Shown piece after piece: positions 1-64,000 of a stretch of DNA of 64,000 nt; position 1 is the stretch's first letter, and every line of letters starts with the position of its first letter. Made by a program: the position numbers and the translations under genes. A model generated the notes under the pieces. The model was not told the origin of the DNA and ran no database searches. It saw only the letters and a list, made by a program, of their open reading frames with translations. Origin of the DNA: Bugula neritina (lineage: Eukaryota; Animalia; Bryozoa); contig OZ037773.1 of assembly GCA_964035545.1 (NCBI GenBank), forward strand, positions 10,755,751 through 10,819,750, read 5' to 3'.

Positions 1-1
1 A

Positions 2-2521
2 ACATTCTTGGATGTGGAAATAGGGAACTCTACAACTCCTTTAGATTTACGTTTGCTGCCAAAGGCACCTTACCAATGCTCTATCAGTAGCAGGAACAGA
101 ATACATCTGGCGCACAAGTTAACCCAAATAAGAGCCGATGAAACGGCTAAAAAGAACTTGTCTTTGACTTTTGAAATTACAAAACTAAAAGAGAGGCTAC
201 GGATGGCACATTTTAAAGCAAGGAAATACTACCGTAGACATAAAAGAGCCTTAGGAAAAATCGATTTCCTTGAGAAAAACATAAATGGCCTCAAAAGGAC
301 TGTAACAAGGGTTAAAAAGCAAATGACTTTTTGCCATAAAAGAGAACAAAAAAATAAAACGGAATCAGAAAACAAACTGACCCTCATTAGAGTTGCTATG
401 CGACGGGAGTATTTAGAACTAAAAAAGCAGAATTCTATTTTGAAGGATAGAATTATAGAGTTGGAAGTAAAGCAAGATGAGCTAAATGATGATGTTGATA
501 CCCAGCAGTTGAAAACCAAAGACAGTGGAAAATATGTGGAAAACATTCGTAAGGCTGTTTACTATTGTGCTCGTCGGCAGGTGCCAATGAATTATATTTC
601 TGATATATTGGGTAAAAGCGTTGAGTTACTGACAGGTATCAGCGTGAGTCCACTTCCATCAGGATCTTCATGTTCAAACATGATAGCTGAGATGCGTCTT
701 CTTTCTATGGTTCAGGCTGTTGAGGCAATTCTAAATTCTACCTTTGTGAATCTAGCATGGGATGCTACAACAGTAAAATGGAAACATCTGAACGAAGTTC
801 ATGTTAATACAGACTCCGGACACTTTGTCCTTGATGTCACTGTTGTAGCTGGTAGTCAAGCATCAGATTATTCAGAGCACATCATCTCAGCTTTAGAAAA
901 TGCGGTGGACTGTTACTGCAGTTTGAATACCAACTGTGACAGGCTGGAGGTGCTGAGCAAAGTCAAAGAAAACATCACTTCAACTTTGAGTGATCGAGCT
1001 GCTGTAAATAGTTGTGTTACAGCAAAACTGGAACAATATGTGGGCCACTCTTTAATGGAACTGAATTGCAATATACATCCATTGGACAGCCTTTCTATAG
1101 AGTATAGAAAGTTGGCAAAATCTTATGAGTTAAAGCAAAATGTCTCCTCCACCCTTCCTGGAAATGAGTCAATATTGCTGAAGCTCATTTTGAGTATTTC
1201 AAAGATAAAGTACAAGAGCTCATCAGGTGAGCCAAGCAAGTTTAAAGCATTCTTTAGTCAGCAACAAGAAGATCATAGGCTTATAATGCGATACGTTGGC
1301 AATAGATTTCACGTTCTATTTGCTCTTTGCGGCAACATTCACTATCTGCTGAAATTACTTATAATGTATTTCTCTGATGTGTCTGAAAAGGAAATTTCTA
1401 AAGGTATTCTATCAGCTTTGCAGTCAGATGTTGTAAGACAAGAGCTACTCATTGGAGGACTTTTTGGGAAACGGTTAACAGGGCCATGGATGACATGCTT
1501 GTACCGGAAAGAAAATGTCTCCAACCTTGAAAGCAGTCGAATACTGAACCAGGCCTATAAGAACGTCCAGAAACTTGTACAAGAACCTGAACTTTTGTGG
1601 AGTAAAGATTTTAACTGTTTCAACATTGCCAATTCTGAAGACCCTGTAGCTTTACACCTCAATGCTGTTGAACCAGATCATGCTTTACTCTCTCTGGCCT
1701 CTCAAACAGCCAAGTCATTTGAGCAAGTAATGGTCAAACAACTAACACGGTACCTTCAAGGAGGGGAGCTGTACGAACTTCCTCCTGAAAGAGTTGTTCT
1801 TGCTACTAATGCCCCATCAGACAACATGATTGCAGAAAGTGTTTTAGGGTTGTCTGATAATTTGTGTCGTAATTTACGCAATTCAACTGCTGCACATTTG
1901 TCAGCTAAAGTAGCCTTTGCGACTAATAAAACCTTTGAATGGTTGGATACTTTAGAAAGTGGATCCATATATAACTCAATTAAAGCTTCAAGGACACTCC
2001 AAAATACATCTAAATGCCGAGCGACACAAGTTTCAGAAGATATTAGTGAGAGAATTCAAGTAAAACTGCAGTCCCAGATTGACAAAAAAAGACGGTTGTT
2101 GTCTTCAACAATTAAATCGTTTACCCAAGTTCCAAGTTCATTTGAAGAGAATGTAATCAATCAGAAGTTGGATATTCCTGTGAGTGTGGTAAATAAAGCT
2201 GCAGAGATTGTGAGATGCCCTGACACCCTAATTGGTCGAGAGTTCGTGCACATTTGGAATGTGGATGGTAGAGACAGGAAGTACCGTCTTAGAGTAATTG
2301 ACAGTAAATCGGCAGCTGATGTTACCAAATACACATCCGTTTGCATTGAAGAAGGAGAATGCTTTAGTGAAGCTGAAGAATACGACTTCATGCTGCACAA
2401 CTTCTTGACAGACTTCCTAGTAGGAGATGCTTATTTTGAAGACTCATATGGTTCTGCAGGAATAACAAACTCTGAGGGAGAAATCTCAAACCCAGAAAGC
2501 TGCAGTTTGCTTCGAGTTTAA
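2..2521 (+). CDS. Intronless DDE (RNase H-fold) transposase-like protein, probably of the hAT/P/Kolobok CxxH group; frame open to the window edge, so the 5' end is probably truncated
   Basis: 837+ aa uninterrupted ORF, whereas all host genes here are intron-rich. It has an N-terminal coiled-coil, then spaced motifs LAWDATT (first D), TLSDRAAVN (second D), CNIHPL (CxxH), YVGNRFH and SDNMIAESVLG (E). The superfamily is inferred from motif spacing only. Confidence 0.65.
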   Translation, partial: TFLDVEIGNSTTPLDLRLLPKAPYQCSISSRNRIHLAHKLTQIRADETAKKNLSLTFEITKLKERLRMAHFKARKYYRRHKRALGKIDFLEKNINGLKRTVTRVKKQMTFCHKREQKNKTESENKLTLIRVAMRREYLELKKQNSILKDRIIELEVKQDELNDDVDTQQLKTKDSGKYVENIRKAVYYCARRQVPMNYISDILGKSVELLTGISVSPLPSGSSCSNMIAEMRLLSMVQAVEAILNSTFVNLAWDATTVKWKHLNEVHVNTDSGHFVLDVTVVAGSQASDYSEHIISALENAVDCYCSLNTNCDRLEVLSKVKENITSTLSDRAAVNSCVTAKLEQYVGHSLMELNCNIHPLDSLSIEYRKLAKSYELKQNVSSTLPGNESILLKLILSISKIKYKSSSGEPSKFKAFFSQQQEDHRLIMRYVGNRFHVLFALCGNIHYLLKLLIMYFSDVSEKEISKGILSALQSDVVRQELLIGGLFGKRLTGPWMTCLYRKENVSNLESSRILNQAYKNVQKLVQEPELLWSKDFNCFNIANSEDPVALHLNAVEPDHALLSLASQTAKSFEQVMVKQLTRYLQGGELYELPPERVVLATNAPSDNMIAESVLGLSDNLCRNLRNSTAAHLSAKVAFATNKTFEWLDTLESGSIYNSIKASRTLQNTSKCRATQVSEDISERIQVKLQSQIDKKRRLLSSTIKSFTQVPSSFEENVINQKLDIPVSVVNKAAEIVRCPDTLIGREFVHIWNVDGRDRKYRLRVIDSKSAADVTKYTSVCIEEGECFSEAEEYDFMLHNFLTDFLVGDAYFEDSYGSAGITNSEGEISNPESCSLLRV

Positions 2522-3218
2522 AAATGTAATTGTCTCTTTTCATATCTATAACGTTTACTTTATAATACATTGGTTTTAGTTTACAATTTATATCAATTTA
2601 TTCTCAAAGTGTGTTCACCATTTTCTAGCTAGTGTGCTATGTCTAATATATAACTGGTTTTGGTGCCTCTGATAAACTAGATGTTTCACTCTTTTTGGCA
2701 TTTAAATAGCAATAAACCTTTTCCATTAGGTTATCGCTTTTCATATACTTTTGACTCATCAAGTTGGTTCTCTGAATAATATAATACCAAGACTTGCTGC
2801 AGTCAGCTGTTGATACAACAATCTGCACTGATGTGGGCCAGCCACTAGTAACACACATACTCTATATTATAGCATAGATTTGAACAGCTGACTGCAGGTG
2901 TGCTGAAGTGTCATCAGGTGGCCACTTGACTTACCATTGTTTGCAGACAATGCTTGTCATATTAAGATTTGCTAAAGTGTTACATGTATTGTCTATATAA
3001 GAGCTCCTCCATCTTCTAGTATATCATTACTTAACAGCACACATCACAGCTTGAGAGATTCTATCTTGGTCTACTATAATGGTTTATTATTACATTGGCA
3101 ATACCAGTCATAATCCAACACATAACCATCATCAGACTGTGACCTTTTCCATACTGGTAGTTAAACTGAGGGAAATACATAACTTAAACAAAACTTTAAA
3201 TATTTAATATACACAATT

Positions 3219-3798
3219 TAGGGGTGGATGCACATAGCAACAAAATGTAAATATTTTATAATGCCATATCATAATCGTTATAGTTGCAATAGCGTATGCT
3301 CTGAAGGTAATGATTTTATGGGCAAACATCGCCTTGCTTGATAATCCTATCATGGTTACTTTGTATAAATTGTCAGAATTAAGTGAAGAGTAATCTTCTC
3401 TTTGTAATAATGCTGTCGAAATATTTACTGCCTAAGGGAATTACAGAATGATGATAAGCACTCTACTCCGAGTTGGTGGTAAAGAACGATTTTAGTTTAT
3501 GAGTCTGACATTTGGAGTTATGTTTCCAACTATAAGCTCGGGACCAATGAACTCGGTGCTCGGGACCCCCTAAACCACTATCATCATTCACCACTACAAC
3601 TGTGTGTTGAAATGTGAATATTGCTAGAAGCAACACTAAATTGGGGGTGAACGAGTTCGTATGCAACTCGAATTCGAGACACCCACCCCTACTGCACACT
3701 GAGTCTAGGCTAGGCAAAACTAGCAAAACCATTGAACTCAATAATTATTATTAACTGGTCTATTCCAGCTCAGTGCGTAAAACGAGCTGGAAAGACCA
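3219..3798. mobile_element. Probable DNA-transposon terminal/subterminal region with inverted repeats
   Basis: TAGGGGTGGATG (3219-3230) is an 11/12 inverted match to CACCCACCCCTA (3680-3691). A second CCCCTA end lies at about 3572, and a hairpin at 3756-3798. Motifs are shared with 19176-19297. No TSD found. Confidence 0.4.
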
Positions 3799-4053
3799 TT
3801 TTCATTGAGTTGTAAGGTCGCCGTAAAAATCTTTCTGCATGTGGTTCGAAAGTTTGTTTGAACGCTCTACTATCAAGATGACCTTGACAACAACATTCGT
3901 TTTTCTCTTATTCATTTTGGAATAAATTATTACTATTATAATTATTATTGGTGGTATTATAGTTATACACACTGAGGTGAAATATTATTGAGTTCATTGG
4001 TTATACAGATCAACTTTAAACCATAACAATATTTGATTATTTTCAAAATCAAA

Positions 4054-7000
4054 ATGAAGCGTTTGAAATTGTTAAACCGATCATTTCTGCACATTAATAA
4101 GCATTTTCAAACAAGGAGACGCCACATTCACACTGGATCACTCGTAAACGAAATAGATGTTCATTCGGATGATTACAGGGTAAAACTAAATTTTTATTAT
4201 AAGTTAATCAAAATCAAAATGATTATGAAATAAAAAATCAATTTAAATTTATAACACATTCACAAATTTGCAATGCTAATGTTATTTATTGTTAACTAAT
4301 AGCTACACTCTATTCACTTTGTCTCTATTGTCGTACTTGTAATTCAAATTGTTGTATTTCGATTTGATTTGAGCAATTTGAGTAATATTTATATTCATAA
4401 TCATATTGATGGCAGTTATAATATAAATTGAAATATTAAGTTTAGTTACAATTATTATTGTAATAATTTTTTAAGTAAAGCTAAAGGTAATCATTGTCAT
4501 TATGATTGCCACTGAGTCATTATGATTATGAATATGATTGTGCTCAATCGTTATCGGTTATTCATTAACTTTAATGTTTGACAAATAATAATGTTATTAT
4601 TTATTTATTATTATTTTGCTTATGGTTATATTTATTACTAATAATAATTGTTGATATTTATAATTATGTTGATTATGTTAATCTTTGTTTTCTAGATTTA
4701 CTATAATTCAGTTCGTTATATTTTTGATTATAGGCAGAATAATTATTATTTCCTACACCATTATTATATGTCTTCATGTGTGTGATATGTAATAAATCAA
4801 TTTAATGTTAGTATGATCTAACTGTATAACTGTGGTGTAGTTTCAGCTTTTTTTGATCACTATTACTAGTGTTAACTGTTATTGTAATTGCAGCAAATAC
4901 TGGATTATCAGTTATGTAAATATTGAGATGAATATTAATATCAACATGTTTATTTCTTTGATGTAGTCATAAATGTTCTAAGTTTGAATACATATCTTAT
5001 ACAAGCCATGTATGCTACTAGGTTTATATTTTACAGACCAACTTTGAAGCGATGTCCTCTTTAGTCTCAACGCTCAAAAAACATACAAATAGAATTATTT
5101 TAGGTAAGCGAATTTTTTCAAAATTGGAAGTGAAAACGTTCTTGAGGTTTAAAATTTTTGTTCAATTTATTAGGTTGATTTTCTAGTGTTATCAAATGTA
5201 TGCCTGTAAGATGAATTCAGTCTGTGTTTGTGACCTTGAGGTGGCGGTGAGAAGGCGAGAGAGAGGCACGCATCGAGGAATAAACTGTTTGTTAGAGACA
5301 GAATAGATAGACTACTGGACCCTTGTAGTAGTTTCTTGGAGTTCTCCCAGTTGGCAGGCCACGAGCTGTATGGGGAAGATGTACCTGCAGGGGGGATAGT
5401 TACTGGCATAGGACAAGTTTCTGGGTATTTGTAATATACTTACACTACATATACTTACACAACATATACTTACACTACATATACTTACACTACCTATACT
5501 TACACTACATATACTTACACTACTATACTTACACAACATATACTTACACTACATATACTTACACTACATATACTTACACTACATATACTTACACTACATA
5601 TACTTACACTACATATACTTACACTAGATATACTTTCACTACATATACTTACACTACATATACTTACACTACATATACTTACACTACATATACTTACACT
5701 ACATATACTTACACTACTATACTTACACAACATATACTTACACTACATATACTTACACTACATATACTTACACTACATATACTTACACTACATATACTTA
5801 CACTACATATACTTACACTAGATATACTTTCACTACATATACTTACACTACATATACTTACACTACATATACTTACAGTGTAGAGTGTGTCATCATAGCT
5901 AATGACCCAACAGTAAAGGGAGGCTCATACTATCCAATCACAGTGAAGAAACACTTAAGAGCTCAGGATATTGCCAGACAGAACAATCTTCCGTGTTTGT
6001 ACCTAGGTGTGTGTGCTACTATCACTTACATTACATCATATGTATGTATATATAGTACATCATATGTATGTATATATAGTACATCATATGTATGTATATA
6101 TAGTACATCATATGTATGTATATATAGTACATCATATGTATGTATATATAGTACATCATATGTATGTATATATAGTACATCATATGTATGTATATATAGT
6201 ACATCATATGTATGTATATAGTACATCATATGTATGTATATATAGTACATCATATGTATGTATATATAGTACATCATATGTATGTATATATAGTATATCA
6301 TATGTATGTATATATAGTACATCATATGTATGTATATATAGTACATCATATGTATGTATATATAGTACATCATATGTATGTATATATAGTACATCATATG
6401 TATGTATATATAGTACATCATATGTATGTATATATAGTACATCATATGTATGTATATATAGTACAACATATGTATGTATATATAGTACATCATATGTATG
6501 TATATATAGTACATCATATGTATGTATATATAGTACAACATATGTATGTATATATAGTACGTCATATGTATGTATATAGTACATCATATATATGTGTTGC
6601 TGTTACAGTTGACTCTGGAGGTGCTAATTTGCCGAGACAAGATGAAGTTTTTCCAGATAGAGATCACTTTGGTAGAATATTTTACAACCAGGCAACCATG
6701 TCTAGTGAGGGAATACCTCAGGTGAGTTCGGGAAACACCAAAGGGAAGTGAGGGAATACCTCAGGTGAGTTCGGGAAACACCAAAGGGAAGTGAGGTGAT
6801 ACGTCAGGTTGAGAGTGAGGGAATCTCTCAAACTGGAAGTGTTTCACAGTACATACATATGAATATGAGACGCTGTACTATATGTATTATACAATCTGTT
6901 GATTTATAGATAGCTGTGGTGCTGGGAAGCTGCACGGCGGGAGGTGCATACGTGCCCGCCATGTCTGATGAAAGTATCATAGTGAAGAAACAAGGCACGA

Positions 7001-10000
7001 TATTTCTGGCTGGACCTCCACTGGTGGGTACACGCTATACTCTCTACTCTATACTCTCTACTCTATAGTCTATACTCTCTACTCTATACTCTATACTCTA
7101 TGGTCTATACTCTATACTCTCTGCTTTATACTCTCTGCTCTATAGTCTATACTCTCTACTCTATAGTCTATACTCTATACTCTCTGCTCTATACTCTCTG
7201 CTCTATAGTCTATACTCTCTACTCTATACTCTATACTCTATGGTCTATACTCTATACTCTCTGCTCTATACTCTCTGCTCTATAGTCTATACTCTCTACT
7301 CTATAGTCTATACTCTATACTCTCTACTCTATACTCTATGGTCTATACTCTATACTCTCTACTCTCTGCTCTATAGTCTATACTCTATAGTCTATACTCT
7401 ATACTCTCTACTCTATATTCTATAGTCTCTGCTCTATAGTCTATAGTCTCTACTCTTTACTCTATAGTCTATACTCTCTACTCTATACTCTATGGTCTAT
7501 ACTCTCTGCTCTATAATCTATAGTCTATACTCTATACTCTCTACTCTATACTCTCTACTCTATAGTCTATACTCTATAGTCTACTACAGTACACTATACA
7601 GGATACTACAGTACACTATACAGGATACTACAGTACACTATACAGAATACTACAGTACACTATACAGAATACTATACATACAGGTGAGAGCTGCCACAGG
7701 TGAACAGGTGTCAGCCGAGGAGCTAGGAGGAGCTGACCTACACTGTGGTAAATCAGGGGTCACCGATCATTACGCTGTCGATGATGAACACGCCTTGCAC
7801 TTGGCTAGGAGAGTCGTGGCTAACCTCAACAGACCGAGAGTGGACCACCTGAGGTGTGTGTCTATACTGTATACTATCTGCTATATACTATATGCTCCCT
7901 GCTATATACTGTATACTATCTACTATATACTCTATGCTATCTCCTATATACTATATGCTATATGCTATATACTCTATGCTATCTGCTATATACTCTATGC
8001 TATCTGCTATATATACTCTATGCTATCTGCTATATATACTATATACTATCTGCTATATACTCTATACTATCTGCTATATACTATCTGCTATATACTATAT
8101 ACTCTATGCTATCTGCTATATACTCTATGCTATATACTCTATGCTATCTGCTATATACTCTATGCTATCTGCTATATATACTATATGCTATCTGCTATAT
8201 ACTATATGCTATCTGCTATATACTCTATACTATCTGCTATATACTATCTGCTATATATACTCTCTGCTATATATACTGTATACTATGGTATATGCTGTAT
8301 ATGTGTATAGTATGTAGAGTGATATTAATCTAATTGTCTCTTTAAGTCGTAACAGCAGTTTTGACCCTCCTCTGTATGATCCAAAGGAACTCTATGGCAT
8401 TGTGGGACAGAATCTCAAAAAGACATTTGACATGCGCCAGGTAGGGTGTGTTTAACTAATCAGCACTTTACTCGAGTGATTGGACTGCTCTGATTGGCTG
8501 AGACTAATGGGAGCTCTTTTACAGGTGATAGCCCGGGTTGTTGATGGCTCAAAGTTTGATGAGTTTAAGGCACGGTTTGGCGAATCCATCATTACTGGTT
8601 TTGCTTCTATCTCCGGCTATCCTTGTGGCATAATAGGCAACAATGGAGTACTCTTCTCAGAATCGGCATTGAAGGTAATTCACTCTAAGAATGTTGACTG
8701 TACTAGTATTTACTCTAAGAGTGTTGACTGTACTAGTATTTACTCCAAGAGTGTTGACTGTACTAGTATTTACTCTAAGAGTGTTGACTGTACTAGTATT
8801 TACTCTAATAATGTTGACTGTACTAGTTTTTACTCTAAGAGTGTTGACTGTACTAGTATTTACTCCAAGAGTGTTGACTGTACTAGTATTTACTTTAAGA
8901 GTGTTGACTGTACTAGTATTTACTCTAAGAGTGTTGACTGTACTAGTATTTACTCTAAGAGTGTTGACTGTAATCTATTTGTAGGCCACTCACTTTATAG
9001 AATTATGCTGCCAAAGAAAAATACCCTTAATATTTCTACAGAACATAACTGGTAAGTATGCCATTAACACCCATGTTTATTATATAGACGTTAGATACTC
9101 TGTAGTTGGTATGTAAATACAGATATAGTAGCAGATATACACTACATATAGTTGGCTATTGTATTGGCTATTCTCAGGTTTCATGGTTGGTAAGGAGGCT
9201 GAAGCTGGTGGAATTGCCAAGAATGGAGCGAAAATGGTGACAGCTGTGGCCTGTGCCAAAGTTCCTAAGATTACACTGATTATTGGCGGGTCCTATGGGG
9301 CTGGTAACTACGGCATGTGTGGCAGGGCGTATGCGTAAGTTTACACCTCAGGCTATGCTTATACCTCAGGCTATGCTTATACCTCAGGCTATGCTTATAC
9401 CTCAGGCTATGCTTATACCTTATCCTTAGAGTACTGGGTGATAGTATATACTGTAGAGTACTGGGTGCTAGTATATACTGTAGAGTACTGGGTGATAGTA
9501 TATACTGTAGAGTACTGGGTGATAGTATATACTGTAGAATATATGCTGTAGAGTACTGGGTGATAGTATATACTGTAGAGTACTGGGTGATAGTATATAC
9601 TGTAGAGTACTGGGTGATAGTATATACTGTAGAGTACTGGGTGATAGTATATACTGTAGAGTACTGGGTGTTAGTATATACTGTAGAGTACTGGGTGATA
9701 GTATATACTGTAGAATATATGCTGTAGAGTACTGGGTGATAGTATATACTGTAGAGTACTGGGTGATAGTATACTGTAGAGTACTGGGTGATAGTATATA
9801 CTGTAGAGTACTGGGTGATAGTATATACTGTAGAGTACTGGGTGCTAGTATATACTGTAGAATATATGCTGTAGAGTACTGGGTGATAGTATATACTGTA
9901 GAGTACTGGGTGATAGTATACTGGTTTGACTTGTAGCCCCAGATTTCTGTACATGTGGCCGAACTCTCGAATATCAGTGATGGGCGGGGAACAGGCAGCT

Positions 10001-10606
10001 GGAGTGTTAGCTCAGATCAGTCGTGAGCAGCGGGAGAGGGAAGGAAAGCAGGTAGCTTTTACTGTATTAGATAAGTCATATGTCTACTGTGTAAGATGAG
10101 TCATATGTATACTGTGTAAGATGAGTCATATGTATACTGTGTAAGATGAGTCATATGTCTACTGTATAAGATGAGTCATATGTCTACTGTATAAGATGAG
10201 TCATATGTATACTGTGTAAGATGAGCCATATGTATACTGTATTAGATGAGTATTATATATATATATATGTATATATATATAGCTTTAGTGTTTATATTTC
10301 AGTGGACGCAGACGGAGGAGGATGCCCTGAAAGCCCCAATACTTGCTAAGTATGATAAGGAAGGAAGCCCTTACTATTCCAGTGCTAGGTAATGAGATTT
10401 TAAACCTGTTTTAGTTAGAATTTCCTTAGCAGATTACTTCAAGTAGTTTATAAAGTGTAGCCTTATGCCCTGTGTCTTGTATGTTAAGGTTGTGGGACGA
10501 TGGAGTGATAGACCCGGCTGATACGAGAACTGTGTTGTCACTGAGTCTGGCAGCATGTTCTAACGCCCCCACACCAGACACCAAGTTTGGCATATTCAGG
10601 ATGTAG
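4054..10606 (+). CDS. MCCC2: Methylcrotonoyl-CoA carboxylase beta chain, mitochondrial (~562 aa, 14 exons)
   Basis: Exons 4054-4179, 5037-5103, 5241-5424, 5879-6006, 6609-6721, 6910-7023, 7684-7853, 8347-8440, 8525-8674, 8985-9051, 9178-9334, 9937-10051, 10303-10388, 10489-10606; all GT-AG, 1689 nt. Basic transit-peptide-like N-terminus. Motifs [68 protein letters not shown] and terminal FGIFRM. Confidence 0.97.
5434..5878. repeat. 15-bp tandem array (ATATACTTACACTAC) in MCCC2 intron 3
   Basis: About 29 copies; the last unit ends ATATACTTACAG and forms the acceptor. Confidence 0.95.
6033..6592. repeat. 24-bp tandem array (ACATCATATGTATGTATATATAGT) in MCCC2 intron 4
   Basis: About 23 near-perfect copies. 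Confidence 0.95.
6704..6830 (+). repeat. 43-bp duplication spanning the MCCC2 exon 5 splice donor
   Basis: AGTGAGGGAATACCTCAG|GTGAGTTCGGGAAACACCAAAGGGA occurs twice exactly, followed by two degenerate partial copies. Confidence 0.9.
7035..8310. repeat. Low-complexity CTATACT/CTGCTATA arrays filling MCCC2 introns 6 (7035-7680) and 7 (7860-8310)
   Basis: Degenerate short-unit repeats on either side of exon 7684-7853, plus a 22-bp TACTACAGTACACTATACAGGA block at about 7582-7676. Confidence 0.85.
8678..8972. repeat. 30-bp tandem array (TTTACTCTAAGAGTGTTGACTGTACTAGTA) in MCCC2 intron 9
   Basis: About 10 copies occupying almost the whole intron. Confidence 0.95.
9345..9922. repeat. Two adjacent arrays in MCCC2 intron 11: 18-bp ACCTCAGGCTATGCTTAT (x4) and 27-bp GAGTACTGGGTGATAGTATATACTGTA (~17x)
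   Basis: Seen directly. Confidence 0.93.
10060..10252. repeat. 25-bp tandem array (TACTGTGTAAGATGAGTCATATGTA) in MCCC2 intron 12
   Basis: About 7-8 copies. Confidence 0.9.
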
Positions 10607-12004
10607 ATGGACTCTCTTCTCTCAGTCTATGTATCCTGTAGATGGACTCTCTTCTCTCAGTCTATGTATCCTGTAGATGGACTCTCTTCTCTCAGTCTAT
10701 ATATCCTGTAGATGGACTCTCTTCTCTCAGTCTATGTATCCTGTAGATGGACTCTCCTCTCTCAGTCTATATATTCTGTATATGGACTCTCTTCTCTCAG
10801 TCTATGTATCCTGTAGATGGACTCTCTTCTCTCAGTCTATATATCCTGTAGATGGACTCTCTTCTCTCAGTCTATATATCCTGTAGATGGACTCTCTTCT
10901 CTCAGTCTATGTATCCTGTAGATGGACTCTCTTCTCTCAGTCTATATATCCTGTAGATGGACTCTCTTCTCTCAGTCTATATATCCTGTAGATGGACTCT
11001 CTTCTCTCAGTCTATGTATCCTGTAGATGGACTCTCTTCTCTTAGTCTATGTATCCTGTAGATGGACTCTCTTCTCTCAGTCTATGTATCCTGTGAATGG
11101 ACTCTCTTCTCTCAGTCTATATATCCTGTAGATGGACTATCTTCTCTCAGTCTATATATCCTGTAGATGGACTCTCTTCTCTCAGTCTATATATCCTGTA
11201 GATGGACTCTCTTCTCTCAGTCTATATATCCTGTAGATGGACTCTCTTCTCTCAGTCTATATATCCTGTAGATGGACTCTCTTCTCTCAGTCTATGTATC
11301 CTGTAGATGGACTCTCTTCTCTCAGTCTATATATCCTGTAGATGGACTCTCAGTCTATATATCCTGTAGATGGACTCTCAGTCTATATATCCTGTAGATG
11401 GACTATCTTCTCTCAGTCTATATATCCTGTAGATGGACTCTCTTCTCTCAGTCTATGTATCCTGTAGATGGACTATCTTCTCTCAGTCTATATATCCTGT
11501 AGATGGACTCTCTTCTCTCAGTCTATGTATCCTGTAGATGGACTCTCTTCTCTCAGTCTATATATCCTGTAGATGGACTCTCTTCTCTCAGTCTATGTAT
11601 CCTGTAGATGGACTCTCTTCTCTCAGTCTATGTATCCTGTAGATGGACTCTCCTCTCTCAGTCTATATATCCTGTAGATGGACTCTCTTCTCTCAGTCTA
11701 TGTATCCTGTAGATGGACTCTCTTCTCTCAGTCTATGTATCCTGTAGATGGACTCTCCTCTCTCAGTCTATATATCCTGTAGATGGACTCTCTTCTCTCA
11801 GTCTATATATCCTGTAGATGGACTCTCTTCTCTCAGTCTATGTATCCTGTAGATGGACTCTCTTCTCTCAGTCTATGTATCCTGTAGATGGACTCTCCTC
11901 TCTCAGTCTATATATCCTGTAGATGGACTCTCTTCTCTCAGTCTATGTATCCTGTAGATGGACTCTCTTCTCTCAGTCTATGTATCCTGTGAATGAACTC
12001 TCTT
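10602..12004 (+). repeat. 35-bp tandem array (TGTAGATGGACTCTCTTCTCTCAGTCTATRTATCC) starting at the MCCC2 stop codon
   Basis: About 40 copies; the first unit overlaps ATG TAG of the last exon. Confidence 0.95.
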
Positions 12005-13820
12005 ACTCACTGTTGGTAATGGAATGTTCTTATTGGCAGCATAATCTTGGTTTTATTTTGGTCACCTTATTATTAAAATATTTTAATAATACATATATTA
12101 TGCTGTATATCTGAAGAACTTGCTGGTAGTTACATCTACATGAATTTGATAGCTAATGGAAATGCTACTTATGAATTTGTGTTATCTTCTTCTTTAGTAT
12201 TCTTCAATGCATTATTTATATTCAGTTGTGCTGATTGTACCCTTCATGTGTAGATTTGCTGATATATACACATATCAGTCTTAATCTCTATTTAATGCTC
12301 TAAATATTTGTCAGTATCCGTTACACTCTAATATTATACACAATGTTTTTGTAAGAATGAGGATTAGTTGATGACAGTATTCAATGTTTTATAGTCTAGA
12401 ATCGAAGTGATACAAATAAAACATTTGGGCTAAAACAAAGTTGCAGCAACAAACCTGATTCAAAAAAATAAAATCACAATAATTATGAACATTTGTAAGC
12501 ATAGTCTTTAAAAATTTCTAGATAATTGCATAAAGCTGTTTAATCTGTAAAGTTGTGTTTTTTACCCCAAGTTCTCACTGTTCAATAACTTCTGCTACTA
12601 GCTGAATAACTAAATGATTCCTTAGTTAAATACGATAGAATACATGTAAATTATATTTTATTCAATAAAACTGCCAATCATATTCGGTTGTCGGTACATG
12701 GCACTTGAGGAAGCTCGTTCAAAGAATGACCTCACCATGAATCAAATAGGGGCGTGGTAAATGCCGAGACGGGAAATACAAGTATTAACCTTAGCTTGTA
12801 TTCCTGAACGTAAAATGCCATAGTGAGAGTGGCTACTTTTGTGCACCTCTATTTTACAGACCAAGGAAAGTGAAGATCAACAGCACAATGACAATACCAC
12901 CATAAGTACAAGAATCATTCACTTTGTTATCGTGATTGAATGATTTTCTTTCTTGATGTTACTACAGTTTAGGTTTTAATCATAAGGCTTAGCCATAGAG
13001 TTAGAGAAAAATAATTATATAAAGAGAAGAACCAAATAATGAATTTTTAGTTGTTATCTGAAAATTGAGGGGTGATAATATACGATGTAGCTAGTGCTTC
13101 AGCCTTCAAGTTCAAGTGATGATAAAGTTATTCTCTTACTCAAACTCATATTCATATGGTCATAGTGATACTGATACAGCGATGGTGATAGTAAGACTCT
13201 AAAAAGTATGATAGTCATTATGATTAGAGTTAGTCTTTGACTAAGACTTGGTGATATACTTATACTGTAACTTATAGTGGTAGTAATTACATTGAATTTG
13301 ATAGTGATAACACATATTCATAACACTTATTCTTATGAGTAACAGTAACTTATTGTTACTGTTATGTAAGTCATTATGTATAAGTATAAGTATAACAGTT
13401 TGAGTTATTGAAATTATTGAGTTGAACTTGATGTTATATTCATTGACCATTGTGATGCGTTGTAACTAGATTTTAATAATGATGTTAGCACTCACACTGA
13501 TGCTGTTATAAAGTTTTAGTTGTTTATGAACTTACAGTTAGGTTACTGCTAGTATATACTTGTCTTATCTGGAAGGTGGTGGTGGATGTCTGCCAAACTT
13601 ACTAAAATGAAGGAAGACACACCAAGGATGGTGAGGTGACGAAATGCCAGTAATAACTGGTGAAGTCACCAATCATCAAGACTCTGAGGCACCTCCTCGT
13701 GGTCACCATTGGTAACTGGTTCTACCAGGCTAACAGCTCAGGGATCTGTGGGAGCTACACCCAGACAGAAAAGACAGGCTTGTGACATCCTGCAAGGGCG
13801 GTTATTCTTCACTCGATGAA

Positions 13821-14078
13821 TTATATCCGGCCAGTCACTGCGACTACACAGAGTCTGAGCTCGTCTTGGATCATCCTTGCCAGCTCAATTGACACTGCAT
13901 AGTGGAGAGGGCTGCTGTGCCAACTGGCAAACCACACAGTAGCCTCACAAATTCTTGCCAGCACATGTTGCATCATGAAGTCACAAAAGAAAGAATACTC
14001 AGGGGATATCTCTCGGCAAATGGCAGATGCTGTCACTTGACAGACCCAGATGGAGACTAATGATACACCAGAAGTCAT
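13821..14078 (-). pseudogene. Degraded non-LTR (RTE/L2-like) reverse transcriptase fragment
   Basis: GC-richer island. The translation VCQV...ISPEYSFFCDFMMQHVL...SPLHYAVSIELA...DEL follows the spacing of the RT motifs GVRQG..LSP.LF...D..M...L.YADD..L.A....EL, with the catalytic DD lost. Confidence 0.4.
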
Positions 14079-14198
14079 AGTCGGACACGACAGACAGCAA
14101 GATGATCTGGAAGCTTATGTCTTACTCTTATATTTTATTTACAATCTGAATTATATTGTTGATAATAATAATCACCCGCTTATAACTATAACTTATTA

Positions 14199-14200
<2 letters not shown>

Positions 14201-14279
<79 letters not shown>
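14201..14279. repeat. (TA)n microsatellite
   Basis: About 39 TA units. Confidence 0.97.
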
Positions 14280-14281
<2 letters not shown>

Positions 14282-14526
14282 CAATAGAGTAATAATAATA
14301 CAGTATTATAGTAACATTAGTCTGAGTTGAGCACATTTCGAAAGTACTTATTTGCTCTATCTGATTCTATAGAATATTGGAATTCATTGAATTTGAAATA
14401 TTTAAACAATCAGTTGCAGTAACTATGTCATCTAGTGATCTAGCTAATTGTATCCAAGCTTATAACTGTTAGTATGCGTTAGAAAGTTAGATTTTTCATC
14501 ACATTTCAGTAGATTTGTATGGGAAG

Positions 14527-17500
14527 ATGCCTTCGTCTAATGATGCCATGAAATACACCATATCAGGGCTATGTGGAGTGGTGTTTGGTATAGCTGCCGA
14601 AAAGGGGCGGGTCCATCATCCAACAGTCATCAGGGGGCAAATGGATTTTTCTACTTTCACCATGATGAAGATGTTTCTAGGAGCTTCTGCTGCTGGTGTG
14701 TGCTATGTAATACTAGTACTACCAGTGTGTGTGCTATGTAATACTAATACTACCAGTGTGTGTGCTATGTAATACTAATACTACCAGTGTGTGTGCTATG
14801 TAATACTAATACTACCAGTGTGTGTGCTATGTAATACTAATACTACCAGTGTGTGTGCTATGTAATACTAATACTACCAGTGTGTGTGCTATGTAATACT
14901 AATACTACCAGTGTGTGTGCTATGTAATACTAATACTACCAGTGTGTGTGCTATGTAATACTAATACTACCAGTGTGTGTGCTATGTAATACTAATACTA
15001 CCAGTGTGTGTGCTATGTAATACTAGTACTACCAGTGTGTGTGCTATGTAATACTAATACTACCAGTGTGTGTGCTATGTAATACTAGTATTACCAGTGT
15101 GTGTGTGCTATGTAATACTAGTACTACCAGTGTGTGTGTGCTATGTAATACTAGTACTACCAGTGTGTGTGCTATGTAATACTAATACTACCAGTGTGTG
15201 TGCTATGTAATACTAATACTACCAGTGTGTGTGCTATGTAATACTAGTACTACCAGTGTGTGTGCTATGTAATACTAATACTACCAGTGTGTGTGCTATG
15301 TAATACTAGTATTACCAGTGTGTGTGTGCTATGTAATACTAGTACTACCAGTGTGTGTGTGCTATGTAATACTAGTACTACCAGTGTGTGTGCTATGTAA
15401 TACTAATACTACCAGTGTGTGTGCTATGTAATACTAGTACTACCAGTGTGTGTGTGCTATGTAATACTAGTACTACCAGTGTGTGTGTGTGCTATGTAAT
15501 ACTAGTACTACCAGTGTGTACTACTGTGTAGGTATGATATCAATTTCTCTACTCTCGATGCTCTCCAACTCAACAAGAATGAAGGTTGAAAAAGCTCGGA
15601 GCCGTTTCCTGTCCGGACTGAAGGGGAAAGGTTTGGTGTGTTCTCTGCTCGGTGGGGGTCTGCTAGGAGCTGGTATGACAGTCGCTGGAACCGTAAGTAT
15701 TCGTATATATACTTACTTTTAGTATATGCACACTTACTATTTGTTAGTATATACACTTAGTTAGTGTGGGCTGTACTCTTAGTGCCCTGGCATGGTGTAT
15801 GTCCAAGTTGGATCTCAGCTACACAATGCTTTATTCTCATTGGCTGGAGGATTTCTTGGAGCCTTTGCTTACTCTGTCCTTCACCCCACTGTGTCGGCTC
15901 TCACTGGTTCTACACTCTACAGGTGAGTATCAACACAGCTCTAACTACTGAGTATCAACACAGCCCTAACTACTTAGTGCTGTCACAGCCCTAACTACTT
16001 AGTACTGTCACAGCTCTAACTACTTAGTACTGTCACAGCTCTAACTACTGAGTACTGTCACAGCCCTAACTACTTAGTGCTGTCACAGCCCTAACTACTG
16101 AGTATCAACACAGCCCTAACTACTTAGTGCTGTCACAGCCCTAACTACTTAGTACTGTCACAGCTCTAACTACTGAGTACTGTCACAGCTCTAACTACTG
16201 AGTACTGTCACAGCCCTAACTACTGAGTATCAACACAGCCCTAACTACTGAGCACTGTCACAGCCCTAACTACTGAGTACTGTCACAGCCCTAACTATCG
16301 AGTACTGTCACAGCTCTAACTACTGAGTACTGTCACAGCCCTAACTACTTAGTACTGTCACAGCCCTAACTACTTAGTACTGTCACAGCTCTAACTACTG
16401 AGTACTGTCACAGCTCTAACTACTGAGTACTGTCACAGCCCTAACTACTGAGTATCAACACAGCCCTAACTACTGAGCACTGTCACAGCCCTAACTACTG
16501 AGTACTGTCACAGCCCTAACTATCGAGTACTGTCACAGCTCTAACTACTGAGTACTGTCACAGCCCTAACTACTTAGTACTGTCACAGCCCTACCTACTT
16601 AGTACTGTCACAGCCCTAACTACTGAGTATCAACACAGCCCTAACTACTTAGTACTGTCACAGCCCTAACTACTGAGTACTGTCACAGCCCTAACTATCG
16701 AGTACTGTCACAGCCCTAACTACTTAGTACTGTAACAGCCCTAACTACTGAGTACTGTCACAGCCCTAACTACTTAGTACTGTCACAGCTCTAACTACTT
16801 AGTACTGTCACAGCTCTAACTACGTAGTACCTTCACAGCCCTAACTACTCAGTATTACTGTTGTGGTAGTGGCAAGCAGATAGCTGGCAGCAGAGACTAC
16901 ATCTCCACAGCTCTACCTTTGGCAGCAGTTCTCGTCTGTTCAGTGTTTGCTTTAGAGCAGCTGCAGCCATCCAATGTGAGTATGTTTCATCTCTTGTGTC
17001 TATAGTAAGTGTACAGTAAGTGTATAGTAAGTGTACAGTAAGTGTATAGTAAGTGTATAGTAAGTGTATAGTAAGCGTATAGTAAGTGTATAGTAAGTGT
17101 ATAGTAAGCGTATAGTAAGTATGTAGTAAGTATATAGTAAGTATATAGTAAGTGTATAGTAAGTATATAGTAAGTGTATAGTAAGTATATAGTAAGTATA
17201 TTATCCTGATGTCGTATGTTATTCAGCACTCTTGGGGTACCAACGTCTTGGCCACACCCTCCTGGCCTCCTTACATTGCTGGTGCTGTAATTGGTCTCTT
17301 ACAAGTCCCTCTTGTCCTGGCTGTCCGAGACACCCTTTCCACCAGCACCAGCTACTTCACTGCCCTTTCTCAAGGTCTGATAACTCCGAGACTGAGGAGA
17401 GCTTTTCCCCATCTAGCTGGATACAGAGAGGCTTCGTGGTGGCAGGTAAGTGACAGTCAGTTCTCTCTCTATATTATACATTATGTGTGTAGTTCTCTCT

Positions 17501-18551
17501 CTATATTATACATTATGTGTGTAGTTCTCTCTCTATATTATACATTATGTGTGTAGTTCTCTCTCTATATTATACATTATGTGTGTAGTTCTCTCTCTAT
17601 ATTATACATTATGTGTGTAGTTCTCTCTCTATATTATACATTATGTGTGTAGTTCTCTCTCTATATTATACATTATGTGTGTAGTTCTCTGTGTAGTTCA
17701 CAGCTCTTTTACCAACTTTTAGATGTTGTTTGTGGGCGGGGCTATACTGGGTGGTTTCCTGTCTGCGCAAGCTTCTGGGAGTCTCACTAGCAGCTCTCCG
17801 GTCAGCCAATCACAAGCGCTGATGGGCGGAGCTATGATGGTTTTTGGCTCTCGATTGGCTGGCGGCTGCACCAGGTATGAACATAGTCACATGTTAAGTA
17901 TATATAAACATAATATAATAATATTGAGTATATATAAACATAGTATAATAATATTGAGTATATATAAACATAGTATAATAATATTGAGTATATATAAACA
18001 TAGTATAATAATATTGAGTATATATAAACCTAGTATAATAATATTGAGTATATATAAACATAATATAATAATATTGAGTATATATAAACATAATGTAATA
18101 ATATTGAGTATATATAAACATAGTATAATAATATTGAGTATATATAAACATAGTATAATAATATTGAGTATATATAAACCTAGTATAATAATATTGAGTA
18201 TATATAAACATAATATAATAATATTGAGTATATATAAACATAATGTAATAATGTTGAGTATATATAAACATAGTATAATAATATTGAGTATATATAAACA
18301 TAATATAATAATATTGAGTATATATAAACATAATGTAATAATATTGAGTATATATAAACATAGTATAATAATATTGAGTATATATAAACATAGTATAATA
18401 ATATTGAGTATATATAAACATAATATAATGGGCAGACAACTCTTTCAGTGGTCAAGGTCTCAGTGGAATACCCCTGCTAGTTGGTGACTCATTCATAACT
18501 GTGGCAGCCATGTTTGCTGGAGCCATAGCCACCCACGCTCTTCTCTTCTGA
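14527..18551 (+). CDS. YeeE/YedE family (TsuA-like, Sulf_transp) thiosulfate/sulfur-compound membrane transporter (~349 aa, 7 exons)
   Basis: Exons 14527-14695, 15532-15692, 15783-15922, 16870-16975, 17227-17445, 17723-17874, 18449-18551; GT-AG, 1050 nt. Gly-rich multi-TM protein with GVVFGIAAEKGRV..P.VIRGQMDF..F.MMKMFL, GG.LLGAGMT.AGTCPG, WPPYIAGAVIGLLQ and GG.MMVFGSRLAGGCTSGQGLSG. An upstream exon is not excluded. Confidence 0.9.
14696..15518. repeat. 31-bp tandem array (GTGTGTGTGCTATGTAATACTARTACTACCA) in transporter intron 1
   Basis: About 26 copies, starting at the donor GT. Confidence 0.95.
15924..16855. repeat. 25-bp tandem array (TACTGAGTACTGTCACAGCCCTAAC) in transporter intron 3
   Basis: About 37 copies; the first unit overlaps the GTGAGT donor. 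Confidence 0.95.
17001..18429. repeat. Three distinct arrays in transporter introns 4-6: 11-bp TATAGTAAGTG (17001-17200), 32-bp AGTTCTCTCTCTATATTATACATTATGTGTGT (17459-17690) and 30-bp TAGTATAATAATATTGAGTATATATAAACA (17890-18429)
   Basis: Seen directly; separated by exons 5 and 6. Confidence 0.92.
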
Positions 18552-19175
18552 ACCAAATACTGACAGGAGAGTCTCCAGCAGGCTGGCAGGTCTCCCCCTC
18601 ATTGTCTCTCATGTAACTCAGCTGTAGAACCTCAGTCTACTCTATTTAGTCTTCATGTCTGCACGGGTCAAGTTATCTAGTTATTAGCTAGTTGGTGCAC
18701 AGTTTTATTAACTTTACACATTCTTGTCTTACTTTAAATTATTCTCTATTTAATCACTCACTACATAATGTATTGCTGTATTTATTTTTACTTCTTTTAT
18801 TGAGATCTCTTTTTTCTTGCTCACTTCTAATGTTTCAGGTAAACACAATCAAAACACTATTTCAATGATATCTCTGCAATTACACGAAAATTGTATTTTA
18901 AATTATATAAATTTTGACCTTTTGAACTATTTTGATTTCTGTATCCATTCCTGAACTATTCTGACACTATCCAAAACATTATTATAATAAATAATTATTA
19001 ATATAAAAGTTTATTATTGGTAATTTATATTGATGAAAGCTCGAATCAGTTTATTTGATAATTTGAATGAGCTTAAGCTATAATCAATAATGGATGATTT
19101 GTCAACTATCCACTTGTAACATAAAACTGCAGTTCTACATAACTTTAGGTTTAGGGTCAGGGAAAAATAACTCTG

Positions 19176-19297
19176 AAGCAGATCCGAGTTGGGGGTGAAG
19201 GACGATTTTAAATTAGGTGTCCCATGGTTGAAGTTACGTCCTCAAATTTAAGATATAAAACCATCTTTCACCCCCGACTCAGAGCTGCTCATAGACC
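19176..19297. mobile_element. Short foldback/MITE-like element
   Basis: About 35-bp imperfect inverted repeat: AAGCAGATCCGAGTTGGGGGTGAAGGACGATTTTA (19176-19210) versus TAAAACCATCTTTCACCCCCGACTCAGAGCTGCTC (19256-19290). Similar to 3467-3536. Confidence 0.55.
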
Positions 19298-20485
19298 AAT
19301 TCAAAACGTACAAAATAAAATTGCTTAGCCTTAGAGAACCAACAAACTTGAACTCTTTAGTTTCATAATGTCAGTTGAAGTTGAAACTACTATCCAAATA
19401 ATATATTGTTTACCAGGCTATTGAAAACCGGAAACACTTACTCAAAACACAGTCATGTCTTCCTAAATTCAACTAGTCTATGGCTAATTCAGTAATTGCT
19501 TGATTGTTACGCCATATGGTCATATTTCAATGCTGAAAGACATTTGTTTTTGAAGGCTGAAAAGTGAGCTTAATAGTAATACTAATTGGCATAAAACCAA
19601 CGGCAACGCCAACTGTGAACAGAGTCTCATTTTGAGTTTCATCACGTCGGAGACCAATCACTATCAGTGATAGTATCACTATCAGTGTCACTTGTTGACT
19701 GGTGTACTCAATCTGAGTCTTGCTTCTTAGGACTATTTAGTAAATAGTAAATTACTGACCGTTACACTAAAACTGATGCTTATAGTAATAGTGATATTCA
19801 TACAAACTACGGCCATAATTTTCATTTAAACTTATTTTATTTTTATTTTGTTATCAACATATCATTTTATATTTAATTTTATGGTTATACTTATACAGTT
19901 ATACTTATACTTATAGTGTTATAGTTATACTTGTACTATAAGTTATTAAGTATAAGATTAAATATAAGTATAACTGTTATACTATAAGTATAATAGTAAT
20001 ACTCTTATACTATGTCTATAGTTATACTTATAATTATAGTTATACTATTACTATTAGTATTAATTATAGTTATAGTCATACTGATTGAGTGATGGTGATA
20101 CGAAGTGAGTTAATGTTAGCACTGATGATAACATTAATTCACCATATAAAAATTATAACACTTGTAACACCTAAAGGCTAAGCCTAATGCTCTTTATAAT
20201 CGCTATCAGTGATGATGATAACCATAATGATAATGACAGTAAATGTAATGGCTAATGAATAATGGCCAAAATTCATGACTCAGTCTGAGTCTCATCAGTG
20301 CCTCTTGTGTTGTTTAATACTTTGTTTTAATTTGTCATATGTGGGAATAAATAGATTTTAGTGTGTAGCCAGAAATAGTAAGACATATAGTCTTCAGCAC
20401 ATAGCTGATCTAAGTTTGTTTTATAAAGTAATATCTTCAAACCTCTAATGTTTCGAGAAATAAATAAGTGTTGTATACTAATATT

Positions 20486-21252
20486 ACTATCATGTAGATA
20501 TACTACTATCATGTAGATATACTACTATCATGTAGATATACTACTATCATGTAGATATACTACTATCATGTAGATATACTACTATCATGTAGATATACTA
20601 CTATCATGTAGATATACTATCATGTAGATGGGAAGCTGTGTAAACAGTTAACTAGCCAATTTGTATTATCATTGAGATATTTATTACTAGGGTTGTCATT
20701 ATCATAACGATTATGATTAAATTGAATTTAAGTAAGGACTTCAGAAGTGAGGACTTTGTTGAAGTTAATTACAGAAATTTTAAAAATAGTATTGTTGGTA
20801 ATGATTCTTTCAAATCAAATACTAAACTTGGTGATTAAATTGCAATATTATTTTGGTCTTTACTCGATCATCAGTGTTATTTATAAACATATTAGCTCTC
20901 TATATATTATATTCTATAACATCTGCATAGTATATCTAAGTCTCTATATATTCTATTCTATAATATCTGCATAGTATATCTAAGTCTCTATATATTCTAT
21001 TCTATAATATCTGCATAGTATATCTAAGTCTATATATATTCTATTCTATAATATCTGCATAGTATAATATAACTCTCTATATATTCTATTCTATAATATC
21101 TGCATAGTATATCTAAGTCTCTATATATTATATTCTATAATATCTGCATAGTATATCTAAGTCTCTATATATTCTATTCTATAATATCTGCATAGTATAT
21201 CTAAGTCTCTATATATTCTATTCTATAATATCTGCATAGGATATCTAGCTCT
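20486..21252. repeat. 21-bp array (TACTACTATCATGTAGATATA, ~20486-20629) and 44-bp array (TCTCTATATATTCTATTCTATAATATCTGCATAGTATATCTAAG, ~20897-21252) upstream of the RAB4 ATG
   Basis: Seen directly. The 44-bp array is followed by TTTGTTTTAG (21268), so it may lie in a 5'-UTR intron. Confidence 0.88.
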
Positions 21253-21336
21253 ATAACTTTGTTTTAGATATCAATTGAGTGGAACAGACATCATTATAGC
21301 TGAATAAGACTTCATTGTCAGCGGATCTGAGTCAGT

Positions 21337-36360
<15,024 letters not shown>

Positions 36361-36832
36361 CACAACCCCTCCTACTACTGGTCCCACCACCTCCCCTACT
36401 ACTGGTCTGAGGATTCTTCTACTCTATATATTATTCCTGCAATTTCTACAACTGTTTTATCTATTTATACATTAGTAGACAACTCTTAATTTGTGACTTT
36501 CTCTCCAGTTCACATGTGCATTTTACAGATAAGATGCTGTGTTCTCTCTCTTTATACGTAACTTGTTTGCTGTTGAGTATTTGAGATTCTATTTTATTAC
36601 TTGCATGTACATATTATAATAGATAAGCATGTCTATCTATTCTTCATAGAGTATATAGAGTGTATAGAGACTCTATAGTATAGTATATTCTACTCTATAC
36701 CAACAACTCTGCTATCAATAAACTAAATCATTGTATTCAAATCAAGTAAACAAATATTTCTTTATTATGTAGATTAAGATTAAGATATAAATCTAATGTA
36801 AGTAAATAGAACGCATATCACAGTAAAGTATA

Positions 36833-37290
36833 GTATTATAGTTAGTTTATAGTGTAGTTATTAGTTAGTTTATAGTGTAGTTATTAGTTAGTTTATAGTG
36901 TAGTTATTAGTTAGTTTATAGTATAGTTGTTAGTTAGTTTATAGTGTAGTTGTTAGTTAGTTTATAGTGTAGTTGTTAGTTAGTTTATAGTGTAGTTATT
37001 AGTTAGTTTATAGTGTAGTTGTTAGTTAGTTTATAGTGTAGTTGTTAGTTAGTTTATAGTGTAGTTATTAGTTAGTTTATAGTGTAGTTGTTAGTTAGTT
37101 TATAGTGTAGTTATTAGTTAGCTTATAGTGTAGTTGTTAGTTAGTTTATAGTGTAGTTGTTAGTTAGTTTATAGTGTAGTTATTAGTTAGTTTATAGTGT
37201 AGTTGTTAGTTAGTTTATAGTATAGTTATTAGTTAGTTTATAGTATAGTTATTAGTTAGTTTATAGTGTAGTTATTAGTTAGTTTATAGT
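36833..37290. repeat. 23-bp tandem array (TTAGTTAGTTTATAGTGTAGTTR) just downstream of the SCCPDH stop, probably in the 3' UTR
   Basis: About 20 copies, lying between the stop (37301) and a minus-strand AATAAA (36761-36766). Confidence 0.93.
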
Positions 37291-37300
37291 TGAAGCCTCA

Positions 37301-40300
37301 TCAGATCACCTCAAACTTGACATTTCTCTCTTCCAGTCTTTCTATCAGTGACGTGTTTTTGAATGCAAACCCTGTGGTGAGGACACCGCCACTGCAACAC
37401 ATGTTATAAAATAAGTACAACACACACCACAATAGGTACAACACACACCATAGTAGATACAATAAGCACAACACACACCACAGTAGATAAAACACACACC
37501 ATAGTAGATACAATAAGTACAACACACACCGTAGTAGATACAATAAGTACAACACACACCGTAGTAGATACAATAAGTACAACACACACCGTAGTAGATA
37601 CAATAAGTACAACACACACTGTAGTAGATACAGTAATTACAACACACACCACAGTAGACACAGTAAGTACAGCACACGCCACAGTAGATACAGTAAGAAC
37701 AACATACACCACCGTGTTACAGTAAGAACAACACACACCACAGTAGACACAGTAAGTACAACATACACCACAGTAGATACAGTAAGAACAACATACACCA
37801 CATGTTATACAATAATTACAACATACACCACAGTGTTACAGTAAGTACAACACACACCGCAGTAGGTAGAATGTATGTTAAAGGTGACTTACCCATATGG
37901 TAGCTTACTCTTCTCTTTCAATATTGTGTACGCTGACTCTACGAGACATGAGGAAGTGGCTACATAGCCAGGATCTGGTCCTGATACTTTAACAATCATC
38001 AGTCTGTCTGGGCGTCCACTTCCATCTGGAGAGGAGTAACCATGGCAACGTAATACAACACTGAAACTTTGCTGTTTGATGACTTCTATAGGAGGACCAC
38101 CCTGGTAGACCAGACCACCAGAGAAGAACCGTGGGTACTGAAAGAGAGAAACTTACTTGTAAGTCACTTGCACTGTATGGTATATATTAAATAATACTAT
38201 ATATTGCACTATATACTTACACTGTATATTATATACTATAGATTACTATATATTACACTATATACTTACTTTTATAAGCAAGGACCTCCCAAAGGATGTT
38301 AAACTCATCAACATCAGAATGAGGGCAAATATTGCAGCTGTGATAACTTGAGAGAGAGACCCAACTTTGATATACAAGTTACTGTCCACCTACAGAGTAC
38401 CACAATACACCTACAGAGTACCACAATACACCTACAGAGTACCACAATACACCTACAGAGTACCACAATACACCTACAGAGTACCACAATACACCTACAG
38501 AGTACCACAACACACATACAGAGTACCACAATACACATACAGAGTACCACAATACACCTACAGAGTACCACAACACACCTACAGAGTACCACAACACACC
38601 TACAGAGTACCACAATACACCTACAGAGTACCACAATACACCTACAGAGTACCACAATACACTTACAGAGTACCACAACACACCTACAGAGTACCACAAT
38701 ACACCTACAGAGTACCACAATACACCTACAGAGTACCACAACACACCTACAGAGTACCACAATACACCTACAGAGTACCACAATACATCTACAGAGTACC
38801 ACAATACACCTACAGAGTACCACAACACACATACAGAGTACCACAATACACATACAGAGTACCACAACACACCTACAGAGTACCACAATACATCTACAGA
38901 GTACCACAATACACATACAGAGTACCACAACACACCTACAGAGTACCACAATACATCTACAGAGTACCACAATACACATACAGAGTACCACAATACACAT
39001 ACAGAGTACCACAATACACCTACAGAGTACCACAATACACCTACAGAGAACCACAATACATTACTTTTCTTAACATCAAAAATAAAGAGTTGAAGTAGAC
39101 TCACTGGGAGAACTTGGTTAGCCACAAACTCTTCTCGCTGACTTCTGTATATCACAGACGTGTCAGCGCCCATAAAAGGAACAAAATATTTGCCGTCTGC
39201 TTCTTTGGTAATATACCTAATCAACATAATGTTATACTGTAATATATCATAACATACGGTGATATACTGTAATATAACATAACATACTGTGATATACTGT
39301 AATATAACATAACATACTGTGATATACTGTAATATAATATAACATACTGTGATATACTGTAATATATCATAACATACTGTGATATACTGTAATATATCAT
39401 AACATACTGTGATATACTGTAATATATCATAACATACTGTGATATACTGTAATATATCATAACATACTGTGATATACTGTAATATATCATAACATACTAT
39501 GATATACTGCAATATATCATAACATACTGTGATATACTGTAATATATCATAACATACTGTGATATACTGTAATATATCATAACATACTGTGATATACTGT
39601 AATATAACATAACATACTGTGATATACTGTAATATATCATAACATACTGTGATATACTGTAATATAACATAACATACTGTGATATACTGTAATATAACAT
39701 AACATACTGTGATATACTGTAATATATCATAACATACTGTGATATACTGTGATATAACATAACATACTGTGATATACTCATAGCTGCACAATATTTTACA
39801 AGTCAGACTGTAGAAACCCACTTTTTGGGAAGTCGAAATGAAGGTTTGGGTAGCTTTGGTTGAGGATTTTGCTTTCTCAGTTGTTTCAACTCTTTCCAGC
39901 TGGCTAAACTGTTGACAAGAGTATTCCATGTGCCAGTGTTTATTCCCAAACCCTAGATAGAGTACAGATAAAATATAGATAATATAATATAGCTATAATA
40001 TAAATATAGCATAGAATATAGATATGTTATATTATATTGAGATGCTAACCTTATCTTTAGAGTCTATACCCAGAAATGAATCAACTGCAGCTAACTTTCC
40101 TATAGAGTATAACATAATACTTTAATACTGAGGTTATAGTAATAGTAAGTATTGTATATAATAATAGTAAGTACTGTATAGTAATAGTAAGTACTGTATA
40201 GTAATAGTACTGTATAGTAATAGTAAGTACTGTATAGTAATAGTAAGTACTGTATAGTAATAGTAAGTACTGTATAGTAATAGTACTGTATAGTAATAGT

Positions 40301-42471
40301 AAGTACTGTATAGTAATAGTAAGTACTGTATAGTAATAGTACTGTATAGTAATAGTAAGCACTGTATAGTAATAGTAAGTACTGTATAGTAATAGTACTG
40401 TATAGTAATAGTAAGTACTGCATAGTAATAGTAAGTACTGTATAGTAAATACTGTATAGTAATAGTAAGTACTGTGTAGTAATAGTAAGTACTGTATAGT
40501 AATAGTAAGTACTGTATAGTAATAGTAAGTACTGTATAGTAATAGTAAGTACTGTATAGTAACAGTAAGTAGTGTATAGTAATAGTAAGTACTGTATAGT
40601 AATAGTAAGTACTGTATAGTAATAGTAAGTGCTGTATAGTAATAGTAAGTACTGTATAGTAATAGTAAGTAGTGTATAGTAATAGTAAGTACTGTATAGT
40701 AATAGTAAGCCTAGGGCCACACTGTGCGTATTTTTGCATGCGAAAATTAAAATCACAAGTAGCAAAGGTGTCCACTGTAGCGTCAGTGATGCGTGATAAA
40801 TAAAGCTTTCATTTTTAAATCGCACTCGCTTTCAATAAAACGCAATTTACTGGAATATAGCACTAAATAAAGAAATTGGGCTCGCTGAATAACTACCAGC
40901 CAATTAGGTGACGACGACAGAGACGATTCGCACTTGCGTTGAAAATGCAGAGCGACAAGTGCGAATGTTTTCTCAACGCGCACAGTGGACACCTTTGCTA
41001 CTTGTGATTTCAATTTTCGCATGCGAAAATACGCATCGTGTGGCCCTAGGCTGAGTAGTGTATAGTAATAGTAAGTATTGTATAGTAAGTACTGTATAGT
41101 AATAGTAAGTACTGTATAGTAATAGTAAGTACTGTATAGTAATAGTAAGTACTGTATAGTAATAGTAAGTACTGTATAGTAATAGTAAGTACTGTATAGT
41201 AATAGTAAGTACTGTATAGTAATAGTAAGTACTGTATAGTAATAGTAAGTACTGTATAGTAATAGTAAGTATTGTATAGTAATAGTAAGTACTGTATAGT
41301 AATAGTAAGTACTGTATAGTAATAGTAAGTACTGTACGGTAATAGTAAGTACTGTATAGTAATAGTAAGTACTGTACGGTAATAGTAAGTACTGTATAGT
41401 AATAGTAAGTACTGTACGGTAATAGTAAATACTGTATAGTGTAGAGTATACTAGGAAGATGAACTTACCCTCAAATCTCCGTTTAGCATACACAAGTCCC
41501 ATATCATTAGGTATACAGTCAAGTCCACAAGCACCAATTATATAAGCCTCCTTTTCTTTAGCCTTTGCTCCATATTTAAACTCCATTTTCTCCAAAAACT
41601 AAGATTTTATACAAAATTGAAACATAGGGAATCTTCTTATAACATTATAGAAACTCTATACTATATAGAAACACAGTAAATACTAAAGTGATACAAGGTA
41701 AAAGTAGCCTAACCTCTGGCTCTCCAGAAATGTCCACATAGCTGGTACTCGTCTCAACGCAAGCTTTCACGACTGGTTCCCCGTAGAACCTGTACTACAA
41801 GATTAACAACAGTCGACTCTATGTTTCATATATTAGTCTTTATTAATTTCCAATAGTTAGTAATGCCTGTTACTCACACTAGTAAACTCGCACTAGTAAA
41901 CTCACACTAGTAAACTCGCTCTACTTACTGGGCCTACACAATTCAGCACAACTTTGGCCTGAGATGTCATGTTCACCACTGAGTCATAGTCTCCAGTATC
42001 AGCTATGATGATGCTCACATCTTCAAGGTTCTGGCCTGCAGATTACATCATTATTAACTTTTTGAAATTGAATTACAACTCATCTATTGCCAGTCGTCCT
42101 GTAGCGTAGTGATAAAATTGAACAGGCAATAAAGTCAACTGATAGTATTTAGCCATGTAGGGATTATACTAATAGTACTAATACTTACACTTACTCTTAG
42201 TCTTACAGCAATACTTGTAGTTATACTTATAATTATAACAACGAGCTACATTAAAAAAAGGTTAAATTTAATTTATTATGTTTCGAATACCTGTCTGTTT
42301 TTCTACTGCCTTTAATGTACTAGTGAGTTTCGACTGCGAGCGACCAGACACAGCCCATGTCAATTGCTTGTCTTTTTGTGCTTTCATAGCAACTTCTTTA
42401 ACGACAAACTGCCCTGTGAAACCAGATGCACCATAAATAATAAAATCAACTCGTTTAGGTAAGGATGCCAT
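37301..42471 (-). CDS. SCCPDH: Saccharopine dehydrogenase-like oxidoreductase (~415 aa, 10 exons)
   Basis: Exons 42471-42291, 42035-41929, 41794-41714, 41598-41469, 40099-40050, 39952-39822, 39216-39105, 38389-38270, 38137-37893, 37391-37301; GT-AG, 1248 nt. Motifs IIYGASGFTGQFV, WAVSGRS, LNCVGPYRFYGEPVVKAC, YVDISGEPEF, GACGLDCIPNDMG, PFMGAD.SV..RSQ, VSGPDPGYVATS and GGVLT. Confidence 0.95.
37410..37865. repeat. ~30-bp array (CAATAAGTACAACACACACCGTAGTAGATA) in SCCPDH intron 9
   Basis: About 15 moderately diverged copies. Confidence 0.88.
38387..39060 (-). repeat. 21-bp array (sense GTGTATTGTGGTACTCTGTAG) in SCCPDH intron 7
   Basis: About 32 copies; the terminal unit supplies the acceptor CTGTAG|GTG. 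Confidence 0.95.
39233..39778. repeat. 30-bp array (TACTGTAATATATCATAACATACTGTGATA) in SCCPDH intron 6
   Basis: About 18 copies. Confidence 0.95.
40135..41440. repeat. 20-bp array (TAGTAATAGTAAGTACTGTA) in SCCPDH intron 4, interrupted by a MITE
   Basis: Same unit as the array at 61165-64000. Confidence 0.95.
40709..41051. mobile_element. 343-bp MITE, PIF/Harbinger-like
   Basis: About 70-bp TIRs: GCCTAGGGCCACACTGTGCGTATTTTTGCATGCGAAAATT...AAAGGTGTCCACTGT and its inverse at about 40982-41051. Flanked by TAA/TGA (imperfect 3-bp TSD) at the TAA of a satellite unit; no coding capacity. Confidence 0.85.
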
Positions 42472-42909
42472 TCTTATTTTTATAGCCGTAAAAAAACCTT
42501 GTTTTACTTTTGAGAATCTGATCAAATGAGTATGCTACTTAAACAAACTTTTTATTTACACTCGATACGGTTGAACTTGGGAGGCAGTTTTGTACCGGAA
42601 AAAGGGGAAAGGTGGTAAAGTTTGAATGGTTAGTTGCAGACGGCACATGCAGCAGTATTCTGAAAATAGGAGGCTTCAGATATTTGAAAGACGTAAAATT
42701 GTACGCACGTAAAAAAGACGTCTTTCAAAAACGTAAAAGTCAATCTAGGTTCAAGTTCACTTATGATACATCCGACTTGGCAGAGTTCGTCGTAATAATT
42801 AAATTTAATTATTATAACAATAGTAACACAATAATATTTTTGTATGAGTTGAGCTAGCATAGTTCATATCTTTACACTTAAGTTGAAATATGATTTGACT
42901 CTAATCGTC
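42472..42909. promoter_or_regulatory. Probable bidirectional promoter between head-to-head SCCPDH and VPS39
   Basis: Start codons are only 438 bp apart and divergent. The region is satellite-free and retains CpG, with an ETS-like ACCGGAA at about 42594. Confidence 0.6.
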
Positions 42910-45900
42910 ATGCATGAAGCTTATCAAACCACTTCAATTATCGACAAGCTACCATATACAATCGAGAGTTTAGCTGCTTATGGTAATTCAATTTTCAAAA
43001 TATTAATATCTAAAATTAACAGTGAAACTAGAAGTATATTACTATTTAAATATAAAATTAACTATTATATTTATTATTGAATATTCATTCCGATTATTCA
43101 ATAAATATAATTATTATAATTATATTATTGATTTAGGTATGTCAATGTGTTATTGAAAATCAAATTAAATTTATTGTCAATCTAATCTATCAGTATTACT
43201 ATTGGTATTGCATTTACTATTACAGTAATACTATTAGTGATGCTGAGTCTGATAGTCAATTTCGTAATATTATTTATAGTATTTATAATTAGTAATTACT
43301 TTTGTAATTAACTTTACCTTTAGCTTTAAGTCATAATTATAGAAATACAATAATTTATAATTATAATAATTGTTTAATTTTAATAGTAATATTTTTAATA
43401 TTGTTATTTTAAATTTATATTGTGGTAAATTTTGTTTATTGAATCTTATTTTCATTATTTGTAATTATCACGGTAGAATTATATTTATTATTGTCATGAG
43501 CCTAATCAAATATCATTATGAATATTATGAATATTAATAGTAATACTAATATTGAATTTGATATTCATATCTATAATGCCAATGTGATGGTCATGCTAAT
43601 GAATTAAGAATCTTTACCTTGACTTTTTTTCAGTTTCATTTTGAGCTCAAATTATATTTTTATTCTTGTTTTTTATTTTGTTTTGCAAATGGAAATTAAA
43701 TTTTCTTCATACTGTCATCGTGGTGATATTCAAAGTCATAATGCACAGTTTTAAATTAGGCTATGCTCATGTTGATATTTGTAGTTGCACTCATGTTGAA
43801 ACTGATACTAATACTAACCAACCTTATTGTTTTGAATATTAGCAGTACTCATATTGATTGATTGATTATTATTAATATTATGAACATATAGAGTGTAACA
43901 AGTATTTAGATATTATACTATATATAGTAAGTATACAGATATTATAATATATAGTAAGTATACAGATATTATAACGTATAGTAAGTGCACTGCTGATATA
44001 CTTATTGCTGTTTTGATGTTTCCATAGGAAACAAGCTGATAGTTGGGGCTAGGAATGGCTATGCTCTCGTGTATAGAGTTGACTCTAAAGGTAGACTAAA
44101 GAAATATACAACTTGAATACACTGATGTTGTTACCTGCTAATTATTTATTGCATATATGACAGTATATAGTATAACAGTATATAGTATAACAGTATATAG
44201 TATAACAGTATATAGTATAACAGTATATAGTATAACAGTATATAGTATGACAGTATATAGTATAACAGTATATAGTATGACAGTATATAGTATGGGAGTA
44301 TATAGTATGGCAGTATATAGTATAACAGTATATAGTATAACAGTATATAGTATATAACAGTATATAGTATAACAGTATATAGTATAACAGTATATAGTAT
44401 AACAGTATATAGTATATAACAGTATATAGTATAACAGTATATAGTATAACAGTATATAGTATAACAGTATATAGTATATAACAGTATATAGTATAACAGT
44501 ATATAGTATAATAGTATATAGTATAACAGTATATATTACAACAGTATATAGATTATAGTATAACAGTGTATAGTACATATATAATATGGAATACAGGAGG
44601 CTCCATCTATGAGGTGTCCCTGGAACAAGCCTGTAAGACATTCTCCAAGAAGCCGGTGAGCCAGCTTGAGCCTGTGGAAGGTTTAGACATTCTGCTTAGT
44701 CTGAGTGATGGTAATGTTGGAGTGCATGAGTTGGGGTCACTAAAGGTCATGCCCAGGGCTACAGAGTCTGTCGGTGCTACTAAAGGTGCTGCCAGTGCTT
44801 TTGCTGTTGATGTTCAGGTACTGACTGTAATATACTCTGTAATATACACGGTAATATACACTGTAATATAAACTGTAATATACACTGTAATATACACGGT
44901 AATATACACGGTAATATACACTGTAATATACACTGTAATACATACTGTAATATACACTGTAATATACACTATAATATACACTGTAATATACACTGTAATA
45001 TACACTGTAATATACACTGTACTATACACTGTAATATACACTGTACTATACACTATAATATATACTGTACTATACACTATAATATATACTGTGATATACA
45101 CTGTAATATACACTGTAATATACACTATAATATACACGGTAATATACACTGTAGTATACACTGTAATATACACTGTAATATAAACTGTAATATACACGGT
45201 AATATACACGGTAATATACACTGTAATATACCCTGTAATATACACTGTAATGTACACTGTAATATACACTGTAGTATACACTATAATATACACTGTAATA
45301 TACACTGTAATATACACTGTAATATACACTATAATATACACGGTAATATACACTGTAATATACACGGTAATATACACTGTAGTATACACTGTAATATACA
45401 CTGTAATATACACTGTAATATACACTGTAATATACACTATAATATACACGGTAATATACACTGTAATATACACGGTAATATACACTGTAGTATACACTGT
45501 AGTATACACTGTAGTATACACTGTAATATACACTGTAATATACACTATAATATACACTGTAGTATACACTGTAATATACACTGTAATACACACTGTACTA
45601 TATAATCTATAGGTACTGAAGACATTAGACAACAACAAACAGTGGGCTCTGAAGCTGTGTATCTCGGCTAGGAAAAGTATTTATCTGTATTACTGGAAGA
45701 ACAGCAGTGAGATGTTCACAGAGATGTCTGTAAAGATTCCATTGCAAGATATTGCCAAACAACTGTGTTGGTGTAAATCATCCATTTGTGTTGGTTTTAA
45801 ACGGGAATACTATATGATAGACGTGAGTTATGGATAATCATATGGTATGGACGTTGCACGTATCTTGTGGTATGAATTACAACGTCATCCATGTTTCACT

Positions 45901-48900
45901 ACTTTGTAGATTGATAGTGGGGAAAAGAAGGAGCTGTTCCCTATTGGCCGAAATCTTGATCCACTAATCACAAAAGTTGGAGAAGAAAGTTTGACATTGA
46001 ATAGGGACAATATTAGTGTTGTGATAAATCACGAGGGACAACCAACTCAAAAGTAGGTGCATCTCCTGTGTATCTACTATATAAATTATGTTACTATACA
46101 TACATGATATATGTTGGTATATACTGGTATATGCTGATATATTACTAATATATTACTAATATATTACTGATATATTACTGATATATTACTAATATATTGC
46201 TGGTATATACTCATATATACTAATATATTACTGATATATTACTAATATATTACTGGTAAATACTGATATATTACTGATGTTTGTATACAGACATGGTATC
46301 ACGTGGTCGGAAAGCCCCTCTGCTATGCTCTACAGAGCTCCGTATCTTATTGGCATACTGCCAAGGTTTGTAGAAATCCGAACTATTGAACCGCGACACA
46401 TGATTCAGACGCTGGCGCTTGACAGACCTCGTATTCTCTCTCACTCCAGGTACATGTGTTATATAATATACTATGTAATATATTCTCTCTCACACCAGGT
46501 ACATGTGTTATATAGTATACTATGAAATATATTCTCTCTCACACCAGGTACATGTGTTATATAATATACTATGTAATATATTCTCTCTCACACCAGGTAC
46601 ATGTGTTATATAGTATACTATGTAATATATTCTCTCTCACACCAGGTACATGTGTTATATGATATACTATGTAATATATTCTCTCTCACACCAGGTACAT
46701 GTGTTATATAATATACTATGTAATATATTCTCTCTCACACCAGGTACATGTGTTATATAATATACTATGTAATATATTCTCTCCCACACCAGGTACATGT
46801 GTTATATAATATACTATGTAATATATTCTCTCTCACACCAGGTACATGTGTTATACAATATACTATGTAATATATTCTCTCCCACACCAGGTACATGTGT
46901 TATATAGTATACTATGAAATATATTCTCTCTCACACCAGGTACATGTGTTATATAATATACTATGTAATATATTCTCTCTCATACCAGGTACATGTGTTA
47001 TATAGTATACTATGTAATATATTCTCTCTCACACCAGGTACATGTGTTATATAATATACTATGTAATATATTCTCTCTCACACCAGGTACATGTAGTATA
47101 TAGTATACTATGCAATATATTCTCTCTCACATACAGAGACGGTGCCCTCTACGTAGCCTCTCTCAACTGTGTGTGGAGACTCACTTCTCTGTCTGTGAAG
47201 ATGCAAATCACTGAACTGATCAGTAACAAGGAGTTTGAGTTGGCTCTACTTTTGTCTGTGAGTTCATATATATTACAGTGATATACACTATATCATATAT
47301 TACAGTAATATACACTATATCATATATATTACAGTAATATACACCATATCATATATATTACAGTAATATACACTATATCACATATATTACAGTAATATAC
47401 ACTATATCATATATATTACAGTAATATACACTATATCACATACATTACAGTAATATACACTATATCACATATATTACAGTAATATACACTATATCACATA
47501 TATTACAGTAATATACACTATATCATATATATTACAGTAATATACACTATATCATATATATTACAGTAATATACACTATATCATATATATTACAGTAATA
47601 TACACTATATCACATATATTACAGTAATATACACCATATCATATATATTACAGTAATATACACTATCATATATATTACAGTAATATACACTATCATATAT
47701 ATTACAGTAATATACACTATATCATATATATTACAGTAATATACACTATATCATATATATTACAGTAATATACACTATATCACATATATTACAGTAATAT
47801 ACACTATATCATATATATTACAGTAATATACACTATATCATATATGTTACAGTAATATACACTACATCATATACATTACAGTAATATACACTATATCATA
47901 TATATTACAGTGATATACACTATATCATATATATTACAGTAATATACACTATATCATATATATTACAGTAATATACACTATATCATATATATTACAGTAA
48001 TATACACTATATCATATATATTACAGTAATATACACTATATCATATATATTACAGTAATATACACTATATCATATATATTACAGTGATATACACTATATC
48101 ATATATATTACAGTAATATACACTATATCATATATATTACAGTAATATACACTATATCATATATATTACAGTAATATACACTATATCATATATATTACAG
48201 TAATATACACTATATCATATATATTACAGTAATATACACTATATCATATATATTACAGTAATATACACTATATCATATATATTACAGTGATATACACTAT
48301 ATCATATATATTACAGTAATATACACTATATCATATATATTACAGTAATATACACTACATCATATATATTACAGTAATATACACTATATCACATATATTA
48401 CAGTAATATACACTATATCACATATATTACAGTAATACACTATATCATATATATTACAGTAATATACACCATATCCTATATATTACAAGGTATATTACTG
48501 TTGCAGGAGTCTAACAGGTCAGGAAATCTTGAGTCCAGTTTCAAAGGTGCCGAGCAGCAGCTCAACTCTATTAAAAATCTCCATGCATTTGAGTTGTTCT
48601 CCCAGAAGAGGTTTGCTGATTCTATGGGGAAGTTTGCCGACCTGCCTACTGATCCCAGCCACGTGATTGGTCTATACTCGGACCTTTTGCCCTGGGAGTT
48701 TCGGGCTCGAATACAGTATCCACGGGAGGTGGAGGAGTTTAGAGGGTGTGACAGAGAGAACGCCCTGGGAGCTCTCATAGATTACCTGACAGTGGTAAGC
48801 CTACGTCATTCAGAGTACTATGTTAGCATAGTATAATACAGAGTACTATGTTAGCATAGTATAATACAGAGTACTATGTTAGCATAGTATAATACAGAGT

Positions 48901-51900
48901 ACTATGTTAGCATAGTATAATACAGAATAGTATGTTAGCATAGTATAATACAGAGTACTATGTTAGCATAGTATAATACAGAGTACTATGTTAGCATAGT
49001 ATAATACAGAGTACTATGTTAGCATAGTATAATACAGAGTACTATGTTAGCATAGTATAATACAGAGTACTATGTTAGCATAGTATAATACAGAGTACTA
49101 TGTTAGCATAGTATAATACAGAGTACTATGTTAGCATAGTATAATACAGAATAGTATGTTAGCATAGTATAATACAGAATACTATGTTAGCATAGTATAA
49201 TACAGAGTACTATGTTAGCATAGTATAATACAGAATAGTATGTTAGCATAGTATAATACAGAGTACTATGTTAGCATAGTATAATACAGAGTACTATGTT
49301 AGCATAGTATAATACAGAATAGTATGTTAGCATAGTATAATACAGAGTACTATGTTAGCATAGTATAATACAGAGTACTATGTTAGCATAGTATAATACA
49401 GAATAGTATGTTAGCATAGTATAATACAGAGTACTATGTTAGCATAGTATAATACAGAATAGTATGTTAGCATAGTATAATACAGAGTACTATGTTAGCA
49501 TAGTATAATACAGAGTACTATGTTAGCATAGTATAATACAGAGTACTATGTTAGCATAGTATAATACAGAGTACTATGTTAGCATAGTATAATACAGAGT
49601 ACTATGTTAGCATAGTATAATACAGAGTACTATGTTAGCATAGTATAATACAGAGTACTATGTTAGCATAGTATAATACAGAGTACTATGTTAGCATAGT
49701 ATAATACAGAATACTATGTTAGCATAGTATAATACAGAATACTATGTTAGCATAGTATAATACAGAGTACTATGTTAGCATAGTATAATTCAGAGTACTA
49801 TGTTAGCATAGTATAATACAGAGTACTATGTTAGCATAAGTATAATAGTGTGTTATGTTATTAAAGCATCACAGTAATACTCTGTATATACTCTCTCGCT
49901 AACTGTTGTAACAGAAAAGGGCGGAGTTCTCAAAGTTAGATAAGAATGAGAAAGAGATTCATACGGAGCCTCTTATTGAAGGAAGTAAAACTATGAGGAG
50001 TCGAAAACAGCTCAGTCAGATTATTGACACGACTTTACTGAAGTGTTACCTTGAGGTATACTTACTGCAGATTATCTCTTCTATACTTACTGCAGATTAT
50101 CTCTTCTATACTTACTGCAGATTATCTCTTCTATACTTACTGCAGATTATCTCTACTATACTTACTGCAGATTATCTCTTCTATACTTACTGCAGATTAT
50201 CTCTTCTATACTTACTGCAGATTATCTCTTCTATACTTACTGCAGATTATCTCTTCTATACTCACTGCAGATTATCTCTACTATACTTACTGCAGATTAT
50301 CTCTACTATACTTACTGCAGATTATCTCTTCTATACTTACTGCAGATTATCTCTTCTATACTTACTGCAGATTATCTCTTCTATACTTACTGCAGATTAT
50401 CTCTTCTATACTTACTGCAGATTATCTCTACTATACTTACTGCAGATTATCTCTTCTATACTTACTGCAGATTATCTCTTCTATACTTACTGCAGATTAT
50501 CTCTACTATACTTACTGCAGATTATCTCTTCTATACTCACTGCAGATTATCTCTGTAGATCTGCAGATTATCTCTTTAGATAAATGACGCTTTGGTTGCC
50601 CCTCTGCTCAGACTGAAAGACAATTTCTGTCACATTGAGGAGAGTGAGACGGTGTTGAGGGCCAACGGCAAACTGGATGAGCTCATCATTCTCTACGAGA
50701 CGAAACAACTGCATGAGAAAGGTGGGAAACTTGTTATATGTTAGTGATATACTTGTAATATGTTAGTAATATACTTGTAATATGTTAGTAATATACTTGT
50801 TATATGTTAGTAATATACTTGTTATATGTTAGTAATATACTTGTTATATGTTAGTAATATACTTGTTATATGTTAGTAATATACATGTTATATGTTAGTA
50901 ATATACTTGTTATATGTTAGTAATATACATGTTATATGTCAGTAATATACTTGTTATATGCTATTAGTTGAAATATTTTAGCCCTGAACCTGCTGCTTCA
51001 ACAGTCTCAGTCAACTAATGCTCCGAGCTCCCTTCGAGGCGTTGAAAGAACTGTAGACTATCTACAGAAGTTGGATAGAACTCAGTCTAAGATCATCTTT
51101 AACTACTCTGTGTGGGTGATGAAAGCAGATCCTGAGAAAGGTCTTTCTGTGAGTTATAATACTTGTTATACATATCATATATTAGCTACTATTACTTGCT
51201 ATACATATCATATACCAGCTACTATTACTTGTTATACATATCATATATTAGCTACTATTACTTGTTATACATATCATATATCAACTACTATTACTTGTTA
51301 TACATATCATATATCAGCTACTATTACTTGTTATACATATCATATATTAGCTACTATTACTTGTTATACATATCATATATCAACTACTATTACTTGTTAT
51401 ACATATCATATATCAGCTACTATTACTTGTTATACATATCATATATTAGCTACTATTACTTGTTATACATATCATATATCAACTACTATTACTTGCTATA
51501 CATATCATATATCAACTACTATTACTTGTTATACATATCATATATTAGCTACTATTACTTGCTATACATATCATATATCATATATTAGCTACTATTACTT
51601 GTTATACATATCATATATCAACTACTATTACTTGCTATACATATCATATATCAACTACTATTACTTGTTATACATATCATATATTAGCTACTATTACTTG
51701 CTATACATATCATATATCAGCTACTATTACTTGTTATACATATCATATATTAGCTACTATTACTTGTTATACATATCATATATCAACTACTATTACTTGC
51801 TATACATATCATATATCAGCTACTATTACTTGCTATACATATCATATATCAGCTACTATTACTTGCTATACATATCATATATCAGCTACTAATACTTGCT

Positions 51901-54299
51901 ATACATATCATATATCAGCTACTATTACTTGTTATACATATCATATATTAGCTACTATTACTTGTTATACATATCATATATCAGCTACTATTACTTGTTA
52001 TACATATCATATATCAGCTAATTATCTTATATTGTATACCACGTCTCTTGGTTGTACAGATATTCACAGATGAGTTGCTGGAAAAGGAGCAGAGACTTCC
52101 TGTTGAAAAAGTTGTTTCATTTCTCCAAAATCTTGAGAATGGCAATAAACTTGTTCTCCATTATCTGGTGAGTTTTTTCTTTCTCTTTCTCTCTTTCCCC
52201 CCCTCTCTCTCTCTCCCCCTCCCCCTCCCCCTCCCCCTCCCCCTCTCTCCTTCTCTCCCTCTCTCTCGTTATAGTTCATCTACATTTGTTTTCCTGGCAT
52301 AATATAATATATTATATAATGTGTAATATAATATCTTAACTACTTTAGAAACATGTTGTCATTGAATGGCGAGAAACAAACAGTGAATACCATGACCAGT
52401 TGGTGAATTCTTACAGAGAGGAGATAACTCCTATGTTAGCAGAGTATATATCTAGTCTACCAGAAGGTATAGTAAATGTAGTAATATATATTAGTATATA
52501 GCTATGATATTGGCAGAGTATATATAATATACTCATATATATATATACAATGTAGGCCAGTCTCCAGCCCCTGCAGGTTCAGAGGAAGGTGAACTAGGTG
52601 ATCTGAGAGCACAACTCCTACACTTCCTTGATGTTTCTAAATTCTACAGAGCAAATCAACTGATTCGGCGTTTCCCATATGAATGTACGTAATAATATAA
52701 TAATATATGAATGTACGTAATAATATAATAATATATGAATGTACGTAATAATATAATAATATATGAATGTACGTAATAATATAATAATATATGAATGTAT
52801 GTAATAATATACTAATATGTGAATGTACGTAATATAATAAAATACGAATACTAATATATAAATATAGTGTATATTATGTTGGAAGCAGATTTCCACGAAG
52901 AGAGAGCCGTGCTGTTGGGTAGATGTGGACACCATAAACAGGCTCTGTTCATATACGTTCACATTCTACAGAGAATGGAGATGGCAGAGGAGTATTGTAG
53001 ACAGTATTATAAGAAAGATGTGTCTGGCGATTGTGATGTGAGCTTTTCATAATATCTATGCCGTAGTAGTAATATAATACGCATATATACTGTACTAGTA
53101 ATATAGTAATATAATACGCGTATATACTGTACTAGTAATATAGTAATATAATACACATATATACTGTAGTATAATAATATAATAATATATTACAGGTGTA
53201 CGTACACCTACTCAGCTACTATCTCAGACCACTGGATTCCTTGGTGGATGCCAGACAGCTATACGGCCCTCACTATGGCCTCCAGGATACGCAGCAGAAT
53301 CACGCTGCCGCTTTGAAGATATTGAAACAACACGCAGGCAAAGTTGACAGTAGAAAAGTTCTTGACTTGATACCAGATGACTTTCCTCTCTCCCACTTAC
53401 TTCCCTACCTGGAGAGTATTATAGAGAAGGGAGAGATCCAGAAGAGAGAGAACCTGGTTCTACGTAACCTCCTTCACTCTGAGAAACTTACAGTGAGTTC
53501 CTATATGTACTGTACTATACTGTAGTATACTCTGTACTATATATATACTATACTACACACTGTACTATACTGTAGTATATACTGTACTACACACTGTACT
53601 ATACACTGTACTATACTGTAGTATACTCTGTACTATATACACTGTACTATACACACTGTAGTATACACTGTACTATACACTGTACTATACTGTAGTATAC
53701 ACTGTACTACACACTGTACTATACACTGTAATATACACTGTACTATACACTGTACTATAAAAATGTAATAGTGTGTTGTTGGAGTTATCTATTCATGCTG
53801 ATGTTTACAGATTGAAAGGTCAAGGATAATGTGTGAAAGGGTGAAGTTTGTGGTGACGGAGAAAAGCACTTGCTTTGTGTGTCAAAATAAGATTAGTACC
53901 AGGTACCAGATATATGCATAGTATACTATCTAGTATAGTATACTATACTATCTAGCATGTATACTATACTACTATCTAGTGTGTATACTACACTATCTAG
54001 TATGTATACTATACTATCTAGCATGTATACTATACTATCTAGTATGTATACTATACTATCTAGTATAGTATATTATACTATCTAGTATGTATACTATACT
54101 ATCTAGTATGTATACTATACTATCTAGTGCGTATACTACACTATCTAGTGTGTATACTATACTACCATCTAGTGCGTGTACTAGTACTAGTATACTAGCC
54201 TATACTACACTGTATATTTGCAGCTCCTTTGTGAGACATTCCCAGAATTCCTTGGCACATTTAAGTTGCCTTGACAGCAAGGCTATGGATGTCGGCTGA
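42910..54299 (+). CDS. VPS39: Vam6/Vps39-like protein, HOPS subunit (~898 aa, 18 exons)
   Basis: Exons 42910-42982, 44028-44090, 44597-44817, 45613-45822, 45910-46052, 46291-46449, 47137-47257, 48507-48794, 49915-50055, 50580-50721, 50982-51148, 52060-52167, 52349-52466, 52556-52684, 52889-53037, 53196-53492, 53811-53902, 54224-54299; GT-AG, 2697 nt. Motifs MHEAY...KLP..IE.LA, PYLIGILPRFVEIRT, KEFELAL, TDPSHVIGLY, QIIDTTLLKCYL, HEERAVLLGR.G.H.QAL and C-terminal CxxC...HxxC. Confidence 0.95.
44153..45604. repeat. 15-bp ACAGTATATAGTATA array (44153-44570) and 12-bp TATACACTGTAA array (44824-45604) in VPS39 introns 2 and 3
   Basis: Seen directly. Confidence 0.93.
46432..47136 (+). repeat. 49-bp array making up all of VPS39 intron 6; unit GTACATGTGTTATATAATATACTATGTAATATATTCTCTCTCACACCAG
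   Basis: CAG|GTACAT recurs every 49 bp from 46449 to 47086 (14 junctions); a final 50-bp unit ends at the true acceptor, 47136. Confidence 0.95.
47265..48488. repeat. 29-bp array (CATATATATTACAGTAATATACACTATAT) in VPS39 intron 7
   Basis: About 42 copies. Confidence 0.95.
48811..49846. repeat. 28-bp array (CAGAGTACTATGTTAGCATAGTATAATA) in VPS39 intron 8
   Basis: About 37 copies. Confidence 0.95.
50057..50579. repeat. 25-bp array (TATACTTACTGCAGATTATCTCTTC) filling VPS39 intron 9
   Basis: About 20 copies, from the donor GT to the acceptor ATTATCTCTTTAG. Confidence 0.95.
50729..52020. repeat. 22-bp ACTTGTTATATGTTAGTAATAT array (50729-50960) and 33-bp TACTTGTTATACATATCATATATCAGCTACTAT array (51160-52020) in VPS39 introns 10 and 11
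   Basis: Seen directly; both units contain TACTTGTTATA. Confidence 0.93.
52677..52840 (+). repeat. 28-bp array spanning the VPS39 exon 14 donor (ATATGAAT|GTACGTAATAATATAATAAT)
   Basis: About 6 copies, each reproducing the exon end plus the donor. Confidence 0.9.
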
Positions 54300-54380
54300 T
54301 GCAAAACTAGCAAAAGAGCACCTGCCGGGTACAGAGCACCTGCCAGGTACAGAGCACCTGCCAGGTACAGAGCACCTGCT
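53505..54380. repeat. 12-bp TACTATACACTG array (53505-53758), 21-bp TATACTATACTATCTAGTATG array (53920-54210) and 18-bp 3'-UTR repeat TACAGAGCACCTGCCAGG (54314-54380)
   Basis: Seen directly in VPS39 introns 16 and 17 and the 3' UTR. Confidence 0.85.
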
Positions 54381-54678
54381 GAGTACCTATTGATATTTAT
54401 TCTCACTGCATACTAACCTAAGAAGACTGGTATATATACTTCTACTGACTATCTTACTCAGTTATACTGTAGACTAGCCTGTACTATCTCCCTCTACAGT
54501 TAGATCACCTGCTCAACACCTGTTAGACCAGTCTAATACTTACTATCATATTTATCTGTCAATGATGGTTCCAGTGTGTTTTGTTTCATTCAACAATACA
54601 CTGTCAGCTTCTGTATCAATATTTATTCTGATTGTTTAATTGTATCACATTTCAATATATTTTTATTTAGACACAATT

Positions 54679-54691
54679 TTTATTGAATAAA
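54679..54691. terminator. Back-to-back polyadenylation hexamers TTTATT-G-AATAAA between convergent genes
   Basis: AATAAA on both strands, separated by 1 nt, between the VPS39 stop (54299) and the minus-strand gene stop (54862). Confidence 0.5.
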
Positions 54692-54752
54692 GAAATTTAT
54701 ACATTAAATATTCAGTGTACATCTAGCGACTTGGTGGCACGGAAATGCTAAC

Positions 54753-54913
54753 ATCACTTCAACAGAGGGCGTGTCTTGTTTCCTGTCATATGTGGTGTAC
54801 TGTTATATCACTTCAACAGAGGGTGTGTCTTGTTTCCTTTCATATGTAATGTACTGTTATATCACTTCAACAGAGGGCGTGTCTTGTTTCCTGTCATATG
54901 CGATGTACTGTTA
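54753..54913 (-). repeat. 54-bp triplication overlapping the last codons and stop of the minus-strand gene
   Basis: ATCACTTCAACAGAGGGCGTGTCTTGTTTCCTGTCATATG... begins at 54753, 54807 and 54861. Confidence 0.92.
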
Positions 54914-55854
54914 CGAACTTTCTCTTTCTGGAGATAAATATCGGTGAGAGACGTGCACAAGTGTTGCACTCTCTTTATTCTGCTTCGAGTCCCGTATTGC
55001 ATTGCCAATTCTCGTCTTTTCTTTCTCTCTTCATACTGAGCTATGGATATGTCGGTGACTGCTGGTTTCCTCTTCTTTGGCTTTGAAGGGTAGATTCTGG
55101 GCAGTTTGTAGAACTCGTCTATCAACTCACAGAGGTTTGCTGCTCCATCCAGGTTGGCTGCTCTTACTACAGGTGGTAGTGACAGTTTATCTTGCTTAGC
55201 TTGTCTTATGTTGGCTAGGATTGCCCCAAACCCTTTCTTCTTCCCAATAATGTTCACGACGTTTGTTGCTTTTATTATCTCAGGCTGGGTACATTGACCT
55301 GTTAACAATTCCATTTTCCTGTCATTTGCAGCTATTTCCTTTTGCACCTGCATCTCCAGTTTATTGAGTTGTTCAATGGCAGCTGCAAGATTAGTATGTA
55401 TGTAGTAGTTAGTATTACAAGGTGAGTATACACATAGTAGTTAGTATACATATAGTAGTTAGTATACACATACATTATATTCTACCTTCTTTATGTCTGA
55501 CTCTGCCATTGCGAGTGTGCTGAATATCTTGACGTATCTTATTCAACTCTGCATGCTTCAACCTCTGTTCTTGCTGGAGAGTTGAAGATATTGAGTTTAC
55601 TGTCTCCACTAAACTCTTGGTCTTAGACTGCACATCCTACAAGGTCAAACACCAGCAATGCAAACACTTATACTCTGTATTAGCCTGTGTTCTAGAAAGT
55701 AGCTCTACGAGTTAGCGCTCACCAACAACCCTCCTCTAATCTGTACTTTCTCTAATTCTATATTGTTTGCCCTCACTTTCTGCTCCTTGTTAAACATAGC
55801 CAACTGCCTTTGCAGTTCCCTCTTTTGTCTCACAGACCTGTTGTAGTTCTCCAT
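54862..55854 (-). CDS. Uncharacterised basic coiled-coil protein (~267 aa, 3 exons)
   Basis: Exons 55854-55723, 55636-55486, 55382-54862 splice GT-AG with matching phases into an 804-nt open frame (MENYNRSVRQKRELQRQLAMFNKEQ...RPLLK*). No family recognised; upstream exons are possible. Confidence 0.7.
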
Positions 55855-56257
55855 GCTCTTCTCTCACTCCCCTCTGATATAGACTACTATATAAACCCCA
55901 ACGTATCTCACCTGTTAGGTGAACAGATAAACAGCACAAATAGTTTGTTAATCTCGTAGATCATCTGTTACTTAAGATCATTGTTTAATCTTGTATGTAA
56001 TATAATCAATAATGTAATCAATATTGAGTCAATTTAATCAATAATGTAATCAATATTGTAGTTAAGGATATCTGTTTTATATTCTTCTCTTGAGGTGTCA
56101 TCGGTTGATCATACATTCAGACAAACGGTCCTGCTTTATCAAAGAGATTTCTTATTGTCTACTGCTTTTATTTTACCAGATTATCATATAGCAGCTTTTA
56201 ACAACACAAATCTATTTGCTTGCTGATTAGCAACTGTGCCCTTCTTTCACTCAATAA

Positions 56258-56976
56258 CATAGCCCTTTAGTATATAGTAATATAGCCCTTCTTTCACTCA
56301 ATAACATAGCCCTTTAGTATATAGTAATATAGCCCTTCTTTCACTCAATAACATAGCCCTTTAGCATATAGTAATATAACCCTTTAGCATATAGTAATAT
56401 AACCCTTTAGCATATAGTAATATAACCCTTTAACATATAGTAATATAACCCTTTAGCATATAGTAATATAACCCTTTAGCATATAGTAATATAACCCTTT
56501 AGTATATAGTAATATAGCCCTTTAGCATATAGTAATATAACCCTTTAGCATATAGTAATATAACCCTTTAGCATATAGTAATATAGCCCTTTAGCATATA
56601 GTAATATAACCCTTTAGCATATAGTAATATAACCCTTTAGCATATAGTAATATAGCCCTTTAGCATATAGTAATATAGCCCTTTAGCATATAGTAATATA
56701 ACCCTTTAGCATATAGTAATATAACCCTTTAGCATATAGTAATATAACCCTTTAGCATATAGTAATATAACCCTTTAGCATATAGTAATATAACCATTTA
56801 GCATATAGTAATATAATCCTTTAGCATATAGTAATATAACCCTTTAGCATATAGTAATATAACCCTTTAGCATATAGTAATATAATCCTTTAGTATATAG
56901 TAATATAGTCCTTTAGTATATAGTAATATAATCCTTTAGCATATAGTAATATAGCCCTTTAGCATATAGTAATATA
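56258..56976. repeat. 23-bp array (AACCCTTTAGCATATAGTAATAT)
   Basis: About 28 copies, preceded by a longer duplicated variant. Followed by TTATTTGCAG (57004), so it may lie in a 5'-UTR intron of the ENaC gene. Confidence 0.92.
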
Positions 56977-57483
56977 AATATCACAGCAGCTGTGTTATTT
57001 GCAGATCTTCCTATTGCACTCATCTACCAGTATATTTCACACAAAGTTGTGTTGGAGTATCTCGTGTCATACACGTACACACTGTATCTGTACTAGTACA
57101 CATTTACTTGTATATGGTGTATTCCATCATACTCTACCGCATTCAATGTGAACAGCATTTAGCTTGGCATTGAGATATACAGGAGAGAAAAGTTACCCAA
57201 CAGTCGTAAGCCTAAGTGGAGTCAACATACTATAGCTGGAAAGGCAGAACCTGATTGAGTTGGTAATTTTGAATCTGATTAGTTCTCATTGAATAAAAAT
57301 ATCTTATGAATAATGTTTTGATAATATAAGTAATGTGAATATATGATATTATATGTCATATGATTATATTATAGGTCATGTGAATATATTATGTTATATG
57401 TCATGTGAATATGATTATATTATAGGTCATGTGAATATATTGTATTATAGGTTATGTGATTATATCTTGAGCTAGCTGATAAC

Positions 57484-59026
57484 ATGGCACACAATGAAAC
57501 ATTCAATTTCGAATACAACTCCAGTAGGGAATACAACTCTGGTAGAGAATACAACTCCAGTACAAAACACAACTCTGGTAGAGAATACAACTCCAGTACG
57601 AAACACAACTCTGGTAGAGAATACAACTCTAGTGTAAAACACAACTCTGGTAGAGAATACAACTCCAGTACGAAACACAAATTCATCCCTTCAACTTTCT
57701 CAGCTGCAACTTGTAGACCCAGATATAAAATCTACAACCCTGAGGTGTGTTCATATTTACAATACTGTGTGGCGTCACAATGTTTACTCTATTACTACTG
57801 TGTGGCGTCACAATGTTTACTCTATTACTACTGTGTGGTGTCACAATGTTTACTCTATTACTACTGTGTGGTGTCACAATGTTTACTCTATTATTCCTGT
57901 GGTGTCACTATGTTTACTCTATTATTCCTGTGGTGTCACAGTATTTACTCTATTACTACTGTGTGGCGTCACAGTATTCACTCTATTATTCCTGTATGGT
58001 GTCACAATGTTTTAGGGTATAGAAAGTACTAACCTAACTTACGGAAGACTTACGGCAGCGTTCCTTTCTAGAACTGGTGGGTTTGGATACCCTGAAATAC
58101 TGGACTCTAAAAGTATGTCCTACTTTAGAGGACTTGTGCCTCTGTCTAACACTTGTGTTGTGTGTCATGTCTTATAGCACTTGTGTTGTGTGTCATGTCT
58201 TATAGCACTTGTGTTGTGTGTCATGTCTTATAGCACTTGTGTTGTGTGTCATGTCTTATAGTACTTGTGTTGTGTGCCATGTTTTATAGCACCTGTGTTG
58301 TGTGTCATGTCTTATAGCACTTGTGTTGTGTGTCATGTCTTATAGCACTTGTGTTGTGTGTCATGTCTTATAGTACTTGTGTTGTGTGCCATGTCTTATA
58401 GCACCTGTGTTGTGTGTCATGTCTTATAGCATCTGTGTTGTGGCTTATAGCACCTGTGTTGTGTCTTATAGCACTTGTGTTGTGTGTCATGTCTTATAGC
58501 ACTTGTGTTGTGTGTCATGTCTTATAGCACCTGTGTTGTGTGTCATGTCTTATAGCATCTGTGTTGTGTGTCATGTCTTATAGCACTTGTGTTGTGTGTC
58601 ATGTCTTATAGCACTTGTGTTGTGTGTCATGTCTTATAGCACCTGTGTTGTGTGTCATGTCTTATAGCATCTGTGTCATGTCTTATAGCACCTGTGTTGT
58701 GTGTCATGTCTTATAGCATCTGTGTTGTGTGTCATGTCTTATAGCACTTGTGTTGTGTGTCATGTCTTATAGCATCTGTGTTGTGGCTTATAGCAACTGT
58801 GTTGTGTGTCATGTCTTATAGCACTTGTGTTGTTTGTCATTGTGCATTGTGGGAAAGTTAAATACTGACTCATTTTAACCAGCATAATGAGCTTCACACT
58901 AAAATAATGTATTCAACAATGTACCAAGAGAAGAATTCGCTAAATATTTATCACGATATTAAATAAGGCATTTATGAGATATTTTCCTTTCTTATTTAAT
59001 ACATAGTACATCAGATCGTATATAAT

Positions 59027-59064
<38 letters not shown>

Positions 59065-59317
59065 AAATGAGTGTTTATAAAACGTTACTAGAGTGCTCTA
59101 TAGAAATAAATCTAGAGCGTAAACATTAGAAGAAGTAAAATGAGATTTGATTAATATAATGGCATTTATTACTAGTAGTTTCGTACACAAGAACGATGTG
59201 CACTCGTCAGATAAATTAGCCACTAGTGGCTAATTTATCTGACGAGTGCACATCGTTCTTGTGTACGAAACTACTAGTAATAAATGCCATTATATTAATC
59301 AAATCTCATTTTACTTC

Positions 59318-59404
<87 letters not shown>

Positions 59405-61170
59405 CATATTACATAGGAGGAGTCAAAAAGACATTCTGGATTCTGCTAACTGTAGCGTGTTGCAGTGCACTCATTGTTCACACTTACAGCCTCATTTCCA
59501 GATTCTCTCAGTTCCCTGTCACTACCGAGGTTACTGTTGTCAATGCGAAAATCTTAGACTTTCCAGGTGGGCCTTAGTCTAGCAATATGTCAGCAGGTGT
59601 CTACTGACAGGTGTCTACTGACAGGTTTGTCTGACAGTTTATAATTACTTATCTATTGCAGCGGTGACAGTCTGTAACAGCAACATGCTAGCTGTACACA
59701 GCCCTGCTAATACCTCCAACACCACCTTCGATTACAAGAATGCCCGAACTGTCAACAACCAGATCAACTATTGTGAGTTGAATAATACACTCTATAAATG
59801 TATGTACACACACGCACACGCACATATATAATACACTGTCACTCTAATATCTCACATCTGACTCAACTTAACCTCTACTCAATTTACTGTAGTGAAACTC
59901 AACAATTCTCAGCTCGGACACCAAAAAGAAGATTTCATTCTCTCCGCCACATTTAATAGCGTAGCTCTGACATTGGACGACTTTGAGTTGTCTCTACATG
60001 GTTTATATGGCAACTGCTTTACCTTTAATGCTAATGGAAGTGCTCAAGTTCGCAGATCTGTACATGGCTTTTATGGTGAATATCATACTTCTCTCTCTCT
60101 ATCTCTCTCTACTCTACTTCTCTCTCCCTCTCCCTCTCTGTGAGGCAATATTGCTGTCTGGTCTTGTAGGATTAGAGTTGGTTCTGAACATTGAAACATA
60201 CAAATACTACATGGGACCGCTGACCTACCCTCTGGACTTTGCTGCTGCTTGGTTGAAGGTGTCCAAGCCAGGGGCAGCTTTTAAAATAGAAGAGATGAGT
60301 GTTGCTGTTTCTCCAAACACCATCAATATTCTCTCTATACATCAGGTAACTATATATATGTTATACATTATACACTATCTATATTCTCTCTATACATCAG
60401 GTAACTATATATATGTTATACATTATACACTATCTATATTCTCTCTATACATCAGGTAACTATATATATGTTATACATTATACACTATCAATATTCTCTC
60501 TATACATCAGGTAACTATATATATGTTATACATTATACACTATCTATATTCTCTCTATACATCAGGTAACTATATATATGTTATACATTATACACTATCA
60601 ATATTCTCTCTATACATCAGGTAACTATATACATGTTATACATTATACACTATCTATATTCTCTCTATACATCAGGTAACTATATATATGTTATACATTA
60701 TACACTATCTATATTCTCTCTATTTATCAAGTGACTATATATGTGTGCGTGTATGTATATACTATATACTACACTTGTATGTTTGCGACAGACTAACTTT
60801 GCTCGGCTAGGCATTCCATACGGAGATTGCTTCAGAGAAGACGATCCCAAACCCCTACTTTATCAGAAGAACAAAAGCTATGATAAGGACTTGTGTGATA
60901 ACACGTGCCTGCAAAGAGCGGTAATACAGTAATACAGTAATAGAGTAATACAGTAATAGAGTATTACAGTGGTGTCATAGTATAGAAATATACGAGTACT
61001 AATATGATGGTATAGTAATGCAGTAATATAATATTATGATATTGTTTATCTGCAGGTAATATTAGAGTGTTGTTGTTATATCAGTATAGTAGAAACCAAT
61101 ATAGCAGAGTTTGATGAGTCATGGGAATTGTGTAGACGAGACAACATAACGGAATGTGCAACTGATAATA
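57484..61170 (+). CDS. DEG/ENaC (amiloride-sensitive/ASIC-like) channel subunit, 5' part; the gene continues beyond the window
   Basis: Exons 57484-57744, 58016-58112, 59417-59566, 59662-59772, 59893-60075, 60170-60345, 60792-60920, 61056-61170, in consistent phase. TM1 KKTFWILLTVACCSALIV, then F.QFPVTT, LDFPAVTVCNSN, LGHQKEDFI, YGNCFTFN, GLELVLNIE, LGIPYGDC and Y...LC...CLQ..V...C.C. Confidence 0.9.
57764..58833. repeat. 33-bp array (CTGTGTGGYGTCACAATGTTTACTCTATTACTA, 57764-58010) and 28-bp array (CACTTGTGTTGTGTGTCATGTCTTATAG, 58150-58833) in ENaC introns 1 and 2
   Basis: Seen directly. Confidence 0.92.
59125..59324. repeat. Perfect 200-bp spacerless palindrome between two (TA)n tracts
   Basis: 100-bp arms centred on CACT|AGTG (59224/59225); (TA)n at about 59029-59061 and 59323-59401. 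Confidence 0.95.
60321..60740 (+). repeat. 55-bp array spanning the ENaC exon 6 donor; unit GTAACTATATATATGTTATACATTATACACTATCWATATTCTCTCTATACATCAG
   Basis: CAG|GTAACT at 60345, 60400, 60455, 60510, 60565, 60620 and 60675. Confidence 0.95.
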
Positions 61171-64000
61171 GTAAGTGTTGTATAGTAATAGTACTGTATA
61201 GTAATAGTACTGTATAGTAATAGTACTGTATAGTAATAGTAAGTACTGTATAGTAATAGTAAGTATTGTATAGTAATAGTAAGTACTGTATAGTAATAGT
61301 ACTGTATAGTAATAGTAAGTACTGTATAGTAATAGTAAGTATCATATAGTAATAGTAAGTACTGTATAGTAATAGTAAGTACTGTATAGTAATAGTAAGT
61401 ATCATATAGTAATAGTAAGCACTGTATAGTAATAGTAAGTACTGTATAGTAATAGTAAGTACTGTATAGTAATAGTAAGTATCATATAGTAATAGTAAGC
61501 ACTGTATAGTAATAGTAAGTACTGTATAGTAATAGTAAGTACTGTATAGTAATAGTAAGTACTGTATAGTAATAGTACTGTATAGTAATAGTAAGTACTG
61601 TATAGTAATAGTAAGTACTGTATAGTAATAGTAAGTACTGTATAGTAATAGTAAGTACTGCATAGTAATAGTAAGTACTGTATAGTAATAGTAAGTACTG
61701 TATAGTAATAGTAAGTACTGTATAGTAATAGTAAGTACTGTATAGTAATAGTAAGTACTGTATAGTAATAGTACTGTATAGTAATAGTAAGTACTGTATA
61801 GTAATAGTAAGTACTGTATAGTAATAGTAAGTACTGTATAGTAATAGTAAGTACTGCATAGTAATAGTAAGTACTGTATAGTAATAGTAAGTACTGTATA
61901 GTAATAGTAAGTACTGTATAGTAATAGTAAGTATTGTATAGTATTAGTAAGTATCGTATAGTAATAGTAAGTACTGTATAGTAATAGTAAGTATCATATA
62001 GTAATAGTAAGCACTGTATAGTAATAGTACTGTATAGTAATAGTAAGTACTGTATAGTAATAGTAAGTACTGTATAGTAATAGTAAGTACTGTATAGTAA
62101 TAGTAAGTACTGTATAGTAATAGTAAGTACTGTATAGTAATAGTAAGTACTGTATAGTAATAGTAAGTACTGTATAGTAATAGTAAGTACTGTATAGTAA
62201 TAGTAAGTACTGTATAGTAATAGTAAGCACTGTATAGTAATAGTAAGTACTGTATAGTAATAGTAAGTACTGTATAGTAATAGTAAGTACTGTATAGTAA
62301 GTACTGTATAGTAATAGTAAGTATTGTATAGTAATAGTAAGTACTGTATAGTAATAGTAAGTACTGTATAGTAATAGTAAGTATTGTATAGTAATAGTAA
62401 GTACTGTATAGTAATAGTAAGTATTGTATAGTAATAGTAAGTACTGTATAGTAATAGTAAGTATTGTATAGTAATAGTAAGTACTGTATAGTAATAGTAA
62501 GTACTGTATAGTAATAGTAAGTATCATATAGTAATAGTAAGCACTGTATAGTAATAGTAAGTACTGTATAGTAATAGTAAGTACTGTATAGTAATAGTAA
62601 ATACTGTGTAGTAATAGTAAGTACTGTATAGTAATAGTAAGTACTGTATAGTAATAGTAAGTACTGTATAGTAATAGCAAGTACTGTATAGTAGTAATAG
62701 TACTGTATAGTAATAGTAAGTACTGTATAGTAATAGTAAGTATTGTATAATAACAGTAAGTACTGTATAGTAATAGTAAGCACTGTATAGTAATAGTAAG
62801 TACTGTATAGTAATAGTAAGTACTGTATAGTAATAGTAAGTATTGTATAATAATAGTAAGTACTGTATAGTAATAGTAAGTACTGTATAGTAATAGTACT
62901 GTATAGTAATAGTAAGTACTGTATAGTAATAGTAAGTACTGTATAGTAATAGTAAGTACTGTATAGTAATAGTAAGTATTGTATAGTAATAGTAAGTACT
63001 GTATAGTAATAGTAAGTACTGTATAGTAATAGTACTGTATAGTAAGTATTGTATAGTAATAGTAAGTATTGTATAATAACAGTAAGTACTGTATAGTAAT
63101 AGTAAGCACTGTATAGTAATAGTAAGTACTGTATAGTAATAGTAAGTACTGTATAGTAATAGTAAGTATTGTATAATAATAGTAAGTACTGTATAGTAAT
63201 AGTAAGCACTGTATAGTAATAGTAAGCACTGTATAGTAATAGTAAGTGCTGTATAGTAATAGTAAGCACTGTATAGTAATAGTAAGCACTGTATAGTAAT
63301 AGTAAGTGCTGTATAGTAATAGTAAGTACTGTATAGTAATAGTAAGTAGTGTATAGTAATAGTAAGTATTGTATAATAATAGTAAGTACTGTATAGTAAT
63401 AGTAAGTACTGTATAGTAATAGTACTGTATAGTAATAGTAAGTACTGTATAGTAATAGTAAGTACTGTATAGTAATAGTAAGTACTGTATAGTAATAGTA
63501 AGTATTGTATAGTAATAGTAAGTACTGTATAGTAATAGTAAGTACTGTATAGTAATAGTACTGTATAGTAAGTATTGTATAGTAATAGTAAGTATTGTAT
63601 AATAACAGTAAGTACTGTATAGTAATAGTAAGCACTGTATAGTAATAGTAAGTACTGTATAGTAATAGTAAGTACTGTATAGTAATAGTAAGTATTGTAT
63701 AATAATAGTAAGTACTGTATAGTAATAGTAAGCACTGTATAGTAATAGTAAGCACTGTATAGTAATAGTAAGTGCTGTATAGTAATAGTAAGCACTGTAT
63801 AGTAATAGTAAGCACTGTATAGTAATAGTAAGTGCTGTATAGTAATAGTAAGTACTGTATAGTAATAGTAAGTAGTGTATAGTAATAGTAAGTATTGTAT
63901 AGTAATAGTAAGTACTGTATAGTAATAGTAAGCACTGTATAGTAATAGTAAGCACTGTATAGTAATAGTAAGTGCTGTATAGTAATAGTAAGCACTGTAT
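61165..64000 (+). repeat. 20-bp array (TAGTAATAGTAAGTACTGTA), >2.8 kb, starting at the ENaC exon 8 donor and running off the window
   Basis: About 140 units; the first unit is the junction TAATA|GTAAGT. Confidence 0.96.

Follow-up and report, generated by a model that had tools for sequence, protein, structure and literature searches.

The window, the whole 64-kb stretch of Bugula neritina DNA that was analysed, contains the VPS39 gene and an ENaC-like neighbour gene. Fourteen exon-sized HSPs, spread over positions 42910–53906, are collinear with a full-length VPS39 protein (P0009) that carries the CNH, Vps39_1 and zf-Vps39_C domains, and a protein search with the exon at 48507–48794 matches VPS39-type proteins. 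The exons thus align to orthologues with these three domains, and the assignment of the gene to VPS39 in the initial annotation holds. The gene is single copy, and no second copy or paralogue was found in the assembly.

The VPS39 intron described here occupies positions 46450–47136 on the + strand, with a length of 687 nt and in phase 2. The upstream exon (46291–46449, + strand) translates as ...EIRTIEPRHMIQTLALDRPRILSHS, with the split codon AG|A; it is defined by RNA contigs and aligns gap-free with P0002, P0003, P0009 and P0013. The downstream exon (47137–47257, + strand) reads DGALYVASLNCVWRL...ELALLLS and is delimited by contig pieces covering 47134–47258, the loose end of which runs on into the exon that begins at 48507. 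Joined together, the spliced exons encode a segment of VPS39 that is free of gaps relative to the orthologues. A protein search with the read-through open reading frame at 46235–46522 found nothing.

The intron is real, because RNA contigs from three studies (X1, X4 and X12) join 46449 to 47137 and skip exactly 687 nt, with GT..AG at the ends of the skipped segment. The preceding intron, of 238 nt (46053–46290), is likewise skipped in RNA contigs, and splicing of the host gene is intact despite the array that fills the intron. The mature joint reads ...CACTCCAG|AGACGG and the unspliced boundary reads ...CACATACAG|AGACGG; an internal unit end spliced to the next exon would read ...CACACCAG|AGACGG, which is distinct from both. 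From the 5′ side short reads are blind, the product of splicing the first donor to an internal acceptor having the same sequence as unspliced RNA. No partial joint, at the end of an internal unit, was found in any RNA contig set; these sets are assembled Logan contigs, in which rare forms are dropped and arrays are collapsed when the contigs derive from short reads. The collapsed unitig of the array has depths of 43, 161 and 2.7 in the RNA runs, with exon depths of 53, 563 and 30, respectively.

Anatomy of the array at 46450–47136

The array was delimited with TRF at 46432–47131, with a period of 49, 14.3 copies, 95% matches, no indels and a score of 1288. Cutting the intron at every AG|GTACAT yields 14 units, of which the last has 50 nt and the other 13 have 49 nt each. 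All 14 units start with GTACAT at the 5′ end and finish with a pyrimidine tract and CAG at the 3′ end, and the description of the intron in the initial annotation, as 14 head-to-tail GTACAT...CAG units in 687 nt, proved correct in all details by both TRF and unit cutting. The 13 internal junctions read TCTCTCTCACACCAG|GTACAT, with a polypyrimidine-AG juxtaposed to a GT donor, and it is formally true, as had been stated, that each of them is a pyrimidine tract and CAG followed at once by GT. The donors of the array are without the consensus G at +5, and a branch-like TAAT lies in each unit approximately 20 nt 5′ of its CAG. The shortest ordinary introns had been put at about 84–90 nt, which agrees with the shortest ones placed in VPS39, of 87 nt (45823–45909) and 89 nt (52467–52555).

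Five of the units match the consensus exactly, eight have one or two differences, and divergence is clearly greatest in the last. Unit position 17 alternates between A and G across units 1–4 and 10–14, a pattern that suggests growth of the array partly by two-unit (98-nt) steps.

The array extends beyond the intron on its 5′ side only. It sets on 18 nt within the upstream exon and ends exactly at the acceptor, by way of a 19-nt partial copy. The last 18 nt of the upstream exon (46432–46449, + strand) are identical at 17 of 18 positions to the 3′ segment of the unit, and the exon-derived part of every unit presumably stems from them. The array keeps register with the donor. Both the exon end and the acceptor are versions of the unit, as the initial annotation had noted. 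In the last unit (47087–47136, 50 nt, + strand) the exon-derived pyrimidine tract and CAG constitute the working acceptor, with the joint at 47137. The end of this unit, CACATACAG, differs from the internal unit end, CACACCAG, by an extra base and a substitution.

Junction arrays and their turnover

Arrays are abundant throughout the window, which holds approximately 45 of them, with a private minisatellite in nearly every long intron. Almost every long VPS39 intron consists of more than 90% private array, and the proportion is 93–99% in the introns at 44818–45612, 47258–48506, 48795–49914 and 50056–50579. In the last of these (+ strand), a 25-nt array runs from donor+2 to the acceptor, and the acceptor, TCTCTTTAG, is a mutated unit. 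A further boundary array in VPS39 (52677–52834, + strand) has a 28-nt unit composed in part of 8 nt of exon end and the donor GTACGT, and is without an acceptor motif. The ENaC-like gene carries a junction array at 60317–60746 (+ strand), comprising 7.8 copies of a 55-nt unit of approximately 31 nt of exon end and 24 nt of intron start; beyond the array lies a tail of unique sequence that provides a separate acceptor near 60791.

Similar arrays occur elsewhere in the genome. Among 19 arrays sampled from contig C1, several either begin exactly at CAG|GT, with the upstream flank matching the unit end, or span from the donor to a short tail. These have units of 20, 21, 24, 27, 30 and 41 nt (L032, L025, L019, L026, L033 and L028), and another array, L037, with a 28-nt unit, lies 207 kb upstream of the window. 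Arrays phased as GT...CAG with units of 20, 24 and 28 nt are thus found at sizes far below those that can be spliced singly. Units of 20–28 nt cannot be introns, so the GT...CAG phasing follows from the copying of a junction with an exon that ends in CAG and does not reflect selection for splice-competent units.

A genome-wide scan for tandem units containing CAG|GT, which the initial annotation had proposed, was carried out with three CAGGTA motifs at a spacing of 36–66 nt. It returned 5782 matches, against 235 for the reversed pattern. However, AAGGTA gave 3729 matches and the non-splice hexamer CAGCTA gave 3278, and the density of distinct CAGCTA arrays at the start of C1 is similar to that of CAGGTA arrays. 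Genome-wide enrichment of CAG|GTA was accordingly rejected as a splice-specific signal; the excess is unspecific because the genome is so rich in arrays.

The exons in the RNA contigs are 90–95% identical to those of the assembly, with both synonymous and replacement differences. A paralogue as the origin of these diverged contigs was rejected, as the assembly has none. A genomic contig from a JGI metagenome (L013) carries variants identical to those of the RNA contigs, and its identity to the assembly is 93.7–95% in exons and 88% in unique intron sequence. The RNA contigs and L013 fit a sister lineage in a species complex, to judge from these shared variants.

The comparison with L013 bears on how arrays change. 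The array at 48811–49847 has 37 copies in the assembly and a single copy in L013, and arrays therefore expand from single-copy seeds within lineages. Two other arrays, the 25-nt array at 50056–50579 among them, are shared with L013 and have identical consensus units. Turnover of the arrays is rapid. The 79-nt cyclic unitig of the VPS39 unit (49 + k − 1) is 100% identical in the RNA runs, whose exons differ by 5–9%. Selection on the unit, as an explanation of this identity, was rejected, given that the consensus units of neighbouring arrays are identical in L013 as well; slow change is a general property of array consensus sequences and not a constraint on the VPS39 unit. Metagenome contigs were scanned for the array locus in further lineages, with the junction and with an exon 21-mer, and nothing was found.

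Age of the intron and origin of the array

Genomic loci of VPS39 orthologues were gathered from the search with exon 48507–48794. In an invertebrate orthologue (L017), the homologous codon is split by a phase-2 intron of 227 nt, TGG GG|GTGAGG...TTTAG|A GAT, and this split codon aligns with the split codon R53 of B. neritina VPS39. The homologous codon is also split in phase 2 in the orthologue of a fish-like vertebrate (L016), GCG GG|GTGAGG...CACAG|G TCA. In a further orthologue (L012) an intron lies 10 nt downstream, in phase 0. These alignments indicate that the position of the VPS39 intron is ancestral and conserved across bilaterians, and that the array replaced its content only. The intron position is ancient, and the intron was therefore not created by the duplication. 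Duplication of an AG|GT segment had been hinted at as a route to this intron, and a comparison of intron position in orthologues had been suggested; the same codon and phase in the vertebrate and in the invertebrate speak against both the proposed mechanism and a gain of any kind. Absence of an intron at the homologous position, expected had it been gained, was not seen in either L016 or L017.

The array is probably a minisatellite of the mirage type, that is, one that spans an exon–intron boundary, which replaced the whole interior of an ancient VPS39 intron. The exon end at 46432–46449 encodes ILSHS(R), which aligns residue for residue with FITSAG, MLCSWG and YICQG- in orthologues and fits their pattern hydrophobic-[IL]-[TCS]-[SQH]-x-G with no indel. 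Because of this alignment, the exon end is most likely the original coding sequence, and the corresponding 18 nt of each unit would be copies of it. The mini-intron appearance of the units is then a by-product of copying a junction of this particular composition: the units read GT...pyrimidine tract-CAG since the exon happens to close with a pyrimidine-rich stretch and CAG.

A sequence of four steps could have produced the present arrangement. A 49-nt segment over the donor, composed of the last 18 nt of the exon and the first 31 nt of the intron, would have been duplicated in tandem, and amplification to 14 copies would have followed through slippage or unequal exchange, some of it two units (98 nt) at a time. 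The 3′ region of the old intron would then have disappeared, and the terminal, partial, exon-derived copy would have taken over as polypyrimidine tract and acceptor. In the resulting intron, exon definition is assumed to pair the first donor with the last acceptor, normally in a single step; with different partners, the product would be a shortened form of this intron, open to another round of splicing provided that two or more units were left. We infer three parts of this scheme: that copying ran from the exon into the array, that the old acceptor was lost, and that pairing normally takes one step. A hybrid joint with the old acceptor could be the reason for the additional base and the substitution that distinguish the last copy.

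A unique 3′ tail is retained in the ENaC, L026 and L032 arrays and is missing from that of VPS39. An origin in situ requires an assumed deletion or a hybrid joint to account for the missing tail, and both observations count against such an origin.

The proposal that stepwise splicing is a substantial route for removal of this intron, with at least two units removed at a time and the remainder spliced again, so that any choice of sites would be tolerated, is considered rather unlikely. As read from the sequence, the architecture would allow it: GTACAT is common to 14 of 14 donors and a pyrimidine tract with CCAG to 13 acceptors, a branch-like TAAT precedes each CAG by some 20 nt, and two units together (98 nt) are longer than the shortest ordinary introns placed in this gene (87–89 nt). 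By simple logic, the removal of whole units regenerates a valid intron, and the RNA runs include the array unitig, at the depths given above. On the other side, the finished 46449|47137 joint is the only form among the contigs, although contigs cannot show rare forms; the donors are without G at +5; and the intron has only 687 nt, compared with the very long introns of known ratchet points. An intron of 687 nt is fully transcribed before splicing normally completes. A single leftover unit, which at 49 nt is shorter than the shortest introns seen, would lead to a frameshift and a stop in the next exon. The same phasing in arrays with units of 20–28 nt, unspliceable singly, and the absence of an acceptor from the VPS39 array at 52677–52834 both indicate that the motif needs no functional explanation.

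The earlier suggestion that copy number can vary without a change in the mRNA holds, but this is true of any intronic array. A related and still unlikely reading is that of a self-correcting intron, in which equivalent sites of complete GT-tract-CAG modules are picked stochastically, removal in several steps is silent, and such arrays would preferentially persist or grow where the exon end doubles as an acceptor.

The unit may alternatively have been copied from a neighbouring junction array, for instance that of the ENaC-like gene 14 kb away, with partial conversion of the VPS39 exon end. Template switching or ectopic conversion at the CAG|GTA microhomology would provide the route, and this reading as a whole is judged distinctly improbable. 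The VPS39 and ENaC units show more similarity than expected, with a global score of 18 against 3.3 ± 3.5 for shuffles, and the ENaC unit ties with L008 for the best local score (23) among 123 other arrays, for which the 95th percentile is 17. The empirical margin is nevertheless small, 23 against 17–20 for other AT-rich arrays, and what the two have in common is largely the pyrimidine tract and CAG|GTA, which are obligatory in any such junction unit. The motif TATTCTCTCT-N1-9-CAGGTA is found in arrays at no more than three loci of the 216 Mb, and these share the + strand and a stretch of 270 kb close to the end of contig C9; besides these array loci, the motif has four single matches in the genome. 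Array density looked higher near a contig end (the start of C1), which makes chance co-location likelier, and the window itself lies approximately 60 kb from the end of C9. The fit of the VPS39 exon end to the orthologue residue pattern also argues against conversion. The likeness of the two units could also be a coincidence among units of pyrimidine tract and CAG|GTA in a possibly array-dense region.

Neither the likeness of the VPS39 and ENaC units nor the clustering of the three TATTCTCTCT-motif arrays within 270 kb is what a mirage-type origin in situ would predict, and both are points against it. With three similar arrays within this distance, local spreading of junction units between the splice junctions of neighbouring genes is a further, though unlikely, reading.

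Gain of the intron, either by tandem duplication of an exonic AG|GT (the Rogers model) or by an introner-like insertion with target-site duplication, is very improbable. In its favour, the AT-rich core is flanked by an 18-nt direct repeat of exon sequence. Against it stand the position and phase common to L016 and L017, barring an independent gain at the same nucleotide, the lack of any indel relative to orthologues, and the fact that the unit does not form a dispersed family. BLAST and motif scans of the 216,009,554 bases of the genome found the VPS39 unit nowhere else. The best other BLAST matches are AT-rich arrays with 70–77% identity, and the one examined (L005) has an unrelated 24-nt unit. 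The unit is confined to one locus and therefore does not belong to a mobile intron or introner-like family; an introner origin was rejected on this ground together with the ancestral position of the intron.

Mis-assembly of the array or of its copy number is hardly credible: tandem arrays are a classic cause of assembly collapse and expansion, but this one is short (687 nt), its variants differ from unit to unit and follow no period, the 79-nt cyclic unitig is found in identical form in the RNA runs of three other studies, and in DNA run X14 the depth of this unitig is approximately 4.6 times that of single-copy sequence (372 against 81.5), in keeping with five exact consensus units, which makes an artefact unlikely.

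Comparison with known systems

The VPS39 array constitutes a natural experiment in splice-site choice, with 14 identical donors and 13 near-identical acceptors in 687 nt and one junction in the mRNA, and provides a system for asking whether short introns are removed in several steps. It would also indicate that the acceptor of an ancient intron can be supplanted by a copy of exon sequence, and that splice signals can therefore turn over while the position of the intron is unchanged. Together with the many similar arrays in the genome, it would extend mirage minisatellites from amphioxus to a lophotrochozoan.

The juxtaposed (Y)nCAG|GT, which regenerates a 5′ splice site, is shared with the ratchet points of recursive splicing in Drosophila Ubx and in long vertebrate genes (PMC5126111, PMC6110457, PMC8605326). 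The ratchet points known so far belong to introns of very great length (PMC5126111, PMC6110457). They are single and conserved, and their intermediates have been observed, whereas the VPS39 motif is present in 13 tandem copies within 687 nt, with no intermediate seen in the RNA contigs. Unlike that of ratchet points, the VPS39 motif is explained by duplication of a junction.

Head-to-tail copies of splice signals within a gene are also found where introns are created by AG|GT duplication under the Rogers model, as in potato RdRp (PMC4974935) and Cryptococcus (PMC2395259). Those cases create a new intron, whereas in VPS39 the position is ancestral and the content alone is new. Introners are short, dispersed, multi-copy families with their own splice signals, sometimes with a flanking target duplication. 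The VPS39 unit differs from them in its confinement to one locus.

The closest counterparts are the mirages of amphioxus, tandem repeats over exon–intron boundaries with units of 10–160 bp, many of which contain AG/GT signals (PMC3087553). They are known from Adh3, through earlier work, and from the globin genes BflGb6 and BflGb9; splicing proceeds normally in these genes, homogenization leaves out the edge units, and lengths are unstable (PMC3087553). The VPS39 unit is likewise of minisatellite size, spans the boundary and carries AG/GT, splicing is kept, and the edge unit is the most diverged. The VPS39 array differs in that it occurs in a bryozoan, a different phylum, and in that it fills the whole intron, with an exon-derived copy as the working acceptor. 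Its exon end is pyrimidine-rich, so that each unit is formally a complete GT-tract-CAG mini-intron, and the Bugula junction arrays, unlike those of amphioxus, sit amid private minisatellites in almost every intron. With all the mirage features that could be examined present at this locus, the VPS39 array is best read as a boundary (mirage) minisatellite.

Array content and expansion in the VPS39 introns

Most of the long introns of VPS39 (window 44818-52020) consist to 93-99% of a minisatellite that is private to each intron. The arrays start 2-11 nt past the donor and end 0-70 nt short of the acceptor, and arrays are lacking only from the gene's short introns, which measure 87 and 89 nt.

The intron at 48795-49914 contains a 28-nt array of 37 copies (window 48811-49847), whereas L013, a JGI metagenome contig from a sister lineage, has just one unit of it (L013:569-660). 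Both flanking arrays, with periods of 29 nt and 25 nt, are common to the window and L013, with identical consensus units. Provided that the short-read contig L013 is not collapsed, this difference in copy number is direct evidence of a lineage-specific expansion of the 48811-49847 array, from a single-copy seed to 37 copies.

In the exons at window 46291-47257, contigs from three RNA runs (X1, X4 and X12) depart from the assembly sequence at 5-9% of positions, with replacements including V>I, A>P, S>G and L>F. These contigs are concordant with one another and with L013, and this agreement, together with the exon divergence, indicates that the animals behind the public RNA data belong to a sister lineage that has diverged from the sequenced animal.

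In the VPS39 orthologue P0002, from a GC-rich genome (L012:5401-6700), as regards the intron at 46450-47136, the counterpart of this intron is shifted 10 nt downstream and is in phase 0, instead of occupying the conserved phase-2 codon. This offset may reflect intron sliding or a choice of annotation.

Junction-bearing arrays outside VPS39

A third mini-intron concatemer is located 207 kb upstream of the window (L037:2947-3380, corresponding to G000:C9:10548546-10548979), comprising approximately 16 units of 28 nt, with the unit GTATATATATTCTCTCACATGTTACCAG. The array extends from an exon end, ...GTTTACCAG, to the acceptor TATTCTCTCTACAG|GG, and its units have the motif TATTCTCTC...CAG|GTA in common with those of VPS39 and the neighbouring ENaC-like gene.

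The ENaC-like exon ending ...GATAATA|GTAAGT is followed by a 20-nt array (window 61165-64000), in which TAATA|GTAAGT is present more than 100 times. The acceptor motif is absent, and this is a donor-decoy array.

Dispersed array families

A long 38-nt satellite occupies the start of contig C1 of the same assembly (G000:C1:47378-50589), and a family with a 45-nt unit recurs at several sites between 3.96 and 4.15 Mb (C1:3965017-4153031). The B. neritina genome therefore has, besides the arrays private to single introns, some that form dispersed families.
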